Positions 1-64,000 of a stretch of 64,000 nucleotides of DNA are shown piece after piece. How positions within the stretch are numbered: position 1 is the first letter of the stretch; each line of letters begins with the position of its first letter. The notes beneath the pieces are model-generated. The model was not told the DNA's origin. It ran no database searches and saw nothing but the letters and a program-made list of their open reading frames with translations. The DNA comes from a phage: NCBI GenBank assembly GCA_028130375.1, contig GCA_028130375.1_3658.1. The stretch is one strand, 5' to 3'. The translations under genes were made by a program, and so were the position numbers.

Positions 1-112
1 GGTCAACGTCTAGCGTGACAGGTGTCACAATCTCCTGTCCCACTGTGATCGTTAGTCGTTCTAACTCAAGCTTCCAGGGACCTTGGAACGAGTCTCACTA
101 CTAACCTTTAAA

Positions 113-139
113 GCCCCGCTTCGGCGGGGTTTATTTTTA
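113..139 (+). terminator. Rho-independent terminator (stem ccccgc / gcgggg, ttcg loop, T-run)
   Basis: Perfect 6-bp GC stem with ttcg loop at 114-129 followed by tttatttttat; the same hairpin recurs at 26545-26560. Confidence 0.65.
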
Positions 140-147
140 TGCTCAGA

Positions 148-176
148 TTGACTATTGTTACAAAATTTGGTAAAAT
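148..176 (+). promoter_or_regulatory. sigma70-like promoter TTGACT-17-TAAAAT upstream of baseplate operon
   Basis: TTGACT at 148-153, 17-bp spacer, TAAAAT at 171-176, about 35 bp before the first CDS. Confidence 0.5.
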
Positions 177-209
177 ACCTTGTAGAGATTTTCATACCGG
201 AGGAGTGAC

Positions 210-1700
210 GTGGCTAAGTATGGATTGACAGAGGCTGGTTTCGTTATACCAACCCTAAATGACCTAATCGTTGAAACTAAGCAAAGCCTGATCCGTGCTT
301 TTGGCGAAAACTTCAACGTACAGAGTAACTCCGTTGCAGATAAGCTGACCACTATCTTCAACGAGCGAGAGTATCAACTTATTCTTATGGCAGCATCTGT
401 ATACGCATCACAGACGCTGTATGGGGCAGAAGGTATCTACCTAGATGAGCTTCTTGGAAGACAGGGTATTTACCGAAGAGGCCGTTCTAAATCATCAGGT
501 ACCTGCCAGTTGACAATCAACACAACTGTGCCGTACAATATGATTTATGATTCCAAAACTTATACGCTGGACAGTGGCAACTTTGTTCTTAGCAACGATG
601 TGCAAGTAGCAGGGAATCTTATTGCTCACAGAATAAATGCTCCAGACCTAAGGATTGGGAAATACAACTTCCAAATTACCAACCAGACAGATGGAAGTAT
701 CAAAACAAAAAGCCTGGTTTTAACAGATAAATCTCTGGACTCTTCTGATTTGCCAAGCTTTTACGGAGAGATTAAGCAATTCATTGTCGATAATACAACC
801 CTGTTGAACGACGATTTGATTCAGATCGATATGTTGACAGGAACGTTGTGGATAGGGTACAATTCGAATCTTGATCAAGTTGGACTTAACAGTAGGGTAG
901 ATTTCAGAGTATCCCCGATTGTAGGGGAAAGAACTATCACACTGGATGTTATCGCTAACGAGGCTGGTGAGCTGTCAAGAGAAGCAGAAACCGTGACAAC
1001 AATGTCACCTACTCCTAGTGGATTTATCAAGCTTACCAACCGAGAAAGATTCAATGAGGGCAGGGATGTTGAGAAAGACTCAGAGTATCGCTTAAGAGCT
1101 TCCAGCACAAAACAGTTAACATCTAAGGCTACCCGTCCTGCAATCCTTAGCGCTGTAAGCGAGGTGAAAGGTGTTGAGAAAGTGAGAGTGTTCTCCAACA
1201 ACACCGATAAAACTGATGCTAAAGGTATACCTCCTTACAAGTTCCAAGTGGTTGTGTTTGGTGGTGCAACAGAAGACATTTGCCAAGCACTTTACCAAAC
1301 TATAGCCTGTACGAACAGGACTTATGGTAATATTTTCTACGATGTCACTACATCTGACGGTCAAACTGAAAGAATTTATTACTCCAAGGCAAACACCTAC
1401 CGCCTAGATGTAAGAATTACCTACTCCGGTGCTGCGCTTTCTACAACCGAAAAAGATGCCATTATAGAGGCTCTTTTGCAGGTTGTTAACGGACTGGATG
1501 TTGCAGATACGTTGTATAATATCCAATTGGTAGGTGCTGCATCTGCTGCTGTGTCAATAGGTAGATTTAATAGGCTGGTAATTCAAGTTAAATCCGTAGG
1601 AGCTTCTGATGAAGCTTACACTACAAACGATATTGTTGCGAACATGACCGAGGTGTTTGACCTCGACGAAAGTAATATAACTTTCCAACAAACTATTTAA
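210..1700 (+). CDS. Baseplate J-like (wedge) protein
   Basis: 496-aa ORF heading a run of tail genes; N-terminal region resembles baseplate J / Mu gp47-type proteins from memory; no search done. Confidence 0.5.
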   Translation: MAKYGLTEAGFVIPTLNDLIVETKQSLIRAFGENFNVQSNSVADKLTTIFNEREYQLILMAASVYASQTLYGAEGIYLDELLGRQGIYRRGRSKSSGTCQLTINTTVPYNMIYDSKTYTLDSGNFVLSNDVQVAGNLIAHRINAPDLRIGKYNFQITNQTDGSIKTKSLVLTDKSLDSSDLPSFYGEIKQFIVDNTTLLNDDLIQIDMLTGTLWIGYNSNLDQVGLNSRVDFRVSPIVGERTITLDVIANEAGELSREAETVTTMSPTPSGFIKLTNRERFNEGRDVEKDSEYRLRASSTKQLTSKATRPAILSAVSEVKGVEKVRVFSNNTDKTDAKGIPPYKFQVVVFGGATEDICQALYQTIACTNRTYGNIFYDVTTSDGQTERIYYSKANTYRLDVRITYSGAALSTTEKDAIIEALLQVVNGLDVADTLYNIQLVGAASAAVSIGRFNRLVIQVKSVGASDEAYTTNDIVANMTEVFDLDESNITFQQTI

Positions 1701-1711
1701 GGCGGCGAGAT

Positions 1712-2398
1712 ATGGCAGAGATTAAGTCGGATGTTAATCACATCCACACTCTGCCAGATTTTGTTCAGGGAGGTCTTGACTACCTGCCTGGAGATTTTCT
1801 GGCTGAGAAGGTTAATTTAGTCACATTCTTAACCGTATACCTTAAAAGGTTGGAGGATGTTGATAAGATGCTGGTAGGTTTGGCTGAAGGAAGATTGCTT
1901 AACAATGCCAGCGGAAGATACCTTGACGAAGTTGGTAATCAACTTGGTATTCTTAGGAATGGACTTTCAGATGCTGATTTTCGTGCCACACTAATTATTC
2001 AGCAGGCCGCAGCATCAAGGGGCGGGACTCGCGAAGATGTCATCTCCACCTTGCGACAATTGTTCGGAAGAGACAATTTCGATACGTGGAAAGGAGACAA
2101 CTTCAGGTTTGACATAAATATTAGAAAAACTTGCTTTGACATATTGCAGTCTATCGATCAGATCTTAGATATGCTACCATTACCTTGTCATTTGCGTCTT
2201 ACAGAATCGCAAGGGCAAGCTTTTGGTTTTGAAGGGGACTCTACAGCTCTTGGCTTCGGATCAGTGTGGGAAGAAAACCAATTCGGAGTTGGTGGTCTGG
2301 CTACTTTGCTATATGTTCCTGACGTAAGACCTGATTGGGACACCACAACCATTTATTGTGAAAGTATTACAGTAAACGCAACTAGACAGGAGGGTTAA
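1712..2398 (+). CDS. Putative baseplate/tail protein (P2 gpI-like position)
   Basis: 228-aa ORF immediately after the baseplate J-like gene, 11-bp gap; assignment is positional. Confidence 0.35.
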   Translation: MAEIKSDVNHIHTLPDFVQGGLDYLPGDFLAEKVNLVTFLTVYLKRLEDVDKMLVGLAEGRLLNNASGRYLDEVGNQLGILRNGLSDADFRATLIIQQAAASRGGTREDVISTLRQLFGRDNFDTWKGDNFRFDINIRKTCFDILQSIDQILDMLPLPCHLRLTESQGQAFGFEGDSTALGFGSVWEENQFGVGGLATLLYVPDVRPDWDTTTIYCESITVNATRQEG

Positions 2399-4470
2399 TG
2401 GCAACAGCTGTTTTTAAACCTTACCGTGATTACTCTACAATGGCTGCACGGTTTCATTACCGAACAGTTCAGGATACTGCCGTTCCTGGTAGGGATTATG
2501 ATCATGTTGAGGGCGATGTAACTATCCCAGTTGGGGCAACCAGTATTGAGATCCCCGTGGAAATTGTTGACAAATTACCCAACAGGTTGCCAAGAAGCTT
2601 CTTTATGGAGTTTTCATCAAAATCTCAAGGGGTGATGATTGGAACACAAAGGGCGAAATGTACAATAGTTTCAGATGAGAATCTTGACAGGATATCTTGG
2701 GATACTATTGAGGAGAGAATGTTTCACCCAAGATATTGGGTTACAACCACTCAGCAGACTGAAAGTACCTGTATTGTTGCAGATAACAACTGTTGTATTA
2801 ACCGTTTAGTGTCAAGAACATATGGAGGTATGGCTGGGTGCATTTGGGAAACAGTTGACAAGTATGACCATTTCGGTATTGGGTTTGATGATCACTATGA
2901 GATGAGAAACACCAAGCTTTGGTTCAGAATGTCAATAACCAACGCCAGCAACTTCTCCACTCCTGAAAAGATGATTATGACTGTAGACCTTGTTGATGGC
3001 ACAATCATCTATGTTCCTTTAGCTCAATATGCTGTCAGCATCTCAGAGGATAAGAATGTTGCAGAAATTCATATTGATTTTGAGGACTGCGTCGGGATGG
3101 ACCAGAACAACAACATGATGGGTGTTGATCCTCGGCAGGTGAGAAGGATTTTAATACCGCTTATGCCTAAAGACTGGGTAAGTAATAGCACAGACCCGAG
3201 AACGGAAAATGTAGAGTGTGAGTTGCGCCTAGATCTGCTTCAGCCAGACACAGGCTGGAAAATGATGCAACTTAACAATATCCAGGTGAGAGAGCACGAT
3301 GTTGGGATCTGCACCGCATATGACGATATGTGGAACGTGTCTCCTTTAAGGGTGTTGAACAATATCAAGCGTCTGGGCTATACCGGAACCATAAACCATT
3401 ATGTTGGTATGAGTCATTATTATGACTACACATGGTCAGGAACCCAATGGTCTATAAACAGAACAGGAGCGCTAAACGCTGCAGCTTATAAATGGCATGA
3501 TGATTTTATGTACAATGCCAAACGACATAACTTCGACGTTATGCAATCTGTAAGTTTTGAGCTTTTCAGCGATGCCTGCCCGTTGGAATGGACCCAAAGA
3601 GACTGGAACGATAACTACGCTAAAACAGGGTATACACCTTGTAGCTACCTCCTGTCTCCAACCATTGAAGAGGGTATGAATTTCCTTACTGCAGTATTTA
3701 AGAATTTTGCATCAGCCGCTATGAGAAACAACCTGCCAGTGATTATGCAGGTTGGTGAACCGTGGTGGTGGTACAATACCGATACTCGTAGACCTTGTAT
3801 TTATGATTACCCTACAAAACAGGCGTTTTATGATGAGACAGGCGAGTATGCATTAGATATTGGGACTATTGACGATCCTAAAACTGGAGGTGTTTACGAT
3901 AAGTATGTAGCATTTTGTCGTGGTAAGCTTGGCGCTCGTATTGCGGCTATTTCAAAGGCAATAAAGGCACACGCTGCATCAGCTCAGATGACAGCTCTGC
4001 TGTTTTTCCCAACCATTATGGAAACCGAGCTTACGCAAAAGCTTAACCTTGCTGACCAATATAAAAAGGAAGCAGGTGCTCTTGATTTCTTCTGCACCGA
4101 GTGCTACGATTGGGTGATGCAGGGAGGTATTGAAAAGGCAAAAGAGTCTGTAAACATACCTATCGTTAAGTTAGGTTGGCAACCGTCTGAAATACAATAC
4201 CTTGCAGGGTTCGTTCCTAGTAAAGAGCTTGCTCCGGTATATGGTTACGACCCAACCAGGAATTACCAAGAATTTTTATGGAGATGTATTTGCGGAAACA
4301 TGGCAACTATAGAGTATAGATATCCTGAGGTAAAACAGTATGTGTGGGCATACCCGCAAGTAATGTCTGACAGCATCACTGTTACCGCTAGAGATTCTAC
4401 CGTGCTTCATATGGGGCAGGTTGCTCTGAAAGGGTATGTAGAAGATGTTGTCCCGCCAGACTTCTCATAA
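2398..4470 (+). CDS. Putative baseplate or tail-fibre structural protein
   Basis: 690-aa ORF, start overlaps upstream stop (ATGG), sits in the structural operon. Confidence 0.4.
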   Translation: MATAVFKPYRDYSTMAARFHYRTVQDTAVPGRDYDHVEGDVTIPVGATSIEIPVEIVDKLPNRLPRSFFMEFSSKSQGVMIGTQRAKCTIVSDENLDRISWDTIEERMFHPRYWVTTTQQTESTCIVADNNCCINRLVSRTYGGMAGCIWETVDKYDHFGIGFDDHYEMRNTKLWFRMSITNASNFSTPEKMIMTVDLVDGTIIYVPLAQYAVSISEDKNVAEIHIDFEDCVGMDQNNNMMGVDPRQVRRILIPLMPKDWVSNSTDPRTENVECELRLDLLQPDTGWKMMQLNNIQVREHDVGICTAYDDMWNVSPLRVLNNIKRLGYTGTINHYVGMSHYYDYTWSGTQWSINRTGALNAAAYKWHDDFMYNAKRHNFDVMQSVSFELFSDACPLEWTQRDWNDNYAKTGYTPCSYLLSPTIEEGMNFLTAVFKNFASAAMRNNLPVIMQVGEPWWWYNTDTRRPCIYDYPTKQAFYDETGEYALDIGTIDDPKTGGVYDKYVAFCRGKLGARIAAISKAIKAHAASAQMTALLFFPTIMETELTQKLNLADQYKKEAGALDFFCTECYDWVMQGGIEKAKESVNIPIVKLGWQPSEIQYLAGFVPSKELAPVYGYDPTRNYQEFLWRCICGNMATIEYRYPEVKQYVWAYPQVMSDSITVTARDSTVLHMGQVALKGYVEDVVPPDFS

Positions 4471-4482
4471 TCAGGAGATAAA

Positions 4483-5523
4483 ATGTCAAAACCTAGTTTT
4501 CCATTAGAGATTTGGGCAGAGGAGGATCAGGTTCTGCCTAACACCCACAGACAGAACAGGCTACGCCCGATTGATGATTTGTGGAGAAAAGGTTGGGATC
4601 TTGGTCAAAAGCCCTCATGTGAAGAACTTAACTATATTTTCAATATGCTCGGGACTTGGGCAAAATACATTGCTGACGAGCAGATCCCAGCTCAAGAAGG
4701 CCGTTATCTGGTACGTGATAATAACTTGAGCGATCTTTTGAACATTCCTGTTGCCCGTAGAAACCTTGGGATTATCACTAAGGAAGAGGCAGACGCCAGG
4801 TATGTAAAAGTTACAGGTGATACAATGACAGGCCCCTTGGGGTTGCAACGTATCAACTTTAAAGCTGCCGAGACAGATAAGGCTTGGATAGAGACAACTA
4901 TTGGCCCAGATAAGACAACCCTCGACTTTGGGTTAAGTGATAATACCGGGCCGTTTGATGATGGTGGTACATCTACAGTAGATGCGTTTCGTTGGAGATT
5001 CCAGCCAACTCAGCCGGATATTAATCCAGAGTTCACTTTGATGTACCTTAACGCGATCACGGCTAATCGTGCGCTGTTGAAAGTGGTAGGCAATGTTGAA
5101 GTTGTTGATAACATGAGGTGCAATAACCTTACTATCAGCAATACAGCAACATTCACCAACTGTAATGTGGCCAGTCAGTTGACGGCTGGGTCAGTATATG
5201 TTAATGGTGGTGCAAGTTGTGACAGTATGGTTGTAAGAAGCCAGCACTGTGTTGTCGGCAACAGAAATGTGGTGCGCTCCGTGAATGGAGTGACGGCTAA
5301 CGGTAACGGTGATGTAACGATCACTATCCCGCAGACAGGTGTGCAAGACATCAGAATCGGTGCAAGACTTGTGGACGGCGTTTCTGAATCTCCAATCCGC
5401 AACGGATACGTTGTCACAGGCTGGCATTTCGGTGACAAAAAAGAGATGCGTGGTTCAACCTACTGGGCAGGACCTTTACAAAAACTTGTAAATGGTCAAT
5501 GGATCACTGTTAATTATGCATAG
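4483..5523 (+). CDS. Tail fibre protein, copy 1
   Basis: 346 aa; conserved fibre-type N-terminus (PLEIWAEEDQV...W..G), followed directly by a Tfa-type chaperone gene; C-terminal 20 aa nearly identical to the 6538-7581 product. Confidence 0.55.
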   Translation: MSKPSFPLEIWAEEDQVLPNTHRQNRLRPIDDLWRKGWDLGQKPSCEELNYIFNMLGTWAKYIADEQIPAQEGRYLVRDNNLSDLLNIPVARRNLGIITKEEADARYVKVTGDTMTGPLGLQRINFKAAETDKAWIETTIGPDKTTLDFGLSDNTGPFDDGGTSTVDAFRWRFQPTQPDINPEFTLMYLNAITANRALLKVVGNVEVVDNMRCNNLTISNTATFTNCNVASQLTAGSVYVNGGASCDSMVVRSQHCVVGNRNVVRSVNGVTANGNGDVTITIPQTGVQDIRIGARLVDGVSESPIRNGYVVTGWHFGDKKEMRGSTYWAGPLQKLVNGQWITVNYA

Positions 5524-5537
5524 ATCGGAGGACTAGC

Positions 5538-6122
5538 ATGAAAATACTTCAAGAGTTTAAACTTTACCAACCGGGATCTGGCGAATACCACTCCAACAAG
5601 GAAACCAAGGAGCTGACCCCTCAAGAGGTCGAGGATTACACCGCATACACTGGGTATTTTTTACGTAATGATGATGGTGATTGGTATGTGCAGTCACGAA
5701 CATTACGACAAGAAAATCCAGGTTGTATCTTCCTACTTGTTGACGAGAAGGGAATTCTTAAGACATCTACAGAAGAACCTGATGCCTTATGGCCTGCTCC
5801 AGGTCTTCGTGTGGTTATCGCCAAAAAAGAAGAGGTACCAGAAAACATTATGCTTCACCACGACGCTTTGCGTTTAGTTGGTGATGAATTTGTCACAGAC
5901 AATGAATTCTTTGTTCAACAGGCAGAGGGTGTCATAGAGACAGAACTTGCTTGGGCTACTGCTAGAATTGGTGCCTATCAAGACATGATTGACCTTGAAT
6001 ATGATCTTACTGATGACCAGAAACGTAACATCAGAGATTTGAAAATGTACAGGGTAAAACTTCTTGAAATAGATACATCTAAAGCCCCTGACATTTTCTT
6101 CCCGGAGCGACCTACCCTCTAA
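5538..6122 (+). CDS. Tail fibre assembly chaperone (Tfa family)
   Basis: 194 aa; C-terminus RNIRDLKMYRVKLLEIDTSKAPDIFFPERP matches the characteristic Tfa motif (YR..L..vD.S.APDI.WP..P) of lambda Tfa / Mu U / P2 G. Confidence 0.7.
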   Translation: MKILQEFKLYQPGSGEYHSNKETKELTPQEVEDYTAYTGYFLRNDDGDWYVQSRTLRQENPGCIFLLVDEKGILKTSTEEPDALWPAPGLRVVIAKKEEVPENIMLHHDALRLVGDEFVTDNEFFVQQAEGVIETELAWATARIGAYQDMIDLEYDLTDDQKRNIRDLKMYRVKLLEIDTSKAPDIFFPERPTL

Positions 6123-6133
6123 GAGGAGGTGTT

Positions 6134-6448
6134 GTGGAGTTGGATTTGGCGGCATTGTACGGTATCTGCATGGGTACCGTTGTCCCGATCTGTGTATGGG
6201 CTTTCAACCAGTGGCACACCAAATGGAAAGGCATTTCCAAGAGGTTGGATGAGCTGGAGAAAGACCTCATCTTAGTGAAAAACAGTATGGTTACAAAAGA
6301 TAAACTTGATTCCGTTATAGAGACCCGGTTAAGCAAGCTAGAGGCCGATATTAACGACCTTAAGCAGGATGTCAGGACAGATGTCTCCGGCATCAGAGCC
6401 GATGTACAAAAGATTTTGCACATGCTCGTAGAGCATAGTAAAAGGTAA
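6134..6448 (+). CDS. Membrane-anchored coiled-coil protein
   Basis: 104 aa; N-terminal hydrophobic segment LAALYGICMGTVVPICVWAF then heptad-like charged region; GTG/TTG start just after RBS agaggagg. Confidence 0.4.
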   Translation: MELDLAALYGICMGTVVPICVWAFNQWHTKWKGISKRLDELEKDLILVKNSMVTKDKLDSVIETRLSKLEADINDLKQDVRTDVSGIRADVQKILHMLVEHSKR

Positions 6449-6457
6449 ACAAAGGTC

Positions 6458-6490
6458 AGAACGGAAAGGACTCCGTTCTTGCATTTTGTT
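6458..6490 (+). terminator. Putative terminator hairpin (weak T-run)
   Basis: Stem agaacgga / tccgttct (6458-6479) followed by T-rich tract; overlaps the next promoter. Confidence 0.4.
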
Positions 6491-6507
6491 CTCTAAAGTG
6501 TTAAAAT
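6479..6507 (+). promoter_or_regulatory. sigma70-like promoter TTGCAT-17-TAAAAT for second tail-fibre gene
   Basis: TTGCAT 6479-6484, 17-bp spacer, TAAAAT 6502-6507, about 30 bp before the 6538 start. Confidence 0.5.
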
Positions 6508-6537
6508 AGTCCTAAGGAATTTTCTCAGGAGAACGCG

Positions 6538-7581
6538 ATGACTAAACCAGTTATCCCTCTTGATATTTGGGCCAATCAGGATGTTGTGCTTGAAAATACA
6601 GGAGAGTTGAATAAGTCTCAACCAAAAAAAGAAGAGAGATTGAAAGGTTGGGATATGACACAAAGAGTGGCATGTGAAGTTGTTAACTTTGAACTTCACA
6701 TGCTTTCTGCGTGGTTAAAGCATCTAACAGAAGATGTTGTCCCAGGATGGGATAATAGATTCTTAAGGGTCACTAATAATCTAGCAGACGTTCCAGACAA
6801 AGCTGCTGCACGTCAAGTTCTCAATGTATACTCGCCTGAAGAAATGGACGATCTGTATGTTGACAAGTCTGGAGACATAATGACTCAGACTCAAACTTTA
6901 GGTCTTCAAAGAATCGAGTTTGCATCTGCGTCAACAGACAATGCGGCAATATATACCACCATAACTCCAGACAAGACGACGATGGATTTCTGGATTATGG
7001 ACAACATCGGTGGTGCTGACGGCACAGACCTTGATGATCCTTCTCACCAAATAGACGGGTTCCGTTGGAGATTTCAACCTTCTGGTGGGCAGCCTGTGTT
7101 TTCGGCTATGAAGCTCAATGCTATAACTGCCAACCGTGCAAGACTGGCTATCCAAGGAAATCTTGAATGCAACGATGCAAAAAGTTCCTCTGCAAATGCC
7201 AATGCGGTCACGATACCAAGAGCCACTGTTAACGGACAACAATCCTGCGGAAGCGCTCAAATAGGTGGAAGAGTTGATTGTAACGATGAAACAGTCAGGG
7301 GTCAATATGCAACAGTTGGTGGAAGAAACGTGGTCCGCAGGGTAAATGGTAACGGCGCAGACAGTAGTGGTAACCTTACTATCCCTATGCCCAGCAGAGG
7401 GGTTGATGATGTAAGGATAGCAAACCGTTTCAAAACCACCTACAGAGAGTCAAGAGTCTACCCTGGACATGTGATGTGCTCTGGTAACTACGCTTATAAA
7501 CACCCTTATCAAGGTGATTACTGGACAGGTGCTATCCAAAAACTTGTAAATGGTCAATGGATCACTATATCTTATGCTTAA
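6538..7581 (+). CDS. Tail fibre protein, copy 2 (paralog of 4483-5523)
   Basis: 347 aa; N-terminus PLDIWANQDVV and C-terminus YWTGAIQKLVNGQWITISYA parallel copy 1; central region divergent. Confidence 0.55.
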   Translation: MTKPVIPLDIWANQDVVLENTGELNKSQPKKEERLKGWDMTQRVACEVVNFELHMLSAWLKHLTEDVVPGWDNRFLRVTNNLADVPDKAAARQVLNVYSPEEMDDLYVDKSGDIMTQTQTLGLQRIEFASASTDNAAIYTTITPDKTTMDFWIMDNIGGADGTDLDDPSHQIDGFRWRFQPSGGQPVFSAMKLNAITANRARLAIQGNLECNDAKSSSANANAVTIPRATVNGQQSCGSAQIGGRVDCNDETVRGQYATVGGRNVVRRVNGNGADSSGNLTIPMPSRGVDDVRIANRFKTTYRESRVYPGHVMCSGNYAYKHPYQGDYWTGAIQKLVNGQWITISYA

Positions 7582-7592
7582 AAAGAGGGTAA

Positions 7593-7859
7593 ATGAAACT
7601 AACTCAGTTTTTATGGGGACTGGTTGCGGCATCTGATGACCCTACGAAAGTGTCCCAATCTAAGCTATGGTCTAACATAGGCATGGCGGTGATGACTGGG
7701 GTGTTTATTCATATGGGGTATAATGATACGCTACCTGAATGGTATGCGTGGATATACGCGCCTTCAGTAGCTTGCCCCCAGCTTATTAGCAAATTCATCT
7801 CGCTCCGGTGGGGTTGCCAGCACCCTGACCACGTTAAAAACGAAGAGCAAAAAGCTTAA
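7593..7859 (+). CDS. Hypothetical small protein, possibly membrane-associated
   Basis: 88 aa with hydrophobic segments (SNIGMAVMTGVFIHMGY); follows fibre copy 2. Confidence 0.35.
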   Translation: MKLTQFLWGLVAASDDPTKVSQSKLWSNIGMAVMTGVFIHMGYNDTLPEWYAWIYAPSVACPQLISKFISLRWGCQHPDHVKNEEQKA

Positions 7860-7868
7860 GGAGAAATC

Positions 7869-9614
7869 ATGGCGCAAGACATGACAAGCTTTGAGCAGGC
7901 GGTAGATCAAGTAATTGTTGATTCTGAACGTTTGCACTTGGTTGTCAACGGTAACGCTGTGGATGAAGTTGTCGTAGAGGATGGGACCACCATCCCTACG
8001 GTACGAAAAGCCATGCTTGACAACCTTTATTTTAAAACGCCACCGATCCCTTGGGCGTATGGTGCATCCACAACAGTTTTTAACCAGCTGTATGAGTTTA
8101 AAGGGGACACAGGCCCTCAGTGGTGGTACGCTCCCGCAGCATCAAAATCTAACCCGGTTAGAATGCCAGCAGATCCTTCACAATCTCCAAACTGGAGATT
8201 ATACACCGATTCTGCAGTAATGGCAAAATATTACGCAAAACTTAACAGCCCAAGGTTCGAAGGTGACCCGCGAGTACCTACACCTCCAATGGACGATAAG
8301 TCAGAGTCTATAGCAAACACAGAGTTTGTTGTTGACTATGTTGATAGCATATTTGAAGCCATGGAGGGGATGAAAGTTACTGTAGGGTCTTTGGTGGTAA
8401 AAGGTCTTACAGAACTCGCCAACACCATAGTTGGAGGCACCCTTACCTTACATGGGCCTGTTAATGGAGCAGATTCTACTGCACGCTTCAGGAACCTAAT
8501 CCTCACGGCAAATACTTCTACACTCACTTTTGCGTGGAGCGATCCTAAGCATGCAGACTGGAGAAGCACAGAGCTGCAACCTCATGAAGTGTCCACCCAC
8601 AGGATTATAGCTGACACTATAACTTCCGGGAAACCAGTGGCTAATAATAACGATGTGCATTTTGATGGTCTGGGTAATAACTTTTTTGACTACGTGTACA
8701 TTCGTGGTAATGCCATGAAGTCAGCAACCGAACCGACATTGCAGGTCGATGGGACCACCAGGGTTAAGAACCTTGAGGTGACAGGCACCGTTACAGGGAT
8801 AACCTACTCTGTAGATGGCACCATGATCTACCCTAGCTATATTGAAAGCACGGGTGACGCATTAATAAATGGTGATTTGGAGGTTGGCGGGTCTGTAGTT
8901 ATTCGAGGTACGGCCTCTATCCAAAACATAGCTCTGAATACCTTAAGAGTCAATGAGCGTGCAACTTTTGAAGGAGAAGGGCTTACAGCCAACAAAGGTG
9001 TAATTACCGAGCTGACAACAACCACTTTAACTGCAACAACTGCAAACTCTGAAAACTGCAACGTTACCCGCAACTTGCAGGTAAATGGAGATGTCAGTTT
9101 AAACGCAGCAGGGACTGGCACCACCTCTGTTCACAACCTTGAAATATCCGGCACGGTGACCGGATGGCTGCCAGACTTCTCTAATGTCAACTTTGTCTGT
9201 AATGGCATTAACTCCAGTGGTAAGATAACCACCTCTCAAGAAATTGAGGCTGGTAAAACCATCACTGCCCCTACTTTCCACGCAGGGAAGGTAGATTTCG
9301 ATTTAGAGGAGGTTGACGCGTCCAGTGGGACATGGACACCTAACGGGCAGGCCAGTATGTATGTTGTCCACGCTAAAGGGGATTTTACAATAGGGCAGTG
9401 GCCTGGGACATCAGCGGAAGATAAACCTTATCCGTTCACTGCGGTTATCTATGTAATTCAGGATGCTGTAGGTCACAACGTGACTTTGCACGATAAGTAT
9501 GCTATCCTGTCGGCAACACCTGTTATTAACAACAGGGCTAACAGTGTTACCTTGCTGCAATTAACGTATTGTGGTGTTGGTGATATCGTAGACGTAGTAA
9601 TTGCACAACGTTAA
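7869..9614 (+). CDS. Tail fibre / tail spike protein
   Basis: 581 aa, Thr/Gly/Asn-rich with repeated TGTVTG-type motifs typical of beta-structured fibre shafts. Confidence 0.5.
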   Translation: MAQDMTSFEQAVDQVIVDSERLHLVVNGNAVDEVVVEDGTTIPTVRKAMLDNLYFKTPPIPWAYGASTTVFNQLYEFKGDTGPQWWYAPAASKSNPVRMPADPSQSPNWRLYTDSAVMAKYYAKLNSPRFEGDPRVPTPPMDDKSESIANTEFVVDYVDSIFEAMEGMKVTVGSLVVKGLTELANTIVGGTLTLHGPVNGADSTARFRNLILTANTSTLTFAWSDPKHADWRSTELQPHEVSTHRIIADTITSGKPVANNNDVHFDGLGNNFFDYVYIRGNAMKSATEPTLQVDGTTRVKNLEVTGTVTGITYSVDGTMIYPSYIESTGDALINGDLEVGGSVVIRGTASIQNIALNTLRVNERATFEGEGLTANKGVITELTTTTLTATTANSENCNVTRNLQVNGDVSLNAAGTGTTSVHNLEISGTVTGWLPDFSNVNFVCNGINSSGKITTSQEIEAGKTITAPTFHAGKVDFDLEEVDASSGTWTPNGQASMYVVHAKGDFTIGQWPGTSAEDKPYPFTAVIYVIQDAVGHNVTLHDKYAILSATPVINNRANSVTLLQLTYCGVGDIVDVVIAQR

Positions 9615-9621
9615 TATATCT

Positions 9622-9648
9622 AACCGCTCCTGACGGGGCGGTTTTCTT
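9622..9648 (+). terminator. Putative rho-independent terminator
   Basis: Imperfect hairpin aaccgc..tgac..gcggtt followed by ttttc, just after the 9614 stop. Confidence 0.45.
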
Positions 9649-9662
9649 ATCTGGAGAACACA

Positions 9663-12600
9663 ATGCTTCCAATCCCTTTGCTAAAACTTGGTCGTCATTT
9701 CCTCGATAAGAGGGGTGGAATTAAGGAACTTGCTGTTCTGTCATACCCAATAGACAACAGTGATGGTACAAGCAACACAGTATCCTATGTAAATAGCTTA
9801 GCTATACTTTTTGATGATGGTCAGCTTAATATTACTGGCTATAACAAGTTCGGAGAGTGCCGCACTGGGGATCGTAGCCCTATAAACTATCCGAGCGAAA
9901 CAGCCTGGAATGTTGATCATGTGTGGAGAGCAGACCGCGCGTTTGTGATCCGGACTTTTGATAACCAGTTTTTCTACATCGGCTGCACTGCAGGTCTTAT
10001 CGGATCCACTGCGGCAGGCGGTAATGATGTTTGCGTAAACGAGTGGACACCACTCCCAGAGCAGATTGTTAAAGGATTGCACCTTGACACCCACCCAGAA
10101 CGCCTTATTGAGGTGATGGGCGGTATTAACAACACTGTCTGGGTTATTGCAGAGGCAGAAGGTACTGGCATACTTAACCTGTATGGATCTGGTAACAACA
10201 CCTACGGATCTTTGCATGTAGATAAAAATCAGCATGCAACCCCTGTAAAGATTGGTGAGACATCGGAAAATCCTGAAACAGGCCCTTGGAAAAACCCAAG
10301 CATCAACTGTGAGGTGCATGACAACTCTGTTATTTTCGGTGGTCCTAGGGGTTTCTGGATTGCTGGATACGACTTTCTGAGAAATAACAGTAGAAACGAC
10401 CTTGTTTGGCCTCCTGTGCAGGTTACTCGTAACGATTTGAGGGGCATTCCTGCAGATGAGGAGTGGAAAGGGTTTATGTGTGGTCCTAACGGGGCAGTAA
10501 TTGCTACACAGAGGATGCATAGACCCGATGACCAGCAGCTTGTTAACGTATTTTATGGTCAAAACATTTGGGGAGATGATACATGGCGGGAACTGAATAT
10601 CACCTACACCCATGAGGTAATGATGGCTCGTGGGTACGGCACAAGTGGCATTTTCTTCAATAATGGCACTAAGCAGTATCGTGGGTTCTCTCGCAACTTA
10701 TGTAATGATATTGGTGCACAATCTGCAAACAATAGTCCTAGGGCCGATTTTATCCACTATCAAGCTCTTGCTACAGCTAAATATGTTGAGCAACGCCTGC
10801 CAGTCAGCTGGACAGAGAGTGTTTATTTCCAAGGCATCCACAGAGAAGGTTTCTTAGGGACCTTTACTGTTGTTAATGGTAAACTTTGGTGGTCAGGTAT
10901 CCCAAGGGGAAGTTTTACAGGCTCTAATAACCTGTTTGGCGGCAGACTTAATAGTCAGGGGTTCACAGAGGTTCCTGAGAATTGGTATAAAAATGTCCCA
11001 GTAGACAGTTGGGGCGTTGATGATATTTTCGACGTTAATGGTGTTAGCAGTGTTAGCAATATCTACATTGGTGACACGGTCAAGATGAAATTGAAGCCTC
11101 AGCCAGAGGGAGCTACGTTCATCATTGACAAGATTGAACTGGTGAATGCTGCAGGTACGGTTGTTACAGATGCAAATTACCAATTCTCCACCAACTGGAA
11201 CCACGGCGGGGCCAACGAAGTTGTTGTTACCCAGTATAACAGAAATGTTAACAGACGTGGCCTGTACTCTGTAAAAATAACCTATCATGACAAGCATGGC
11301 ACAGGCAGAACTCACACGACAAGGACTTTGAACTGGAACACCATAGTTCCTGCGTATCCGTCCAACGGCAAGTGGCATACCGTTGGTAGAAACAAGCAGT
11401 TCCATGTTAACGATACTGTATACTTTGGGCTGAATGGGACCCAGCCTGCAGTAGAAGGGGATACATCGTATATGGTCAGACTCCACAGAATGGATGCTGG
11501 ATCAGTCACTTATGATGTGACCCAAGAGATCTACGATCAAAGACGCGCCACGTATGACAATATTGTGAAAACACAAGCCTTGTGGGAGTTCAATCCTAAT
11601 GGCAAGGGTGGTAAAATGTTGCAGATTAATGAGCAGAACGGAACGTCGTTGACTGTTCACGAACACCCAGACCCTTGGCCTGATCCTGGAAAACCTCACC
11701 CGGGAGCTCGTACACTGAAAATTGTCAGCCATGATGCAGGATATTTCGGAATACGCTGGGAAGCTACAGTAAGATATGTCGACGGGACAACAAACAACAT
11801 AGGGATTACACTTGGCGGCACTAGTGAAGATAACTCGCTGAAAATTGCCTACACGCCCAGAGGTATCTCTATTGATAATATGGATGTTGTTCGCAATGGT
11901 TACGGCGATGTGAATGTCAAAGTTACTCTTGGCGAACATCTTGGTGGGGAAAGGATCATCATGTATGCCTTTGATCATGATCCACGCACCAATGGAACTT
12001 ATGCAAATCAGGCATGGAGTTACCTGATAAATGCACCTGAGCCGAATACTAAAGAGTTCTACTATGGTATGAAGCGAGATGTGTGCAAGAAAACAGGAAC
12101 ACATGACTGGATTGCTATCTGCGTTAAAGATGAGCGCACAGCTTGGGATGAGCCTGTTAACAGATGGTTCATAGGTATTCCTACCAGAAGTGATAAGTAT
12201 GTCGCAGAATATATTGTATGCATGGGCGGTACCAACCTAAACATGTGTTGGAACGAAGATGTAAACAAATACTCTGATTATGACTATATGAGGGATTACT
12301 CTTGTAATTTGTGGTTTAACCAAACTACAGGTTACCCTCCAAGACAGGCGAGAGTAAACCCTGCAATCTTCACAGACACGCAGGTTTTCTTGACAAAACA
12401 GGCCAACGAGGTTCAGACCTTCAAGAATAAATACGATCCTAACAAGTGGTTCTACAACTGTTACGGCGCATTTTTCTGGGGACCTGGTGAGTTACCTGGT
12501 GGGGGATCTTGCTTGAATGAGGCAACTTACGCAAGTGACTACATCATGGGGCAGGTCAAGAAGTATAAGATAATCCCCGGTCCTGAGACTTTGGGCAATG

Positions 12601-15299
12601 CAGTTGACCCTTATATCATCATGACTGCACTGAGATCAAACATGGATGGGACATCCATGTCCATGCAAATTCCGGTAACAAACGGATACAAACGTGTTGT
12701 GATGATCATTAAGTGCGACCTGATAGGTAAACAAGTTCTTGCAGAAAACGGGACATCCACACATCCTTTTGAGATCGCTCTGCACTATCAGTTTGCTGAC
12801 TCACCTTTTGCAGGGGATAAGAGAATATCTGATACAGACGCACAGCGTTGTAAGAAAGTATTGTTGGGTGCAGGTTGGTGGTGGTATGAGTTTGATTTAA
12901 CAGACAAATTCACCGACACGTCTAAAGTTGTAACAGGACTTCGTCTAGACCTTGGCGAGAACATGCACAAAGCTGTTTGTGATGGCACCTATGGTGACCC
13001 TACAATATACCTAAAATATGTTTCTTTTGAGCATCCGGAAGATGTTGTCTACGGTCCAAAACTGAGATTGTTTGGCAGCTGGATTGCAAAAGATAGGGTA
13101 GGCATGGGTAAGAAGGTAAGAGGGTTCTTGGTTGATGCAGGAACAGAAGACATGCTGGTTAATGCAGTATGGCCTGAATTACCTGGGACTCAGTGGGACA
13201 ACTCAGCCAAATCTATAAACTGGTTTAACATTCATAGGGCCATGTGGACCACTAACTGCTACTTGTGGAGAGAGCTTAACGATCAGGCCTTTGGATTCAG
13301 CGATGGTAGAAGGATGGCGATCATTTGCTGGACAACACTGCAAAGATGTTATGACCATGACTATGAGATTGGGGGCAGGGCATGGAAAAATATCAGGGAT
13401 AGAATCATAACCAATTTTGCAGACGACAACGGTGGTGGAGCACATAACTTTGGCACAAGCCGACTCATCCATTTGAACGGATCCTCAGCCTACAAGAAAG
13501 AAGGTTACTCTGGGTCTATGATCGAGTGGGGTCTGGTGAAAGATGCTCGCGTATTGATGGGCCAGCAACTTGCTGCCGCAATAGGTCCCAGCGCAGTGCA
13601 GTCGGTTAAACCAGCGTGGTTCGATATTCCATTGTGGTCACCCGGAACACCGGGAACTGCTGCAATCAACCCTGCCACTGGGGATCTGGAAATCTCCTGG
13701 GAAGACCTGAAGCAGGTCGGTGGTTGGGACAAAACAGGGTATCAGGTTCAATGGTGGAGGGCTGACGGATCTTTAGCCGCTGATGAGTTTGTTAAGGACA
13801 ATTTCTACACTATGTCCTCTGCAAAAGCACAGCAATTATTTGGTCAGGCAACTCCGTCAACGATCACCATGTCTATGTGCTGTAAAGACAACAGGACTGG
13901 AGCTTTGGGGCCAAGGGTTGCTAAAGTTTTCTCAGGTATTAAATGGAATCTACCTGTCCAAAGTATTTCATGGAAGCAAATAGGTGATAACAAGCTGCTG
14001 GTTACCCCTGCCTGTCAGTTCAACGCAACTCTTAACGTTGATCCTGCTGTTGCGGCAAACTCAGCTAAAGCTTCTGACTTCTCTGTGTCTAACACTGCTA
14101 TGGCAGATGTGAGGAAGATTGACACGCTGAACGCCAGAATTACCTGTAAAAACACTTATGGCACATTCCAAATCATCAACAACTTCACAGATGCTGATTC
14201 TAAGGTAGTGAGGACAGCAAGCCAGACTCTGAGTTTAGGAACTCTGGCCTATGCGGCCCTGATCACCGAACAGTCGGCAACACTCCAAGGAGGTGGTGTA
14301 GGCAAGTCCATTACAACACCTGTGTGGAAGCCAAATGAGTGGGTTGTGTTTGATTTGACTGTGGACTTCTCCAGCGATAATAACTGGACATGGGTAAGGA
14401 ATTGTTTGTCACAGTTGATGGGCGGTCCAAGCTCCGTTAGTGATAGTCACGACTCTACTGACCCGAGTGTGTTCCAGGTAGGTAAAACTCACCCAGAGAC
14501 TGGAGAAACGTTGCCTGACAGGAAGTATGCTTTGGTTTGCATCTCTTACGGGAAGGCAGATGTCACCTTCTCAGGGACACACACTTATAACGGAACCTAC
14601 AACTTCTCAAGGAAGTATAGTCTCAAAGCAGGGAACATTATAGACGAGGTTGGTGTGCTGTATAATCCGGGCAACGGCATAGGGATTGTTGGTGGTAAAC
14701 TGCAGATGCAGGAACCTTCTATTACCCCTTCCAACGTATCCGGGATTAGAAAGACTTGGGAAAGTAGTAATACCAACATTGCAACAGTGGATGCCACCAC
14801 AGGACTGGTAACATTTAAAGCTACTGGGAATGTCACCATAAAGTTTGTAGTTACAGATGATGCAGGGCGCAAAACGTCTTCAACATCTTTTACTGTCAAA
14901 CAGATGGCACCACAGTGGAGAATGTGGATAGGTACAGCAACAAACGGGGCATACCCTAATCCGGCAGGTACTTCTGGTATGAAGACTTTCTCTACAAGCA
15001 AACCGATGGAGTACGGCAGCGGTCCTAAGGTAGGGCAGATGGTGTACTTTGGTGCGTATATTCCTGAAATTATAGGGCTTCCGAGAAGTCAGCTTCAGTT
15101 GCTGTTTGGGGCTGGTGTTGACGATCTTGCCACTTTCGGGTATAGCGACAACATCGAGGCTGCAAGGAGTTCAGGATGGGTAGGGTTCAGAATGGAGTCT
15201 GGAAAGGAAGGCAGGATTCTAGGGACAGCCTCTATAGGTGTTATGTTCCCTGGTGACCAGCAGTATCGTCTAGAAGCCTACGCAACCTTTTCTCGTTAA
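9663..15299 (+). CDS. Giant tail fibre / adhesin with Ig-like (Big_2-type) domain
   Basis: 1878-aa ORF at the end of the structural operon; C-terminal segment ITPSNVSGIRKTWESSNTNIATVDATTGLVTFKATGNVTIKFVVTDDAGRKTSSTSFTV resembles bacterial Ig-like group 2 domains. Confidence 0.55.
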   Translation: MLPIPLLKLGRHFLDKRGGIKELAVLSYPIDNSDGTSNTVSYVNSLAILFDDGQLNITGYNKFGECRTGDRSPINYPSETAWNVDHVWRADRAFVIRTFDNQFFYIGCTAGLIGSTAAGGNDVCVNEWTPLPEQIVKGLHLDTHPERLIEVMGGINNTVWVIAEAEGTGILNLYGSGNNTYGSLHVDKNQHATPVKIGETSENPETGPWKNPSINCEVHDNSVIFGGPRGFWIAGYDFLRNNSRNDLVWPPVQVTRNDLRGIPADEEWKGFMCGPNGAVIATQRMHRPDDQQLVNVFYGQNIWGDDTWRELNITYTHEVMMARGYGTSGIFFNNGTKQYRGFSRNLCNDIGAQSANNSPRADFIHYQALATAKYVEQRLPVSWTESVYFQGIHREGFLGTFTVVNGKLWWSGIPRGSFTGSNNLFGGRLNSQGFTEVPENWYKNVPVDSWGVDDIFDVNGVSSVSNIYIGDTVKMKLKPQPEGATFIIDKIELVNAAGTVVTDANYQFSTNWNHGGANEVVVTQYNRNVNRRGLYSVKITYHDKHGTGRTHTTRTLNWNTIVPAYPSNGKWHTVGRNKQFHVNDTVYFGLNGTQPAVEGDTSYMVRLHRMDAGSVTYDVTQEIYDQRRATYDNIVKTQALWEFNPNGKGGKMLQINEQNGTSLTVHEHPDPWPDPGKPHPGARTLKIVSHDAGYFGIRWEATVRYVDGTTNNIGITLGGTSEDNSLKIAYTPRGISIDNMDVVRNGYGDVNVKVTLGEHLGGERIIMYAFDHDPRTNGTYANQAWSYLINAPEPNTKEFYYGMKRDVCKKTGTHDWIAICVKDERTAWDEPVNRWFIGIPTRSDKYVAEYIVCMGGTNLNMCWNEDVNKYSDYDYMRDYSCNLWFNQTTGYPPRQARVNPAIFTDTQVFLTKQANEVQTFKNKYDPNKWFYNCYGAFFWGPGELPGGGSCLNEATYASDYIMGQVKKYKIIPGPETLGNAVDPYIIMTALRSNMDGTSMSMQIPVTNGYKRVVMIIKCDLIGKQVLAENGTSTHPFEIALHYQFADSPFAGDKRISDTDAQRCKKVLLGAGWWWYEFDLTDKFTDTSKVVTGLRLDLGENMHKAVCDGTYGDPTIYLKYVSFEHPEDVVYGPKLRLFGSWIAKDRVGMGKKVRGFLVDAGTEDMLVNAVWPELPGTQWDNSAKSINWFNIHRAMWTTNCYLWRELNDQAFGFSDGRRMAIICWTTLQRCYDHDYEIGGRAWKNIRDRIITNFADDNGGGAHNFGTSRLIHLNGSSAYKKEGYSGSMIEWGLVKDARVLMGQQLAAAIGPSAVQSVKPAWFDIPLWSPGTPGTAAINPATGDLEISWEDLKQVGGWDKTGYQVQWWRADGSLAADEFVKDNFYTMSSAKAQQLFGQATPSTITMSMCCKDNRTGALGPRVAKVFSGIKWNLPVQSISWKQIGDNKLLVTPACQFNATLNVDPAVAANSAKASDFSVSNTAMADVRKIDTLNARITCKNTYGTFQIINNFTDADSKVVRTASQTLSLGTLAYAALITEQSATLQGGGVGKSITTPVWKPNEWVVFDLTVDFSSDNNWTWVRNCLSQLMGGPSSVSDSHDSTDPSVFQVGKTHPETGETLPDRKYALVCISYGKADVTFSGTHTYNGTYNFSRKYSLKAGNIIDEVGVLYNPGNGIGIVGGKLQMQEPSITPSNVSGIRKTWESSNTNIATVDATTGLVTFKATGNVTIKFVVTDDAGRKTSSTSFTVKQMAPQWRMWIGTATNGAYPNPAGTSGMKTFSTSKPMEYGSGPKVGQMVYFGAYIPEIIGLPRSQLQLLFGAGVDDLATFGYSDNIEAARSSGWVGFRMESGKEGRILGTASIGVMFPGDQQYRLEAYATFSR

Positions 15300-15312
15300 C
15301 AAGGGGGTAAAT

Positions 15313-15342
15313 AAAAAGGGGCCAAACGGCCCCTTTCTTTTT
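15313..15342. terminator. Bidirectional rho-independent terminator between convergent genes
   Basis: A-run, stem ggggcc / ggcccc with aaac loop, then T-run; lies between + stop at 15299 and - stop at 15347. Confidence 0.7.
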
Positions 15343-15346
15343 ATAG

Positions 15347-15547
15347 TTAGTAATACTCCCAACATGCCCCATCTTCAGACGGCTTGACGCGCTTACCTTT
15401 ATGGTCAACATAGGTATAGCCACAACCTTCACAAATAGCAGGTGCTGCATAGCCTTCCTTCCACTGATCCTCAGTGATCAGACCTTCCAAATCTTTGCAG
15501 TCAAAGCCAAACAACTCTTCAGAGCAATCTTTACAAAAATCAGCCAT
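15347..15547 (-). CDS. Small Cys-rich zinc-ribbon-like protein
   Basis: 66 aa with CKDC...C...CEGC...C spacing. Confidence 0.45.
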   Translation of the reverse strand: MADFCKDCSEELFGFDCKDLEGLITEDQWKEGYAAPAICEGCGYTYVDHKGKRVKPSEDGACWEYY

Positions 15548-15550
15548 TTC

Positions 15551-16015
15551 TCAGTCCTCGCATTTAACAAATTTTTCTATAGATCCACCAAGCACAGCTT
15601 GTTGTTTGATGGCACTTTCTTCATCATAGTGGATAGACTTATGTTCCGTACCTCCAAACTTACCTGTGTGGAAGGTGTGCACCCAAATCTCTTTAGGAAG
15701 GGATTTATTCTCTTCCTCCACCAACTCCCACATACCCCACAAGTGATCTGTGATATCTCTGATGAAATATCCCTCGCCGAGGTTTGTATTCACACTGTAA
15801 GCTGATTCGTGATCTCCGCAAATATAACGGAAGGCAGTGTACTCTTTACCTGGTGTGAAGTGAGTATCCATTAGTATGGCTGTTAAAGAATAAGGGTCTC
15901 GAAAGCCCAAGAACTTTAGTTTAACAATTTCGACATTTACATCTGCAAGATTATCCATGACGATCTCCTCTGTTTGGTTGGTGAGAATTATATATAGATC
16001 TGGTGGTGGTGTCAA
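15551..16015 (-). CDS. Hypothetical protein
   Basis: 154-aa ORF; true start may be the internal Met at about 15958. Confidence 0.45.
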   Translation of the reverse strand: MTPPPDLYIILTNQTEEIVMDNLADVNVEIVKLKFLGFRDPYSLTAILMDTHFTPGKEYTAFRYICGDHESAYSVNTNLGEGYFIRDITDHLWGMWELVEEENKSLPKEIWVHTFHTGKFGGTEHKSIHYDEESAIKQQAVLGGSIEKFVKCED

Positions 16016-16215
16016 GCCTAATTTTAAGAGATCTGAGAGGGTATTTTATTCAGGAAGGCAATCGCACAGGGTGGAGAAATTTATGAAGGCACAGGCCTCG
16101 TTTGAGGCCTTAAATTCTATTATGACACTTTGACATAGCGCTCTGACAAAGCTGGGAAGCCAAAAGTAGTGCCTATACTACCATAGGCTATCCACCATTG
16201 GAGTTCATCGTGACA

Positions 16216-16500
16216 TCATTTTCCGATCAGGAAGGTGCTGGGATAGCGGGTCAGTATTTTGGCATAAGCTTTAGGATCTGCATCTTCTGGGATAATGATG
16301 CTTGGAATATCTTTGTTATGACCACAGCAGCAGTTTAGCGTTTTCAAACCTGCTGCCCACAAACTCATGATAGGCTTAGCCATACACTTATCAAGGCACA
16401 CACGTTTTTTGCCGTCACGAAGATTTTTAGGCACATCAACGATAACATTTGGATGCTTGGCACCTTTCACTTTCCAATTATAGGATTTACACTTGCACAT
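16216..16500 (-). CDS. Cys-rich hypothetical protein (CCCGH motif), possible metal-binding/nuclease-like
   Basis: 94 aa with C-x-C, C...C and CCCGHNK motif; family not recognised. Confidence 0.4.
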   Translation of the reverse strand: MCKCKSYNWKVKGAKHPNVIVDVPKNLRDGKKRVCLDKCMAKPIMSLWAAGLKTLNCCCGHNKDIPSIIIPEDADPKAYAKILTRYPSTFLIGK

Positions 16501-16554
16501 TTAATCAGTCTCCGTCTAGAAAGCCGCACTATACGTTTTTGAGGTATACTTTAC

Positions 16555-16721
16555 TTAAAGTCTTTATCACCTGCCACGATTGCATGAATCCACTCATTGT
16601 GATGCTCAATAGCGGTGAGATGTAACATGATGTAGTGATCGTCATTGCCAAACATGGTATGATAGGCTTTGGCAGCATTTTGATATAACTTCCACATCAG
16701 GTAATGATATCTTCGCCTCAT
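16555..16721 (-). CDS. Small hypothetical protein (55 aa)
   Basis: Unlisted short ORF on - strand with GGAG 8 nt upstream of ATG at 16719-16721, filling an otherwise empty 230-bp gap. Confidence 0.25.
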
Positions 16722-16726
16722 GGCTC

Positions 16727-17197
16727 TTACTCCGGTTCAGGATCTGGGTAATCTTCAATAATAAAGGGCCATCCGTTCCGCTTAGCCTCAGACTTATACT
16801 CAATCTCCTTCATTGCAAACTCTAACTGATTCTTAGCCGGAATACATGCCGGAGAATCATCAATCCAGATATCTGGGTAGATATCAAACTGCGCCAGGTA
16901 GGCTGCCTTCTGAACACCACCTGTGTAGAACACACCAACATCGAGCTCCTTGCGCCAATACTCAATGTCTACATTGTCTTGAGTAATGAATCGGAAAGTC
17001 ACAAGGTAGACTGTCCACCCCTCCTTCTTCAGATCCCTGATCAGGCTGGAGAAGATGAAAGGGCTCGCATTAAACGTTCCATCAAAGTCGATGGCAATGA
17101 TGTGCGTGCCGTGGCGAGTCTCATATGGATTGCTCGTGGTAAGATTGCTGTAATTAAAAGGGACTTCTTCCCCGCAGTAGCTGTAGTCCATATTCAC
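16727..17197 (-). CDS. HAD-superfamily phosphatase / nucleotidase-like protein
   Basis: 156 aa; motif I IIAIDFDGT (DxDGT) and C-terminal IWIDDS acidic motif typical of HAD hydrolases. Confidence 0.6.
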   Translation of the reverse strand: MNMDYSYCGEEVPFNYSNLTTSNPYETRHGTHIIAIDFDGTFNASPFIFSSLIRDLKKEGWTVYLVTFRFITQDNVDIEYWRKELDVGVFYTGGVQKAAYLAQFDIYPDIWIDDSPACIPAKNQLEFAMKEIEYKSEAKRNGWPFIIEDYPDPEPE

Positions 17198-17469
17198 ACC
17201 TTCTCGTTGATAAATTTACGGGCGGTTTGGTGAGTTGTTTCTGCTGTCTTCAGAATGATATTAATTTTATCGTCAAGATCATTCATCTCGGCAGTTAATT
17301 CAGGAATCTCTCCGGCATGCATGGTGAAATCATACATAGACATGCCCAAGATCTCATTGATGCGGCGGTTGCATTCTGCAGCACGCTGGTTCATTTTCCA
17401 AGCTAACACCAAAGCCTCCTGCGTAGCCTCTAGTGCAAAATCTAATACGTCGGCCTCTTCTTTCGTCAT
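17194..17469 (-). CDS. Hypothetical protein
   Basis: 91-aa ORF, start overlaps downstream gene by 4 bp. Confidence 0.45.
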   Translation of the reverse strand: MTKEEADVLDFALEATQEALVLAWKMNQRAAECNRRINEILGMSMYDFTMHAGEIPELTAEMNDLDDKINIILKTAETTHQTARKFINEKV

Positions 17470-17526
17470 CTTAGTCTCTCCTGTTGTATTGTTGGTAGGT
17501 GTATGAATACCTTATAACTCACCTTT

Positions 17527-18093
17527 TTATTCAAACTGCAATAGTAAGTCCACCACCGCGCTAGGTCTGTCAACAAATTCCCCAGGTCCACATGCCCACA
17601 GAGGGTATCCGTCTACATACCGCCAAATCCAACCTGCAGTGTGGAGTTCGAGCAGGGCAGTACCGTCCTTACTGTCAACCACTCTTTCCCACAGTGTCGG
17701 GCAGCGAAGCTTGAGGATCGGATCCCCTCCCTTATACCCATCCATGTAGATACCCATTGCAAAGTTCAGCATCATCTTTTTGTGCACTGATCTTTTACTG
17801 AGGGTACTCATCACTTCCTCTTTGTGAATGTTTGTAAGCTTCTCCTTGGCTACCCGCAGATCGTTGCAACCATTGTTCAGCAGATCTTCCAGACACTTGA
17901 TCCGAAGGTCGTGAATGTCTTTGTCGTGTACCGTTGGCACAGGGTCGTAGCGGTATAGCACTGTTGATACAAGGTTGCTCGGGTGTGGGTCTGACAGCAA
18001 CCCATAACCCCAATACTCTTCTGTATCTGAAAGGACAAGACACCCAATGTCTCTGTCAAGCTTTCCTGTGTTGTAAGCCACATTGACCGCCAT
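17527..18093 (-). CDS. Hypothetical protein
   Basis: 188-aa ORF, no recognisable motif. Confidence 0.5.
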   Translation of the reverse strand: MAVNVAYNTGKLDRDIGCLVLSDTEEYWGYGLLSDPHPSNLVSTVLYRYDPVPTVHDKDIHDLRIKCLEDLLNNGCNDLRVAKEKLTNIHKEEVMSTLSKRSVHKKMMLNFAMGIYMDGYKGGDPILKLRCPTLWERVVDSKDGTALLELHTAGWIWRYVDGYPLWACGPGEFVDRPSAVVDLLLQFE

Positions 18094-18095
18094 GA

Positions 18096-18341
18096 CTATA
18101 GCTCCACTAGCAAAGTGCTTTCAAAGTGCCGTTCATGCAAACCGTTGTAAGGGACCACTTCTACAACGCCATCACGGACATATGGGGCCATCATGGTGGT
18201 ATAATCTCCAAACGGGTTGGTATTGTCACTAACCACAACCACCTTCTGCCATTCCTTGGCAGAGTGCCAAATAGATCTGCACTTCATCAGGTGTTCGAGA
18301 GCTCCAGGTAAAATTTTGTTACGTTCTTTACGGGTCTTCAT
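18096..18341 (-). CDS. Hypothetical protein
   Basis: 81-aa ORF tightly packed between neighbours. Confidence 0.4.
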   Translation of the reverse strand: MKTRKERNKILPGALEHLMKCRSIWHSAKEWQKVVVVSDNTNPFGDYTTMMAPYVRDGVVEVVPYNGLHERHFESTLLVEL

Positions 18342-18787
18342 AACAGATATAGCTCCTTATGAAAGTGGTCTTTTAATTTCTCACTGAGAAACTTCTTGAT
18401 ACCTTCCTCTAAAGTGTTTTCGATGTAGTCCAGCTTAACTGCTTCGATGGACATATCATAGATTGCCAGCTCTAAGCTGTCAAGTCCCATCATAGCATGA
18501 ACCATAAGATTTTCATCTTCAGATACATTCAGGGGACTTCCTATAACATCTGGAGGCAGAATAGTTTCCCAATTATTCTGGGTGGTAGTTCTCCCGCCAT
18601 CTACTTTACGGCGCAGTTCGAATGTGTTCTTAGTGTAGAACACTTCATAAGAAACGATACGACTGTCACTCTCATAATAAACGAAGTTCAGGTAGGAGCC
18701 TAGCCGCAGTCGGCAAACTTCCACCCCAAACCATTGTTTCTTATAAGAATTCAGGCTAATGCTGTCGCATTCACGTTTGCTCAACAC
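18338..18787 (-). CDS. Hypothetical protein
   Basis: 149-aa ORF. Confidence 0.5.
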   Translation of the reverse strand: MLSKRECDSISLNSYKKQWFGVEVCRLRLGSYLNFVYYESDSRIVSYEVFYTKNTFELRRKVDGGRTTTQNNWETILPPDVIGSPLNVSEDENLMVHAMMGLDSLELAIYDMSIEAVKLDYIENTLEEGIKKFLSEKLKDHFHKELYLL

Positions 18788-18803
18788 GGCTATCTCCTTT
18801 TTG

Positions 18804-19037
18804 TTAATCTTCGTAAATCAGGATTTCTGCTTTAGGTTTTCGTGCTTTCAGGTCCAGCTCTATCCAGTGCACCATAGCTGTTTCAAGAAAAACAGCTTGG
18901 ATGCATCCGTCCTCAGCGTGCCCCACCAACATAACGAGATCTTCACCTTCGTCATCTGCATCACGAACATAAAGAATCTCTCCAGATTCGAAGTCTTTCA
19001 CAACCTGATTGCTAGATAATTTTCTAATTTTTGCCAT
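18804..19037 (-). CDS. Small paralogous protein, array member 4 (divergent)
   Basis: 77 aa; shares the G-x-V/I..V and I.ILGE/IEIL themes of the three upstream 87-aa genes. Confidence 0.45.
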   Translation of the reverse strand: MAKIRKLSSNQVVKDFESGEILYVRDADDEGEDLVMLVGHAEDGCIQAVFLETAMVHWIELDLKARKPKAEILIYED

Positions 19038-19038
19038 A

Positions 19039-19302
19039 TCAGAAACCCTCTAAAAAGCTCTTGTAGAAAACAATCTCAGTATCCACACCAGTCACAATCT
19101 TGTCGTTCCTGATTTCATCGGTAAGATAGGTGTCAAAACGCAGAACCTGTGTGGTGTTGTCACACATCCACTCAGCTGTGACCATTGCGAAAATCTTAGC
19201 ATCTTCATTATCTGGTGTGAATGTTACCACCTCACCGCACTTAAACTTTTCGATAGGCTGAGTGTTAGCTTTCGGTTCTGCGATAGTGATTTTTGTGGTC
19301 AT
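19039..19302 (-). CDS. Small paralogous protein, array member 3
   Basis: 87 aa; CGEVVTF...IVFY pattern parallels the neighbouring paralogs. Confidence 0.5.
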   Translation of the reverse strand: MTTKITIAEPKANTQPIEKFKCGEVVTFTPDNEDAKIFAMVTAEWMCDNTTQVLRFDTYLTDEIRNDKIVTGVDTEIVFYKSFLEGF

Positions 19303-19565
19303 TATTCTCCTCCTTCTTTTGAATAGCTTGTCTCTCCAAGGATGGTAATTTTGGTGTCAAGCTCTGTAACTTTCATGTTTGGCGGCAGATCGTACAACTC
19401 ATTATTTTCTAAATCGAACCCCCACACACAATGTTCTCCTGTTTTGACAATCATAACTATGTTTTGAATGCCGTCTCCGTCGCAACTTACCACGGTCCCA
19501 CACGGAAAACTGTCTGCACGCTTTTTGTTCTTCACCTTAGAATTGAATACAATGCTGGTAGCCAT
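19302..19565 (-). CDS. Small paralogous protein, array member 2
   Basis: 87 aa; MATSIVF..CGTVV...ITILGE; start and stop overlap its neighbours. Confidence 0.5.
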   Translation of the reverse strand: MATSIVFNSKVKNKKRADSFPCGTVVSCDGDGIQNIVMIVKTGEHCVWGFDLENNELYDLPPNMKVTELDTKITILGETSYSKEGGE

Positions 19566-19828
19566 TATTGTTCCTCCACCATAACTTCGCCAAGAATTTC
19601 TATGCAGGCATCCATTTCTGTAACAACCAAACTGTGAGGCAGTTCTACAAACACCTTTCTGAACAGGTCAAATACCCCAACATATATGTTTGCAGGATGT
19701 GATTTTACAACAAGTGCTGTATTCACATCCCCAAGTTCATCAACAAACATCACCACAGTGCCTGGAGCTACTGAGGACAGATACTTCTTAGTTTTACGGT
19801 TTGATGCAAATTTTAACTCTGTTGCCAT
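19565..19828 (-). CDS. Small paralogous protein, array member 1
   Basis: 87 aa; MATELKF..PGTVV...IEILGE. Confidence 0.5.
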   Translation of the reverse strand: MATELKFASNRKTKKYLSSVAPGTVVMFVDELGDVNTALVVKSHPANIYVGVFDLFRKVFVELPHSLVVTEMDACIEILGEVMVEEQ

Positions 19829-19843
19829 AAATAACCTCCTCTC

Positions 19844-21325
19844 TTACTTAGCGTACTCGATTAATTCCACAGTTTTCCCAAAGCTCGGGATATAATTTTT
19901 ATTATACCCCTCAGTGAGGACCCATAGAGTATCGTACTTTTTCCACTTGTTGTCAACAACCTTTTGTTCAAAGTTATGCTCAAAGTATAGGTCGGTCAGG
20001 ACGATGACATCTTTTGCATTAGGTATGTTGGCATCCAGATACTCGAACACGCAAGCAGCTGTTGTGCCCCATGTTGAGTGGACCTCATAGTTGACCATCT
20101 CGTCTATGTTGCCGCGAGTGTATACTTTAACCTCTCCAACCTCAGTTGACCAACAGAACATTGTAACCTTAAACTCTTTATACAGATTGCACAATCCGGT
20201 GATTTCATTGAACATTTTCTTTAAAGTTCTTTGAGAGATCGAGCCAGAAACGTCTAAAGCCACCACAATATCTATAGTGTTTTCCGGATTACGACCAGGA
20301 ACAATAACGTGCTGGTTCTTGTTTATAGCCCCAACTTTTCGCATTGTGCTGGTCAAAGACCCAGATCGGCGACCAGGTTTTCTGTAGGTCAGTTCGGCCT
20401 TTCTTTTAGACAACATACGTTGCTTAATGATGTCTATATAGTTGATTACAGGCTTACCTCTGTTCTTGACAAACTCACGCACCGCCTCAGGGCAACGGCC
20501 TCCGGACGCTTGCATTGCTGCCTCCAGCATATCACCAGAGTCCTGCATGGCCTGATCTTTATCAGATTGGCTGATTACAGGTTGTGGCTGATCATACCCC
20601 ATAGCCTTTCCAAGATTATCACTGGTGCCACCGTTCCCACTCATGTGATCATCGGTTTGTCGCTTATCACTTTGAGAGTTCTCACCTTTACCGTTCTTAC
20701 TTTTACCGTTATTCTGATCTCTTTGCTTATCAAGAACTGCATAAACGTTCTCAGCAATCCATCCATGAAACTTCATGTCGCAGTAGCAGCTGGCTAAGAA
20801 GCCAAAAGGCTTACCTTTCATGAACGTAGTGCTTTTCCCCTTCGGGAAGAAAACACAAGGAGGTTTGCTAAAGTCAACCACAAGGCCTGTGTTGATAACG
20901 TGATCACAAGCAATATTGAACAGTTCCGGCTCAAAGCTTTTACCACGGACTAGGTGATCACAGATAATATGCCCCACCTCATGTGACAGAAGGAAGGCCA
21001 CCTCTTTCACAGATTTTGGGGAATAGAAAACTTCAGCCATCTCAAACTGCTCGTCAGTTAGAGAAGCCTTAAGAATAGCCTTGCGTTCATCAGCCAATCC
21101 CATAATGAACTCAGGACTGTAATAGATGCGTTTATGGTCGGTTGCCATGGTGGAGCACCATGTGTGGTTTTCTACGAACTGCAACCCTGACAGTAGTGTG
21201 CCATAAAACGGCAACTTTTCAAGGAGATACATACGTGCAGCCTGCAACATTCTCAGGGCATCATCTTTCTGCGAGGCAATGATTTCTGAACTTCTGCTAT
21301 CCATTAAAACTCCAGAAGGGGCCAT
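19844..21325 (-). CDS. VWA-domain protein with N-terminal HExxH metallopeptidase-like domain
   Basis: 493 aa; HEVGH zinc-binding motif in the N-terminal half; MIDAS-type motif DVSGSIS within DIVVALDVSGSISQ in the C-terminal half. Confidence 0.75.
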   Translation of the reverse strand: MAPSGVLMDSRSSEIIASQKDDALRMLQAARMYLLEKLPFYGTLLSGLQFVENHTWCSTMATDHKRIYYSPEFIMGLADERKAILKASLTDEQFEMAEVFYSPKSVKEVAFLLSHEVGHIICDHLVRGKSFEPELFNIACDHVINTGLVVDFSKPPCVFFPKGKSTTFMKGKPFGFLASCYCDMKFHGWIAENVYAVLDKQRDQNNGKSKNGKGENSQSDKRQTDDHMSGNGGTSDNLGKAMGYDQPQPVISQSDKDQAMQDSGDMLEAAMQASGGRCPEAVREFVKNRGKPVINYIDIIKQRMLSKRKAELTYRKPGRRSGSLTSTMRKVGAINKNQHVIVPGRNPENTIDIVVALDVSGSISQRTLKKMFNEITGLCNLYKEFKVTMFCWSTEVGEVKVYTRGNIDEMVNYEVHSTWGTTAACVFEYLDANIPNAKDVIVLTDLYFEHNFEQKVVDNKWKKYDTLWVLTEGYNKNYIPSFGKTVELIEYAK

Positions 21326-21333
21326 TGGCCCCT
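21316..21333 (-). terminator. Hairpin terminator for the 21338-22381 gene
   Basis: aggggcc-att-ggcccct palindrome with T-run on the - strand, immediately downstream of the stop at 21338. Confidence 0.45.
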
Positions 21334-21337
21334 GTCA

Positions 21338-22381
21338 TTATTTAACGTGTTTGAAAATACCTGCCAACTCGGTCATTGTCATGCGGGTGGTCTTCATAAG
21401 ATCTGTCATAGCTTTCTCCATAATTGGAGATACTACCATAAAGTTTCCTTTAGTGAAACCTTTATTCCAGTCGGTCACCAACAGGGGTTTAAGTCCAGCT
21501 CCAAGACGTTCACCAGTTAAAGCACAGCATTTGCGAATATACGAACTCTTAAATTGGCTGAACGACAGATCAACTTTCATACCTACATCGTAGAACGTTT
21601 GACAATAGAAAGTGTAAGCTTTGGCAATCTCAACATCATCAGGTAGTGCAGGAACCTCTTCTGTAAGCCCCTCTTCGACCTCCTGAGTCTCTTTTTCCTC
21701 TTCATGCACCTGTTGCGTCATTTCTTCAATCTCTTCTGTGATAGGCTCGTTTACAATGTCGGAAATGTGCTTCTTGGGTGCACGATAAGTAACTTTAGAC
21801 ATCGGTAGCATATCTTCCTCCTCTTCTTCGTCAAAGAGTGCTAGTTTATCCTCTTCCGTTCCATATTGCAAGATGAAATCTTCAAAAGTATAATCACCTT
21901 TCAATTTCTCCATACGCTCTTCGCTCAGGTGGAGCATCATCTGCTGGACAATTTTTCGATCAGTTTCGTCTTTAATCAAGACTGCAGTCTTTTTATCTAC
22001 CAGACAGTCCTTTAGAGAGTTGCATCTCAATCCCACCACACAACAGTTATCAACCGCATAAGGACCTTCATCATCTATCCGCTCCAGGGATGGGTAGAAA
22101 GGATTCCCCAGCCCGTTTTCATCTGTGTGCATGTCAAAAGGTATAAGGGTATAGTCGCATACTCCATCTCCTAAAAGTTTTTTACCAAATAGGAGGTATT
22201 CTTCCCATGACAGGTCGAACTCTATATCTCGTTTCCGTGCGTTATTCTGTTTGCGTCTATATTTTTTGAGCAAGCGCTCTAACTCTTCTGGTGTATAATA
22301 TTTTTCAAGATTCATGAGTCGTCTCTCGTGCTCTGTAAGTGAAGAAATCGTATCAATTGTCTCAACAGATGTCAACATCAA
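21338..22381 (-). CDS. Hypothetical protein with two Cys-containing modules and an acidic linker; internal start candidate
   Basis: 347 aa; module ERIDDEGPYAVDNCCVVGLRCNSLK and a second CCALTGERLG...module; Glu-rich linker; internal RBS gaggagga + ATG (MSKVTYRA) lies in a 29-bp inverted repeat. Confidence 0.55.
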   Translation of the reverse strand: MMLTSVETIDTISSLTEHERRLMNLEKYYTPEELERLLKKYRRKQNNARKRDIEFDLSWEEYLLFGKKLLGDGVCDYTLIPFDMHTDENGLGNPFYPSLERIDDEGPYAVDNCCVVGLRCNSLKDCLVDKKTAVLIKDETDRKIVQQMMLHLSEERMEKLKGDYTFEDFILQYGTEEDKLALFDEEEEEDMLPMSKVTYRAPKKHISDIVNEPITEEIEEMTQQVHEEEKETQEVEEGLTEEVPALPDDVEIAKAYTFYCQTFYDVGMKVDLSFSQFKSSYIRKCCALTGERLGAGLKPLLVTDWNKGFTKGNFMVVSPIMEKAMTDLMKTTRMTMTELAGIFKHVK

Positions 22382-22388
22382 AAACGTG

Positions 22389-22417
22389 TTGACTTTACTC
22401 TAACTCCACAATATAGT
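22389..22417 (+). promoter_or_regulatory. sigma70-like promoter TTGACT-17-TATAGT in divergent intergenic region
   Basis: TTGACT 22389-22394, 17-bp spacer, TATAGT 22412-22417, about 40 bp before the 22458 start. Confidence 0.55.
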
Positions 22418-22457
22418 GCACCCATTCGAAAGAAAACTAACATAGGAGCACTTACTT

Positions 22458-23357
22458 ATGGCAAATCTTAACAGTTTTAGTACGCGGTGGAAACAGGACA
22501 TAACAACCAATCTTTCAGCTGGGGACATCCTTTCTGCAATTTACGAGGCTTTAGATGATAAAGCTACTTCAAAAGCGGTTTGTACCAACCCATTAATTCC
22601 TATAGTGATGAAGGTTATTGAGCGTAGATTGGTATCTGGGTCTGATAAGTGGACATATTTAGATAATGAAGGACACACCTATTCCAATGGGTATGTCGAT
22701 ATAAAAGTAGAATACGCGGTATCATACCGCCGGAGCGGTTCTGTAACTTTCAACTTCTCTGGAGGTTTTCGATCTCTGGCTACCTCACCTTTTGTTTCCT
22801 CAGAGGAGAAGTATGAGCTGCCATTTCTTTGGATGATGGCTAACGCGACAGGAAAAACCCCCGTTAGCATCCGAGTAAAATACAACTACAACGGATCTAG
22901 TAAGATCTATGCCGAAAGTGTCTCAGCAAGTTTTTATTTTGTGATGGGGGATGGAATCCTCAAACATATAAAGATGTGCGATATGCATGATGTTATAAAT
23001 GAAGTGACTGATAAGAATGTTCTAGTGAAAGACCTCAACAATTTTTATACACCTGGAGACTATTACGTCAGCCGTCCACTGTGCATCTTTAATGCCGCAC
23101 ACCCTCTAGGTGAGTATTTGATCGCCAATAGCGATATTGCCAATAACCGCTTCGAGGTAGCAAGAGTTCAGAATGAGGTATTGACATCTTGCAAGAGCGG
23201 TGATAAGTTTACCGAAGAAGAGATGGGTGTTTTAGAAATGATGGGATATAAGTGTAGCCTTTGGGTAGATGAGGTGTTTAATGATTGCATCTATGGACAG
23301 GATATTTACCCATTAAAGAAGTATACTGATACAAGTTTAATTTATGCGAGGGTTTGA
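22458..23357 (+). CDS. Hypothetical protein
   Basis: 299-aa ORF opening the + strand block. Confidence 0.55.
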   Translation: MANLNSFSTRWKQDITTNLSAGDILSAIYEALDDKATSKAVCTNPLIPIVMKVIERRLVSGSDKWTYLDNEGHTYSNGYVDIKVEYAVSYRRSGSVTFNFSGGFRSLATSPFVSSEEKYELPFLWMMANATGKTPVSIRVKYNYNGSSKIYAESVSASFYFVMGDGILKHIKMCDMHDVINEVTDKNVLVKDLNNFYTPGDYYVSRPLCIFNAAHPLGEYLIANSDIANNRFEVARVQNEVLTSCKSGDKFTEEEMGVLEMMGYKCSLWVDEVFNDCIYGQDIYPLKKYTDTSLIYARV

Positions 23358-23632
23358 CTATGATGAAGGCATGTGGTAATGTATATTACGTCGGTGAACA
23401 TGTTCAGGCAGACAGTGTGTGGAAATCTATTAAGTCCACCACTGACGATGCCTTTCTGAGTGGACTATGTTTCCCCAATCCGGGAGACATCCTCCCTCAT
23501 CCTGGAGATTTTGTTGTCAACAAGATGGACGGTTATACCGTGTGCCTGATGGTTGAAAAAATCTTTTTAGACACTAGACACAATCACCGTCTTGTGTTAA
23601 AATTTCAAGAATGTAAAATGACAATTGCCTAA
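23354..23632 (+). CDS. Hypothetical protein
   Basis: 92-aa ORF, start overlaps upstream stop. Confidence 0.45.
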   Translation: MTMMKACGNVYYVGEHVQADSVWKSIKSTTDDAFLSGLCFPNPGDILPHPGDFVVNKMDGYTVCLMVEKIFLDTRHNHRLVLKFQECKMTIA

Positions 23633-23645
23633 GGAGACCTTACCG

Positions 23646-24002
23646 ATGTCTAAAGTTACTTATCGTGCAGCTATTTACTGCAATGAACACCCAATCAATA
23701 ATGATGGTCACTGCCTTTTTAAAGAAAATCAATTGGGCTGTATTGTCCTCCCTGATGAAGGGGAAGGTTATCTGATTGCATTGACAGGGTTTGAACCTGA
23801 GGCTCTGGAAGCCAATCTGGACTACCTGGTAGAAGAGGGTGCTGCAGACCTGGTTGCCAATGGCCTCTCCATAAGCCTTGACGAAGTAGAGCGCTTCATG
23901 GGCAATTACCGTGTAGTGCGTGAGTTTACTATCGAGGTGGAAACTCCCGAGTGGGGTAGCCATGAAACTAATGCCGAAGAAAAAGAAGAGGAGGTAGAAT
24001 AA
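23646..24002 (+). CDS. Hypothetical acidic protein (starts MSKVTYRA)
   Basis: Start moved to ATG 23646, preceded by aaggagacc; the first 8 codons are identical at DNA level to an internal segment of the 21338-22381 gene. Confidence 0.5.
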   Translation: MSKVTYRAAIYCNEHPINNDGHCLFKENQLGCIVLPDEGEGYLIALTGFEPEALEANLDYLVEEGAADLVANGLSISLDEVERFMGNYRVVREFTIEVETPEWGSHETNAEEKEEEVE

Positions 24003-24259
24003 TGAAAGTGCAGATCTTGACTAATGCCGAGAAGATGTTTATTGAAGATACACCTTTTGAAGCTGGTGAGCTACAGTTCGTTTATTTTGTTGACTTAGAT
24101 AAGGTGTTTCCTGCACTGAATCTAGGTTTGGATGAAGTTCCTCATAAGGTTTTGTGCCAAGTTGTTCGTGCCTTGGCGGCAGAGGGGGAGTTCCACACCC
24201 TTCAAGATGTCCAGACCTACGGGTATCTTGAACTACAACGAGAAGAAGAGGTGGACTGA
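24002..24259 (+). CDS. Hypothetical protein
   Basis: 85-aa ORF, ATGA overlap with upstream gene. Confidence 0.45.
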   Translation: MKVQILTNAEKMFIEDTPFEAGELQFVYFVDLDKVFPALNLGLDEVPHKVLCQVVRALAAEGEFHTLQDVQTYGYLELQREEEVD

Positions 24260-24261
24260 TA

Positions 24262-24642
24262 ATGGCTCAGTGGAAGACAACAGTTGACCTTCATGATCAG
24301 TGGTTAGGACGCATCACTGAAGACGGGAAGCTAGTGGAGTGGGACAATAAGCATGTTAGCGAGTTGGCAAGTATTGTGGCTGGCAAGTTACGCTCCAAGT
24401 TCCCTGAACAACTGGATCCTGATAGTTCAAAGTTCGATCCTGAGTTAGAGGATGTTGTATACTACTTCGACACCGTTGATGACTACGACGCGTGGTTTGC
24501 AGCACGGGAGCTTTACCCACAAGGCTCTGCTATGCGCCAGATGGAAGAAGATTATCCTCCGTGTGAGCAATTCAATAGTGCAATGACTTGCCTCTATGAT
24601 TGGGCAGATAAGAACCTTGTCTGGATTCGGACTGCATTTTAG
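24262..24642 (+). CDS. Hypothetical protein
   Basis: 126-aa ORF. Confidence 0.5.
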   Translation: MAQWKTTVDLHDQWLGRITEDGKLVEWDNKHVSELASIVAGKLRSKFPEQLDPDSSKFDPELEDVVYYFDTVDDYDAWFAARELYPQGSAMRQMEEDYPPCEQFNSAMTCLYDWADKNLVWIRTAF

Positions 24643-24686
24643 TGGGCAGGAATGGCGGCAAGGATGCTGCTTAAGGAGTAGTAGAG

Positions 24687-24956
24687 ATGTTATACCAGCA
24701 ATATGAACTTCGTGCAGAAAAAGAGTTAAATTTTGACAAAGATATTCACAGATATTATTATGGGAAAGTTAGAGGGCAAGCAAGAAAGTGTACTCCAACA
24801 CTCTTTTATGCCAGCAGACGACTAGCGCCAGAAGAGGCAACAGCAGAAAGGGTTGCGTACAACTGGAGAGTCACGTATGATATTGACAGATTCGATGTGA
24901 TATCTGTTTTGGAAAACTTTGAAAACACTTACACACAAGTAGAGGACTTTTACTAA
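24687..24956 (+). CDS. Hypothetical protein
   Basis: 89-aa ORF. Confidence 0.45.
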   Translation: MLYQQYELRAEKELNFDKDIHRYYYGKVRGQARKCTPTLFYASRRLAPEEATAERVAYNWRVTYDIDRFDVISVLENFENTYTQVEDFY

Positions 24957-26140
24957 TGTCAAGAAACGTATTCGAAAGTGGTCAAATCACTGTCCGTGAG
25001 TTGCCAGCTATTATTCAGTTTGCCCAACGTCATAGCCGATCTGTCCTAATTTTGGGACCAATGGGTGTGGGTAAAAGCCAGGTGATGAAGCAGATCGCTG
25101 ATAATATGTTCGGTGAGCGAGATGACAACCTTGTTGACGTGCGACTGTCAGATAAAGATCCTGCCGACTTATCTGGGCTACCTATCCCTGTAGAAGCGGA
25201 TGGAACTACACGTACAGTGTTTGCAATTCCAGAATTTTGGCCTGCGGATCCTGACTGGAGCGGAATTATCTTTCTGGATGAGCTCACTCATGCAGATAAC
25301 TACCTGCAAAAGGTTGCAATGCAAATTATGCTTGACCACAAGTGCGGCACCTATGCATTCCCTAAGGGTTCTGTTTTTGTGGCTGCGGGTAACCGTTCTA
25401 CAGATGGTGCGGTTCTTTCGGCGCTCGAAGCCCCTCTGGCTAACCGTTTTATCATTGTAGAGGTTACAAGCAATGCAGAGGTGTTTATTGAGGACTACGC
25501 ATTCCTCAACGGGGTTCACTCCTCTGTAATTGGGTATCTGAAAAGAGTTCCATCAGCTATTGATAATTATGAGGCTATGGCTGAGATTAATTGTCCATCT
25601 TTTGCCACACCACGATCTTGGGTTGCTGCATCTGACATCTTGCACGATTTTGACAGCGGTATTATTTCTGACGCTATGGCCCGTGTTCTTCTACAAGGTG
25701 CTATTGGTCACACTGCAGCGGTAGAGATCTGGACTTACCACACCAAGAAACGTAATTTACCGGAAATCGGTCGGATTATGGCAGGTGGCTGCAAAGAATA
25801 CGTAGGTCCTAAGCAGCCAGACATTTTGTGGATTCTTGGATCTGAAGGTTGTATCGCTATTCGCAATATGATGGAAAATGCAAGTATCTCAGACGAAGAT
25901 CTTGTCAGCTGCGTGGCAAACTTCCTCGATTTCCTTTGGGAAAACTTCAAGGACGAGAACCGAGATTTTGTATTCTCAGTCTTTATGGCGATGATGAAAC
26001 CTAATGCCTTAGGAAATGCCTTGCTTATCGGTAAAGGGCGTGACAAGATTGTTGCTCAGCTGATCAAAGCATACCCAAACCTGATGAAGATTGTAAAAGA
26101 GTTTGGTGAAGAGTTTAGCGCCATTTTGGCTAAAGCTTAA
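24956..26140 (+). CDS. AAA+ ATPase, MoxR/CobS-like
   Basis: 394 aa; Walker A GPMGVGKS, Walker B IIFLDELTHA, sensor-like AAGNRS. Confidence 0.8.
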   Translation: MSRNVFESGQITVRELPAIIQFAQRHSRSVLILGPMGVGKSQVMKQIADNMFGERDDNLVDVRLSDKDPADLSGLPIPVEADGTTRTVFAIPEFWPADPDWSGIIFLDELTHADNYLQKVAMQIMLDHKCGTYAFPKGSVFVAAGNRSTDGAVLSALEAPLANRFIIVEVTSNAEVFIEDYAFLNGVHSSVIGYLKRVPSAIDNYEAMAEINCPSFATPRSWVAASDILHDFDSGIISDAMARVLLQGAIGHTAAVEIWTYHTKKRNLPEIGRIMAGGCKEYVGPKQPDILWILGSEGCIAIRNMMENASISDEDLVSCVANFLDFLWENFKDENRDFVFSVFMAMMKPNALGNALLIGKGRDKIVAQLIKAYPNLMKIVKEFGEEFSAILAKA

Positions 26141-26150
26141 GGGGGGTTGT

Positions 26151-26531
26151 ATGGCTAAAGTAGGTAAGCGGGGAAACTACCTGGTGGTATTGACCGAGGA
26201 GCCGGAGAAGGAGTACGAATGCAGCTCCACTTGCGTGATCGATATCCGAGAAAAAGATGTAGATGAAGTCTGGTTTAAAATATTGGACGCTTGCGATAGC
26301 AGTGATTATTTCTTCATTTATGTCAACGATAAGGCTGGATTCTTCCATGACGACGGAGAGTTGCCGTATGAAATCTATGAACTTGTAGAGGCTTGCCATC
26401 GTGGAGATGCGGAGTTGTTTGGCCTACGGCTGAAAAGCGGTAAATTCTTCTATCAAGATGAGTGCATGAATCTTCATAACTTTGTAGAGGGAACTTGCAA
26501 CGATGGAGAGATTTTGGCACACTACGATTAA
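26151..26531 (+). CDS. Hypothetical protein
   Basis: ORF trimmed to ATG 26151 after RBS aagggggg; 126 aa. Confidence 0.45.
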   Translation: MAKVGKRGNYLVVLTEEPEKEYECSSTCVIDIREKDVDEVWFKILDACDSSDYFFIYVNDKAGFFHDDGELPYEIYELVEACHRGDAELFGLRLKSGKFFYQDECMNLHNFVEGTCNDGEILAHYD

Positions 26532-26543
26532 TTTCTAAGACCT

Positions 26544-26570
26544 CCCCCGCTTCGGCGGGGATTTTCTATT
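26544..26570 (+). terminator. Rho-independent terminator (ccccgc-ttcg-gcgggg + T-run)
   Basis: Same hairpin as at 114-129, followed by attttctattt. Confidence 0.65.
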
Positions 26571-26580
26571 TGGAGTCATT

Positions 26581-27081
26581 GTGAAAATTAAGATCTTTGC
26601 TATTATTTTGAGCGCACTTTTATCGCTGCCTGTTGTTGCAGCACCAAAACAAAAAGTATATCATACTTGCAAGCCATCAGATACTAAGGAAAACATTCTG
26701 GCATGCAATATCTACAGGGAAGCTAGAGGAGATGGCACGATGGGTATGCTGGCATCTGGGTTTGCCACACTAAACAGGAAATCCCACCCTAAATACCCAG
26801 ACACTATAAGAAAGATTGTCTACCAACCTAACCAGTTTTCGTGGACAAACCACGGCAAAACTTTTAAGGTGACAGAAAAAGATTCATGGGATCACGCTAA
26901 AAGTCTTGCAAAGATGCTTCTAAAGGTCTATAATAACAACCATGTTGCATACATGGCTATGGACATAACAGGTGGAGCAACACACTACCATACAACCAAA
27001 GTACGACCGAAATGGGCAAAAAAGATGCAGAGGACAGCTCAATTCGGGAGCCATATCTACTACAAGGAGCGCAATAAATGA
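26581..27081 (+). CDS. SleB-family cell-wall hydrolase with N-terminal signal peptide
   Basis: 166 aa; signal-like MKIKIFAIILSALLSLPVVAAP; NIYREARGDG...TLNRKSHPKYPDTIRKIVYQPNQFSW closely parallels the SleB catalytic core as I recall it. Confidence 0.8.
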   Translation: MKIKIFAIILSALLSLPVVAAPKQKVYHTCKPSDTKENILACNIYREARGDGTMGMLASGFATLNRKSHPKYPDTIRKIVYQPNQFSWTNHGKTFKVTEKDSWDHAKSLAKMLLKVYNNNHVAYMAMDITGGATHYHTTKVRPKWAKKMQRTAQFGSHIYYKERNK

Positions 27082-29060
27082 TTGTAAACAGTAATGAAAC
27101 TAAAGCAGTGCTGACCGGAAATATGGAGGTCACCAGGGGCTCAATTTCTCTGAACAAAGAGACTTTTGGGCTAATCATTAAAGGGATTTACGAAGATAAG
27201 GTGCTGGCAAGCTGCCGTGAACCAATCTTCAATGCTGTGGACTCCCATGTTGAGTCTGGACGGGGTGATGTACCGATCATCATTCACTCTCCTACAGACC
27301 TTGAACCATACTTCTTTGTGCAGGACGTTGGATTGGGCATGTCAGAAGAGATGGTCCGCAACACTTTCATGAATCTCGGGGAGTCAACCAAGCGCAACAG
27401 CAACGCTCTGGTAGGTAATAAAGGTGTAGGTTCAAAGGCCCCGTTCAGCATGGTGGACACTTTCGATGTGATTAGTGTGCACAACGGTGTTGAAAGCACA
27501 TATCTATTGTTCTTGGATCAGGGTATCCCAAACGTTACCAAGATCCGCGAGCGGAAGACTGAAGAGCACAACGGGGTAAAAGTTCAGTTCCATGTTAAGA
27601 AAGAGCATGTTCTGAAATATCGCACTGCTATTGCGTCATGCCTACGCTATGCAAAGTTTCCGTTTACCGTTACCGACCCTATGACCAGTAAGATGCTGGA
27701 AGGTGACAAGGTTGAGGCGCAGTATCGCTACGAGAAAGATGGTTGGAAAATGACTATCCTGAAAGGTTATACCAGTTCTGATGAGAGCCGTGTTGTGATG
27801 GGTCACCAACCTTACCGCTCTAAGTTCCTGGAGACATTGACCGATTACCCTGCAATCTGCGTGGAAATTCCTATTGGGGATTGCAATATTAACCCTGGGC
27901 GTGAATGGACCATAGAGGGCCATGACGACGGTGGATTCCAGGATCGCCTGGAGGCCTTTGTCAAAGAAGGTATACGTCTTCGCGGGGCAGAAGTTGTTGC
28001 AGAACTGGAGACGGCAAAAACCTCCGCAGAAGCACGTGAAATGATGAAGAATAGTGGGGTGTTCGGACACATCTTCGGCAAAAACTTTATGTGGAACCGT
28101 TGGGAAGAAACAGGACTTGGAGACTTAGGCGATTGTGAAATTTTCGCTGGCGGCTTAAATAAAGGCCGCATAGGCTATGCTCGTTATGGAAAGTCAGAGT
28201 TCTTACGGGGAGTCTATTTAGTATTTAACGACGGAGACGGCAAATATAACCGAAATAAGTGTAACTACTTAAGCGAGATCACCGGACGCAACGTTTTCTA
28301 TTGCCGTAACACGGATCTGGTGGAAGAGTTTAAAGAAGCGGCACACCACCCGTTCTTTGCAGATACGGTCAAATTGTTATCAGAGCTCCCTCGCCGACCT
28401 GTCAAGAAAGGTGAAACAAAAACTCGTTATGAGCCAGGCTATTGGGTTAAAAAACTTGAGAAGGATGGTTACTTCCGCCGTGAGCGTATTACTAAGGCAG
28501 AGTTCCGGAAGATTAAACACTGCATCCCTTATGAGGGTGATATCCAACGTGGAAGTTGTTGGCTGGGGCAGATGAGTAACATCTACCAGCAAGATTATGA
28601 CCGTGTACGTGCGGCACTTCAGATTCCTGAAGGTGAAGATCTGTATCTGGTATCTGAATCTCGTCTGCTTTGGACTGATCCTGATTGCCAGTATGTTACA
28701 GAGAAGAATGTGGAGCACCTGTTGAAAGAGGATGCTTGGAAATTCTTACTGACCCGTGCAGCAAATGAAACTTCTTATGACAGCCTGTATAGACAATTAG
28801 GGAAAATTATTCCCATGCAAGATTTTGGAAATTATCGGCCACATTTCCACAAGTGGGAAGGTAACACCACGTGGAAGCACAGTGAGCTAAATCATCGTGC
28901 CAAAATCTTAATCGCCAACCGAGTTAAATGCGGGAAGGCCTATATTGCAAGATTGGAAAAGAAATACCCACTTTTGAAGCATGTAGGCTTGAAATATTGG
29001 GACACCCCTGCTATGATTGAATACCGTGAGCTGATTGATACAAAGAATAACACCAAATAA
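27078..29060 (+). CDS. rIIA: rIIA-like protein (GHKL ATPase fold)
   Basis: 660 aa; N-box EPIFNAVDSH, G1 QDVGLGM, G2 GNKGVGSKAPF; immediately upstream of an rIIB homolog. Confidence 0.85.
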   Translation: MIVNSNETKAVLTGNMEVTRGSISLNKETFGLIIKGIYEDKVLASCREPIFNAVDSHVESGRGDVPIIIHSPTDLEPYFFVQDVGLGMSEEMVRNTFMNLGESTKRNSNALVGNKGVGSKAPFSMVDTFDVISVHNGVESTYLLFLDQGIPNVTKIRERKTEEHNGVKVQFHVKKEHVLKYRTAIASCLRYAKFPFTVTDPMTSKMLEGDKVEAQYRYEKDGWKMTILKGYTSSDESRVVMGHQPYRSKFLETLTDYPAICVEIPIGDCNINPGREWTIEGHDDGGFQDRLEAFVKEGIRLRGAEVVAELETAKTSAEAREMMKNSGVFGHIFGKNFMWNRWEETGLGDLGDCEIFAGGLNKGRIGYARYGKSEFLRGVYLVFNDGDGKYNRNKCNYLSEITGRNVFYCRNTDLVEEFKEAAHHPFFADTVKLLSELPRRPVKKGETKTRYEPGYWVKKLEKDGYFRRERITKAEFRKIKHCIPYEGDIQRGSCWLGQMSNIYQQDYDRVRAALQIPEGEDLYLVSESRLLWTDPDCQYVTEKNVEHLLKEDAWKFLLTRAANETSYDSLYRQLGKIIPMQDFGNYRPHFHKWEGNTTWKHSELNHRAKILIANRVKCGKAYIARLEKKYPLLKHVGLKYWDTPAMIEYRELIDTKNNTK

Positions 29061-29070
29061 GGAGACAGTT

Positions 29071-30276
29071 ATGATTTTCATCTACGAACACTTCAAAACT
29101 CGTAAAGAAGCACGCGACCGCCGTGCAGAACTTGAGAAGAAGGGTTTCACATGTGCCATTGAGAAAGGCGACACAACCTGGACACTGGCAGTTGGTGCCC
29201 CAGAGTTGTTCGATCCTGACCGTGACAGCGTCTGCTACACCCGTGAGGATTTTGAAACCCGCGAAGAGGCCCGTTTATTTCGATACGGTCTGGAAGATAA
29301 CGGTAAGTACGCTATGATCTTAGATTTAGGCGAAGGTTCCGTTAAACGTTGGGGCGTGGTATACCCACTGTGTGTTGTTCACGGTGTGGGGTTCACTGGG
29401 GTAGCAATCAAGTCAGAAGAACCTTTAGTAGAAGTCAAAGATCCGGTGCTGGAGGTGGTGAGCAGTGTGTCTCAGCAACAGACTCGAAGCATCGAGCCTT
29501 TGGTAGTTATTTGTGGGGAACTCCTCCAGATCACCTGCAACGAAGGCATTTTTGAAATTCGCCGCAGCGAAAGTGAGGAAGTTTACCAGAAAGTCTTCGA
29601 CCATATCTCTGTTCAGGAATATGATGAGGCAATTGGTGAAATCCTTGTCTGGCTGGAACGCAAGAATGAGTTCACCACACTTGCAGACAACCTGATCATG
29701 AAAGATGGTAAGCTCTACTACTACGGTGTAGAGATGCGATCCACCATTGCAAAGAAAATTGAGAAAGATTATGCAGATGGAACACTGGATGACCGCTATG
29801 TGAAATTCCTCGTTCGCCTGCTACGCAATCCTTCTGCAAAATCTGTAAACATGCTCTACGATTTTATGCAGGCCAACGATATCCAGATTGCAGAAGATGG
29901 TCGAATCATTTGCTACAAAGGGGTTCAGTTTAACGGCAGCAAGTGGGTGGATTGGCACAGTGGTAAAGTTCCACAATACCAGGGTGCTTTTGTATCCATG
30001 CCTCGTAACTTTGTAGAGGATGATCCGGAAGCTGCGTGCTCCTATGGCTTACACTGCGCCAGCAAAGAGTATGCAAAGAGCTACGGCACTGTAATGACTG
30101 TTATGGTTGATCCTGCAGATGTGGTTAGTGTGCCATACCAACACAATAGCGCTAAGTGCCGTGCATGCCGCTATGAGATTGTAGTAGCTCCGGAAGCACG
30201 CAAAGATGGAGACCCTATTGAATATGTAGTTGATCGTGACGGTAACACTATCGACATTCTTTACGAGGAGGCGTAA
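29071..30276 (+). CDS. rIIB: rIIB-like protein
   Basis: Start moved to ATG 29071 after RBS ggagaca; C-terminal region matches T4 rIIB as recalled from memory (shared NPS.KSV..L.DF, MPR, CS.GLH..SK.Y, DVVS.P, AK.R.C.YE). Confidence 0.85.
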   Translation: MIFIYEHFKTRKEARDRRAELEKKGFTCAIEKGDTTWTLAVGAPELFDPDRDSVCYTREDFETREEARLFRYGLEDNGKYAMILDLGEGSVKRWGVVYPLCVVHGVGFTGVAIKSEEPLVEVKDPVLEVVSSVSQQQTRSIEPLVVICGELLQITCNEGIFEIRRSESEEVYQKVFDHISVQEYDEAIGEILVWLERKNEFTTLADNLIMKDGKLYYYGVEMRSTIAKKIEKDYADGTLDDRYVKFLVRLLRNPSAKSVNMLYDFMQANDIQIAEDGRIICYKGVQFNGSKWVDWHSGKVPQYQGAFVSMPRNFVEDDPEAACSYGLHCASKEYAKSYGTVMTVMVDPADVVSVPYQHNSAKCRACRYEIVVAPEARKDGDPIEYVVDRDGNTIDILYEEA

Positions 30277-31646
30277 TGGAAAAAGGGCAGTATGATGTAG
30301 GCACAGATGCTGCCCTCGTTGCAATCATGAGCGGTGAGAATGTCTTCGTTTCAGGACCCGCAGGTTGTGGGAAGACGTACCTCATCAACATGATCCAGTC
30401 AATGTATGGGGACTCTTGCATAACGGTTGCCCCGACAGGGGTAGCCGCTTTAAACGTTAATGGAGCAACAGCACACCGAACCTTCGATCTTGCAGCAGGT
30501 GTGAGCATGGAGTCAGACTGGACCGCAATAAGGGCAAAAACAGCAAAGCCTTTGAAAAGCAAGGCATTTACCATCCTAATTATCGATGAAATCTCTATGA
30601 TCCGCGCTGATAAGTTTATAGAGATGGATAGGAAACTCCGCTTCCTTCGAAAAAACGACAAACCTTTCGGAGGCATACAGGTCATATTGTTTGGCGATTT
30701 TTACCAGGCACCTCCTGTTGTCTCTTCTATGGAGAAGGAAGCCTATTTCAACTTCTACCATACGGACCTGTGTTGCTATACCGAATCTTGGAAAGAGCTT
30801 GACCTCCACAACATAGCCCTAATAGATCAGTTCCGACAGGAGTCTATTCGATTTGCCACAATGCTCAACTGTGTTCGTGAGGGTCGTCGCATAAAAGAGG
30901 TTGTAGCAGAACTTAATGCTCGCTGTTACAAAGGTGGTGTACCAACAGATGCTCTCACAATTTGCGCCACCAACAAACAAGCAGAGGAAGTGAACAGAAG
31001 GTTCTATGATGCCATCAACGCCCCAGAGAAGGTATACACTGGTGAAATGAAGGGTAAGTTTCCCTCCACCCTGCCAGTTGAGCAGGAGATGAAGTTGAAA
31101 ATTGGCATGAAAGTTATGATAACCGCCAACGATGTTGACCCGACGCACAAAGTACCTTATTATGTTAACGGAACACGTGCCACAATTGTTAAATTTAAGA
31201 ACAAGGCGGTGGTGGTAGAGCTTGAAGATGGAACACAGGTTGACATAGAGCAGAGGTTGTGGGAGAATAACGAGTATAAGCCATCTCAGAGATACAACAT
31301 TGCAGAAAGGAAGATGGAGAAGTTTATAGAGAGGGTAGTGATTGGGTCATACAAGCAACTTCCTCTGAAATCTGGGTACGCCGTAACATCTCATAAAAGT
31401 CAAGGACTTACGCTAGATTGTTACAACCTAGACCTTGGAAAGAACGGAGCTTTCTCTCCTGGGATGACGTATGTTGCTTTGAGTCGGGTTAAGACAATAC
31501 AAGGAATAAACCTGTTGCGTCCACTAAGAGAAGTTGACATTATTGTTGACCCGCGAGTCGTAGAGTTTTACAATACAACATTCCCTGACTTAGACAAAAT
31601 TGTCAGGAAAGATTTTGAAACCAGAGCCGAAGAGGGGGACGTATGA
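30276..31646 (+). CDS. SF1B DNA helicase, Dda/RecD/Pif1-like
   Basis: 456 aa; Walker A GPAGCGKTY, motif Ia TVAPTGVAA, motif II LIIDEISM, motif III GDFYQAPPV, motifs V/VI TSHKSQGLT and YVALSRVK. Confidence 0.85.
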   Translation: MEKGQYDVGTDAALVAIMSGENVFVSGPAGCGKTYLINMIQSMYGDSCITVAPTGVAALNVNGATAHRTFDLAAGVSMESDWTAIRAKTAKPLKSKAFTILIIDEISMIRADKFIEMDRKLRFLRKNDKPFGGIQVILFGDFYQAPPVVSSMEKEAYFNFYHTDLCCYTESWKELDLHNIALIDQFRQESIRFATMLNCVREGRRIKEVVAELNARCYKGGVPTDALTICATNKQAEEVNRRFYDAINAPEKVYTGEMKGKFPSTLPVEQEMKLKIGMKVMITANDVDPTHKVPYYVNGTRATIVKFKNKAVVVELEDGTQVDIEQRLWENNEYKPSQRYNIAERKMEKFIERVVIGSYKQLPLKSGYAVTSHKSQGLTLDCYNLDLGKNGAFSPGMTYVALSRVKTIQGINLLRPLREVDIIVDPRVVEFYNTTFPDLDKIVRKDFETRAEEGDV

Positions 31647-31984
31647 GTTTGTGGAGAAATATAGTTAACTACGTGTGTGGCAATCCAACTCCTGAAGAGA
31701 AGGATGTTGTGATTCACGATTTTACTAAAAGATCCCGTGAAAAAGATCTACTGTTAACAAAGGTGACTGATAAAGACCCTGCAGCAGGGGACTGGGCAGG
31801 TTTTGCGTTTACATTGGACAAATACACCTTTAACAAAGGTGACTACCTTGTTGTGGATTTTAACGAAGACATTGAGGGTGCTGAACCTTACTATCAGACC
31901 CTTATTGTTGCAGGGTGTGTTAATCTATCTGCAGGTATGCACAGTTTGATTCTTTTTGAGCTTGACTCTGAAGACCTTGAGTAG
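31643..31984 (+). CDS. Hypothetical protein
   Basis: 113-aa ORF, ATGA overlap with helicase stop. Confidence 0.45.
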   Translation: MSLWRNIVNYVCGNPTPEEKDVVIHDFTKRSREKDLLLTKVTDKDPAAGDWAGFAFTLDKYTFNKGDYLVVDFNEDIEGAEPYYQTLIVAGCVNLSAGMHSLILFELDSEDLE

Positions 31985-32045
31985 TAAGATGTGAGTATAA
32001 AGGGGAGGCCTCCTCCCCACAAAAAACTAAGGAGAGCACCAAACG

Positions 32046-33371
32046 ATGAGCAAAACCAAATTAGAACTTACCTGGATAGGTAAAAACGAGCGCAAAAAGT
32101 TAGAGCCCCACATTTTGTTAGAAGATTCTAGCAAATCTTACCACAGCCAGAAAGTGACCGAAAACGATATTTTTGATAATAAACTGATTTTTGGAGATAA
32201 CTTATTAGCATTGAAGGCGCTAGAGCAAGAGTATGCAGGCAAAGTGAAGTGTGTTTACATAGACCCACCATTCAATACCGGGAGGGCTTTTGAGCATTAC
32301 GATGATAGCCTGGAGCATTCCATTTGGCTGGGCTTAATGAGGGATAGGTTAGAAATAATTCGTAATCTTCTAAGTGATGATGGGGTAATATTCGTTCACT
32401 TAGATGATTGCGAAATGGCGTATTTAAAAGTTTTGATGGACGAGATTTTTGGTCGTGCAAATCAGTTAAATACCATATCGATGACCACAAATTCCCCTTC
32501 GGGATTTAAGGCAACAGGAGCCACAGTTTTCTCCACAGCAAACTTTTTGCTTGTATATGCAAAAGATCGCACCCAGAAACCGCTTAACAAAATCTATATA
32601 CCTAAAGGGTATGATACAGGATATAACAAATACCTATTAAACCCGGATGACCATTATAAAAATTGGACGTGGTGCGGTATTGCCGATGCGTTTGCAAAGG
32701 CCAATGGCTATAAAGATGCAAAAGAAGCCAAGAAAAAACTGCCTGATACATTCGATGATGAATTAGCACAATTCGCAATTGATAATGCAGAACGTGTATT
32801 TCAATCTGTTGCAATTGGTGGTGGTGCTAAAATAAAGAGAAAAGAAACTATCGAGAAGTCAAAGAAAGATAGGGATAAGGTTTATGTACATCCAAATGAG
32901 GATGTTGAAGGATTTTATATCGCAAATGGTAGGCAAATGGTCTTTTACTCCAATAGGCTTTTGGAAATTGACGGTGAGATGCAACCTGCGGAACTAATAA
33001 CTGATGTTTGGACAGACATTAGTTGGAATGGAATAGCAAATGAAGGCGGCGTTAGTTTCAAAAATGGGAAAAAACCAGAAGCGCTTTTGAAGCGGATTTT
33101 CGAAATGTGCACGCGAGAAGGCGATTTGGTATTGGATTCATTCGGTGGTTCTGGAACTACTGCTGCTGTAGCTCATAAGATGAAAAGACGCTGGATCTCA
33201 ATCGAGCTAGGTGATCATTGTCATACCCATATTATTCCGCGCTTGGAAAAAGTGATCGATGGCGAAGATCAAGGTGGTATTTCTAAGTCTGTAAACTGGC
33301 AAGGTGGTGGTGGCTTCCGTTATTACAAACTTGCCCCGGCCTTAGTTGCGAAAGATAAGTCTGATCAATAA
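32046..33371 (+). CDS. DNA methyltransferase, amino-MTase type (N6-adenine or N4-cytosine), beta-class order
   Basis: 441 aa; catalytic motif IV VYIDPPFNTG precedes AdoMet motif I DSFGGSGTTAAVA. Confidence 0.75.
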   Translation: MSKTKLELTWIGKNERKKLEPHILLEDSSKSYHSQKVTENDIFDNKLIFGDNLLALKALEQEYAGKVKCVYIDPPFNTGRAFEHYDDSLEHSIWLGLMRDRLEIIRNLLSDDGVIFVHLDDCEMAYLKVLMDEIFGRANQLNTISMTTNSPSGFKATGATVFSTANFLLVYAKDRTQKPLNKIYIPKGYDTGYNKYLLNPDDHYKNWTWCGIADAFAKANGYKDAKEAKKKLPDTFDDELAQFAIDNAERVFQSVAIGGGAKIKRKETIEKSKKDRDKVYVHPNEDVEGFYIANGRQMVFYSNRLLEIDGEMQPAELITDVWTDISWNGIANEGGVSFKNGKKPEALLKRIFEMCTREGDLVLDSFGGSGTTAAVAHKMKRRWISIELGDHCHTHIIPRLEKVIDGEDQGGISKSVNWQGGGGFRYYKLAPALVAKDKSDQ

Positions 33372-33375
33372 AGAG

Positions 33376-33690
33376 TACAATCAAATGATGAAACGTTATA
33401 AACCATACACTTTTGAAATCGATTTCGAACTTGACGATATGTTCACTGTGGAAGCTCAGGCAGTTGTCCAGTTGCCAGACCCAGAGTGTCGTGATTCTGA
33501 TGTTGACTATTATGGATTTAGACAGATCACTGATGTGCATGTTTACCACAACGGTGAAGAGGTGGACTTCCACAAACTGCCAAACGATATGCGCCACTCA
33601 ATTTACAAACGTGCAGCCCGTGAACTAGAGTCCTATCTTGATGCAGCGACGACAGCAGCTGCATTTGCCGAAGAAGTGGGAGGTTTCTGA
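33376..33690 (+). CDS. Hypothetical protein
   Basis: ORF trimmed to ATG 33376 to avoid overlap with the MTase; about 104 aa. Confidence 0.4.
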   Translation, partial: YNQMMKRYKPYTFEIDFELDDMFTVEAQAVVQLPDPECRDSDVDYYGFRQITDVHVYHNGEEVDFHKLPNDMRHSIYKRAARELESYLDAATTAAAFAEEVGGF

Positions 33691-34085
33691 TGATTACAGA
33701 TGTGAAGATTGTCCAATACCACTTAACCAAGTTGGAAGATGCTGAGAAAGAGCTTGCAGAAGTTCTGAATAGTGGATATACTTTGCTATCATGCGCCTGC
33801 TCAGACACCTACGCTGTGTGGACACTTATCAGGAAGGAAGAGCCTGCAGGGATCTTGGTGCCAAACCCTAAGATTATTAGTGAGGTGGATGACTACCCCC
33901 AGGACGGCCTGCCAGAAGGCTGGGAAGTATGGGAAGGTGGTGAAAACCCTGCACCAGGTAAGTGGGTAAAATACAAACTACGTAGTGGTGCACAGTACGC
34001 TGACTACTCTGATGACCTAGACTGGAGTCATTCTTCACCAGGATCATCTGCAAGTTCATATGATATCGTTGCTTTTCAGGAATAA
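33690..34085 (+). CDS. Hypothetical protein
   Basis: 131-aa ORF. Confidence 0.45.
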   Translation: MITDVKIVQYHLTKLEDAEKELAEVLNSGYTLLSCACSDTYAVWTLIRKEEPAGILVPNPKIISEVDDYPQDGLPEGWEVWEGGENPAPGKWVKYKLRSGAQYADYSDDLDWSHSSPGSSASSYDIVAFQE

Positions 34086-34097
34086 GGAGAGGGTGTT

Positions 34098-34580
34098 ATG
34101 TCAGATTTTATGTGGAAAGTAGGCTATGCCACTCCTGAAATGTGCGAGGCTTGCTTTGTGAAAATAGGCCGCGAGGATATCGACAAAGTGATCCTTAAGT
34201 TTCGTGATGTGGCTGTGATCGGCAACCGAGTGCTTAAGCACTTAAAGAATCTGAAGCTCACTAAAAAGAAGTTCTTCGGGCTTTTCGAAGAGAAAGTTGA
34301 TGCTTGGACCCATTGCATTCAGGAAGCTAAATCTCACTACAGTGCTATCGTTACTCCAGAACGGGTAGCTAAGATGGAAGGATTCATTAACAGCACAGAA
34401 TTTGAGTGTCTGAAAGCTGCACTCGATAGTTATCCGAAATGCCTTAAGCACTTGGACAAGTATGCAGAAAAGGATGGGGAAATGTATCTAACCCTGGACG
34501 CATATTATGAGATGCAAGAAATTTTAAATTTAGATTTGACATTGGTATCCACCGAGTATACAATAGGTATCCGGGTTTAA
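34098..34580 (+). CDS. Hypothetical protein
   Basis: 160-aa ORF with RBS ggagagggtg. Confidence 0.5.
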   Translation: MSDFMWKVGYATPEMCEACFVKIGREDIDKVILKFRDVAVIGNRVLKHLKNLKLTKKKFFGLFEEKVDAWTHCIQEAKSHYSAIVTPERVAKMEGFINSTEFECLKAALDSYPKCLKHLDKYAEKDGEMYLTLDAYYEMQEILNLDLTLVSTEYTIGIRV

Positions 34581-34586
34581 CACTAG

Positions 34587-34614
34587 GCCCTGCCCGAAAG
34601 GGTGGGGCTTTTTG
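34587..34614 (+). terminator. Rho-independent terminator (gccctgcccgaaagggtggggc + T-run)
   Basis: GC hairpin with gaaa loop then ttttt; identical 22-bp hairpin at 44754-44775. Confidence 0.65.
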
Positions 34615-34631
34615 CATTAGGAGACAGCAAA

Positions 34632-35396
34632 TTGAAATTTATCTACAAAGAACACTACCACAAAGGTGTTGTGTGGAGTCTATTTGACGGGTCTGGTGGT
34701 GCAGTCATTGACTGGGCAAAAGCTGGGTACCTGTGCCTGTGCTTTAATGCAGAAGGCGCTGATCACGGCAGTTATGCAGAGGTGATCACCGATCATCCCA
34801 ACATTCACTATGTGGACTATTGGATTGACCCGTGGTTCCCTCAGGAAACTTTTTGCATGTATCCGGCTCCAGATTTTATTCTTGCATTTCCTCCGTGCAC
34901 GCATTTAGCGGTATCAGGTGCTGCACATTTTAAGAAAAAGCTGGCTAAGGACCCCATGATCCAAATTAATGCTGTAAAGGATGCTCGGGTTGCGGAAGAG
35001 CTGGGAGAGATTTACGATTGCCCGTGGCATGTAGAGAATCCTGTGGGTGTTATGTCCACACTGTGGCGCAAACCTGATTACCGTTTTCACCCTTCGGATT
35101 ATGGCGGGTATTTACCGGAAGATGATGTAAACCCATGGTTTCCTGAATTTATAGCTCCACGTGATGCCTATCCAAAAATAACTTGCGGCTGGATAGGTAA
35201 TGGATTTATAATCCCAGCCACAAAACCTGTCCCGCAAATAGTTGACGCGGTTAGCGGGTATTCCATGCAACACGCCAAGCTGGGTGGAAAGAGTGCAAGA
35301 ACGAAGATGATTCGAAGCCTCACACCACGTGGCTGGGCAAAAGCCGTATTCCTAGCAAACGAGCCTGTAGTAAGGAGCAGAATTAATGGGAAGTAA
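34632..35396 (+). CDS. Divergent C5-cytosine methyltransferase-like protein
   Basis: Start placed at TTG 34632, 7 nt after aggaga; motif I-like LFDGSGGA, PC-motif-like AFPPCTHLAVSG, ENV-like HVENPVG; short and atypical (PCT rather than PCQ). Confidence 0.5.
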   Translation: MKFIYKEHYHKGVVWSLFDGSGGAVIDWAKAGYLCLCFNAEGADHGSYAEVITDHPNIHYVDYWIDPWFPQETFCMYPAPDFILAFPPCTHLAVSGAAHFKKKLAKDPMIQINAVKDARVAEELGEIYDCPWHVENPVGVMSTLWRKPDYRFHPSDYGGYLPEDDVNPWFPEFIAPRDAYPKITCGWIGNGFIIPATKPVPQIVDAVSGYSMQHAKLGGKSARTKMIRSLTPRGWAKAVFLANEPVVRSRINGK

Positions 35397-37464
35397 ATTT
35401 ATGGCATCTGCATACAACCGTTTCGGTGAGCCAAACCCGAAAGCAACTAAGTATAAAAGTGGGGGAAGTGTGAAACGAGACTATCGTGATGAAAAAGAAG
35501 TTGAAACTGTAGAGACTGTTTTAGAAAATACTAAAATTGTCCCTGTCCCACAACAAAATATCGGTCTGATGGCTGCACAATATTTTGGTGTGCGATCAGC
35601 ATTGTCACAAGAAGACGGTGTGACAGTCACTGCAACATATTTCCCATATTACGACCGCTACGGAAATCTGTCCGGTTTCAAAAAGCGTGACTGGACTATT
35701 CCTAAAGAACAAAGGGGCCACTTCTCCGTTGTTGGCATCGTAAAGGCCAACTCCCAGATGTTTGGTCAAAAGCTGTGTGCATCTTCCAACAACCGTAAGC
35801 AGATTAACGTTTGTGAGGGAGAAGGTGATGTTATTGCAGCATGGCAGGCTGCATATCAGATACAAGTAAAAGGGATTCTCACCAACGCTAAAGCCCCGGC
35901 AAAGGTGAAGCAGTGGGCTAAAGAGGTCCAGGACGGGATCGACGCAGTTATCAACGGTGGTGATCTGGCAGGAAAACCCTGCCTGCCTTTTGTTGGAATT
36001 AACTGTGGATGTGCAAACGCAGTAGATACTTTTGCAAACAATGAGAAGTTTATCCGTAGCTATGGAACAGTTGTACTGGCAATGGATAACGATGCAGCTA
36101 ACGAGGTAGAGAAGCAAAAACACGTCATTAAAGGTGTTGAGGCCACGCACAATATCGCAGCATTTTTGATGGCTGATAACGTTTACCACGTAGAATACCC
36201 TGGTGAAGTAAATGACCCTGACGGGGTAAAAGATATCCGTGACATGCTGAAGGCTAAAAAGCTGGAAGATATTGTCAACATGTTCCGGCATCCTGTTAAA
36301 TATGTGCCTGATGCTGTGTCGGATTTAGAAGACTTCTCTATCGAGTCTTTGCGGAAAAAGACTTCCAACGGGGTAGATATCAGCGCAGAGTTCCCAAAAC
36401 TGCAAAAAATGCTAAAAGGCTTGCACAAAGGGACACTCGTAATGCTTACAGGGCCATCAGGGGGCGGTAAAACAACTGTAGCTAAAAAACTGGAACATTG
36501 TATTGCAAGATACCTAATGGACCCGACATGCCCGAAGGCTGATGACTATGAAGAGGATGATCGTCTATGTATGATCCATCTTGAGGAGGACCCAGAGGAA
36601 GCAATTAACTCCTTGTATGCAAACCAGTTAGGGTTTGATGTTAAAGAGTTTGTTGAAGATCCTAGCCAGTTTTTAACTGATCAAGAACACGCAGAGATTC
36701 ACCAATCATGGGCAAAAGCTGGAAAAATCAAAGTGTTCAAACATTTCGGGTCTATTCCGGTGGATGAGTTGATTACCAAGCTTAAGCAAATGGTTTGCCT
36801 GTACCATTGCCGTTATATTGTGCTGGATCACCTGTCCATGGTAATTTCAGGGCTTAATGTTAAGGATGAGCGAAAAGAACTGGACATGGCTATGACTCAG
36901 CTGGCTGCGTTTTGTAAGCAGTTTAACGTGTTTATCTTGGTGATCGCTCACCTCAAACGTACAGAGATTGTGCCTCCTAAGGACAAGGATGGTAACCCGT
37001 TACCTTTCTGGTATCCTGTGCGAAAAGAGAATTTGCGAGGATCGGCGGGGCTTGAACAGTTGAGTTGGGTAGTCATAGGTGTCGAGGCCGAAGAAATGGT
37101 GGATCGTTCTCGTGGACGTGTCCGTCTGGTAGGTCTTAAAAACCGTCCAGCAAAAACTCTAGGTATTGCTGACACTTTGGTTATGGACCCGCACACAGGT
37201 AAGTTCCATGATGCCAGTAATTGGTACTGGGACAAAGAAATGCAAATGTTTACAGACGGAGAAGGTGGGGAGGTTGTTTGGAGACCTCAAGCTATGTTTG
37301 AGGATCAGGAGCATGCAGTTGTAGAAACACCTATGGGCAAGGTTGTGGCTGATAAGGTTGTAACTCCTACTGTTAAGCCTGTTGACACGCAGGAAGACCT
37401 CCAGTACGATGATCCATCCTCTGACCAGGTCCCTGGTTTTGAGGATGATGAAACGCCTTTTTAA
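35386..37464 (+). CDS. Primase-helicase (TOPRIM primase + DnaB-like helicase, T7 gp4-like)
   Basis: 692 aa; TOPRIM CEGEGD and MDNDAAN; Walker A GPSGGGKTT, Walker B-like IVLDH; acidic C-terminus ending DDETPF. Confidence 0.8.
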   Translation: MGSKFMASAYNRFGEPNPKATKYKSGGSVKRDYRDEKEVETVETVLENTKIVPVPQQNIGLMAAQYFGVRSALSQEDGVTVTATYFPYYDRYGNLSGFKKRDWTIPKEQRGHFSVVGIVKANSQMFGQKLCASSNNRKQINVCEGEGDVIAAWQAAYQIQVKGILTNAKAPAKVKQWAKEVQDGIDAVINGGDLAGKPCLPFVGINCGCANAVDTFANNEKFIRSYGTVVLAMDNDAANEVEKQKHVIKGVEATHNIAAFLMADNVYHVEYPGEVNDPDGVKDIRDMLKAKKLEDIVNMFRHPVKYVPDAVSDLEDFSIESLRKKTSNGVDISAEFPKLQKMLKGLHKGTLVMLTGPSGGGKTTVAKKLEHCIARYLMDPTCPKADDYEEDDRLCMIHLEEDPEEAINSLYANQLGFDVKEFVEDPSQFLTDQEHAEIHQSWAKAGKIKVFKHFGSIPVDELITKLKQMVCLYHCRYIVLDHLSMVISGLNVKDERKELDMAMTQLAAFCKQFNVFILVIAHLKRTEIVPPKDKDGNPLPFWYPVRKENLRGSAGLEQLSWVVIGVEAEEMVDRSRGRVRLVGLKNRPAKTLGIADTLVMDPHTGKFHDASNWYWDKEMQMFTDGEGGEVVWRPQAMFEDQEHAVVETPMGKVVADKVVTPTVKPVDTQEDLQYDDPSSDQVPGFEDDETPF

Positions 37465-37522
37465 TGTTTAACAAAGAGTGGGAGGGGTAGTACAACCGCC
37501 TCCCCTTTAAGGAGAACTGTAT

Positions 37523-40300
37523 ATGAGCATGTGGTCGTTCGATTTTGAGTCATCCGGTTTGCTGGAAGACCCAGATCTTTATTATCACTGCGGTCTGTTT
37601 AAAGAGCTGAATAAGAACCGTTTTATGCTGTTCCTTCCTCTAAATGACCGCACACACTACTCCGAGGAGGATATGGAGAAGGCTAAGAACTTTATTCTGG
37701 CAAAGAAAACTCTTTATAAAGATTTTGAAGTTCGCATAGCAGATTTTTCGGAGTTGGAAGGTTGGCTCACAGGCAATTCCGACTGGTCACCAACAGCTTT
37801 GAACTGCCATAACTGCTACAGTTATGACTTTATGCTGATGGAAAGATTATCCGGTATTCATTTTGATATGTTCCGTGATCCTAAATGCATGGGGACTATC
37901 AACGACCACCAGGTTAACCTGTTTGATACGTTGGCGATGAGCCGAATCTTATGGCCTGATCGCCCTTTACCAAAAGGTTGTCCTGACTCCGTATTCAACC
38001 CGGTTACTAAGAAAATGCAGCCTGTTGGTCCTCACGGCCTTATGGCATGGGGCTACGCCCTTGGTAACCAGAAAGTTCAAATTGATGACTGGCGCGATCT
38101 TCCGTTGTGGAAGTATGTGGATCGTGTATTCGAGGACGTTATCATCCAGGAGCTGCTCTGGAAAGAGCTGGTAGCGGAATCAAAAGGTGTATTCTACGGC
38201 AAATCTGACATGCAGAACTTTATGTACGATCCTGCCAAAGAGAAGCCGAAAGGGTTCAAGAAGATCACCTGGAAGAACGCATTGCGCCGGGGTATGCTGC
38301 AACACTTCCTGATGGAGCTGCAGGCCCGTCAGGGTGTGTATTTTGACATAGATGGAGCTATTGCTTTACGTGACCGTTGCGATGCGTGGATGAAAGAAAT
38401 CGCTGATCGTGTTGAACCGCAACTACCTTTAAAAGAGCTGTCAATGTCTCAGCGGCCCAAGTTCCCTGAAAAGCCGTTTAACCAAGATGGGACAATCTCC
38501 AATAATGGTTGGAAATGGTTAAAAGATAAGCTTGGCTATCCTGTAGATATGAGCGCTTTAGAGTTCAAAGCCCCGCCTAAGCGAGCATTTACCTCTACAG
38601 GAGATGTCAGTAAGATGGGGATAAAATGGTGTGAAGAGATGGGCTGCAAAGACCCCGATAAGATGGCTGATTTCTTGAGAGGCTATATTAAGGGCACCTC
38701 CACACCACAACCTTTACCTAAAGAGCTAATGGATCAGGCAATAAGTGATCTACAGCAGAAGCGAATGCCGGACTGCAAGATACCTATGAAAATCAGCAAC
38801 CAGGACGACATTAAGCGATACCTGATCAGTGCTGGTTGGCTTCCAACAATGTGGAGAACTAAGGATGTAACTAAAGACAGCAAGAAGAAAGCTCTACCTG
38901 ATGCAGATGTTGATGCACGAGTATATGCATATATGGACGAGCTTTTAGAGTCAGAGTATTGTGACCTGATTATCAACTTCTGGAACAAAACTGATGCTAA
39001 GTTCCAGACAACCGTGCACAAGTTCCGAAGCTTTCCTAACTCCGAAAGGATTAAAAAGGAAGTATTCGGGAAAATACGTAGAAAAGCTAGGGCACTTATT
39101 ACTTCTCCGCAACTGAAAGATACGTTTGGACACCTATGCCCTAATCTTGAAAAATTGAACGGAGAGATGGCTAAAGATATCGTCTTGTGGTTATCATTGC
39201 GAAACCGCAGATCGGTCCTTGATCCAATCAAGGAGGATAAGGTTGATACTGGTCTTCTTAATCACCCACGTTTGAAGATTGACCATAAGCTTCCTGCTAA
39301 AAGTTCTGGATTAACAAACACTTCCCGACAGAAACACAGTATTTGTGCAAACATGCCTAAACCATCTCCTAAAGTGGTTATGGGTAAAGAGATGCGTAGT
39401 CTGTGGGGTGTTCCTCCAGGATACTTTGAGATCGGTATTGACGGGTCCAACTTAGAGCAGCTTATCGGGGCTTGGGGTGCCTTTGAGTTCGACAACGGCC
39501 TGTATTACGATGTTGTAAGTAACGGGGACGCACACCAAAACAATGCTGAGGCATATACAAAAGTAGCAGGTAGAGAGGTGTCTCGTAACGACGGTAAACC
39601 TATCACGTATGGGGTTATGTATGGGGCACAAAAAGATAAAGTTGCAGATATGCTGGACATCTCTCCAGAGTTGGGACAAAGGGTAATCGATGCACTCTGG
39701 GATGCCAACCCTGGTCTTAAGGGGCGTAAAGAAGATCTGGAGAAATTCTGGGAAGCAACGGGTAAGAAGTTTATCTACTCTTTTGATGGTCATGCTATCT
39801 GGACCCGATCTAAACACTCTTTACTTAATGCATACCAACAAAATGGCGGTGCATCGTTGTGTGATTTAGTTGGGATACTCATGCACCACCAAATGGTGAA
39901 GCGTGGGTGGTACGATGAAGGTGTCCGTCGTATTATTTATTACCATGACGAATATCAGCTTCAAGTCCCTGACACACCGAAGTATAAGACTGTGTACACC
40001 TTCGACACAATTGAAGAACTGGAAGCATTTAAGGCAGAACAGGAGGCCAAACTTCATGTGTTCGACGGTCATAAGTACAAAAAGGCACGCAAAGATGAGG
40101 ACGGAAACGAAGTAGTTGACAGGGACGGAAACACGGTGTACGATCCTATCCTGAACGATGACGGAAAGCTTGAGCTTATCTGGAGCCCTGTGGGTGAAAT
40201 GGTGGTGCATTGCTTCTGGCAAGCTTCTAAAATGATGGGAGTCCCGTTCCAGATCACAGGTGAATACCTGTGTGGTCGTAATTGGGGTGATTGTCACTAA
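37523..40300 (+). CDS. DNA polymerase, family A, with 3'-5' exonuclease domain
   Basis: 925 aa; Exo I FDFESSG; motif A-like IGIDGSNLEQL, motif B-like RNDGKPITYGVMYG, motif C YYHDEYQL. Confidence 0.9.
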   Translation: MSMWSFDFESSGLLEDPDLYYHCGLFKELNKNRFMLFLPLNDRTHYSEEDMEKAKNFILAKKTLYKDFEVRIADFSELEGWLTGNSDWSPTALNCHNCYSYDFMLMERLSGIHFDMFRDPKCMGTINDHQVNLFDTLAMSRILWPDRPLPKGCPDSVFNPVTKKMQPVGPHGLMAWGYALGNQKVQIDDWRDLPLWKYVDRVFEDVIIQELLWKELVAESKGVFYGKSDMQNFMYDPAKEKPKGFKKITWKNALRRGMLQHFLMELQARQGVYFDIDGAIALRDRCDAWMKEIADRVEPQLPLKELSMSQRPKFPEKPFNQDGTISNNGWKWLKDKLGYPVDMSALEFKAPPKRAFTSTGDVSKMGIKWCEEMGCKDPDKMADFLRGYIKGTSTPQPLPKELMDQAISDLQQKRMPDCKIPMKISNQDDIKRYLISAGWLPTMWRTKDVTKDSKKKALPDADVDARVYAYMDELLESEYCDLIINFWNKTDAKFQTTVHKFRSFPNSERIKKEVFGKIRRKARALITSPQLKDTFGHLCPNLEKLNGEMAKDIVLWLSLRNRRSVLDPIKEDKVDTGLLNHPRLKIDHKLPAKSSGLTNTSRQKHSICANMPKPSPKVVMGKEMRSLWGVPPGYFEIGIDGSNLEQLIGAWGAFEFDNGLYYDVVSNGDAHQNNAEAYTKVAGREVSRNDGKPITYGVMYGAQKDKVADMLDISPELGQRVIDALWDANPGLKGRKEDLEKFWEATGKKFIYSFDGHAIWTRSKHSLLNAYQQNGGASLCDLVGILMHHQMVKRGWYDEGVRRIIYYHDEYQLQVPDTPKYKTVYTFDTIEELEAFKAEQEAKLHVFDGHKYKKARKDEDGNEVVDRDGNTVYDPILNDDGKLELIWSPVGEMVVHCFWQASKMMGVPFQITGEYLCGRNWGDCH

Positions 40301-40349
40301 TGTAAACTATCAACACATGGAAGTGTTGTTGAGCAAAGAGGAGACTTTT

Positions 40350-40667
40350 ATGGTAGTAGAACCAACAAAAACATTTACATCCATGACTATCCCTGTTATT
40401 ATGCAGGTGGAGTGTGTTCAGGTATCTCAAGTGTGGCCAGGCACTAAAATCCCAACAGGGCCTGATTTCTTTCAGGTTGGGAAAGTGTACAATGTCTGGA
40501 AGGCACCAGATTGTCACCCTTTCATTAAAGAGAAGGCACCAAATTGCTACCCTTTCATCAAAGATGACCGTGGAATGCTGTGGTATCTTGGAAATGATTT
40601 GACACTGCACCTTGGGAATGCTATTATTGCAGTATTCAGACTTAACAAGAAGGAGACTGATCAATGA
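40350..40667 (+). CDS. Hypothetical small protein
   Basis: ORF trimmed to ATG 40350 after gaggag; contains internal tandem repeat HPFIKEKAPNCYPFIKDD. Confidence 0.35.
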   Translation: MVVEPTKTFTSMTIPVIMQVECVQVSQVWPGTKIPTGPDFFQVGKVYNVWKAPDCHPFIKEKAPNCYPFIKDDRGMLWYLGNDLTLHLGNAIIAVFRLNKKETDQ

Positions 40668-40891
40668 CGACTTTGGTTAAAGCTACCTTTGTAGAAGAAA
40701 AGATGACAGACCTGTCATTCTTTAAAGAAGGAAAGACCTACGAGGTTTATTACGATAAAGCTCGTGCAAACAAGATGATTAAAGACGAGGAAGGGATTGC
40801 CTGGTTTATCTCCCATCTGGCAAACGGTGAGTATCATATCTACGGAACCACCCTGCTTGCCAAGTTTGTAGCTGTTGAAGAGGACCTATGA
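40664..40891 (+). CDS. Hypothetical small protein
   Basis: 75-aa ORF, ATGA overlap. Confidence 0.4.
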   Translation: MTTLVKATFVEEKMTDLSFFKEGKTYEVYYDKARANKMIKDEEGIAWFISHLANGEYHIYGTTLLAKFVAVEEDL

Positions 40892-41082
40892 AAGTAAAGT
40901 ATCTGGCTGAGGGTATGAGTAGGTATTTCACCCTTGGTGAAGAATATTGGCCCTTTACAAGCAACGGCGATGTCTACGTGAAAGATAATTTCGGCACGCC
41001 GTGGTTTCTGCACCCTAATGGGCTGGGATACTCCATTTACTGCGGTGCAGTGAACAACACAACACTTGCAGAGTTTGTATAG
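40888..41082 (+). CDS. Hypothetical small protein
   Basis: 64-aa ORF, ATGA overlap. Confidence 0.4.
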   Translation: MKVKYLAEGMSRYFTLGEEYWPFTSNGDVYVKDNFGTPWFLHPNGLGYSIYCGAVNNTTLAEFV

Positions 41083-41092
41083 AGGAGGTAGA

Positions 41093-41464
41093 ATGTTAGT
41101 AAAAGGTACCCACACAGTCAAACAACGTATTGAAGTTGAGATTGATGACTGCGAGCTGAAGCATATTTTACGGTCATGCTCCAACGTTTTGCTCCTTAGC
41201 ATTCTTCAGGAGCGAGCAGAGAACGAGTTCTTAAATGCACTGGCAGGCCGTCCTGGTGACTTCTGTGTGCGTAAGCGTGGTGACAACAAGTCATGGCTGT
41301 GGGAAATCGATGCCGACTGGGATTACCACAAAAATGAGGGTATAGATGAGCCTATTCGTGAATTGACAGACAAAGAGGTTCAGATGTACAATGAAGTTTG
41401 TCATTGGGCAACACGCCAACAAATTTACCTCGACCCTGTGTGGTTGATTGAAAATAGTCATTGA
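41093..41464 (+). CDS. Hypothetical protein
   Basis: ORF trimmed to ATG 41093 after gaggaggtaga. Confidence 0.45.
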   Translation: MLVKGTHTVKQRIEVEIDDCELKHILRSCSNVLLLSILQERAENEFLNALAGRPGDFCVRKRGDNKSWLWEIDADWDYHKNEGIDEPIRELTDKEVQMYNEVCHWATRQQIYLDPVWLIENSH

Positions 41465-41540
41465 CAAGAAGTAAGATTAGATATAAGATGCTTCACACAA
41501 ACAGAGCGTTGATTGTTTAACACTTAAGGAGACCGCTAAG

Positions 41541-41795
41541 ATGAAAATTACTTTGAAGCCAGAATGCGTTGCAAATGACCGAGCTTTTAAAGATTGCACA
41601 GTCGGTGCAATTTATGAAGCAGAGTTTTGTGAGAACCCTCTGGTAAAAGCCCTTCTGGAAGAAGGGGCCCCTTTATCACAAGAAGAGATCGATGAGCTGG
41701 AAAACTCAGCACAGTGCCTTACCTTTAAAGATGACGAAGGAGACTCTGTCTGGTGCACTGTTAATGAAGTAGTTTTTGTAAAACCTGAACATTAA
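41541..41795 (+). CDS. Small Cys-containing protein, paralog A
   Basis: 84 aa; KPECVANDRAFKDCT...DDEGDSVWCTVNEV parallels the next gene. Confidence 0.45.
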   Translation: MKITLKPECVANDRAFKDCTVGAIYEAEFCENPLVKALLEEGAPLSQEEIDELENSAQCLTFKDDEGDSVWCTVNEVVFVKPEH

Positions 41796-41798
41796 TAC

Positions 41799-41827
41799 TT
41801 GACAACAGTGATGGGGCCTAATATAAT
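41799..41827 (+). promoter_or_regulatory. Consensus sigma70 promoter TTGACA-17-TATAAT
   Basis: TTGACA 41799-41804, 17-bp spacer, TATAAT 41822-41827; about 30 bp before ATG 41859. Confidence 0.6.
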
Positions 41828-41858
41828 GGCCCTATCAAAACGAAAGGGGACCACAGCA

Positions 41859-42119
41859 ATGACCAAACAATATCAACGAATTAAAGCCAAGGTTAAGCCA
41901 GACTATCTGGAGAAGGACTCTGCTTTTCGGGACTGCACAGCCGACAAAGTTTACACAGGGACTGTCCTGTTGAACGATAAACTTGAAGTAGATGTGCTGG
42001 GTAAAGAGGCCGTTATCGAGGATGACAACGGTGACTGTGTTTTCTGCACCACACGGGAGCTAGAAGTCTTAGAATACTTCGGTGAAATCTTCAACTCCTT
42101 AGACGACGAGGAAGCGTGA
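41859..42119 (+). CDS. Small Cys-containing protein, paralog B
   Basis: Start moved to ATG 41859 downstream of the promoter and RBS aaagggga; KPDYLEKDSAFRDCT...DDNGDCVFCTTREL. Confidence 0.45.
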   Translation: MTKQYQRIKAKVKPDYLEKDSAFRDCTADKVYTGTVLLNDKLEVDVLGKEAVIEDDNGDCVFCTTRELEVLEYFGEIFNSLDDEEA

Positions 42120-42508
42120 TGAAAAATATTTGGGATATTGGTATCTTTGAAGCCTCTAAGCTTGACGGTGCTGATGGGGTGATTATGGTGTCTGATGGCA
42201 AGGCAACACTAACTTCAGGAGATATCATCTATGCCTTGGACGAGCTGGCGCTTCTGAAATCTACCGGTAACACTTTAGAGGAGCGTCTTCAAGGCTTCGC
42301 CTTCAAAGAAGGCACAAATACCGCCATGATGTGCACCACACGGACAGTCCAGGTTGGTAACGGTGTCTATATGATCATTGCTGTGTGTCCTAAATTCAGC
42401 AACGTCAACAAAGATGATGCTGACGCTGTCAACGATGTGGTTGTTCTCTTCGTGGGTGACGCTATGGCAGACCTGATGAATGCAGGAGAAGCGGCAAATG
42501 AAGACTGA
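42116..42508 (+). CDS. Hypothetical protein
   Basis: 130-aa ORF. Confidence 0.45.
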   Translation: MMKNIWDIGIFEASKLDGADGVIMVSDGKATLTSGDIIYALDELALLKSTGNTLEERLQGFAFKEGTNTAMMCTTRTVQVGNGVYMIIAVCPKFSNVNKDDADAVNDVVVLFVGDAMADLMNAGEAANED

Positions 42509-42800
42509 AAACATTACCCCAGCAGGGTTCTTAAAAGTATACCGTGAACTGCTATATACTACAGAGGACAGTGTTCTAGAGTATCCAGAATATCTTTTGC
42601 TGTATAAGTATCTACAGGAAGCTGGTGAAAATCTGCCAGTTAGTGCAGAAGGCGGTCCGAACTGGGTATACAGCGCATGGAGAAAGGTTGACATTCTCCC
42701 AGATCCAGGTAAAGATATGGTAGTTTGGCAGCTTATCAACAACATCGGGATTCCAATCTTTGATGAAGCTGTTAAAATCTATTTTGAACTTAACGATTAA
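42498..42800 (+). CDS. Hypothetical protein
   Basis: ORF trimmed to ATG 42498. Confidence 0.4.
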   Translation: MKTENITPAGFLKVYRELLYTTEDSVLEYPEYLLLYKYLQEAGENLPVSAEGGPNWVYSAWRKVDILPDPGKDMVVWQLINNIGIPIFDEAVKIYFELND

Positions 42801-42817
42801 TATCAGGAGACCTTAAG

Positions 42818-43063
42818 ATGACTGAAGTAGTTGCTCGCGCAGGACAGAAAGTACGTTGTGTTGAAGTAGGTTTTGGTGGCAAAGGGTGTCAAAACTTGAC
42901 TCAAGGTAAGGAATACGCTGTTATTTCTGGTGGTGGCGACGAAAGTATCGTGTTCGAGGGTCACATCCTGGATGCTGAAAACTTTGAAATCTTTGACGAC
43001 GATGGGGATCCGATCACCTGCCTGCTGGACGGGAATTGGGGAACTTTTGAAGTGATTGGCTAA
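42818..43063 (+). CDS. Hypothetical small protein
   Basis: 81 aa, RBS aggagacc. Confidence 0.45.
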   Translation: MTEVVARAGQKVRCVEVGFGGKGCQNLTQGKEYAVISGGGDESIVFEGHILDAENFEIFDDDGDPITCLLDGNWGTFEVIG

Positions 43064-43146
43064 CAAATATCTATTGTAATTTGCAGAAGGGGATGCTAAA
43101 ATAGTGTCTCCTTCTATGTTGTTCAAATAAAATCGGAGATTCCATA

Positions 43147-43512
43147 ATGGAACAAATGAACGATCAAACGTCGGTTGCAATGAACGAGCAAGAACAACCT
43201 CAAGAATTTTTCTTAGGGTTAAGTAAAGATCAAGTGTCTCTTTTGCTAGTGCTTTCTTCTTTCATGGGAAGACTTCAGGAGCTCACACAACAACCGGAGG
43301 CTGAACAATTATTTCAGGCTCTGCGCGAAGAAGAAAAATATCGTCGTTTGGACTATGCCTTAGGTTGGGTAGCTCAACAACGAGATATGCTGATGGCTCT
43401 CTCTGGGACCACAAGTTTTGCAATGGGCCTGTTGGCTCAAGTTCAGGACAAATTAATTCAGGCAGGGTTTGCACACACGGCAAACACTAACGAAGAACAA
43501 GGAGACAAATAA
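43147..43512 (+). CDS. Hypothetical protein
   Basis: 121-aa ORF directly upstream of SSB. Confidence 0.45.
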   Translation: MEQMNDQTSVAMNEQEQPQEFFLGLSKDQVSLLLVLSSFMGRLQELTQQPEAEQLFQALREEEKYRRLDYALGWVAQQRDMLMALSGTTSFAMGLLAQVQDKLIQAGFAHTANTNEEQGDK

Positions 43513-44738
43513 TGAGCGTTATTCAACAATTCGCTAACCCGATGAATCCGCGTGAAACTGTTTTACTGGCTCACGGCATGATTAAACGTGTCAGCATCAA
43601 GCCTATCAAAGGTGCTGATCCTACAACAGGTATTAAAACCACTGTGTGGCAAGGTAAGAAAATTGAATCCAGCCACACCATCTCTTTACTGATTTCTGAA
43701 CTGGATTCCTCTGATAACCTGCTTCAAGGTGGTGAAGAAGTTTGGATCAGTATGGGTGATAAGCTGCTTAAACCTGGTCATCAAGACTCTGTCTCTGTTA
43801 AAATTGATGACAAGTGGGAAACCGTAACGCCGGGATGGATCGTAAATATCCCTTTGAAGGCAAACGAGCATAACGGTAAGACCTATTACAAAGGCTCACT
43901 AGCTAAGATGGTCAAGCTGGGTGCAGGAGAGGCTCCAGCAGCGACCCAGCAGCAAAAACAGCAACAAGGTGCACAATCACAAGGCCAGAAGCAGAAACCT
44001 CAGCAGAATGCCAATCAGGACGTTTTACGCATCTATGGCGATGTGACTCAGATTGTTGGCAACGTGGTTACTGTTAATGACCACAAGATTGGCGAAGGTG
44101 CCATGGTTGTCACTGATGAGCAGCTTAAAGACCTGGTGGTAGGTGGTCGTGTTGCAGCCATTGTTGACAAAGACACCGGAAACATTATCAGTGGTTTCAA
44201 AGCCTATCCACCTAAGGCAGAGAACGGCACCCAAGGCTCTGGTGGCAAGCGTAAATCCTCTTACGACCCTATTGGTGTGGAGACGGGACATAGCATCAAT
44301 GCGTTGCAAATCATCCTAGATCGCGGGTTTAAGGTGGACGACCCACTAAGCGTGGCTAAAACACTGCACGTAGTCACCGTTGAGCTTAAGAAAGAGTATG
44401 CTCAAGCCACCAACCGAACTGAGGATGAAGTAGGTGCCAGTGTCGGTAATGCGGTGTTGAACGCTTGTCGCCGTATTGACAAGAAAACGAAAGTTGATGA
44501 TTTTGCAGCGGCAATTACTGCAGAAGCAAAAGATGTCTTGACTAATCTGGCTGAGCCGTTGTACGATTGGATCAAGAACGGTGCTGGGTCAACTGACCAT
44601 CAAGAACCTCAGGCTGCCAAACAGGAAGCAGCTCCACAGCAAAACACTGTAGACGCTCCTCCTGTAAATGATGAGGAAGATGACCCAATGGATCAGAATC
44701 CAGCACAGTACGCCTTTGATGATGACATCCCTTTTTAA
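43512..44738 (+). CDS. ssb: Single-stranded DNA-binding protein
   Basis: 408 aa; Gln/Gly-rich linker and acidic C-terminus ending DDDIPF, as in E. coli SSB; located in the replication module. Confidence 0.6.
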   Translation: MSVIQQFANPMNPRETVLLAHGMIKRVSIKPIKGADPTTGIKTTVWQGKKIESSHTISLLISELDSSDNLLQGGEEVWISMGDKLLKPGHQDSVSVKIDDKWETVTPGWIVNIPLKANEHNGKTYYKGSLAKMVKLGAGEAPAATQQQKQQQGAQSQGQKQKPQQNANQDVLRIYGDVTQIVGNVVTVNDHKIGEGAMVVTDEQLKDLVVGGRVAAIVDKDTGNIISGFKAYPPKAENGTQGSGGKRKSSYDPIGVETGHSINALQIILDRGFKVDDPLSVAKTLHVVTVELKKEYAQATNRTEDEVGASVGNAVLNACRRIDKKTKVDDFAAAITAEAKDVLTNLAEPLYDWIKNGAGSTDHQEPQAAKQEAAPQQNTVDAPPVNDEEDDPMDQNPAQYAFDDDIPF

Positions 44739-44753
44739 CAATTAGTTAACATA

Positions 44754-44782
44754 GCCCTGCCCGAAAGGGTGGGGCATTTTTG
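44754..44782 (+). terminator. Rho-independent terminator (identical hairpin to 34587-34608)
   Basis: gccctgcccgaaagggtggggc followed by attttt. Confidence 0.65.
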
Positions 44783-44800
44783 TATAATGAGATCTGAAAA

Positions 44801-45217
44801 ATGACATTAGAAGATATCATTGTTAAACCTGAGAACTATGACCAATACAATCTGTCAACTCAATCTGTAGACCTCGGATGCGCCACAGTCAGTGCATGGC
44901 TGGTTAACGGAAAAGAGCTGGATAAATGCTTAGAAGCTCACATGTCTATTAACAAGTTTCTGGATGAAAATACTCACTGGCTTGAAGGTGCAGGCGTATA
45001 TGCTTCATGGTTGGAGAGTATGGGATTCGACTACCAATCTGAAGAGGGGTGGTGGAGCTATTTAGCTATCTGCCCAGAGACGCTGCAATGCTTCATGAAA
45101 TATTCTGAAGATTTGGAGTACCGGGCGGTGGTTGATAGTGCTATTGCCCGTTATAGCCGTAAACCTTTTTCCCACGACATTAAAACTGTGGAAGAATTTG
45201 TTGAAGTTTTCTGTTGA
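44801..45217 (+). CDS. Hypothetical protein
   Basis: 138-aa ORF. Confidence 0.45.
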   Translation: MTLEDIIVKPENYDQYNLSTQSVDLGCATVSAWLVNGKELDKCLEAHMSINKFLDENTHWLEGAGVYASWLESMGFDYQSEEGWWSYLAICPETLQCFMKYSEDLEYRAVVDSAIARYSRKPFSHDIKTVEEFVEVFC

Positions 45218-45313
45218 CACAAGTTGAAAGGTGTGCAATTATAACTTCATAGAACGGGAGGACGTGATGAACGAAGAAAACTGGGATGTATAACTAACAG
45301 GAGGCCACTGCCC

Positions 45314-45511
45314 ATGATTTATCGAATCCGTGTAAGAGAAGATGCACCAGGCTGTTACTTTGACTGGCGTGGGTGGTGGTTTCTCCACCCGATGGATGGA
45401 CTCACAGATAGAATGCTGGATGCTGCCCTTTATACAGATACCGACATAGAATATAATCTCTATCTGAAGGACGGTATAGATAACGGTCTATTTGAAGCAA
45501 TTCCTGTGTAA
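45314..45511 (+). CDS. Hypothetical small protein
   Basis: 65 aa, RBS aggagg. Confidence 0.4.
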   Translation: MIYRIRVREDAPGCYFDWRGWWFLHPMDGLTDRMLDAALYTDTDIEYNLYLKDGIDNGLFEAIPV

Positions 45512-45579
45512 GAGACTGTGATAGCCATGTTTTATGATCTTCCTGTAGCACCACCACCTGTTGAACCCGGAGAACTAAG

Positions 45580-46005
45580 ATGACCTATGAAATGCCAAAA
45601 CTGATTCGTGACGATGCCCAAAACGCCCACACCTTTATCATGGGCAAACGCATGGATATTATTTGTCATAAAGATTTCTGGGAAGGGAGTTACTTCACAG
45701 AGTATTTTGGTAAACTGGACAATGGTCTGCTGATCCAGCTCTACACCGATGCGGAAAACAACATTCACTGGGAGTTCGAAACTGAAGATATCCATAAACT
45801 TTTCACCTTCCTCGGTATTAAGGTTGAGGCCAAGTTTGAAGAAGGTGAGTGCGACGATTGTGGATTCTATGAGGTAACAGATTTCTATCTCCCGAGTGGT
45901 GAGAACCTTTACTATGAAAGCCACTTCGGTAACTCCAATATGCCACAGTGCTGGACTGAGTTTTTTGAAATTGCGGAAGAGGAGCTGGCATACCGTGATT
46001 ATTGA
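45580..46005 (+). CDS. Hypothetical protein
   Basis: 141 aa, RBS ggagaa. Confidence 0.45.
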   Translation: MTYEMPKLIRDDAQNAHTFIMGKRMDIICHKDFWEGSYFTEYFGKLDNGLLIQLYTDAENNIHWEFETEDIHKLFTFLGIKVEAKFEEGECDDCGFYEVTDFYLPSGENLYYESHFGNSNMPQCWTEFFEIAEEELAYRDY

Positions 46006-46453
46006 TACTGTAGAGGGGGATTTAATCTCCCTTTTTAAGAGCGGTGCTGGTCACCTGATCCACGGTTGCAACTGCTTCCACACAATGGGCAAGGGGATAG
46101 CAAAACAGATCGCCCGTGAGTTCCCTCAAGCACTGGCAGCTGACAAAGAGACCAGACATGGTTGCCTAAGTAAACTGGGCGCGTTCTCAAGATGGGAGCA
46201 CTTATCTCCGATAGGTATTGTCTACGGAATAAATCTGTATACTCAGTTCTACCCAGGGCCTAATGCTGAATATTTCTCAATCCTGAAAGGCTTTGAGCGA
46301 GTCAATGAGGTATTCGAGGGATCGACTTTACCATTCTACATCCCTAAGATCGGGTGCGGCATAGGCGGTTTGAAGTGGGAACACGTAGAGGACGTTATTA
46401 ACCTTGCCACTTTCGACATAGATATTGTCGTGGTGGAGTACAAAAAGTGTTGA
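45993..46453 (+). CDS. Macro-domain (ADP-ribose binding/hydrolase-like) protein
   Basis: GTG start after gaggag; GDL...HLIHGCNC...MGKGIAKQI and FYIPKIGCGIGGLK resemble the macro-domain signature segments. Confidence 0.55.
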
Positions 46454-46705
46454 CGACAATCTTCTGAGGTGATATAGTTTCCACAACAACTAAGAGAGGA
46501 GAGCACTGTGGAGACTAAAATCTTAATTCTTGCTGTGGTAGATACAACCGAAGGAGCTATATTCGAATCTGCAGGAGGGTATTTCTACCTACCATACGGA
46601 AAAAGAACTTCCGAGCCAAGTAAAGATTCAATCCTCAAAGTGTTCCCGTGTGCTTTCTGGCTGGAGATTTTGGTATAAGATTGCAGAGGATTTGGGAGAG
46701 AATTA

Positions 46706-46899
46706 TGAGAAACAAGAAAGAACTTTACTCTGGTGAGTGGATCAACGATCAACAGGTGGGAGAGGTAACCTGCTTCCGATGTTTTACCAGGTACAATCTT
46801 AAAACTGCACCAAAAAGTGTTCCAAAGACTGACGGTTATTACATAAAAGAACCTCATTGCCCAAAATGTAAATGCCGATTGTACTGGAGCAATCTGTAA
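46706..46899 (+). CDS. Small zinc-ribbon protein
   Basis: Start ATG 46706 after gggagaga; CFRC...CPKCKC. Confidence 0.4.
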
Positions 46900-46903
46900 G
46901 AGG

Positions 46904-46931
46904 TTGACATCTGAAAACTGCAGTGTATAAT
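46904..46931 (+). promoter_or_regulatory. Consensus sigma70 promoter TTGACA-16-TATAAT
   Basis: TTGACA 46904-46909 and TATAAT 46926-46931. Confidence 0.55.
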
Positions 46932-46962
46932 ATACGCATAAACTAACAGAGAGCGATGTATT

Positions 46963-47154
46963 ATGGTAATTTTTAACCGGGATGGTATCATAGTTAGACA
47001 GCACCCGTTCCTTGAATACTATCAAATTGAGCAATGGTGCTACGGGGATTGCAGTCACTCCTATGGACAAAGTTGGGGGTATCGCACAGTTTTTGAATCA
47101 ACAGATCTTGACAAAGTAAGACAGAAAGTTTTAGAACTTCTTAACAACAAGTGA
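46963..47154 (+). CDS. Hypothetical small protein
   Basis: 63-aa ORF downstream of the promoter. Confidence 0.35.
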   Translation: MVIFNRDGIIVRQHPFLEYYQIEQWCYGDCSHSYGQSWGYRTVFESTDLDKVRQKVLELLNNK

Positions 47155-47164
47155 GTATCGTGCC

Positions 47165-47497
47165 ATGGTAACATTGGAAAGACGTAAAGCTATCGCCGCC
47201 ACACTGGCAGACATCTTTTGGGATTGCAACTTAAAAGATACCCGATATTGTGGCGCATCTGTAGATGTATTATTCCCACGGCCCACCATTGTTGCAATGG
47301 GCAACCTGCTCGATGTGGTATATGGAGCATGGGACAAGGAAGGTGGATTCTATATCTGGCAACCTGACTACGGGACCTGGAAAGAGGTTAGTGGTTCTGC
47401 GGACTTCACTCCTGCAGAGGCTAAAATGGATGGCTGGAAAATCTATGTCGGTAACGACATGGAACTGAAAGGCGAAATTGTTTACTGGTTACCTTAA
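47165..47497 (+). CDS. Hypothetical protein
   Basis: 110-aa ORF. Confidence 0.45.
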   Translation: MVTLERRKAIAATLADIFWDCNLKDTRYCGASVDVLFPRPTIVAMGNLLDVVYGAWDKEGGFYIWQPDYGTWKEVSGSADFTPAEAKMDGWKIYVGNDMELKGEIVYWLP

Positions 47498-47517
47498 GAA
47501 AGTGCAGGAGATAAAGT

Positions 47518-47763
47518 ATGAACAAAGGGTGGACATTTGTAGACGGCGTTAAAAACATGCCTCTAGGAAAGTATATTGTAGCCATGGCAGATGAGAATGG
47601 CAAGGTGGATTTCGGAGTTTGCGAGGTTGTTCTTGCAGGATCTGGTGACTATGCTCACAAAACTGGGATAATTAACGGTCATTTCTACTTTGATTACAAC
47701 CCTGTTGTGGCGTATATGGCTATGCCAGAGTTAGAGCTCTCAAAGGAGGGTGCAGATGTTTAA
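47518..47763 (+). CDS. Hypothetical protein
   Basis: 81 aa, RBS aggaga. Confidence 0.45.
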   Translation: MNKGWTFVDGVKNMPLGKYIVAMADENGKVDFGVCEVVLAGSGDYAHKTGIINGHFYFDYNPVVAYMAMPELELSKEGADV

Positions 47764-47953
47764 GCTTAAATCTGCATGGAACATCGCTGTGGGGGACGAG
47801 ATCCGTATCCCAGGTGGAAAGACCATTATGAAGATATCTCGTATCGAGTACGAAGGTGATCGTGTATTTCATATCTTTGCAGAGGATGGTCGAGAAATTT
47901 ATATACAGGCAGGCTCTCACATCTATATTCGTAAGAAAGGGGACGACAAATGA
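47750..47953 (+). CDS. Hypothetical small protein
   Basis: 67 aa, overlaps neighbours. Confidence 0.4.
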   Translation: MQMFKLKSAWNIAVGDEIRIPGGKTIMKISRIEYEGDRVFHIFAEDGREIYIQAGSHIYIRKKGDDK

Positions 47954-48279
47954 CAGAGATCATCATTTCAACTGCAGGGTATGTGTTCCTGACAATCATT
48001 GCACTGACCATTCTGGTTGTGGTATATGGAATTGTTATTCTCCCTATTCTTGAGACAATTAGTTTGTGTCGGTGTTGGAGAAAGGCTTACGGTCCACAGC
48101 CGTGGAAGGACTGGCCCCACCTTGTGCACATAGCGTTCTCTTATGCTTATGATCACGCCAGCAGTGCATGCATAACCGGGTATCACGCCCACAACTGGAG
48201 CTGGGAAGGGTTGAGGAAATGGAATGTTACAAAGACCATACCTCTCCGCATGTACAAACCTAAAAACAAAGACAGCTGA
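47950..48279 (+). CDS. Putative membrane protein
   Basis: 109 aa; N-terminal hydrophobic stretch YVFLTIIALTILVVVYGIVILPIL. Confidence 0.45.
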   Translation: MTEIIISTAGYVFLTIIALTILVVVYGIVILPILETISLCRCWRKAYGPQPWKDWPHLVHIAFSYAYDHASSACITGYHAHNWSWEGLRKWNVTKTIPLRMYKPKNKDS

Positions 48280-48589
48280 TACTTGAAAATTCCTGGCATA
48301 TCAAGTGTAAGGAGGATTTCTAAAATGGATTTCCTCCTTTTGATATTTCACCGGGTTAGATATTTTAAAATTCTTAGAAAATCAGAAAATGGATCGAAAA
48401 CTAAAATGGATTTTTCAGAGCAGGCGCGACAAACCGAATCACTCATCCTATCGTTTGCACCATATTCCAGTCCACCATTACAGATTTCCCGCACATGCTT
48501 ACATCCTTCTACTGGAACTTCCTCCACTTACCCTTGACCTTTTATGGTAATAATCTAACCACTATCTTGAGGTTGCGGTACAGCTTTCC

Positions 48590-48770
48590 GGGTACTCGAT
48601 CTGTTTTTCGTTTCAAAGATTGAATTTTCTTAAAATTTTTCTCGATAAATTTCTCAGTACTCGATCTGTTTTTCGTTTTCTGAATCGGATTTTCTGGAAA
48701 TCGTTCCGGAGCTCGACCTGAAATTTTTGGGAACGAAATCGATTTTTCGTTTTCAGAAATGGATTTTTAA
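48590..48770. repeat. AT-rich direct repeats (tactcgatctgtttttcgttt x2 plus degenerate copy)
   Basis: Exact 21-bp repeat at about 48591-48611 and 48655-48675; related cgatttttcgttttc near 48740; aaatggattt motif recurs 4 times in 48320-48760. Confidence 0.6.
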
Positions 48771-48881
48771 AATTTCTATATGGGAATATTTTATGGGATA
48801 CTGTTTTATAGGAAATTGTTACGGAGGGTAATTAGCACGCTAATTAAATTTATTAAATGCGAGGAGTTCTCATTTAGAATT

Positions 48882-48900
48882 TTGAATGATAATCATTCTC
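48882..48900. promoter_or_regulatory. Fur-box-like operator (15/19 match to GATAATGATAATCATTATC)
   Basis: ttgaatgataatcattctc. Confidence 0.45.
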
Positions 48901-49016
48901 GTTTGCAGAATAACGGGCACCCCCGGTGATTGTCTCCCGGCCCCTGTTGCCCCGGCTTGTTATTATAGTATCACACAGGACAAAGAAGGCAAGGATTTTT
49001 TGCATAAATTTTTAAA

Positions 49017-49035
49017 TGATAATGATAACCGTTCT
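49017..49035. promoter_or_regulatory. Fur-box-like operator (16/19 match)
   Basis: gataatgataaccgttctc; followed, like the first copy, by a GC-rich about 35-bp element. Confidence 0.45.
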
Positions 49036-49055
49036 CATTTTATGCAGCGCCCATC

Positions 49056-49090
49056 CCCGGTGGTTATCTCCCCCGTCACCGGTGCCTGCC
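49056..49090. repeat. GC-rich dispersed element (inverted copy at 58031-58066, partial copy at 48918-48945)
   Basis: ccggtggttatctcccccgtcaccggtgcctgccg versus reverse complement of 58031-58066 (about 31/35 identical). Confidence 0.55.
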
Positions 49091-49529
49091 GTCCTTTCGA
49101 TAGGTATATTGTGCCACCTGGCGGGGCCGCTGTCAACACCTTTCAAAAAAAATTATAACCAGGTGCGCCCACTGCCAGGACCTGGCGGGGCCAGTCTGGC
49201 AGGGGAGAGTGAAAGCTTGCAAACCTGGTAGGGCTATGCTATAGGGTAGGCAACAACTGGAGAGGAGGTACAAAAATGAAAGGTAATATGATCCCCTGGA
49301 AAATGTAGCGACTAATGACGCTGAGGCTATCGCCATGGTTGAAAAGGCTATGGCGGGAGCGTTGGAACATAAAGAAGAGTACGAAAAAATGGTGGTTAAC
49401 CTGGCGGGGGCGGCAGGTGGATTCTATCATAAAAATAATTTAAAATAGTCGTTGACAACAAGGTTAATCATGGTATTATTACCCTACAAGGTGAACAACA
49501 CCGCACTAACCAGTAAAGAGGATAAATTT

Positions 49530-49727
49530 ATGAACGCATACGGGATCAAAGTACGTCGCAACACTCGCCAGGTGGTCACCAATCAAGTGATTTGCCGGGT
49601 GGATGTAACCATCAACAACGGGCAAGGCCTTTATAAATTTCGTCGCGGTCATAGCTATACCCTGCAACAGCTTAATCGTTGCGCCCTGACAAAAGGTCAG
49701 ATCAACCACTGGTTTAATAAAAAATAA
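49530..49727 (+). CDS. Hypothetical small protein (first gene of small-gene cluster)
   Basis: ATG 49530 after aaagaggataaa; upstream TTGACA at 49463-49468. Confidence 0.35.
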   Translation: MNAYGIKVRRNTRQVVTNQVICRVDVTINNGQGLYKFRRGHSYTLQQLNRCALTKGQINHWFNKK

Positions 49728-49791
49728 GTATTGACATATAGTCCGACACCAAATACACTAAAAGCACAAAAGACACTAAGAGGATAAAATC

Positions 49792-50190
49792 ATGAAAACC
49801 ACTACCTTTAATTTTGATAATGCAGACTTTTCTTTTTCTGATGTCAAGAACTGCCGCCGTGATCGTGGATTTTACAAGGCTTATAATCTGGTGGGCCTGG
49901 ACGATGACAATAATTTGCACGAAGTAGCTGAGATCCGGTATTATGCCGCCGCCAGCGGGAACACTTACTACTGCGTTTTTTGGATACACGACAACAAGAA
50001 CAATAAGTACGGCTATACTGGCGGCAAGGCGAGCGGTCACGGTTATGATAAAGCTAACGCAGCACTTGAGAGCGCATTAAATGCTATGGGGATCACTGCC
50101 GACGGCTGGATCTACGAAGAAGAGTTTTTGTCGGCACTTGCTGACCACCTAGGCTATAAAAAGCACATTGTAACATGCGCCCACGAATAA
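49792..50190 (+). CDS. Hypothetical protein
   Basis: 132 aa; preceded by TTGACA..TACACT promoter and conserved UTR aagaggataaaatcATG. Confidence 0.5.
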   Translation: MKTTTFNFDNADFSFSDVKNCRRDRGFYKAYNLVGLDDDNNLHEVAEIRYYAAASGNTYYCVFWIHDNKNNKYGYTGGKASGHGYDKANAALESALNAMGITADGWIYEEEFLSALADHLGYKKHIVTCAHE

Positions 50191-50272
50191 AAATCATTGA
50201 CACGCTGCAAAATTTAAGTAAACTAGACACAAAAGGCGGGAATGTTTCCCGCCAGCACAAAGGAAAAAGATC

Positions 50273-50677
50273 ATGAATAAGAACGTACGCCGCATCATGA
50301 ACGAGTTGGCAAACGATGAAAAAATTATTGACATGCATTTGATCAACATTTGCCGCCGTTGTGTAACATATAACAACCGCGCCGCAAAAGCGCGTGAGAT
50401 GAACGCAAAAGGCACCTTAAAGCCATTCCAGGTGGTGGTAAAGGCCATTAAAGATGTAACTAATACGGCAAACCAGGTACAGGGGAACACCAACGAGAGT
50501 ACCAATATTGATCCAGCTTACATCATGAAACGGATCCGGACCTGCAAGAACAAAGAGCAAGTGTATAATGTCATAGACTGGTTGGATTCTATGGGCGATG
50601 TGGTTTACAATAGGTTTTCTGCAGCTATCGAGATCCAGCTTGACAGGTTGGACGGTAAAGTACTGAAAACTTACTAA
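50273..50677 (+). CDS. Hypothetical protein
   Basis: 134 aa; cassette TTGACA-16-TAAACT, hairpin ggcgggaatgtttcccgcc, SD, ATG. Confidence 0.5.
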   Translation: MNKNVRRIMNELANDEKIIDMHLINICRRCVTYNNRAAKAREMNAKGTLKPFQVVVKAIKDVTNTANQVQGNTNESTNIDPAYIMKRIRTCKNKEQVYNVIDWLDSMGDVVYNRFSAAIEIQLDRLDGKVLKTY

Positions 50678-50678
50678 G

Positions 50679-50725
50679 TTTATTTTTAGATGGCCTTGAC
50701 TTCAGGGCCATCAATAAAGTAAACT
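50679..50725 (+). repeat. Promoter-bearing stem-loop repeat, copy 1
   Basis: ttatttttagatggccttgacttcagggccatcaataaagtaaact; 7-bp stem gatggcc / ggccatc with TTGACT in the loop, TAAACT downstream. Confidence 0.65.
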
Positions 50726-50757
50726 AATCTCAACTAAGCGAAAAAGGGGGCTTTAAG

Positions 50758-50877
50758 ATGAGCACTACACGCCAATACACAAAGGTAACTATTATCGTTT
50801 GCGTTGTCGGTTACATCCTGGCGCAAATGTTAATGAGTAGCGCTAACAGTTTTGCAAAATTTTTCTTAAATTTTTAA
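50758..50877 (+). CDS. Tiny hydrophobic peptide (39 aa)
   Basis: Unlisted short ORF after the repeat; RBS aaaaaggggg; sequence MSTTRQYTKVTIIVCVVGYILAQMLMSSANSFAKFFLNF. Confidence 0.3.
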   Translation: MSTTRQYTKVTIIVCVVGYILAQMLMSSANSFAKFFLNF

Positions 50878-50956
50878 TTGACAAACTGACTTAGATCGAT
50901 ATACTTAAACACGTAAACGGGAAAACTTCCCAGAGCACACAAAAGGAGAAAACACC

Positions 50957-51298
50957 ATGACTACTATGACCGCCGCAGAAAAAGCTATGCAGATCGCCGC
51001 GCTGAAAAAACAGATCGCAGACCTTGAGAACAAGATCGATAACTTTGAAATCGACGAGGACAAGTACGACGAAAACTATGATGAATGGTTAGACGAGATC
51101 TACGGCGAAATTATGATCGGAAACATTTCTTTTCTTCCGTCGCGTATCCTCAAGGAGCTAGATCCTATCGCTTACCGCTGCGGATTTGGCGACTACATCG
51201 ACAGCCTGGATATTGAGGACGATGAAGAATACCAGGAACTACAGACAGAGTTAGAAGAAGCAAAAGAAGAGCTTGCGGAGCTGGAAGAAAACGAGTAA
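50957..51298 (+). CDS. Hypothetical acidic protein
   Basis: 113 aa, Asp/Glu-rich C-terminus; cassette TTGACA-16-TATACT + hairpin + aaaaggagaaaacaccATG. Confidence 0.5.
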   Translation: MTTMTAAEKAMQIAALKKQIADLENKIDNFEIDEDKYDENYDEWLDEIYGEIMIGNISFLPSRILKELDPIAYRCGFGDYIDSLDIEDDEEYQELQTELEEAKEELAELEENE

Positions 51299-51300
51299 GA

Positions 51301-51346
51301 TTATTTTTAGATGGCCTTGACTTCAGGGCCATCAATAAAGTAAACT
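51301..51346 (+). repeat. Promoter-bearing stem-loop repeat, copy 2
   Basis: Identical to copy 1 over about 46 bp, directly after the 51298 stop. Confidence 0.65.
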
Positions 51347-51387
51347 TTATACTGTTAACACTGAACTAATTCAGAGGAGTTAAAACC

Positions 51388-51633
51388 ATGGCAGCACTAA
51401 TCACCAAATATTATGCCCCTACCAACACCAAAAGCGCCCGTATCATGGTAAAAGGCTTCGGACGTAAAAAGGTTTACACCTGGGATTATGCCTTAGACAC
51501 GGAAGACAACTACACCAACGCGATGACCGATTTTATTAATGATCTGAACACGCGGATCTTGACAAATTATAAAATTACCGATATTGCCTATATAGGGGAA
51601 GGCGGGATCTGTTTTGTCGGTATCGTCAAATAA
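51388..51633 (+). CDS. Hypothetical protein
   Basis: 81 aa with RBS gaggag. Confidence 0.5.
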   Translation: MAALITKYYAPTNTKSARIMVKGFGRKKVYTWDYALDTEDNYTNAMTDFINDLNTRILTNYKITDIAYIGEGGICFVGIVK

Positions 51634-51709
51634 GCTGTTTTTTCGGTGGTCCTGGTAGCAGGGCCATCTATAAAGATAGTTTATCAACACAATGAAAGGA
51701 GAAAGTAAC

Positions 51710-52063
51710 ATGATCAGCGGGGCAAGTTTTATTATTGGCGCTATTGCTACGGCTTTAATTGTAAACAAGATCCAATCCAAAAACGAAAAAGAGAGCAACG
51801 CGCTTACAGAATACCCATTTTGGGTATTCAACGACAATGAAGACTACATTATCAAGTACAAGGATGAGAAAGGGGACCAGGTAACACCGAGACCGATCCC
51901 AGCTTACAAGATGCAAGAAACATTATACCGCTTAAAGGCTGGCGGCGCAAAAATCGTAGACTTTTGGGGATATGATTGCAAGGATCAGGAGACTATAAAA
52001 CGTCGTATCCGGGCGATTCAGGCAAATATTGAGATCAGTAAAGGGGGCGTTTATGAAAATTAA
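51710..52063 (+). CDS. Putative membrane protein
   Basis: ATG 51710 after aaaggagaaagtaac; N-terminal TM-like ISGASFIIGAIATALIV. Confidence 0.45.
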   Translation: MISGASFIIGAIATALIVNKIQSKNEKESNALTEYPFWVFNDNEDYIIKYKDEKGDQVTPRPIPAYKMQETLYRLKAGGAKIVDFWGYDCKDQETIKRRIRAIQANIEISKGGVYEN

Positions 52064-52250
52064 TTTCGAAAAAATTGTAAAGCGCCCCCACGATTCCGAA
52101 GAGCTGCCGGAACGCCGCCAGCGTAACAATAAACTGAATAAACCGAAAAGGTTCGGGAAGATCTGGAGAAATCACTATGATCGCAAATTACCGAGCCTGC
52201 TTTTGGAACGTGAACGACAGGCGGAACGATACCGCCACAAAGACAAATAG
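52053..52250 (+). CDS. Small highly basic protein
   Basis: About 65 aa rich in Arg/Lys (KRPHDSEELPERRQRNNKLNKPKRFGK); followed by a terminator hairpin at about 52268-52297. Confidence 0.4.
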   Translation: MKINFEKIVKRPHDSEELPERRQRNNKLNKPKRFGKIWRNHYDRKLPSLLLERERQAERYRHKDK

Positions 52251-52495
52251 CAACCAACGCCCCGCCATTGTGAGGGGCTTTTTATTTCTATCCCGCCGAT
52301 AGCGCCCCTGGTTGGCCCTACAAGCGCCATAAAGGCCCCTACCTATGCAATCCCCTTTCTTAACCTGAAAACAGCGTCTAGGGCCGTTTTATGGCGTTAA
52401 AAATATTATTGACAGTGATTCTATTTAAAGCTTGACACCTTGGGATAGTCCGGATATACTAACCACATCAAAGCAAGAAGGAAGGAGTAAACGCC

Positions 52496-52756
52496 ATGCG
52501 TAAATTAAAAAATTTTGATAAAGTCGATGTTGTCCTGAATAATTTTTACTACTGCAATAATAAAGCCGTTTGGTGGCGTGATAGTTCCACCGATAAAGTT
52601 AAAGCGCGCTTTCTCCAAGGGCACTGGCAAGGCCGTCCAGTGATTAAAATCCTGGGGCAATTGGTAGCGTTTAAAAATTGCCGCCGTGTTGATGACGTTG
52701 AAGAGATTCTAAACATTTTACGCCACAATAATTTAAAAAATAGTGTTGACAAGTAA
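52496..52756 (+). CDS. Hypothetical protein
   Basis: 86 aa; cassette TTGACA-17-TATACT upstream. Confidence 0.5.
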   Translation: MRKLKNFDKVDVVLNNFYYCNNKAVWWRDSSTDKVKARFLQGHWQGRPVIKILGQLVAFKNCRRVDDVEEILNILRHNNLKNSVDK

Positions 52757-52830
52757 GTCTCAATAAGTATACTTAAACACACAGGCGGGAAGTTTTCCCG
52801 CCACTAACAAAGAAAATAGGAGAAAATATC

Positions 52831-53454
52831 ATGACCACCGTTAACATTACTACAGGTTACAATTTATCTTTCGACGTGCTGACCGGCGAACAAAAAGAAA
52901 AAGCTGTTGAAATGGTCCGCGAAAGAGAAGAACACAGCGGGGATAACTTTTTTGCAGAAAGTGTAATTGAGTACTATAAAGAATATGTTTTTCCAGAGTA
53001 TGGCCTTGAAGATACCGAAATACATTGGTCCGGCTTTTGGTGTCAAGGCGACGGCGCATCAATTAGCGCTGAAAATGTAAACTTAGAAAAATTCTTGCGT
53101 AAGGTTAAAGCGCTTACAAAATTCCGCTTAATTAGACACTTGTTCGGCACAATGCATGATGGCGAACTGTCAGCCAGCGTTGAACGTATCCCGTTTAGCC
53201 ATTATCATCACGAAAACACAATAGGCGGGTGCATCGATACCAATTGGCTAGACCTGACCACCAAGCAAGAGGATAAAGTTGAAGAGCTGGAAGAGCTGAT
53301 CACCGAGACGGTACGGGAGTTATCCCGCAAGGTTTACGTAGACCTGGAGCAAGCCTATCTTGAACAATTCACCACCGAAAACCTGATCGGCCTTATCGAG
53401 GCCAATGATTGGCGGTTTGATGTGGATGAATATGGCGAGATGACTTTTTCATAA
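52831..53454 (+). CDS. Hypothetical protein
   Basis: 207 aa; cassette TTGACA-16-TATACT, hairpin ggcgggaagttttcccgcc, aaataggagaaaatatcATG. Confidence 0.55.
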   Translation: MTTVNITTGYNLSFDVLTGEQKEKAVEMVREREEHSGDNFFAESVIEYYKEYVFPEYGLEDTEIHWSGFWCQGDGASISAENVNLEKFLRKVKALTKFRLIRHLFGTMHDGELSASVERIPFSHYHHENTIGGCIDTNWLDLTTKQEDKVEELEELITETVRELSRKVYVDLEQAYLEQFTTENLIGLIEANDWRFDVDEYGEMTFS

Positions 53455-53542
53455 ATAAAGTGTTGCAATAACCTAAAAACCTGCTATATTAGAACTCAAG
53501 GGGCAAGAAGTTTGCCCCACACAAAACAAAGAGGAAAACATC

Positions 53543-53923
53543 ATGAAAAGCACCACTAAAGCCATTGACACCGTTATGTTTAACCTGGTTACCTTTCGCG
53601 AGGATATGAAAGATCTTCCACGTGAAACAGTGCGCGATCACATTGAAAACTATCGCAAACTAATCAAAGAGTTGCCTTTAAAACGTGACCAGTACGCGGC
53701 TAACGCTATGCTTAACGCTATGATCAAGAAAATGATCCAGTGTGATTTGACTTTAGCTTATGATTATGCAGGTGGTCGTTTTGCAGTATACAATCAGCCC
53801 GTGCCCGGTATGAGCACCACCGAAGAATTGCACGCGTTAAATCTGAAACAAGATGTATGGGATAACATGCCCCGCGTGGTGGTGTGGGCAGAAAGCGGAA
53901 AGATTTACGGCGATAATTTTTAA
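53543..53923 (+). CDS. Hypothetical protein
   Basis: 126 aa; upstream hairpin ggggcaagaagtttgcccc and aaagaggaaaacatcATG. Confidence 0.5.
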   Translation: MKSTTKAIDTVMFNLVTFREDMKDLPRETVRDHIENYRKLIKELPLKRDQYAANAMLNAMIKKMIQCDLTLAYDYAGGRFAVYNQPVPGMSTTEELHALNLKQDVWDNMPRVVVWAESGKIYGDNF

Positions 53924-53987
53924 TCAGGTAACAGGCGGCATATTTGCCGCCTTATTGTTAAACAGAACTGCAAAAGAGGTACATAGA

Positions 53988-54359
53988 ATGGAATTTATTA
54001 TTTTGGCTGTAGTAGTTGCCTTGTTCAACGCCTGGATAGCTGGCAAAATAGGTAGATCCGCTTTTCTATGGTTTGTTATATCTATTTTCCTGGGAGTGGT
54101 TGCAACCATTGTACTAGTTATCCTTGCAATTGTTGACAAGGATAATAATAAGAAGGGTAAAGTATTTTCCGACCTGTATGACGCCCAAACTTTTGTTAAC
54201 GCCTATTATAGTGATCTTCCGGTCTCCTTGCGCTGCAGCCTGGCGCAACAAGTTTTTGATGAGGCTAAAACCAGAGATCAAGCCCATGAGATATGTTTAA
54301 CTGAGGCGGATCGCCTATTTGAGAGGAATAGAAAATATGTGGGCCAACCGTTTAAATAA
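53988..54359 (+). CDS. Putative membrane protein (2 TM)
   Basis: ATG 53988 after aaagaggtacatagA; MEFIILAVVVALFNAWIAGKIG and FLWFVISIFLGVVATIVLVILAIV. Confidence 0.45.
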   Translation: MEFIILAVVVALFNAWIAGKIGRSAFLWFVISIFLGVVATIVLVILAIVDKDNNKKGKVFSDLYDAQTFVNAYYSDLPVSLRCSLAQQVFDEAKTRDQAHEICLTEADRLFERNRKYVGQPFK

Positions 54360-54582
54360 TGCCACGTTAATTAATCCCTTTAGTGAAGATTTGAAGCCAG
54401 CCGCCTGGCGTGACGGATTCAATAACGAACGCTTTATTTTCAGGCCTGATCTTGAGGAATTTTATAACAATGGATCGAACAACAGCGGAGATAATTTTTC
54501 TTGTGGTGTGTGTCGTGATGGTACTCCTGGGGGCCATTGTAAACCACGTCACTACTACCAGGAGGAAAGGGGGAGACGATGA
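54337..54582 (+). CDS. Hypothetical small protein
   Basis: ATG 54337 after gagaggaa; overlaps an alternative-frame ORF, so it is uncertain. Confidence 0.3.
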   Translation: MWANRLNNATLINPFSEDLKPAAWRDGFNNERFIFRPDLEEFYNNGSNNSGDNFSCGVCRDGTPGGHCKPRHYYQEERGRR

Positions 54583-54837
54583 CAACCAAGGATAAGCCAT
54601 GCACCGATAAGGTGCGCCGCGTTATGGTATGGCTTGAGATTATCGCCCTTGAAATATTGCTAGGAGTAGGGATGTACTTTATCGCTGTAAGTAACTAGGA
54701 ACGGCCCCCGATCATGGGGGCCTATCTTTTTAAAAAATTTTTCTTCCGTGGTGTTGCAATCCGGTCCGGAATGTGGATAATAACAATCAACGGGGAGCTA
54801 ATCCCCACCACCACAAAAACCAGAAAGGAGAAACAAA

Positions 54838-55038
54838 ATGAGCAACAATATCCGCGTTATTAACTTCAAAAAAGAAGAAAAAATTGCCGTGCTGATTGAC
54901 GGTCAAGAAATCTTCAAGGGCGACTATGAAGATCATCAAACGGCGATTAGTATCACTCGCGTGATTGGTTACCATAATTTTTACCCCCAAGGCGCTGAGG
55001 CAGCGGTTAAACGAATCAAAGAGATTGTAGGCCTGTAA
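54838..55038 (+). CDS. Hypothetical small protein
   Basis: 66 aa; promoter TTGCAA..GATAAT, hairpin ggggagctaatcccc, aaaggagaaacaaaATG. Confidence 0.5.
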   Translation: MSNNIRVINFKKEEKIAVLIDGQEIFKGDYEDHQTAISITRVIGYHNFYPQGAEAAVKRIKEIVGL

Positions 55039-55041
55039 AAT

Positions 55042-55085
55042 TTATTTTTAGATGGCCTTGACTCCAGGGCCATCAATAAAGTAAA
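55042..55085 (+). repeat. Promoter-bearing stem-loop repeat, copy 3
   Basis: Same element with one substitution in the loop (ttgactcc vs ttgacttc). Confidence 0.65.
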
Positions 55086-55131
55086 TTTAAACCCTGTTAA
55101 AATACCACACAGTTAACAAGGAGTGATAGAC

Positions 55132-55431
55132 ATGTTTATCCAGGCTAATAATCTTTATTTCTTTGATGGTCAGATCGTAGATGGTGTGGAAGTGGAGATC
55201 ACCGGGTGCCCTGGCGGTCAGGCTATGACTTTTCGGAATAATGCCTTTGATGATTCTCATATCGTTATGAGAATGGAAGTTACGAAGCTGGACGACAAGA
55301 AAACACTTATTGACTATTCTGTGAAAGATCATCCAGACTACCGCATGATCCATGGCGATTTGTGCATTGTTGACCGTGACAAGGTGGGCGGCATTGTGAT
55401 CGCTATTGTGAACGATGTTTTCTCAAACTAA
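55132..55431 (+). CDS. Hypothetical protein
   Basis: ATG 55132 after aaggag. Confidence 0.5.
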   Translation: MFIQANNLYFFDGQIVDGVEVEITGCPGGQAMTFRNNAFDDSHIVMRMEVTKLDDKKTLIDYSVKDHPDYRMIHGDLCIVDRDKVGGIVIAIVNDVFSN

Positions 55432-55448
55432 TTTCAGCAGGCGATTTT

Positions 55449-55799
55449 ATGAAAGTCAAACTATATTACCTTAATGAGCTTAACCCCCTTGCCCAGGTCC
55501 GCGCCCTAGCTAATACCTTGATTTGTGAGAAATCTGTATATTGTGTTGAGCTTAACGCCATGCGTGAACGTCTCAAAGGTGGTTACTTTGACATCCATGC
55601 TGCAATCAACGGCCTGAATATAGAATTTATACGCTTACGTAACAGCCGCCGGAATCTGGCAAGAATGGAACAAGATCCGGCCCACCTTCGTAAGCTGGTT
55701 ATTGAAAATCATCTGATGTTTAATGCCGAGGGTGATTATTACCATTTTCACCGCAAACGCTGGTACCGTGGCGGCAATACAGGCAAGAATGCAAAATAA
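55449..55799 (+). CDS. Hypothetical protein
   Basis: 116 aa; followed by terminator hairpin aggctatgc-aat-cgcatagcct at about 55836-55866. Confidence 0.5.
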   Translation: MKVKLYYLNELNPLAQVRALANTLICEKSVYCVELNAMRERLKGGYFDIHAAINGLNIEFIRLRNSRRNLARMEQDPAHLRKLVIENHLMFNAEGDYYHFHRKRWYRGGNTGKNAK

Positions 55800-56001
55800 G
55801 GCCCCAGGCAGGGCCTACAGCGACCTAAACACTAGCAGGCTATGCAATCGCATAGCCTTTATTGTTTTGACGTTACAACGGCCCTAAGGTGCTTAAAAAA
55901 AAATTTTAAATAAAGGCTTGCATCAAGTCGAACAATATGGATAATAAGAGGTGTAGGGAGGTGATGCCTCCAATCATTAACAAAAACAGGAGTTAAAGAA
56001 T

Positions 56002-56286
56002 ATGGCTATTGTTACCGCTGGCGATGTAGTAAAAATGGAAGCGAAGTATTTAAAAGCTGGTATGCATATCATCCGCAATGATCTTGAACTGGTCCTCACT
56101 ATGGTTGATTATAACCCTGGTCAAGATTATCCAAGTGTTGACTACTTTTTTGAGTATGTCGATGAAGAGCTAAAAGAGGATGAGGCCTACTGCGGAGAAT
56201 TCTGCAACTACTTTTGCCCTGACGAGGTTGTAAAAGTTATCTACCAACCTGGCGTACCTTTCCCGCTACACGCTATCAATAAATAA
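56002..56286 (+). CDS. Hypothetical protein
   Basis: 94 aa; promoter TTGCAT-17-(G)ATAAT at about 55919-55950. Confidence 0.5.
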   Translation: MAIVTAGDVVKMEAKYLKAGMHIIRNDLELVLTMVDYNPGQDYPSVDYFFEYVDEELKEDEAYCGEFCNYFCPDEVVKVIYQPGVPFPLHAINK

Positions 56287-56341
56287 ACCCGGCGGGGCCG
56301 AAAAGGCCCCCAATTATGAAAATAAAGAGAGGTAAATCATC

Positions 56342-56575
56342 ATGATGGAACAAATTAAACGCACTGAGGCTATTAATGGCAATGTGATCTATTTTGTCAG
56401 CAAAAACGAAAAAGGCGTACCCTATGCGGCGGTAACAGTACAACCTGACGGCGATTATTGGTTTACTGTGTACGGCGCTTATTCTTTTGGGCGTCCAGTG
56501 CATGATAAAATTTTGAAAGTAGCGAACCCTACCGGGAAGAATATCACAGCAGAAAAATTTTTTGAAAATAGTTGA
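56342..56575 (+). CDS. Hypothetical protein
   Basis: 77 aa, RBS agagaggtaaa. Confidence 0.5.
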   Translation: MMEQIKRTEAINGNVIYFVSKNEKGVPYAAVTVQPDGDYWFTVYGAYSFGRPVHDKILKVANPTGKNITAEKFFENS

Positions 56576-56650
56576 CATGACCATATAAGACTGTAATATA
56601 TAAATCAAAGGGGGCAACAAGCCCCACCAACCACAAAGAGGATAAAAATC

Positions 56651-56830
56651 ATGGCTATTATTGCAAAGACTGAGATCGTAGGCTTAGATTCTATTCTCCT
56701 CGCATATGAGGAAGCTATAGAAATGTATGTGGTTTCCTATGGTGAGTATATCCGTGAATATAAATCTATTGATCTGGCTTTTGAATGTTATATTCGCCAG
56801 GTTAATAAAGCGTACGATGATTATCGTTAA
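56651..56830 (+). CDS. Small hypothetical protein (59 aa)
   Basis: Unlisted short ORF with full cassette TTGACA..TAATAT, hairpin, acaaagaggataaaaatcATG. Confidence 0.35.
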   Translation: MAIIAKTEIVGLDSILLAYEEAIEMYVVSYGEYIREYKSIDLAFECYIRQVNKAYDDYR

Positions 56831-57035
56831 AATAGTTTGACAACAAACAACCATCTAACAAAGCATAATACATAAGGTGGTAGAATGATCCGCCACCCGG
56901 AACAAAGAAGAGGTAAACACCATGAAACAAAAATTAATTGATGCTGTGATCCTGGTTATTGCCCTGGGTATTGGCCTGATTGCAACCATGGCTAATATGA
57001 TCTTGTCTTCCAACGGTATCTGGTGAGGTTGGCAA

Positions 57036-57251
57036 ATGATCACTAACAAAACAGGCAAAACAGAATTTTTACGCAACTTACAGATCGGCAAGCCTGAGAT
57101 CTGGTATTGCACTAAAACACCACGTGACGAAATGAAAGACTTCACCGCCACGTTGCAACGGGTAAAGATATCCATCACGCAGAAAAAGGCCTTATTAGTG
57201 GTGGAAGGTGAGATCCCCCAAACCGTTGTTATAGTTGAGCGTACAGCATAG
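57036..57251 (+). CDS. Hypothetical protein
   Basis: 71-aa ORF. Confidence 0.4.
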   Translation: MITNKTGKTEFLRNLQIGKPEIWYCTKTPRDEMKDFTATLQRVKISITQKKALLVVEGEIPQTVVIVERTA

Positions 57252-57342
57252 TTTAATTTATACCGATACCCGAAAATTAACCAACAAAGCATAAACAGGC
57301 GGTTACCGCCGCCTTAAACGTAGCAGAAAGAGGATAGACACA

Positions 57343-57627
57343 ATGAAAAAGATGATCGCAGTGGTTGCCCTGGTTGTTGGACTTAATGCGCCTGTAATGG
57401 CTAAAGAGCTGGCAAAAGAGGTTAATCTAACGGATATTCATGCCGTCAATAAAATCGGGGTTACTTATCGCTTATGCCTTGCCGCTAAAACTTTCCAGGA
57501 CGGCACGACAGAGTACTACGGATTCGAGGGTATCCGGTGCGGTGAGCTTGCTCGCGACCTTAAGGAAGATCCAGACCTGGAAGATCTGCCCATCACCGTA
57601 AACGGTAAAGCTTACGTAAACCGTTAA
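57343..57627 (+). CDS. Small secreted/periplasmic protein (signal peptide)
   Basis: 94 aa; MKKMIAVVALVVGLNAPVMAKE looks like a Sec signal; RBS agaaagagga. Confidence 0.5.
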   Translation: MKKMIAVVALVVGLNAPVMAKELAKEVNLTDIHAVNKIGVTYRLCLAAKTFQDGTTEYYGFEGIRCGELARDLKEDPDLEDLPITVNGKAYVNR

Positions 57628-57779
57628 CCATGAGAAAGATAATCATCACCTTGGGGATTGTGGCGGGATCGCTGGCGCTCTTTCCCCTTATGGTTAGGTA
57701 TGTGCTGATCAGTATTGTCCTGGTAGTCAGTGATCTATTGGAAACGGTTGGCACCTTGTTTTAAAGAGCGATAAAAAAA

Positions 57780-57971
57780 ATGAATGTCGAACAAGTTAGA
57801 AAGGTATTGGCGGTACTGCGTTATCATAATCATAGAAAGGTCATAGACGATCCTGATTATGTCGATTCAAACCTGGAAGAGGATACACTACAAGCCATAA
57901 GTAACATGCAAGAATTGCTAAAGCGCATGACAGAGAAAAACCGACCGGACTACATAGGCGAAAAAATATAA
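57780..57971 (+). CDS. Hypothetical small protein
   Basis: 63 aa; followed by hairpin aaaacagg..cctgtttt + T-run at about 57986-58015. Confidence 0.4.
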   Translation: MNVEQVRKVLAVLRYHNHRKVIDDPDYVDSNLEEDTLQAISNMQELLKRMTEKNRPDYIGEKI

Positions 57972-58030
57972 TATTTATAAACTACAAAACAGGGCTTGCA
58001 ATGGTCCTGTTTTTTGTTATACTTATTCCA

Positions 58031-58066
58031 CGGCAGGCACCTGGCGACGGGGGAGACAATCACCGG
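58031..58066. repeat. GC-rich dispersed element, inverted copy
   Basis: Reverse complement matches 49056-49090. Confidence 0.55.
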
Positions 58067-58181
58067 GCCTGCCTGTCATATAAGAACTATAAAAACCGTT
58101 GACATCTGCCATGGGGTGGGGTAACATTTATCTTGAAGGGGCAAAAGTGCCCACACAACAACCAGGAGAGAGGAAAACATT

Positions 58182-58454
58182 ATGTCAAGCTGGATTAATC
58201 AAGAAGTCGAATCACGTTTTAATGCTATATGGGATCTCATCGAAAAAGAGGACGGAACATCAAGCCCCTACCTCAACAATTTGGAATTCCATTTTGTGGA
58301 AGCGATGAACGCAGAACATGATCACGAAGGTGGCGCGGATGAGTTCGCTAAAGGTTATGGCTTTAACAATGCCAACGAAATGATCGAGGCGGTAGTACTC
58401 CAGGCTGAGGAAGATTATCAATTAAAAACGCTTGAATTCTGCCGCCGTAAGTAA
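58182..58454 (+). CDS. Hypothetical acidic protein
   Basis: 90 aa; promoter TTGACA-17-TAACAT at about 58086-58114. Confidence 0.5.
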   Translation: MSSWINQEVESRFNAIWDLIEKEDGTSSPYLNNLEFHFVEAMNAEHDHEGGADEFAKGYGFNNANEMIEAVVLQAEEDYQLKTLEFCRRK

Positions 58455-58514
58455 TAAGATAATGACACGGGCCAAAAGGCCCACTAATCAGAACCACACA
58501 AAGAGAGAAAGAAA

Positions 58515-58733
58515 ATGACAACCCGTAAAATTAAAGTTGTTTGCATTGAATCGACTGGGGGCGCTTTTGTAGTTGGTCAGGAATATAATGCGGTTTTAAT
58601 GGGTACGGATTGGAAGGTTAAAGGCCTTAATGGTTACGAGTACGGCACTACTTGCGGCTTGCGTGGTCGAATCGGATACGTGAGTTTAGACAATAAAGAA
58701 AAATTTGTTTTCGACACCCTTGTGAGTAAATAG
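58515..58733 (+). CDS. Hypothetical small protein
   Basis: 72-aa ORF. Confidence 0.45.
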   Translation: MTTRKIKVVCIESTGGAFVVGQEYNAVLMGTDWKVKGLNGYEYGTTCGLRGRIGYVSLDNKEKFVFDTLVSK

Positions 58734-58810
58734 CATGAATTGCTAAAGACTGATCTGCGAACTGCTGTATTATCAACTAATCAAAACGAACCACATAAAG
58801 AGTAAACATC

Positions 58811-59074
58811 ATGAAACGTCTGGATCAGCTTAAATTAGTTCAGTACATGGCCTACAGAATTCTTGAAGTCCAAAAAGGTAGCAAAAAAGAGGTTTGCGAG
58901 AAAGCTTATAAGATCTTTACCCGCAAAAAAGATGACTGGATGCTGCGCCAGACCAAAAAGGCTGACATCTTGGGGTACCTGGAAGAAGAGATCCGCCTTG
59001 AAGAGCAAGAAGAGATCCGCCGTAGTGAGGCAGATTATCAGGCAGCTTGGGAAAGCTGGATGAGTAACAAATAA
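58811..59074 (+). CDS. Hypothetical protein
   Basis: 87-aa ORF. Confidence 0.5.
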   Translation: MKRLDQLKLVQYMAYRILEVQKGSKKEVCEKAYKIFTRKKDDWMLRQTKKADILGYLEEEIRLEEQEEIRRSEADYQAAWESWMSNK

Positions 59075-59217
59075 TACAACAAGTTACGGTCAGGGGGTAA
59101 TAAAGCCCCTTGATCACATAAAAATTATGCTATCCCTGGTTGACAGGGATCGGCAGTTTTGCTATATTCTTTTTTGAAGGGAAGTTGTAAGAAAATTAAC
59201 TAAGAGGTAAAAACACC

Positions 59218-59637
59218 ATGAACATTAAATCTAATAATCCGGCATATAGCTTTGATAACGCTTTTTGTCACGGTCCGGCGGCGAAAGGATTCGAAATCGA
59301 TGGTAAACTAATTATTGTCAATGTTGACGGGGAAGAGGTTGCAGTATATCCGGTGGCAGACGTAAAAAGTCGTTTACAATGCCGCATGGATGTTACCGCC
59401 TACCAGCTTGATCCGGTCCGCATAGTTGCCCTGGTCCTGGAAGGAGAAATTAAAGCCATGCACCATAGCAACAGGTTTATTGGTGACGCTCAGGATAATA
59501 TGAAAGTATGCCGCCATAAAGTTAATGAAGTGCTTAAAGAGTACGGCTATAAAGATCTTATGATCAAACGTGAGGAAAAATTCCGCTACCGTAACGACCT
59601 GGCAAATCGGATTTTTGAAATATACGAATCATTATAA
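59218..59637 (+). CDS. Hypothetical protein (last gene of cluster)
   Basis: 139 aa; promoter TTGACA-17-TATATT at about 59141-59169; terminator hairpin aaggggcttaggcccctt + T-run at 59655-59680. Confidence 0.5.
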   Translation: MNIKSNNPAYSFDNAFCHGPAAKGFEIDGKLIIVNVDGEEVAVYPVADVKSRLQCRMDVTAYQLDPVRIVALVLEGEIKAMHHSNRFIGDAQDNMKVCRHKVNEVLKEYGYKDLMIKREEKFRYRNDLANRIFEIYESL

Positions 59638-60298
59638 TTTTTAACTGAATTATCAAGGGGCTTAGGCCCCTTTCTTTTTGTCTGCTCTTCCCCCCTACCA
59701 TAAACGGCCCTACCTGGCAAGTGGAATAATTGACGAGCCATCAATCCCACACACTGTACAAATATACATGTAAAATAGCTATTGCATAACCTTTCATTGT
59801 GTGGTAGCGGTGCTATTTTTTACCCGTTTTCCTTCCAAAATTGCACGTAATGCAGTTATTGCACAAAATTTAACCTGATGCACATCTTCAATATCTTGTC
59901 AACAACTAAAAATCTTTATAAGTCATACACTTACACAAACCAAAGAGCGTGTTCTACGTGAAAAATCGAGTATAACTATAGCCGCCAGATCTCAGAATTT
60001 ACGTACGCTCGCCATTCTATAGCCTGCTAAGCATTTATTCCAACCATAGAATAACGGAATAGTCAATACCTGCATAAAATAATTATTCGTGTAAACTGCA
60101 TAACATAAATCAGCTTAGGTGTCAACATTTTTCGTAAACAGTCTGAAATTATCACGGTGAGTTATCATAAACAGAGAAATCTTTAGTCGTCTAATGTTTA
60201 CTGTACGTTACTATACTAACTGAAATCATTAGATGACTAATAGAAAGATAAGAAATAATTAACAATACAATTATTTTATCTGTAACAATAAGGCAACT

Positions 60299-60530
60299 AT
60301 GCAAACGAATGGCATGGCGCGACGGAGTCGCGACATAATATAAAAGCAGTAACCATCACCCCCGTGATAGTTTGTCTGCAAACTATTAATCAGATCATAG
60401 TTGCCTTGTATTTAGTTAATCATGACATAACAAGCAAGGCAACTATAGATCTTCTAATAGTTGCCCTGCTTTTATATTATGTCATAGATTATTAACTTGC
60501 TAATAGTTATCATGCAAACGAATGGCATGG
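60299..60530. repeat. Nested inverted/direct repeat block (GGCAACTAT arms; 20-bp direct repeat atgcaaacgaatggcatggc)
   Basis: ggcaactat at about 60292 and 60437 with reverse complement atagttgcc at about 60399 and 60458; exact 20-bp direct repeat at 60299-60318 and 60511-60530. Confidence 0.6.
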
Positions 60531-60533
60531 CTT

Positions 60534-60608
60534 ATCATTTCCATGTAAACTGTCAAGGTGTAAACTATCCAGGCGTAAACAGTCTATGCGGGAACAATCT
60601 ATACGTGA
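60534..60608. repeat. Iteron-like tandem array (5 copies, period about 15 bp, core GTAAAC-W-GTC)
   Basis: gtaaactgtcaagg / gtaaactatccagg / gtaaacagtctatg / gaacaatctatacg / gtgaacagtgaaac; further GTAAACAG copies near 60100, 60136, 60907, 61676. Confidence 0.6.
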
Positions 60609-61254
60609 ACAGTGAAACATGAAATAATAACAGTCGTTATTGTTCCATATTGTGTCATAGTATGTCACCATTATGTCTAAAGTGTCTAAGGTGTCAGACA
60701 AGTTTTTCTCCTCTTTGTCAAGTGCTGCATGAAAAATTTACAATCTTGTATGGTAGCATTTTTGCGGCCATGTTTACATTCAGCGATGTATGTATAAGCC
60801 TTGTTGTGTGGGCGTTTAGACGTCTAGACGGTTGGAAGTCCACAGGTCAATATCTAATCTATCGGCTGCTAACTATATCCCACACAAATAGTAATAAATA
60901 TAATTGTTATATGCGTAAACAGTAACTCATGTTATCAATCCCTGTATGTATCGCCAGTGGTGCGCATAATGGGTATTATGTTAAATTGCCCGTAATGATA
61001 ACAGTTCTCACAATGATAGGTATTCTCATTCATCCACACAAAATAGGTTGCAAATGTTGTGCCACTGTGTGAACGGCCTGGCCTATTAATTTCTCTCACT
61101 GCCTCGATATTTGAGAATTGTTATAAGAATGAGAAGTATTCCCATTCCGTCCGCCTGGCAGCGCTCCTGTAGGTCCTGCAAGGACTCTAGCTGAAAGCTA
61201 GACCCTTCGGGCCTCCCTGTAGGTCAGGTCAAAATCGTGGCAGAACTGAGCCTG

Positions 61255-61470
61255 TTCAGATATTTCTGGCTGACTCTTCAGGTCTGTGTGGGAAAAGCCA
61301 ACCTCTCCGGCGGGGCAGGGGGAGGTCAATTAAAAAATTTACGTGGTGTATGAAGCGCTCTTCAGGTAAGGCAGGTATTATGGGATGAAACCCTCTTCAG
61401 GCAATGATATTTGTGGGTGTGATATTTGCTGGAAAGCCAGATATGACGGGACTCCCGGCGGGGCAGGGGT
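61255..61470. repeat. GC-rich direct repeats (CTCTTCAGG several copies; cYccggcggggcagggg x2)
   Basis: ctcttcagg at about 61275, 61349, 61393 (again near 61805); ccggcggggcagggg at 61307-61321 and 61455-61469. Confidence 0.55.
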
Positions 61471-62165
61471 AGTACAGACAGGGAAAATATGAGAATGTAG
61501 TTGGGGAAATTGATCAGACAGGTAGAGTATGGAATATGTTACAAGTATGTTAAATATGGAGGTTGAATATCTGTAGGATTTGTGTGTAAAATCAAAGACT
61601 TAAGGGGTGTTGTGGTATTTTCTATAAATAATTCAAGTTTAATAGGCAATATTTGTCTCTATCCGCTTTGTGTGGTAAACAGATTCAGATTAGATTGGTT
61701 TACAAGTGTATACATAATATACAAATTAAAGATACAAGAAACCCCCCTCCCCCCTTCGGCTACCATTCACCTTTTCCTCTGACTGGTACTTAAACACTTA
61801 TTCAGACTCTTCAGGTTATCACCCATATATCATATGGCAGTGACTGGTGTCCTCCGGCCCCTCTTTCGTCACCCGTCCGCTTCGCCATGCTAATGCCATA
61901 GCTAATGGTTCGGTTGTTCACCCTGTTCACTCAGGTGTATCTCTATACCCCTTCAAACCGAAGAGAACAGAAAACCCGAATTACTCGGTAAAAGAAAAGA
62001 GAAGAACTTAATTTTATCAGGATAGGCAAGAATGTCAAGGCATGACTGCTCACTAAACAAGCAAACAGTCATGTGTGGGAGGTAAGTGATTGTGGTGGTA
62101 GGAAATTTAGTTGAAAGATGTGTTATAGGTGCTTCCAGCACTTTAGCCGGGCAGCTAATTGTGTG

Positions 62166-62381
62166 TCAGTCCAGCGGTTCATCCTCTACTTCACTGAAAT
62201 CAATGTTCATGGTCTCTTCCCAACCATCGATCTCAGCACAAGAGTGGAGTTCTTTAGGGTTTACTCCCAAAGCCTCAGCAACAGAGTCTATATTTAACAC
62301 CTCTGGCAGGTATGATTCATCGAATTCAAGGTAAATCAGGCCACGAGTGTTGTCAGCTCCACCAAATATCTCTATCTTCAT
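62166..62381 (-). CDS. Hypothetical acidic small protein
   Basis: 71-aa ORF on - strand. Confidence 0.4.
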   Translation of the reverse strand: MKIEIFGGADNTRGLIYLEFDESYLPEVLNIDSVAEALGVNPKELHSCAEIDGWEETMNIDFSEVEDEPLD

Positions 62382-62502
62382 AAAATCTCCTCTGGGAATG
62401 AAAGTGTGAACAGGGTTTTATACGTTCTAATGCACAGGAATTATACACGTTTGCCTCTTCAGGCCATGCTTTAGCATGAGGAACCTGTGTGGGCTCGGTG
62501 CT

Positions 62503-62715
62503 TCATAGTCTACCACCTCTGAACTCTTCGTGCTCAGGCATAATAGAGAACCAGATATCTACGATGTCCTCCCACGTCAGGTCATCAGCCTCAGGATCTG
62601 TCTGGGACGAAGATGAAGAGTCCTCAGAATCTAAGTTTTCCTCTTTAACTGGCTCATCCAAGGGACATATGGTCACTCCTTCGGATGTCTCTTCAGATGC
62701 ATGTGTGTTGATCAT
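62503..62715 (-). CDS. Hypothetical acidic small protein
   Basis: 70-aa ORF; an overlapping + strand ORF also exists so strand is uncertain; - strand chosen to match neighbours. Confidence 0.3.
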   Translation of the reverse strand: MINTHASEETSEGVTICPLDEPVKEENLDSEDSSSSSQTDPEADDLTWEDIVDIWFSIMPEHEEFRGGRL

Positions 62716-63075
62716 GTTCCACCCGTGAGTATTCCGGCAACAGCCGCTATGGAAGTAATGATCATCAGGATCACCACTAAAACTTCAGACAATGTTCTCA
62801 TTGTGTATTCCATATTCTCCAAACTGTGTGTGGATACTATCACGGGAGCGGTAATGTGTCAACAGAAACGCCGCGAGGGTTTGGTTAAAATCCGAGCGTA
62901 TGGTGATTTGGGTCAAAACGGACGTGCGTTCTCGCTACGCTCGAAAGAGAGATTTGTTTGTAGGAAGCTCTTAAACGCTCTGTAATGAGATTATCTGTCC
63001 AAGGTATGCAATCGTGCACCAGATAAAGAAAAGGACGCCACAGAGCGTCCTAGGTGTCTTAAATTTGATATTTTG

Positions 63076-63375
63076 CTATACCCATGAGGGCTTATCAAGG
63101 TTGGAGTAGCTGAAAGGTGTCAAAAGGTGACTGTCAAAATCTCTCAAACTATCTAAATCTTTTTCCTCGTCCTGACACCATCTGTGCCTACATTTATTGT
63201 TGTAGTGCATAGAATGCATAGCGTTCTGCAATTTAACAGGCACAAGTGATTCAGGAGTAGATAGTATTGTTGGGTATGCCAGAACCACCTCAAACAGTGG
63301 AAACACATCGAAACTAAAGTCTACCTCTGCAGAGGTTGATGGCATGTAAGAGTATTTAGCCGCCTTTGTAGACAT
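63076..63375 (-). CDS. Hypothetical protein
   Basis: Start moved to ATG at 63375 after gaggtgg; about 99 aa. Confidence 0.45.
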   Translation of the reverse strand: MSTKAAKYSYMPSTSAEVDFSFDVFPLFEVVLAYPTILSTPESLVPVKLQNAMHSMHYNNKCRHRWCQDEEKDLDSLRDFDSHLLTPFSYSNLDKPSWV

Positions 63376-63383
63376 AATCCACC

Positions 63384-63710
63384 TCACACAGGTTTGATAA
63401 TACCTTTACCGAATAACTCTTCGTATCTAATCTTATCCGGATCCCACTCCTGGATAATTTCGAAGACAATATCCAACCCTGGGATAATCACTTCTCCAGT
63501 GTCGAGCTTAGCAAGAACAAAACCGGAAGGTTGAATGGTTTCCCAGTTGCGCCGATTGGAATAGAAGACCTCGAAAATATCGCCGACCTTTATCTGTTGA
63601 TCAAGATGTTCAAGATTCTCTTTCATATAGACGCAGCGGATTTTTCGTGCAGGCCATAGACCACCTGCATCACGTTCATTTAGCTCTTTTACAGTGATTG
63701 GTATACCCAT
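63384..63710 (-). CDS. Hypothetical protein
   Basis: 108-aa ORF. Confidence 0.5.
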   Translation of the reverse strand: MGIPITVKELNERDAGGLWPARKIRCVYMKENLEHLDQQIKVGDIFEVFYSNRRNWETIQPSGFVLAKLDTGEVIIPGLDIVFEIIQEWDPDKIRYEELFGKGIIKPV

Positions 63711-63733
63711 CTCAAATCTCCTTCATAGATAGT

Positions 63734-63763
63734 AAAAAGAGGGGCCCAAGCCCCTCTCTTTGT
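63734..63763 (-). terminator. Terminator hairpin (agaggggc-ccaa-gcccctct)
   Basis: Perfect 8-bp GC stem flanked by A/T runs, downstream of a - strand gene ending at about 63766. Confidence 0.55.
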
Positions 63764-63765
63764 CA

Positions 63766-64000
63766 TTATTCTACAGAGCGTTTGAACAGAATGTCTGCCT
63801 CAGACATGTGCTCAACCTCTTCTTCGATTTTAGCGCGACGTTTTTCAGCCTCATAGCGAATATCGAACTCGGTAGCCACCAGAGATTTGATGAATTTAGG
63901 AGAATACAGGTGATCCTGCTTCTCAACGAGAATGATATCCTTAATGGCATCTTTCAGATCTTTAATCTGAAGTTGGAGTTCTACCAGTTCTTCGATTGTT
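63766..64000 (-). CDS. Hypothetical protein, C-terminal fragment (continues beyond window)
   Basis: Open - strand frame across the window edge, hand-translated as ...TIEELVELQLQIKDLKDAIKDIILVEKQDHLYSPKFIKSLVATEFDIRYEAEKRRAKIEEEVEHMSEADILFKRSVE-stop. Confidence 0.4.
   Translation of the reverse strand, partial: TIEELVELQLQIKDLKDAIKDIILVEKQDHLYSPKFIKSLVATEFDIRYEAEKRRAKIEEEVEHMSEADILFKRSVE

Follow-up and report, generated by a model that had tools for sequence, protein, structure and literature searches.

What does a phage stand to gain from a small macrodomain protein, and on which ADP-ribose linkage might such a protein act during infection? This question is raised by a gene lying within a 64,000-nucleotide stretch of DNA (hereafter 'the window'), whose source phage is an rV5-like Vequintavirus infecting E. 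coli. The gene is an ordinary, well-conserved member of a very common and already recognised phage family, and several near-identical GenBank records already label it as a macro domain or a "phosphatase".

The gene and its start

An earlier, sequence-only reading had placed the gene at 45993-46453, beginning with a GTG that overlaps the upstream stop. The end of that span stands, as do the GTG start and the overlap with the end of the upstream open reading frame (ORF); the in-frame GTG, however, occupies 45995-45997 and does not lie on the stop codon (Table 1). Since the macrodomain gene and the preceding ORF share 11 nt (45995-46005), they probably lie on one transcript, with their translation coupled. 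An equivalent GTG with the identical 11-nt overlap is annotated by RefSeq in APECc02 gp029 and rV5_ev168, and homologues begin at the equivalent M-I-I-D, which supports the start at 45995. The purine-rich tract GGAAGAGGAG, sitting inside the upstream ORF and ending 10 nt ahead of the GTG, is a candidate ribosome-binding site. A Pfam search with the upstream ORF returned no matches. In phage P0017, a natural deletion joins the upstream ORF to the macro gene.

Table 1. Coordinates of the macrodomain gene, its key codons and nearby candidate signals (positions in the window).
Feature	Position	Strand	Details and basis
Intrinsic-terminator-like site	44754..44775	+	GC-rich hairpin (9-bp stem, 7 GC pairs) then T-run; putative
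Sigma-70-like promoter candidate	45214..45242	+	TTGACA-17-AATTAT with extended TG; consensus scan only
Second sigma-70-like promoter candidate	45429..45457	+	Consensus scan only
Upstream ORF	45580..46005	+	141 aa, function-unknown PHROG 8157; TGA stop 46003-46005
Shine-Dalgarno-like purine-rich tract GGAAGAGGAG	45975..45984	+	Read from sequence; putative role
Macrodomain CDS	45995..46453	+	GTG start, TGA stop 46451-46453; 152 aa, stand-alone
Codons H23-G24-C25-N26	46061..46072	+	Alignment to solved macrodomains
Gly-rich loop 1, M31-G-K-G-I-A36	46085..46102	+	Aligned to MGKGIA of DarG, SCO6735 and TARG1
Codons N80-L-Y-T-Q84	46232..46246	+	Q84 = 46244-46246; two alignment methods agree
Gly-rich loop 2, P117-K-I-G-C-G-I-G-G125	46343..46369	+	Alignment

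Macro fold and class

The sequence-only reading had recognised a macro domain from four segments, all of which are present in the translation (EGDLISL, HLIHGCNC, MGKGIAKQI and FYIPKIGCGIGG), and had proposed that profile searches failing to recover the fold, or a Gly-rich loop failing to align to the ADP-ribose site, would count against it. We find that the fold is recovered, at scores well past what chance would give, by Pfam Macro (PF01661; E=1.7e-6, scoring 28.4 bits where the gathering cutoff is 22), by a family profile that matches several solved macrodomains at E ~1e-15, and by Foldseek; both Gly-rich loops align to ADP-ribose-binding loops. The protein also matches PHROG 335 (E=2.5e-60). 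An AlphaFold2 model (pLDDT 96.4, pTM 0.91) predicts a three-layer alpha/beta macro fold bearing the two loops, and has 177 PDB matches at E<=1e-3 (Foldseek probability 1.00), with nearly all of the top 50 being either macrodomains or designed proteins resembling them.

Within the macrodomains, the protein belongs to the class of TARG1, DarG, SCO6735 and Poa1p ('ALC1-like'), and not to those of MacroD, PARG or macroH2A. The top 24 Foldseek matches comprise TARG1, Poa1p, DarG, Thermosipho DarTG, BT1257, TTHA0132, SCO6735 and two designed hydrolases, and PDB sequence searches are headed by the same TARG1/DarG/SCO6735/Poa1p set, with the T. aquaticus and M. tuberculosis DarG proteins among the best matches; viral MacroD-like domains appear only from Foldseek rank 26 on, at lower TM scores. 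MacroD and YmdB, suggested beforehand as comparators, are absent from the 16 PDB sequence matches and from the top 25 structural matches, and are thereby ruled out as the nearest class. The best specific family models are those for DarG, although neither confers membership: NCBIfam NF048014 matches through its macro part (E=1.2e-12), with 47.8 bits against a 250-bit equivalog cutoff and only model positions 3-141 of 338 covered, and the PADLOC DarG model (E=9.4e-14) is matched over positions 4-142 of 329 only. Scores from the family profile do not separate DarG (61.6 bits) from SCO6735 (61.0 bits).

Predicted active site and binding loops

Gly-rich loop 1 of macrodomains is the ADP-ribose phosphate-binding loop, and Gly34 and Ala36 within it are invariant in our alignment of homologues. 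Just ahead of it, Asn26 occupies the column of Asn22 in T. aquaticus DarG and Asn27 in SCO6735, with His23 equivalent to His24 of SCO6735 and His23 of Poa1p. Gln84 falls in the column that holds the catalytic lysines of DarG (Lys80) and TARG1 (Lys84), but also the essential Gln85 of SCO6735, which Asn27 locks in place; at position 124 there is a glycine, where TARG1 carries its catalytic Asp125. The placement of His23, Asn26, Asn80 and Gln84 agrees with both SCO6735 and BT1257, whether aligned with hmmalign or with MAFFT.

Conservation follows the same residues: Asn26, Asn80 and Gln84 are invariant across two sets of relatives (52/52 and 143/143), such that a glutamine fills the DarG Lys80/TARG1 Lys84 column in all 195, and His23 is kept in 51 of the 52 and 140 of the 143. 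As judged by alignment, the active site matches the Asn/Gln arrangement of SCO6735 rather than the catalytic lysine of DarG and TARG1. The SCO6735 loop insertions (a longer mobile loop, with Lys94 and the DNA-contacting Lys89) are absent from the phage family; the column of its Lys34 holds Lys33 here, alanine in 34 of 52 relatives and serine in T4. In SCO6735 itself, thymidine-linked ADP-ribose is no longer removed by the Q85A/E and N27S mutants, and the wild-type enzyme protects against DarT (PMC9411070).

Selection, transcription signals and neighbourhood

Comparison of Vequintavirus orthologues yields dN/dS values of 0.09-0.12, so that intact copies, this gene included, are under strong purifying selection. 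Several Vequintavirus-sized contigs hold frameshifted or deleted copies; such occasional losses fit a conditionally useful accessory gene. Phage Alma would be one such case, if its frameshift is real. Recent horizontal acquisition finds no support in base composition, as the GC content of the gene is unremarkable.

The gene sits amongst an array of small genes in which sigma-70-like sites are more frequent than expected (a consensus scan of 8 kb gave 27, where 14.4 +/- 4.1 would be expected). The upstream-most promoter candidate in Table 1 could drive transcription of a unit spanning 45314-46453, and the terminator-like site probably closes the preceding transcription unit. All ten flanking ORFs belong to function-unknown PHROGs and gave no Pfam matches, hence no DarT/DUF4433; the operon context therefore lends no support to the reading that we favour below. 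A further 20 ORFs of the window were devoid of NADAR, ART, Sir2, Nudix and NAMPT domains, and in none of the 30 ORFs scanned did we find an ADP-ribosyltransferase or any further domain related to ADP-ribose. Scanning the window for tRNAs and against Rfam likewise gave no hits.

A phage family that includes T4 Tk.4

The most informative relative is Tk.4 of phage T4, which is 40% identical over 153 aa (full-length BLASTP, E=9e-42) and is matched by the family profile at E=5.6e-52. A clean knockout of tk.4 sensitises T4 to DarTG2, and the gene has been named AdfM on the strength of this evidence, which is genetic only (preprint 10.1101/2025.11.20.689424). The suggestion, made from the sequence beforehand, that the protein might reverse an ADP-ribosylation-based host defence, with DarTG named, thus fits the best-supported explanation, given that the T4 homologue is reportedly required for resistance to DarTG2. 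T5, which is strongly restricted by DarTG2, has no family member in its genome (its best profile match reaches 10 bits, whereas the T4 control scores 167 bits).

In the Krischvirus KFS-EC, a homologue that is 70% identical to the window protein occupies the syntenic tk.4 slot (regB-vs-macro-...-tk-rI). As this KFS-EC protein is only 45% identical to T4 Tk.4, the comparison suggests that the macrodomain gene may have been exchanged between phage lineages. The family is large: some 1,300 clusters, defined at 50% identity, are matched at E<=1e-30, and 2,799 phage records contain a homologue. Macro domains are present in about 41% of myoviruses. Members of the family recur as fusions with NADAR or as its neighbours, and fusions with DUF4326 also occur. 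Among bacterial relatives, found with a search profile built from 11 closer sequences and sampled with a bias towards close relatives, none of 14 loci lies beside DarT; these are orphans flanked by rpoC or by an aminoacyl-tRNA synthetase, with NADAR as a neighbour in one case.

A model for the removal of DarT2 marks, and its alternatives

Fold, class, motif conservation, homology to T4 Tk.4 and purifying selection were computed here; the activity, substrate and target system of the protein itself we infer. Our preferred model, to which we assign a probability of about 0.6, is that of a catalytically active ADP-ribosyl-glycohydrolase, an early-expressed 'orphan antitoxin' that strips DarT2 marks from single-stranded phage DNA. 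During infection, host DarT2 would ADP-ribosylate thymidines of single-stranded phage DNA and so block its replication, whilst the macrodomain protein would be made from an early-type gene array, rich in sigma-70 promoters. We suggest that the two Gly-rich loops bind the ADP-ribose moiety and that the Asn26-Gln84 pair places its distal ribose, with catalysis proceeding as in the Asn27-Gln85 pair of SCO6735, i.e. water-mediated and without a covalent lysine intermediate; hydrolysis of the ribose-thymine bond would then release ADP-ribose and restore normal DNA. The protein has no DarT-binding domain, and we therefore envisage that it acts upon the mark and not upon the toxin.

In vitro, enzymes of this class accept several substrates, also cleaving Glu/Asp-linked ADP-ribose from protein and uracil-linked ADP-ribose from RNA, and it could be argued that RNA, or protein modified through these or other linkages, is the main substrate, with the protein serving either to counter a defence based on an ADP-ribosyltransferase other than DarT2 or to tune ADP-ribosylation during infection. 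SCO6735 and TARG1 de-modify Glu/Asp-ADP-ribosylated PARP1, an activity that is also lost in the Q85A mutant (PMC9411070); TARG1, DarG and SCO6735 take uracil-linked ADP-ribose off single-stranded RNA, and ADP-ribosylation of mRNA is a known anti-phage mechanism (CmdTAC). We nevertheless consider a protein- or RNA-linked main substrate unlikely: the sole in vivo phenotype in the family, that of T4 tk.4, is specific to DarTG2, the adenine modification made by CmdT has so far been described as irreversible, and the scan of 30 ORFs described above turned up no ADP-ribosyltransferase.

It is likewise improbable, in our estimation, that the protein processes soluble ADP-ribose derivatives, be it in a housekeeping role (as an ADP-ribose-1''-phosphate phosphatase or O-acetyl-ADP-ribose deacetylase) or by destroying or sequestering the Thoeris signals gcADPR and His-ADPR. 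Database labels such as 'phosphatase', 'Poa1p_like' and 'O-acetyl-ADP-ribose deacetylase' point this way but are homology transfers; the H-x-C-N-C motif is common to Poa1p, whose His23 was a target of mutagenesis, yet Poa1p has serine and not glutamine at 84 and differs at position 80 too, and the window has no evident source of ADP-ribose-1''-phosphate of the Tpt1/KptA type. As for immune signals, host ThsA macro domains do bind His-ADPR, but the anti-Thoeris proteins returned by our search of the literature were all of the sponge type, with no hydrolase of the phage macrodomain kind among them. No published phage macrodomain acting on Thoeris signals was found, the macrodomain in the most pertinent paper being that of the host ThsA effector, and the earlier suggestion of a Thoeris or NAD-signal role stays speculative for this reason. 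Fusions of Macro, NADAR and DUF4326 domains were read by Iyer et al. as processors of soluble, diffusible ADP-ribose derivatives; later work has shown NADAR to be a guanine-specific eraser of DNA ADP-ribose, and the fusions are reinterpreted accordingly. The recurrent fusion with NADAR suggests combined erasers of thymine- plus guanine-linked marks. That Gln-type phage macrodomains as a group might destroy diffusible ADP-ribose-derived immune signals (e.g. gcADPR and His-ADPR of Thoeris), with NADAR/DUF4326 partners, is a long shot; were it true, this would be the first anti-signalling enzyme to be built on a macrodomain and not to work as a sponge, and what T4 tk.4 does against DarTG2 would be just one side of a broad-spectrum ADP-ribose eraser.

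Lastly, it seems very improbable that the protein binds ADP-ribose without cleaving it, as a reader or sponge would, or that the gene is decaying and has no present function: some macrodomains do bind ADP-ribose only, the catalytic lysine of DarG and TARG1 is missing, broken copies occur in several Vequintavirus-sized contigs and catalytically dead SCO6735 still inhibits DarT in vitro (PMC9411070), but the glutamine at the same position is essential in active SCO6735 (PMC9411070), Asn26 and Gln84 are invariant over 195 diverse relatives, and intact copies, including this gene, evolve at a dN/dS of ~0.1.

Should the removal of DarT2 marks be correct as the function, rV5-like coliphages would possess an enzymatic counter to DarTG2, which would help to account for their host range on E. 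coli strains with DarTG2, and to predict it. These phages are often put forward for use in phage therapy and biocontrol.

Comparison with known systems

Human TARG1/OARD1 (4J5R/4J5S), the best Foldseek match (TM 0.78), resembles the phage protein in class and size, and thymine- and uracil-linked ADP-ribose are among the marks that it removes. Its Lys84/Asp125 dyad can be rejected as the mechanism for the phage protein, which has Gln84 and Gly124 at these positions, and Asn26 where TARG1 has serine. Yeast Poa1p (6LFQ), an ADP-ribose-1''-phosphate phosphatase of the same class, shares L-I-H-x-C-N-C with identical numbering of His23 and Asn26, and is the origin of the 'Poa1p_like / phosphatase' annotations; it differs in having serine at 84, cysteine or serine at 80, a large insertion ahead of loop 2, and N-S-G-I-F-G in that loop as against G-C-G-I-G-G here.

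The DarG2 macrodomain (T. aquaticus 5M31/5M3E; M. tuberculosis 5M3I) is the top PDB sequence match and the best-scoring named family in both NCBIfam and PADLOC, with matching Gly-rich loops, Asn22 in place of Asn26, and the same expected substrate. The phage protein is not itself a DarG: it lacks the C-terminal DarT-binding domain (152 versus about 340 aa) and a DarT neighbour, and Lys80 is replaced by Gln84.

Closer in active-site residues are the Gln-type orphans SCO6735 of Streptomyces coelicolor (PDB 5E3B) and BT1257 (2FG1/2AFC), members of the same class that share the pattern His-x-Cys-Asn ... Asn-x-x-x-Gln. SCO6735 clears ssDNA of thymidine-linked ADP-ribose and affords protection against DarT, even though it is not encoded beside DarT. 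It is a bacterial chromosomal gene product, only ~22-28% identical, with N-M-I-G-Q where the phage protein has N-L-Y-T-Q; the Lys34 with which it contacts DNA is not conserved across the phage family, and its mobile loop is longer.

T4 Tk.4, for which a phenotype is reported, is, like the window protein, a stand-alone macrodomain of ~155 aa with HGCNCFHTMG and NLYTQFxPGPN motifs and glutamine in the catalytic column, encoded as an accessory gene in an early-type region and carrying the database label 'phosphatase' (PHROG-style). The two phages differ in lineage (Straboviridae versus Vequintavirinae), and the genes in their neighbourhoods. A second phage macrodomain called AdfM, gp104 of the Chimallivirus PhiKZ, has been shown biochemically to remove DarT2 DNA marks and protects against DarTG2 (PMC13309987). 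Going by the description in that paper, it is Lys-type (with putative N23/K78 residues) and is imported into the phage nucleus (PMC13309987). With T4 Tk.4 sharing its Asn/Gln active site with at least 195 sampled relatives, and PhiKZ gp104 being Lys-type, the two 'AdfM' proteins would therefore represent chemically different solutions to one problem, and the macrodomain protein described here would side with that of T4.

Proposed function and kinship with T4 Tk.4

We read the macro gene as encoding a putative early-expressed, orphan-antitoxin-like enzyme, which would remove from the thymidines of phage ssDNA the ADP-ribose installed by DarT2, the toxin of the bacterial defence system DarTG2; we put the probability of this at roughly 0.6. 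Over its full length the product is 40% identical to T4 Tk.4 (E=9e-42). A 2025 preprint (10.1101/2025.11.20.689424) reports tk.4 as the only gene to emerge from a DarTG2 challenge of a T4 transposon library, finds T4 DarTG2-sensitive after its clean knockout, and names it adfM. A homologue in the T4-type Krischvirus KFS-EC occupies the exact tk.4 slot (regB-vs-macro-...-tk-rI) and is 70% identical to the window protein but only 45% identical to Tk.4, which therefore places the window protein in the same orthologous group. T4-type and rV5-type coliphages appear to have exchanged this gene. T5, a phage strongly restricted by DarTG2 (PMC11825919), has no family member across all 121,750 bp of its genome (best profile match 10 bits, versus 167 bits for the T4 control). 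Separately, the 168-amino-acid product of T5.105, annotated ‘Sir2 (NAD-dependent deacetylase)’, opens with a DIDGVLN motif and looks HAD-phosphatase-like; the label is probably a mis-annotation.

rV5-like Escherichia phages (genus Vequintavirus) match the window at 96-97% identity, and several of their records already label the gene ‘macro domain protein’, ‘phosphatase’ or ‘T4-like phage protein with Macro domain, Poa1p_like family’. Of 50,697 phage records, 2,799 gave a homologue in a six-frame search, an exhaustive profile search returned 1,318 clusters (50% identity) at E<=1e-30 and 18,813 at E<=1e-3, and according to Iyer et al. (PMC9503650) 41% of myoviruses have Macro domains; the gene is therefore common, and its product is a further member of an already recognised family. 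Sixteen records named ‘Campylobacter phage’ (e.g. MG065644.1; host C. jejuni, ~143 kb) are 90-95% identical to the rV5-like region, with a macrodomain protein 94.7% identical to that of the window; their host label looks doubtful.

The open reading frame and its surroundings

Read mechanically, the ORF could reach back to 45896; we place its start at the GTG tabulated below because of the purine-rich tract 5' of it, the homologues, which open with the same M-I-I-D/M-I-V-K, and the annotation of the same GTG in orthologues of APECc02 (RefSeq) and rV5_ev168. The sequence-only reading had begun the gene at 45993, 2 nt too early; in describing an overlap of the GTG with the upstream stop it was correct in essence, since the first 11 nt of the gene fall within the end of the upstream ORF, and all four peptide motifs it quoted are present in the translation.

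The gene, unremarkable in base composition, sits 3' of the replication genes, in an array of ~20 kb made up of small, functionally uncharacterised genes on one strand. Sigma-70-like promoters outnumber expectation there (27, against 14.4 +/- 4.1), which is consistent with, but not proof of, early transcription by the host polymerase. Among the 30 window ORFs scanned, none showed a further domain related to NAD or ADP-ribose.

Three genes upstream, a 408-amino-acid protein (PHROG 4477, no Pfam match) is rich in Gln at its centre and closes with ...AFDDDIPF, which matches the tip of the E. coli SSB C-terminus; the protein may be an SSB of the phage, or an SSB-tail mimic that recruits host SSB-interacting proteins. 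The DNA polymerase is a single uninterrupted ORF, so this phage lacks the HNH-bearing mobile insertion that splits the APECc02 polymerase into two CDSs. Further downstream, an ORF-poor segment contains a long AT-rich hairpin; tRNA and Rfam scans of the window gave no match.

Coordinates of features in the window and in compared genomes
Feature	Record	Position	Strand	Detail
Macrodomain ORF	window	45995-46453	+	152 codons plus stop
In-frame GTG start	window	45995-45997	+	
Purine-rich GGAAGAGGAG	window	45975-45984	+	5' of GTG 45995
Upstream ORF	window	45580-46005	+	141 aa; stop TGA 46003-46005
408-aa protein	window	43512-44738	+	
DNA polymerase	window	37523-40300	+	925 aa
ORF-poor segment	window	48300-49450		lowest GC (0.38), GC skew reversed
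AT-rich hairpin	window	48723-48760		
Stretch listed with the Alma locus	window	46508-46678		
HNH endonuclease insertion	APECc02	13376-14208		~0.83 kb
Alma locus with frameshifted macro gene (L001)	OV101294.1	6996-7678		
T5.105 (L007)	NC_005859	7789-8295		
KFS-EC homologue (L010)	NC_055757.1	1501-1956		
NADAR and macro genes (L019)	Ruegeria sp. SCP10	3472-4447		

Fold and active site

A macro fold, on whose recovery the sequence-only reading had staked itself beforehand, emerged from Pfam (Macro, PF01661; 28.4 bits, gathering cutoff 22), from a profile of 52 homologues, which matches solved macrodomains at ~1e-15, and from structural neighbours; PHROG 335 (‘phosphatase’) also matches, at E=2.5e-60. 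The AlphaFold2 model, built on the 52-homologue alignment, is very confident (pLDDT 96.4, pTM 0.91) and lies closest in the PDB to TARG1 (TM 0.78), other best neighbours being yeast Poa1p, the DarG macrodomains of T. aquaticus and M. tuberculosis, Thermosipho DarTG, BT1257 and SCO6735, with viral MacroD-like domains placed lower. The most specific curated models to respond are those of DarG (NCBIfam, E=1.2e-12; PADLOC, E=9.4e-14), which match across the N-terminal macro part only, the score lying far under the equivalog cutoff because DarG's second domain is absent. By these neighbours and models, MacroD and YmdB, the comparators originally proposed, are of the wrong class, the right ones being TARG1, DarG and SCO6735.

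Reference-structure sequences, taken from PDB alignments, were aligned with the family in two ways, and the two alignments concur.

Residues at active-site columns (window numbering)
Column	Phage proteins (window, T4 Tk.4)	SCO6735, BT1257	DarG (Mtb, Taq)	TARG1	Poa1p
23	His	His	Asn	His	His
26	Asn	Asn	Asn (Asn22 in Taq)	Ser	Asn
80	Asn	Asn	Asn	Tyr	Cys (Ser by MAFFT)
84	Gln	Gln	Lys (Lys80 in Taq)	Lys84	Ser
124	Gly	Ala	Gly	Asp125	Phe

All 52 homologues, at identities down to 33%, and all 143 further cluster representatives have Asn26, Asn80 and Gln84. In SCO6735, a Streptomyces coelicolor macrodomain, Gln85 is essential (Q85A/E inactive) and is kept in place by Asn27; the enzyme frees DarT-modified ssDNA of its thymidine-linked ADP-ribose, the mechanism proposed being water-mediated, and shields S. 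coelicolor against DarT (PMC9411070). Taken with the Gln85/Asn27 data, the shared His/Asn/Asn/Gln columns lead us to predict, from sequence, a chemistry that would be SCO6735-like and not DarG-like.

Macro-NADAR pairings and other substrates

The search for bacterial relatives found 14 (Ruegeria, Hyphomicrobiaceae, Desulfosarcina), every one a Gln-type orphan adjoining housekeeping genes; in one of them, from Ruegeria sp. SCP10, a NADAR gene overlaps the start of the Gln-type macro gene, directly 3' of rpoC. Macro is fused to NADAR in the three longest family representatives, and DUF4326 occurs in two members, metagenomic fusions of these two kinds being the proteins P0224, P0118, P0186 and P0156. 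NADAR, the eraser that DarG1 and phage AdfN use, is specific for ADP-ribose on guanine in DNA, so the Macro-NADAR pairings fit a sharing of tasks, one eraser for thymine and one for guanine, and the Macro-NADAR and Macro/DUF4326 proteins may erase both linkages. Saying this, the evidence cuts both ways, because Iyer et al. took the same fusions to process soluble ADP-ribose derivatives.

That the window protein acts on other macromolecules, protein or U-RNA, we consider unlikely. Action on soluble ADP-ribose derivatives, which takes in the historical Appr-1''-p phosphatase label and the Thoeris idea of the sequence-only reading, is likewise improbable; a literature search found no published support for a phage macrodomain acting on Thoeris signals. 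These readings and removal of DarT2 marks are not mutually exclusive, because the enzyme class is promiscuous in vitro.

Selection and broken copies

Among Vequintavirus orthologues dN/dS is 0.09-0.12, and some genomes of similar size carry broken copies. On contigs of ~135 kb, one copy (P0017) has the first ~53 residues of the upstream ORF fused in frame to the C-terminal macrodomain half, with loss of Asn26 and Gln84, another (P0020) has lost an internal stretch, and frameshifts disrupt two more (P0038 and P0055); in phage Alma the gene is frameshifted after codon 13, with the remnant from Met31 alone annotated, which may reflect either a true pseudogene or a 1-nt mistake in assembly. Alma's label ‘Putative macro domain protein’ sits on an unrelated downstream 56-amino-acid ORF that lacks a Pfam match. 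Low dN/dS together with scattered broken copies fits a conditionally useful accessory gene; that the window protein is a non-catalytic binder, or its gene a decaying one, seems to us very improbable.

Comparison with known systems

A chimallivirus macrodomain, also called AdfM, was found in biochemical work to take DarT2 marks off DNA (PMC13309987), and stands as a separate, independent case of a phage macrodomain acting on them. SCO6735 differs from the window protein in its long mobile loop, which the latter lacks, and in its DNA-contacting Lys34, which is no family feature of the phage proteins, though the window protein has Lys33. The most useful by-product of this analysis is to recognise the AdfM family of T4 type as Gln-type, in contrast to both DarG and the PhiKZ-type AdfM.

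Follow-up and report, generated by a model that had tools for sequence, protein, structure and literature searches.

A constrained non-coding module with three direct repeat units in rV5-like phages, most likely a protein-bound control site

RESULTS

Gene content and features of the locus

The window analysed here, a stretch of 64,000 nucleotides (GenBank assembly GCA_028130375.1), belongs to a Vequintavirus, an rV5-like E. coli myovirus, and its + strand is equivalent to the rV5 minus strand. The locus spans ~1.25 kb (48280-49530) between a gene coding for 109 aa (47950-48279) and a gene coding for 65 aa (49530-49727), both of which are members of a long rightward series of small early genes downstream of those for the primase-helicase and the DNA polymerase. 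The ten proteins flanking the locus gave no Pfam match and their PHROGs are all of unknown function, while a tRNA scan found no tRNA.

Window positions 48200-49300 are matched by 122 phage records at 80-99% identity, and annotations of the locus clash between records, with four or five hypothetical ORFs in some and none in others. Pattern scans of IMG/VR and metagenomes added only five Vequintavirus contigs, and a related-locus search with the downstream protein gave two. In plasmid and E. coli genome searches, the sole match was a Vequintavirus genome recorded under plasmids.

The phage replisome is of the T7 type, with a T7-like primase-helicase and a family-A polymerase. In the 2013 rV5 paper, an origin was sought by skew analysis and was not found. 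The 'non-coding' box of that paper, at rV5 104013-106618 (about 59.3-61.9 kb in the window), is distinct from the repeat locus. The openly accessible literature on rV5-like phages covered by our search contains no account of these repeats, of iterons, of an origin, of transcriptomes or of R-loops. The features that we recognise at the locus are the following:

48300..48350, + strand: intrinsic terminator hairpin of the upstream gene (47950-48279), followed by UUUUGAUAUUU, with the first AAATGGATTT (48323) in the loop
48357..48417, no strand: left conserved block, with AAATGGAT boxes at 48387 and 48404
48418..48589, no strand: spacer, hypervariable in sequence and fixed in length, no codon periodicity (0.244/0.287/0.268)
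48590..48631, + strand: repeat unit 1, 42-bp core GGGTACTCGATCTGTTTTTCGTTTCAAAGATTGAATTTTCT; exact repeat, profile match and gap-free cross-genus alignment
48655..48696, + strand: repeat unit 2, CAGTACTCGATCTGTTTTTCGTTTTCTGAATCGGATTTTCT; exact repeat and profile match
48713-48720: extra box-A-like GCTCGACC, before unit 3
48729..48769, + strand: repeat unit 3, degenerate, ...AAATCGATTTTTCGTTTTCAGAAATGGATTTTT; profile match and third copy in the repeat family
48758..48857, no strand: AT-rich stretch, candidate DNA-unwinding element, with a 15-bp tandem repeat at 48789-48820
48882..48900, no strand: Fur-like palindromic box 1, TTGAATGATAATCATTCTC; 15/19 to the Fur consensus of E. coli, one of the top scores in the window
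48913..48958, no strand: GC-rich element 1, GGGCACCCCCGGTGATTGTCTCCCGG..., conserved across genera
48965..48992, - strand: putative leftward promoter P_L1, TTGCCT, 16-nt spacer, TACTAT; 8/12, under the scan threshold
49018..49036, no strand: Fur-like box 2, GATAATGATAACCGTTCTC; 16/19 to the Fur consensus, the top score in the window
49108..49136, - strand: putative leftward promoter P_L2, TTGACA, 17-nt spacer, CACAAT, with an upstream TG; 10/12 in the scan

The locus does not code for protein

A first-pass annotation of this DNA, made from the sequence, had seen no credible gene across the repeats and had called the ORF at 48283-48537 doubtful. Both statements hold in an alignment of 20 Vequintavirus genomes, which underlies all codon, ORF and diversity figures given here. 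The doubtful ORF is intact in 2 of the 20, and no ORF within 48283-49158 shows an excess of variation at third codon positions in any frame. Such an excess is present in every neighbouring real gene, where third-position variation is 3- to 10-fold higher (for example, 0.025/0.013/0.181 for the three codon positions), whereas the annotated 'genes' of the locus are flat, at 0.105/0.107/0.111, 0.071/0.076/0.088 and 0.037/0.040/0.051. Most candidate ORFs of the locus are intact in 2-13 of the 20 genomes. The one at 48727-48831 is intact in 13 and carries internal stops in the other 7; that at 48886-49158, free of internal stops in 18, differs among genomes by lengths that are not divisible by three. 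Because codon variation is flat and ORFs are interrupted or frame-shifted in many of the 20 genomes, 48283-49158 is non-coding.

It could still be argued that the annotated small ORFs (such as bas54_0100, bas54_0101 and bas54_0102 of phage Bas54, or 48620-48721, 48727-48831 and 48886-49158 of the window) are genes in which the repeats are incidental. Several records do annotate ORFs here, the ORF at 48620-48721 is intact in 17 of the 20 genomes, that at 48886-49158 is free of internal stops in 18, and bas54_0101 appears in a published list of essential genes (see below). Nevertheless, we consider this reading very improbable. Besides the absent codon signal and the broken frames, annotations differ from record to record, with several blank at this place, and the same DNA motifs are retained in genera that have different reading frames. 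A comparison with homologs, proposed in the first-pass annotation as the way to expose a conserved gene, brought none to light.

Three direct repeat units with a common three-box build

An exact 21-bp direct repeat had been reported. It is in fact 22 nt long, GTACTCGATCTGTTTTTCGTTT, and lies at 48592-48613 and 48657-48678; no comparable repeat turned up in 100 dinucleotide-preserving shuffles, even with three mismatches allowed. A repeat search extended it to a 57-nt family with three copies, at 48585, 48650 and 48724 (spacing 65 and 74). To score the units independently, a profile HMM was built from the repeat units of other genera only, with no Vequintavirus sequence. It matched the + strand at 48590-48630 (E 3.1e-5), 48657-48696 (E 1.4e-5) and 48738-48769 (E 5.5e-3). 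The degenerate third copy suspected near 48740 (cgatttttcgttttc) is therefore real, being found both by the profile and in the three-copy family. There was no further match at E < 1 in the 64-kb window, and the profile found zero sites in the 104 kb of phage MaxBurger outside the locus. A second genomic copy of the repeat block, suggested by matches in '2 places' in many records, is likewise absent from the 104 kb of MaxBurger. Tandem Repeats Finder, one of the checks that had been recommended, misses the array, since its units are dispersed and not head-to-tail, and reports only the 15-bp repeat at 48789-48820.

Each 42-bp unit consists of CTCGATC (box A), a central TTTTC and box B (ATCGTATT or TGGATTT) at constant internal spacing. 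All three lie in the same orientation, on the + strand, as in iteron arrays with their three or more same-orientation direct repeats. GATC is not enriched in the units of the window. On both strands, shuffled sequences fold as well as units 1 and 2 do. Unit 3 can form a + strand hairpin of 16 pairs, with G-U pairs (-18.4 kcal/mol, z -3.36), which is specific to Vequintavirus. By eye, varied inverted repeats had raised the idea that the units are hairpins; a column-pair test gave no consistent helix or covariation, and with the folds of units 1 and 2 non-significant the idea was dropped. Since the boxes are kept at fixed spacing without a common structure, recognition by a protein of double-stranded DNA is the expected alternative. 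The units thus point to protein-DNA recognition rather than RNA, with binding itself predicted from the sequence pattern.

The left block, the terminator and the spacer

Four copies of AAATGGATTT had been placed within 48541-48870. This count was too high: only three exact copies exist in the 64 kb, at 48323, 48404 and 48757 (spanning 435 bp), and the one at 48757 alone lies inside that interval. The three copies still exceed chance, with 0.34 expected and three reached in 2 of 300 simulations. The copy at 48323 sits in the loop of the terminator hairpin, which at 48300-48344 has a folding energy of -17.6 kcal/mol (z -3.65) that none of 200 shuffles equalled. The copy at 48404 and a related sequence at 48387, AAATGGATCG, which matches AAATGGATTT at 8/10 positions, form a separate conserved upstream block. 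GAAATGGTTTT(T) boxes occupy the equivalent place in phages PVP-SE1, KP12 and Hena1.

Unit 1 follows the left box at 189-192 bp in all 17 scorable Vequintavirus genomes. In PVP-SE1, KP12 and Hena1, the GAAATGG boxes lie 191-195 bp to the left of unit 1.

Sequence constraint and fixed geometry in Vequintavirus

Nucleotide diversity along the locus in the 20-genome alignment was as follows:

Left block, 48358-48417: 0.013-0.053
Spacer, 48418-48597: 0.24-0.32
Unit 1 core: 0.156, the most variable of the three units
Units 2 and 3: 0.02-0.10 (unit 2, 0.019; unit 3, 0.03)
48868-49137: 0.003-0.08
Neighbouring genes: 0.05-0.12

Purifying selection on units 2 and 3 and on the left block, where diversity is 0.02-0.05, is stronger than on the flanking proteins. 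Spacing is equally constrained: despite the fast-evolving spacer, all distances within the module are constant in every scorable genome.

Unit 1 to unit 2: 64-65 bp, all genomes
Unit 2 to unit 3: 81-82 bp
Unit 3 to box 1: 143-144 bp
Box 1 to box 2: 136 bp

The repeat stretch is a constrained non-coding element.

Homologous modules in distant genera

In a sensitive DNA search, the Fur-like box and the GC-rich element that follows it (~48849-48953) were matched at 80-90% identity in distant genera, namely in Phapecoctavirus, a Klebsiella group, Seunavirus, Certrevirus, Henunavirus and an Aeromonas Plateaulakevirus. Upstream of the box, three direct units are present in each of PVP-SE1, KP12, PBES02, POP17, F2M1E and Hena1, which represent Seunavirus, a Klebsiella phage, Certrevirus (three phages) and Henunavirus; Aeromonas phage 2L372X has two. 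Altogether, 21 units align without gaps over 42 bp, and unit 1 aligns gap-free with 19 units from other genera. The consensus of the 21 is gGGttCTCGATCGa.tTTTCaattTc.aaAtcGtATTtTct, which comprises box A, the central TTTTC and box B, and in several genera a GAAAAAATTTTT tract follows the unit. Phapecoctavirus has the same architecture (AT-rich direct repeats, three boxes and the GC element) with different repeat sequences.

The order of the module is shared across genera: AAATGG boxes, spacer, three 42-bp units, an AT-rich weakly paired stretch, Fur-like palindromes and two predicted minus-strand promoters. In other genera, a small, non-homologous leftward gene lies upstream of the promoters; in Vequintavirus that place is taken by a second copy of the box and GC element.

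The locus tolerates few transposon insertions in Bas54

HIDEN-SEQ, a mariner transposon sequencing method for phages, has been applied to Bas54 (bioRxiv 10.1101/2025.11.20.689424). This phage, MaxBurger, is ~90% identical to the window at the locus, which it carries at 81.2-82.1 kb. The published calls for the three annotated ORFs, which delimit the insertion-intolerant zone at 'gene' resolution, translate into window positions as follows (bioRxiv 10.1101/2025.11.20.689424):

bas54_0100, window 48575-48721 (units 1 and 2): 1 of 3 TA sites hit, mean 5 reads vs ~200 in neighbours; call NA
bas54_0101, all 11 TA sites at window 48768-48829: 0 of 11 hit; 'Essential'
bas54_0102, window 48886-49158 (boxes and GC elements): 5 of 15 hit; 'strong fitness defect'

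To either side of the locus, some dozen genes are dispensable in Bas54. The authors of the method report little polarity and describe the transposon of their T4 library as lacking a terminator. They also report 15 essential genes without functional annotation in Bas54, and their comment on intergenic DNA covers only another region, of ~2 kb (bioRxiv 10.1101/2025.11.20.689424). At least one of these 15, bas54_0101 (along with 0100 and 0102 beside it), is very probably an essential DNA element and not a gene.

That other non-coding region, ~2.4 kb at ~59640-62000 in the window, is also insertion-free in Bas54 (bioRxiv 10.1101/2025.11.20.689424). It contains short iterons of its own, GTAAACNGT, in at least seven copies. 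To describe the repeat block as a 'second' origin-like element, as was done initially, is thus fair.

Weakly paired and phased DNA next to the array

The repeat block had been called AT-rich, and 48599-48898 is indeed the second least stable 300-bp duplex in the window. At a finer scale, only one 100-bp duplex in the 64 kb is less stable than 48758-48857, and it lies in the other non-coding region. The array accordingly adjoins easily unwound AT-rich DNA, as is characteristic of iteron origins. T-tracts at the locus show a phasing of 10.75 bp (vs shuffles, p 0.013 in 48580-48780 and p 0.003 in 48300-48880), and for this reason the DNA is predicted to be bent. No DnaA boxes were found above background, and no IHF sites were found at the locus. 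GATCTGTTTTTCG bears a possible resemblance to the oriC 13-mer, GATCTnTTnTTTT.

Conserved putative promoters directed into the array

Box 2 lies in the second copy of the box and GC-rich element (49008-49100), a direct repeat of box 1 at 136 bp. The conservation of P_L1 and P_L2 was scored in nine lineages by the criteria of the promoter scan. P_L1, at +107 from the box in the window, has equivalents in six other lineages, which lie at +107 to +110 and score 9-10/12; minus-strand equivalents of P_L2 are present in eight lineages, +251 to +275 from the box. Given these conserved positions, the two predicted promoters would aim at the boxes, the AT-rich stretch and the array. Promoters directed into AT-rich DNA are the layout of a transcription-activated origin, here recognised by sequence match, and transcription from P_L1 and P_L2 would run leftward through the module.

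No rightward sigma-70-like promoter was found by the promoter scan in 48280-49450, the first being at 49452. By eye, a possible rightward promoter can be drawn around box 1, with TTGAAT (48882-48887), an 18-nt spacer and CAGAAT (48906-48911).

The suggestion that the block marks a transcriptional boundary between modules agrees with part of this picture: a strong terminator follows the upstream rightward gene, no rightward promoter is predicted before 49452, and the conserved promoters in between point leftward.

The same promoters raise the possibility that the essential product of the locus is one or more leftward non-coding transcripts from P_L2 and P_L1, with the units serving as operators, roadblocks or 3' region. 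The array would then be a regulatory nucleoprotein region that governs an essential small RNA or an early-to-middle switch and has no part in replication. Both minus-strand sigma-70-like promoters are conserved in position and have no downstream ORF in Vequintavirus. The rightward promoter seen by eye would face them, with the Fur-like palindrome overlapping it, so that a sense/antisense pair is conceivable. In addition, the + strand is T-rich at the locus (AT skew -0.26), and the minus strand therefore has the A-rich composition of sense strands in the phage; by eye, the closing helix of GC element 1 tolerates G-U on the minus strand only; and the part with the promoters and GC elements is insertion-sensitive as well. 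Other results weigh against such an RNA. Rfam gave zero family matches for the window region and for eight loci from other genera, the units do not covary, and the GC elements are no more stable when folded than their shuffles (z -0.45, -0.96 and +2.09), as is true of units 1 and 2. The GC-rich elements were also considered as structured RNA in their own right and rejected, since RNAalifold returned no consensus structure (-3.7 and -2.0 kcal/mol for the two strands). No terminator for leftward transcripts was seen. Moreover, the 11 TA sites without insertions lie in AT-rich DNA far downstream of the promoters, whereas the promoter region tolerated insertions at 5 of 15. We regard a leftward RNA as an unlikely explanation, though one to be kept in mind.

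DISCUSSION

We know of no origin, packaging site or other cis-acting element that has been defined in rV5-like phages, which are widely isolated and used in therapy and biocontrol. The repeat block described here is most likely a protein-bound control site within an essential, cis-acting non-coding DNA module. The initial description of it as an origin-like or regulatory element suits either term: strong conservation, fixed spacings, distant homologs and a near absence of insertions in Bas54 are compatible with both.

Our best, if tentative, explanation is that the cis-acting iteron array and its unwinding element form a transcription-activated lytic origin, or one half of a two-part origin; we give this somewhat less than an even chance. 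The three 42-bp units would be bound by a phage or host protein. The phased T-tracts and the length-fixed spacer of ~190 bp to the AAATGG boxes could allow the DNA to bend or wrap into a defined complex, which would adjoin the weakest duplex of the neighbourhood (48758-48857). P_L2 and P_L1, which are of host type, might then fire leftward into the AT-rich stretch and the array, and in doing so open or prime the DNA for the T7-like primase-helicase and the family-A polymerase. Placed between the AT-rich stretch and the promoters, the Fur-like palindromes could act as a gate on this opening. A replication role of this kind is suggested by the combination of a unique, non-coding, insertion-intolerant module, three units of the protein-binding type on DNA predicted to be bent, a weak duplex alongside with two putative promoters directed into it, and a T7-type replisome for which no origin has been identified.

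Iteron origins such as lambda ori, P1 oriR and those of iteron plasmids share several properties with the locus: repeats in the same orientation, bent DNA (predicted for the locus), a meltable AT-rich neighbour, a unique position and an apparent requirement in cis. In known iteron origins, sites of 17-22 bp are closely packed, and the cognate initiator is usually encoded beside or over the iterons. Here, by contrast, the units are three-box sequences of 42 bp that lie 65-80 bp apart, no recognisable initiator gene overlaps or flanks them, and DnaA and IHF sites are absent. No initiator-like gene was recognised nearby. An essential 408-aa protein encoded close to the locus was considered for this part; it has an SSB-type C-terminal tip and no initiator fold by sequence, and looks SSB-related. 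The variability of unit 1 within Vequintavirus also counts against an origin. As a candidate origin, the locus would be an iteron and unwinding-element module of unfamiliar build.

The promoter arrangement has its own parallels. The T7 primary origin consists of the tandem promoters phi1.1A/1.1B followed by an AT-rich region, and it is dispensable. By analogy with this origin, with T4 oriF/oriG and with the ColE1 primer promoter, P_L2 and P_L1 may be read as tandem promoters directed into AT-rich DNA, and the rV5-like phages resemble T7 further in their primase-helicase and family-A polymerase. The differences are that the promoters here are of the host sigma-70 type, whereas those of T7 serve the phage polymerase, that T7 has no iteron array, and that the repeat region is insertion-intolerant. 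The last point argues against the origin reading, as T7 offers the closest analogue of the promoter layout and can do without its primary origin.

A further objection to an origin at the repeat locus is the region at ~59640-62000, whose short iterons are more classical and which is at least an equal origin candidate. The two regions could also be partners. Two separated, essential non-coding regions with a shared repeat motif recall, by analogy, ori and crr of the satellite phage P4. The repeat locus and the ~59640-62000 region share a 16-nt motif, ATGATAAC(C/A)GTTCTCA, a single short match for which ~0.005 are expected by a rough estimate. Unlike in P4, the main repeats differ between the two regions.

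Packaging sites present another comparison. In SPP1, P1 and lambda they are made of repeated terminase-binding boxes with bends, and pac lies in or beside the small terminase gene. The three repeated boxes, the predicted bends, the fixed geometry and the apparent need in cis are reminiscent of lambda cosB R1-R3, SPP1 pacL/pacR and P1 pac. The units and AAATGG boxes might accordingly bind the small terminase on bent DNA, with the cut made nearby, as in SPP1 and P1. The locus is single in the genome and essential in a cis-like fashion, its phased DNA is presumably bent, and rV5-like phages package by the headful. Unlike the known sites, however, it is remote from the terminase genes, whose operon lies ~80 kb away, where the Bas54 map begins. 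PhageTerm analyses give circular permutation and no pac position, and the conserved promoters aimed at the array have no part in such a scheme. We therefore hold a pac site to be improbable. The start of the phiWec189 record, which falls inside box 2, was examined as a possible terminus and discarded, as the ends of this record overlap by 149 bp and the apparent terminus is an assembly artefact.

Functions beyond those named here take up about a quarter of our expectation. Independently of which function applies, an essential element is conserved from Escherichia to Aeromonas phages, and genome annotations took its non-coding array for small genes. The locus offers a defined target for experiments, ~850 bp with delimited boxes, and a caution to phage engineers, who should not insert a payload at the repeat locus.

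The Fur-like boxes lie outside 48541-48870. With matches of 15/19 and 16/19 to the Fur box GATAATGATAATCATTATC, the palindromes look like those of Fur-repressed enterobacterial promoters; their cross-genus consensus in phages, AATGAGAAT-C-ATTCTCATT, differs from the Fur box. On this sequence resemblance, they could be bound by Fur or equally by a phage protein. Should they be genuine Fur sites, a strictly lytic phage would be reading a host metabolic regulator at an essential site, which is rarely seen. A more specific proposal is a lytic origin of a new build, common to the rV5-like group, in which three tripartite iterons of 42 bp, set at a constant distance from AAATGG boxes, are opened by two host-type promoters and gated by Fur, the iron sensor of the host, through the conserved palindromes. 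We rate it as a long shot; were such an iron-gated origin true, phage DNA replication would be tied to the iron state of the host. The Fur-like palindromes are kept in phages of Escherichia, Salmonella, Klebsiella, Cronobacter, Pectobacterium, Erwinia and Aeromonas.

The Fur-like palindromes and related elements elsewhere in the window

Two palindromes lie beside the repeats:
48882-48900, Fur-like palindromic box 1, with 15 of 19 positions agreeing with the Fur consensus of E. coli
49018-49036, Fur-like palindromic box 2, agreeing at 16 of 19 positions

These boxes have the top Fur-consensus scores within the 64-kb window. Their own consensus, AATGAGAAT-C-ATTCTCATT, occurs in one to three copies and is kept in phages that infect seven genera of host. 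Constancy of this kind across hosts would fit a conserved host factor.

Box 2 shares ATGATAACAGTTCTCA (at 60996-61011) with a second non-coding region:
59640-62000, about 2.4 kb of non-coding DNA where the rightward and the leftward gene arrays meet

This region carries at least seven copies of GTAAACNGT-type iterons (e.g. at 60540-60620) and two of GCAAACGAATGGCATGGC, and the weakest duplex of the 64-kb window lies inside it. It is the counterpart of the rV5 'non-coding' box and of the Bas54 (phage MaxBurger) intergenic region without transposon insertions. The GC-rich element of the module has a further copy:
58030-58067, minus strand, third copy of the GC-rich element, inverted, reading GGCAGGCACCTGGCGACGGGGGAGACAATCACCGGGCCTGCC on the plus strand

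This inverted copy is flanked by a terminator and a TTGACA promoter and stands upstream of the gene at 58182-58454.

Sequence flanking the leftward promoters

The 13-mer ACCTGGCGGGGCC is found four times in 49116-49411 (at 49116, 49180, 49223 and 49399). One copy falls within the spacer of the predicted leftward promoter P_L2 and another within a candidate rightward promoter near 49224; in PVP-SE1, the similar CCTGGCGGGG is also within a promoter spacer. The same stretch overlaps a small gene:
49276-49448, counterpart of bas54_0103 in the MaxBurger annotation, frame-shifted in the window

The frameshift reflects a C-run at about 49293 that has four residues in the window versus five in relatives. 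The counterpart is intact in only seven of 20 genomes, and codon periodicity is still present in its 3' part (49337-49448).

In other genera, a small leftward gene, encoding 60-88 aa, is directly upstream of both leftward promoters (positions within each locus):
L026 (PVP-SE1), 1594-1776
L027 (KP12), 1607-1816
L025 (anhysbys), 2814-3080
L029 (Aeromonas 2L372X), 1568-1762

The four products are mutually unrelated, and the position looks like a variable cargo slot.

A protein with an SSB-like C-terminus

43512-44738, 408-aa protein of the uncharacterised family phrog_4477, corresponding to bas54_0087

The bas54_0087 gene is essential by HIDEN-SEQ (bioRxiv 10.1101/2025.11.20.689424). The protein family ends in DFDDDIPF, the same tip as in E. 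coli SSB, and the sole match of the 408-aa protein among PDB sequences was the SSB tail (1eqq, E 0.005). From these sequence matches, the protein is probably either the SSB of the phage or a mimic able to recruit host proteins that bind SSB.

Database records matching the locus

In many Vequintavirus records the DNA similarity search showed the query matching at two 'places'; the second was sought in 104 kb of MaxBurger and was not found there. A complete Vequintavirus genome, with 93.6% identity over the query, is filed in PLSDB as CP057073.1 (match H131), a 137.6-kb 'plasmid' from an E. coli isolate of cattle faeces. It may represent a carrier-state phage or a contaminant deposited as a plasmid. 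At least 16 GenBank MG0656xx 'Campylobacter phage' records (labeled C. jejuni; H14-H17, H24-H27 and others), which are without annotation, are 92-96% identical to the E. coli Vequintavirus locus studied here, and their Campylobacter host label is probably wrong.

Follow-up and report, generated by a model that had tools for sequence, protein, structure and literature searches.

The 64-kb stretch of DNA analysed here, hereafter the window, belongs to an rV5-like Vequintavirus: it is 90-97% identical to rV5-like phages, with the O157 typing phage 14 as the top match, and is collinear with ~30.1-94.1 kb of Bas59 (MZ501061.1). This rV5-like E. coli phage is virulent. Two gene-free regions of the window are considered below. 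The first is a ~900 bp stretch (48540-49270), flanked by small early genes which are all on the plus strand. It is not considered coding, despite the small ORFs annotated there in several records; the ORF at 48886-49158, a "hypothetical protein" in several of them, has no ribosome-binding site, and its frame ends after 7 codons in Mydovirus. The second, at 59640-62165, is a 2.5-kb gene-free, repeat-rich region with convergent gene blocks on either side, and corresponds to the box labelled "non-coding" in the rV5 genome paper, which gives 33 promoters, none of them at the first locus. Proteins neighbouring the module that we describe in the first region matched only PHROGs without assigned function. 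The next plus-strand gene past it, preceded by a promoter-like site of its own, codes for a 57-residue protein of the function-less family phrog_21957, and is frameshifted in the window.

The preliminary description of this DNA had reported two matches to the enterobacterial Fur consensus in the first region. Both are indeed present, the second being located at 49018-49036 and not, as described, at 49017-49035, i.e. 1 bp away. Their agreement with the consensus is as had been stated, 15 of 19 positions for ttgaatgataatcattctc at 48882-48900 and 16 of 19 for gataatgataaccgttctc; on both strands of the entire window, the latter is the top match and the former shares second place with the sole other 15/19 match, at 57632. 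The same GC-rich pattern, CCCCGGTGNTTNTCTCCC, does follow each of the two strong boxes in exact form, beginning 20 and 19 bp past them, with 0.02 copies expected by chance. The weaker relatives mentioned near 60993-61030 are also real, and more exist than had been claimed (A0, B1, B2, B3 and B4), for a total of seven boxes, three at ~48.9 kb (A0, A1 and A2) and four at ~61.0-61.15 kb (B1-B4; Table 1). The regular expression A[AT]TG.[TG]A[AG]...TTCTC retrieves six of the seven, all except B4, and nothing else on either strand of the 64 kb.

Table 1. Coordinates of the boxes, GC-rich elements and predicted promoters in the window.
Feature	Position	Strand	Sequence or component sites	Remarks
A0	48855-48875 (match at 48856)	+	AAATGCGAGGAGTTCTCATTT	Weak Fur-like box, 29 bp upstream of A1; 14.4 bits (palindromic model)
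A1 cluster	48882-48906		Overlapping sites 48882-48900, 48884-48904 and 48888-48906	Second site 14.3 bits, 6-bp offset
P_R1	48882-48911	+	TTGAAT (48882-48887), 18-nt spacer, CAGAAT (48906-48911)	Putative weak rightward promoter
GC element 1	48915-48941		GGGCACCCCCGGTGATTGTCTCCCGG; core GCA-N4-CGGTG(A/T)TTGTCTC	Exact pattern at 48921-48938
P_L1	48962-48992	-	TTGCCT (48992-48987), 19-nt spacer, TATAAT (48967-48962)	Predicted leftward promoter
A2 cluster	49012-49042		19-mers at 49012, 49018 and 49024; 21-mers at 49014 and 49020	
GC element 2	49047-49075		GCGCCCATCCCCGGTGGTTATCTCCCCCG	Exact pattern at 49055-49072; aligns with element 1 and with other genera
P_L2	49108-49136	-	TTGACA, 17-nt spacer, CACAAT with TG	Predicted leftward promoter; T-tract upstream (49141-49152)
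Third GC-element copy	57996-58098	+ (promoter)	GGCAGGCACCTGGCGACGGGGGAGACAATCACCGGGCCTGCC; TTGCAA, 16-nt spacer, TATACT (57996-58023)	
B1 and B2	60993-61031	+	Starts at 60994 and 61012	Tandem, 18 bp apart; both in Bas59
B3 and B4	61146-61128 (B3), 61128-61110 (B4)	-		Inverted, ~80 bp from B2

The boxes were scored with matrices built from 14 E. coli MG1655 intergenic regions lying ahead of genes classically repressed by Fur (fhuA, fepA-fes, fepD-entS, fepB-entC, fecI, cirA, fiu, tonB, exbB, ryhB, fur, sufA, fhuE and feoA). Two models, an asymmetric 19-mer and a palindromic 21-mer, were derived by consensus-seeded expectation-maximisation, with just 14-15 host sites behind them, and the composition of 200-bp blocks was preserved in the shuffled controls. 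Scoring with a Fur matrix had been proposed in the preliminary description as a check, and it placed A1 and A2 as high as the fhuA and ryhB sites and above every shuffle in both models. With the 19-mer, host sites range from 14.6 to 25.3 bits, A1 scores 24.8 and A2 22.1, and the maximum of 200 shuffles is 21.7, while B2 yields 13.4 and B1 less than 12 bits. With the palindromic 21-mer, the host range is 13.3-24.1 bits and the maximum of 300 shuffles 21.9, as compared to 24.4 for A1, 24.3 for A2, 18.0 for B1 and 17.1 for B2; B1 and B2 are within the host range, and B3 (13.6 bits) and B4 (11.6 bits) are at or below its floor. Overall, 0.20 sites of 17 bits or more would be expected in the window with the palindromic model and six are seen, all of them inside or bordering the two gene-free regions; no such site was found in Bas59 outside the window (the genome of this phage type is ~131 kb). 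An 18.8-bit match at 50784-50802, inside a 39-codon ORF, is probably due to chance, so that scores below ~20 bits are unreliable when taken alone.

Within the clusters, box sites advance in steps of 6 bp (48882/48888 and 49012/49018/49024), and overlapping sites 6 bp apart are found in footprinted Fur clusters (Chen et al. 2007, PMC2189734). The three 19-mers of A2 score 19.7, 15.1 and 22.1 bits, in the order of their coordinates, and its palindromic matches 24.3 and 18.6 bits. The boxes exhibit the 7-1-7 / 9-1-9 dyad symmetry and the hexamer periodicity by which Fur boxes are recognised. A 16-mer, ATAATCATTCTCGTTT, is common to A1 and the MG1655 fhuA Fur site, and A2 is similar to the host fecI site GATAACCATTCTCATATTA. 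A1 is unchanged across six Vequintavirus genomes, and the A1 and A2 clusters together are nearly invariant. All phage copies contain TTCTCA as opposed to TTATCA of the textbook consensus. This could be taken as a sign of another protein, an idea which we dropped, as the GAGAAT hexamer is used by real host sites, such as fhuA (AATAATCATTCTCGTTTAC), ryhB (AATAATCATTCTCATTCGC) and fecI, as well as exbB, feoA and fepB.

A distant BLAST search showed that ~60-100 bp spanning A1 and the GC element are 80-90% identical in other genera, namely Mydovirus, Seunavirus, Certrevirus and Phapecoctavirus, with hosts in Klebsiella, Salmonella, Cronobacter, Pectobacterium, Erwinia and Enterobacter. The box adjoining the GC element, at a fixed offset from it, scores 24.5-28.6 bits with the palindromic matrix in Mydovirus, Seunavirus, Phapecoctavirus and contig L014, and 26.0-27.4 bits with the 19-mer matrix in the lineages where the latter was run; Certrevirus is the exception, its strong site lying one box farther upstream, at -49. 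The proximal box of phage 4MG forms a perfect Fur box of the 7-1-7 type. Between one and three extra boxes are found upstream of the proximal one at a spacing of ~29 bp, and the 29-bp distance between A0 and A1 recurs in Mydovirus and Seunavirus, where the counterpart of A0 is a near-perfect palindrome. When 23 boxes of six phage lineages are combined in a matrix, its correlation with that of host Fur is r = 0.93 in register, falling to 0.64 at an offset of 6 bp, to 0.31 at 3 bp, and to about 0 at 1, 2, 4 and 5 bp. The only clear difference between the matrices is at position ±4, where the phages have G at 0.65 and T at 0.32, and the host T at 0.59 and G at 0.22. Since the proteins flanking the module in the window show no tblastn similarity to the loci of other genera, where neither a conserved neighbour nor a conserved regulator gene was found, the module is under stronger constraint than the genes beside it.

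Comparison with chromosomal Fur operators of Enterobacterales (fhuA, ryhB, fecI, fepA-fes and entC-fepB) shows that the phage boxes share with them the 19-bp/7-1-7 motif, the GATAAT and GAGAAT hexamers, the 6-bp overlaps, the score range, and possibly the overlap with a -35 hexamer and spacer, here those of a putative rightward promoter. Unlike the chromosomal operators, they reside in the genome of a strictly virulent phage without an iron-uptake or iron-storage gene, form tandem arrays at 29-bp spacing, prefer G at ±4, and face a predicted strong promoter in convergent orientation. When the ryhB promoter region was aligned to every module, the best local alignment was box-to-box (z = 3.3-8.0).

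Alignment of nine modules and a scan for promoter sites define a module composed of Fur boxes, a putative weak rightward promoter within them, a GC-rich element, and a predicted leftward sigma-70 promoter, and this module is tandemly duplicated in the window. The rightward promoter P_R1, putative as it is deduced from sequence, agrees with 8 of 12 promoter consensus positions and has its -35 and spacer occupied by the Fur box; most lineages retain its hexamers (TTGAAT/GTGAAT/GTAAAT and CAGAAT/CTGAAT/GAGAAT), the Mydovirus version lacking the -11 A, and no rightward promoter is recognisable in module 2. The predicted leftward promoter is a much better sigma-70 match than the rightward one and is located 55-60 bp from the boxes. 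It represents the top minus-strand sigma-70 match, in the same module position, in eight of the nine modules, and its -35 TTG is invariant in module alignment A2; in other genera it reads TTGCAA-17-TATATT, TTGATC-16-TATTAT or TTGCAA-17-AATAAT. P_L1 is preceded by an A/T tract (48993-49015), and its predicted start is at ~48956, with transcription directed towards the boxes. P_L2 scores 10/12 with TG in the promoter scan and is ~60 bp away from A2, as P_L1 is from A1. As the position of the leftward promoter to the right of the boxes is conserved, the GC element is placed between two face-to-face putative promoters.

Rather than simply opening a downstream transcript, the GC element coincides with approximately the first 50 nt of the predicted leftward transcript, in the G-rich sense. 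Element 1 is 80-90% identical across genera, with the N4 part varying (CCCC, GGCC, GGGG, GGTT) without a consistent pairing partner. A third copy, oppositely oriented and paralogous to module 2, has the pattern at 58051-58068 on the minus strand (one mismatch) and a predicted promoter of the same type, directed along with the genes. No match to the Fur model of 11.8 bits or more was found near it, and from the existence of a copy without a Fur box it follows that the predicted promoter and the GC element constitute a unit of their own, to which boxes were added in two of the three copies. The GC element is flanked by an inverted repeat, ATAGCGGG...CCCGCTAT, with several G-U-compatible changes in the sense of the leftward transcript; 86% of the cells pair in register, as opposed to at most 55% in slid controls. 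This lends weak support to a 5' stem-loop. RNA folding of GC elements and candidate transcripts yielded z values from +2.0 to -1.4 on either strand, none of them significant.

Several other identities were considered for this DNA and rejected. A tRNA-Met is annotated over the boxes in a Klebsiella phage (OY978796.1), but ARAGORN finds none in the window or in loci L001-L004. No known RNA family passes the Rfam gathering threshold in the window, with only chance-level hits in 48500-49550, and none was found in the loci of three other genera. A G-quadruplex or R-loop origin would require G-richness of the leftward strand, which is not conserved, ESCO13 having the opposite bases. The module is not a ryhB-like small RNA gene: the Fur box is the sole significant similarity to the ryhB locus, and a 12-mer, TTGTCTCGCGAT, common to that locus and phage R7 remains below the shuffle maxima. 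Record starts were not taken as physical genome ends, the "attL" of PQ002170.1 being apparently an assembly overlap and no evidence of such ends. Finally, an origin of the module from a host genome was discarded, no homologue being present in 5,426 E. coli genomes.

A degenerate-box scan of viral contigs returned more than 120 loci, mostly unrelated, and was useful for arrays in T5-like phages only. T5 has three boxes at 9551-9716, scoring 21.9, 28.6 and 23.8 bits, within the annotated injection stop signal (iss), and Salmonella phage SP01 carries an array of boxes with ~29-bp spacing. The T5 boxes correspond to the DRD repeats in the iss region of T5-like phages, described in a comparative study as conserved yet unexplained, in a non-coding region that is better conserved than the genes around it (10.1101/866236); the same work makes no connection to Fur for these repeats. 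They have in common with the rV5-like module the box itself, the ~29-bp spacing and the conserved non-coding setting, and differ from it in belonging to an unrelated phage family, and, in T5, in the adjoining paired DnaA boxes and in their location inside the terminal repeat.

Taken together, the data suggest that the phage reads the iron status of its host through Fur sites in a conserved gene-free stretch. Of the two readings in the preliminary description, the one of a host Fur operator holds as far as the identity of the boxes is concerned, in view of the matrix scores, the 6-bp overlaps and the conservation across genera, and in this respect it passes every sequence-based test that we ran; the other, a phage regulator with similar specificity, is less economical. 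We propose that A1 and A2 are high-affinity operators for host Fur, located in a duplicated non-coding control module of the early region, in which two to three overlapping or neighbouring boxes, with a weak rightward promoter under them, would be followed by a GC element of ~40 bp and a strong leftward promoter. The leftward transcript would traverse the GC element, and would meet the boxes ~55-100 nt past its start. In an iron-sufficient host, Fur-Fe2+ dimers would occupy the boxes and spread over them, occluding the rightward promoter and probably blocking or truncating the leftward transcript; iron starvation of the host would leave the boxes empty and change transcription across the module. 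Part of the early programme of the phage would in this way be tied to host iron status. We estimate the probability that host Fur-Fe2+ binds the arrays and makes transcription across the module differ with iron at about 0.55. The product of the module is probably non-coding, since neither direction leads into a conserved ORF. For Fur, an operator located 55-100 bp past a transcription start is unusual, which counts against the Fur reading, as do the weakness of the rightward promoter (8/12), its lack of a recognisable counterpart in module 2 and the missing -11 A of its Mydovirus copy.

Binding of Fur need not entail regulation of a promoter. The boxes could play an architectural role, in origin function, packaging or DNA entry, or could serve as a sink titrating Fur off the iron-uptake genes. 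The weaker B cluster, situated in a repeat-rich 2.5-kb gene-free region, would fit such a role, as would the T5 arrays within the injection stop signal and next to DnaA boxes, and the phage does encode class I and class III ribonucleotide reductases, both of which are iron-dependent. Nevertheless, we consider it rather unlikely: a genome has just ~3-7 sites, the window shows no enrichment in DnaA boxes, and the promoter hexamers conserved in position on both sides of the boxes point to transcription control.

The boxes might also be operators of a dimeric phage-encoded protein, which would recognise a Fur-like palindrome, AATGAGAAnnnTTCTCATT, and would operate an iron-independent early/late switch. 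Indeed, the consensus of the phage boxes forms a perfect 8-3-8 palindrome, and its preference for G at ±4, where the host prefers T, could reflect a different protein; moreover, tandem arrays of two to four boxes with ~29-bp spacing recall phage operator arrays, and face-to-face promoters recall switches of the lysis/lysogeny type. We find this improbable, as no Fur homologue or Fur-like protein was found in the phage and the neighbours of the module are not conserved between genera, although a regulator could be encoded elsewhere. In addition, many boxes contain TGATAAT half-sites, including the perfect 7-1-7 box of 4MG, and the GAGAAT half-sites occur in real E. coli sites as well. A shared host protein would account more readily for the occurrence of the same host-type boxes in two unrelated families of large virulent enterobacterial phages, where they are found in the best-conserved non-coding regions, and is therefore favoured over a phage protein. 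Finally, a chance origin of the matches from promoter DNA rich in A/T, without any role as boxes, is highly improbable: it is true that -10 elements resemble the Fur consensus, itself A/T-rich, that an ORF contains an 18.8-bit match and that shuffles now and then reach 21-22 bits, but A1 and A2 surpass all 200 and 300 shuffles, the number of sites scoring 17 bits or more, six, exceeds expectation (0.2), and Fur scores stay high despite sequence change in six lineages, with a matrix correlation that is high solely in register.

Fur operators are textbook elements, known on chromosomes, on plasmids and in prophage cargo genes. The stx1 promoter of H-19B-type phages carries a host Fur operator. 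On lambdoid phages, sitABCD represents another case of a Fur box on prophage cargo (PMC6969025). Like the module, both place an operator of the host Fur type on a phage genome; however, the stx1 and sitABCD boxes serve cargo genes which are expressed from the prophage to the advantage of the lysogen, whereas those of rV5-like phages are found in a core early control region of lytic phages and are conserved throughout the subfamily. Face-to-face promoters controlled by phage repressors take part in the lysogeny decision of phages 186 (pR/pL) and P2 (Pe/Pc). The module resembles these switches in having convergent promoters, here putative, separated by a few tens of bp, one of which carries an operator array, and transcriptional interference is by analogy a plausible part of its mechanism. 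It differs from them in that its operator matches a host metal sensor, and its promoters are predictions. We found no report of Fur boxes in Vequintavirinae or in the core regulatory DNA of lytic phages in open-access full text, although such absence is not proof.

If Fur does bind, a subfamily of broad-host-range phages used in biocontrol and therapy would respond to the iron status of the host, and their performance may be affected in iron-poor gut, serum and urine; Fur would also become a candidate protein for the long-unexplained injection-stop repeats of T5. More tentatively, it is possible that Vequintavirinae/Stephanstirmvirinae (rV5-like) and Demerecviridae (T5-like) independently placed arrays of high-affinity host Fur sites in the best-conserved parts of their non-coding control DNA, making Fur a routine input or structural component. 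Iron starvation is the normal state of the gut, and, if this is true, such phages would sense it and tune their early transcription, the entry of their DNA or its replication accordingly. Being more conserved than any neighbouring gene, the module is a good target in the search for a small RNA or for a cis-acting function that has so far gone unrecognised.

We found that Fur-type boxes also occur in T5-like phages, where, judged by sequence, the "DRD" repeats of the LTR in the injection stop signal region of phage T5 are arrays of such boxes. The E. coli Fur model, built from Fur-regulated promoter regions of strain MG1655, yields scores on the repeat boxes of T5 that reach 28.6 bits. In Salmonella phage SP01 the boxes follow each other at a spacing of about 29 bp, and paired DnaA boxes adjoin the arrays of the T5 injection stop signal region. 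Fur is not mentioned in the comparative paper on this region (10.1101/866236).

Features in the window and in the other phages compared with it (L-numbers denote loci or contigs of the latter)
Feature	Location	Strand	Details
Fur-type box array, phage T5 (NC_005859.1, L158)	record positions 9551-9716		injection stop signal region
Fur-type box array, Salmonella phage SP01	L058:4871-5071
Fur-type box array, phage chee24	L039:3513-3690
57-nt direct repeats, three copies	window 48585-48780		65 and 74 bp apart
14-mer ACCTGGCGGGGCC(G/A), three copies	window 49116-49129, 49180-49193, 49399-49412
Near-identical promoter units, three	window 50680-50745, 51301-51366, 55042-55107
Third promoter and GC-element unit	window 57996-58098	+	TTGCAA-16-TATACT, then GGCAGGC...GCCTGCC
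ATAGTTGCC units	within window 59640-62165		direct and inverted order
Repeat ATGCAAACGAATGGCATGGC, two copies	window 60299, 60512
Perfect inverted repeat, 18 bp	window 60332/60466
GTAAAC(A/T)GTC-like iterations	window 60540-60610
Repeat CCGGCGGGGCAGGGG, two copies	window 61307, 61455
Conserved element of about 90 nt	L003:1380-1470, L005:1670-1760, L006:1650-1735, L156:1095-1180		outside the window

The 57-nt direct repeats of the window contain GATC as well as a small hairpin with a T-rich stretch after it. Seunavirus, Mydovirus and Certrevirus likewise have three corresponding repeats upstream of their Fur boxes. The repeats could act either as binding sites or to terminate transcription of the genes that precede them. 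The first copy of the 14-mer overlaps the spacer of the putative leftward promoter of module 2, while the third lies within a small ORF. In the same neighborhood, a 57-codon gene (phrog_21957, window 49277-49448) that is kept in other Vequintavirus genomes is broken after 10 codons in the window. A C run of the gene lacks one base relative to phages MaxTheCat and APECc02, and the break could reflect either a genuine frameshift or faulty sequencing.

Promoter units also occur elsewhere in the window. The third unit with a GC-rich element is located immediately upstream of a strong promoter at 58099, has an outer stem that is perfect over 7 bp, and is without a Fur box. In all three near-identical promoter units the -35 sequence, TTGACT, is inside the hairpin GGCCTTGACTTCAGGGCC, and TAAACT or TAAATT comes next; the units look like combined terminator-promoter cassettes.

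In other genera, the module is followed about 130 bp downstream by a strongly conserved element, CTACCGGCGATCCACCTTCC...GTTAGCCCCGCCTTTTCGCCGTGGGGTGGCG, which is not present in the window. Its hairpin displays replacement of A-T by G-C pairs between lineages. The element yielded no match in Rfam and seems to be a non-coding RNA not described before.

In the public record OY978796.1, tRNA-Met and tRNA-Ile are annotated precisely on the Fur boxes and GC-rich element (L003:1211-1364); ARAGORN detects no tRNA at this site, and the call is therefore probably an annotation error. The Campylobacter jejuni host assignment of the GenBank MG0656xx records ("Campylobacter phage ...") looks doubtful: in 16-19 records so labelled, the non-coding DNA is 86-97% identical to the E. 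coli phage type of the window.

Additional Fur-like sites, with 19-mer matrix scores of 20-23 bits (for example, GTAAACGAAAATGACTATC and AATAATGATTCTCATTCGT), were observed 7.7-10.6 kb downstream of the module in three Mydovirus contigs from Klebsiella phages (L008, L013 and L016). These sites may correspond to the weaker boxes B1-B4 of the window (60993-61147). The latter lie in a 2.5-kb gene-free convergent region (59640-62165), a repeat-dense stretch that could serve as an origin or in packaging.
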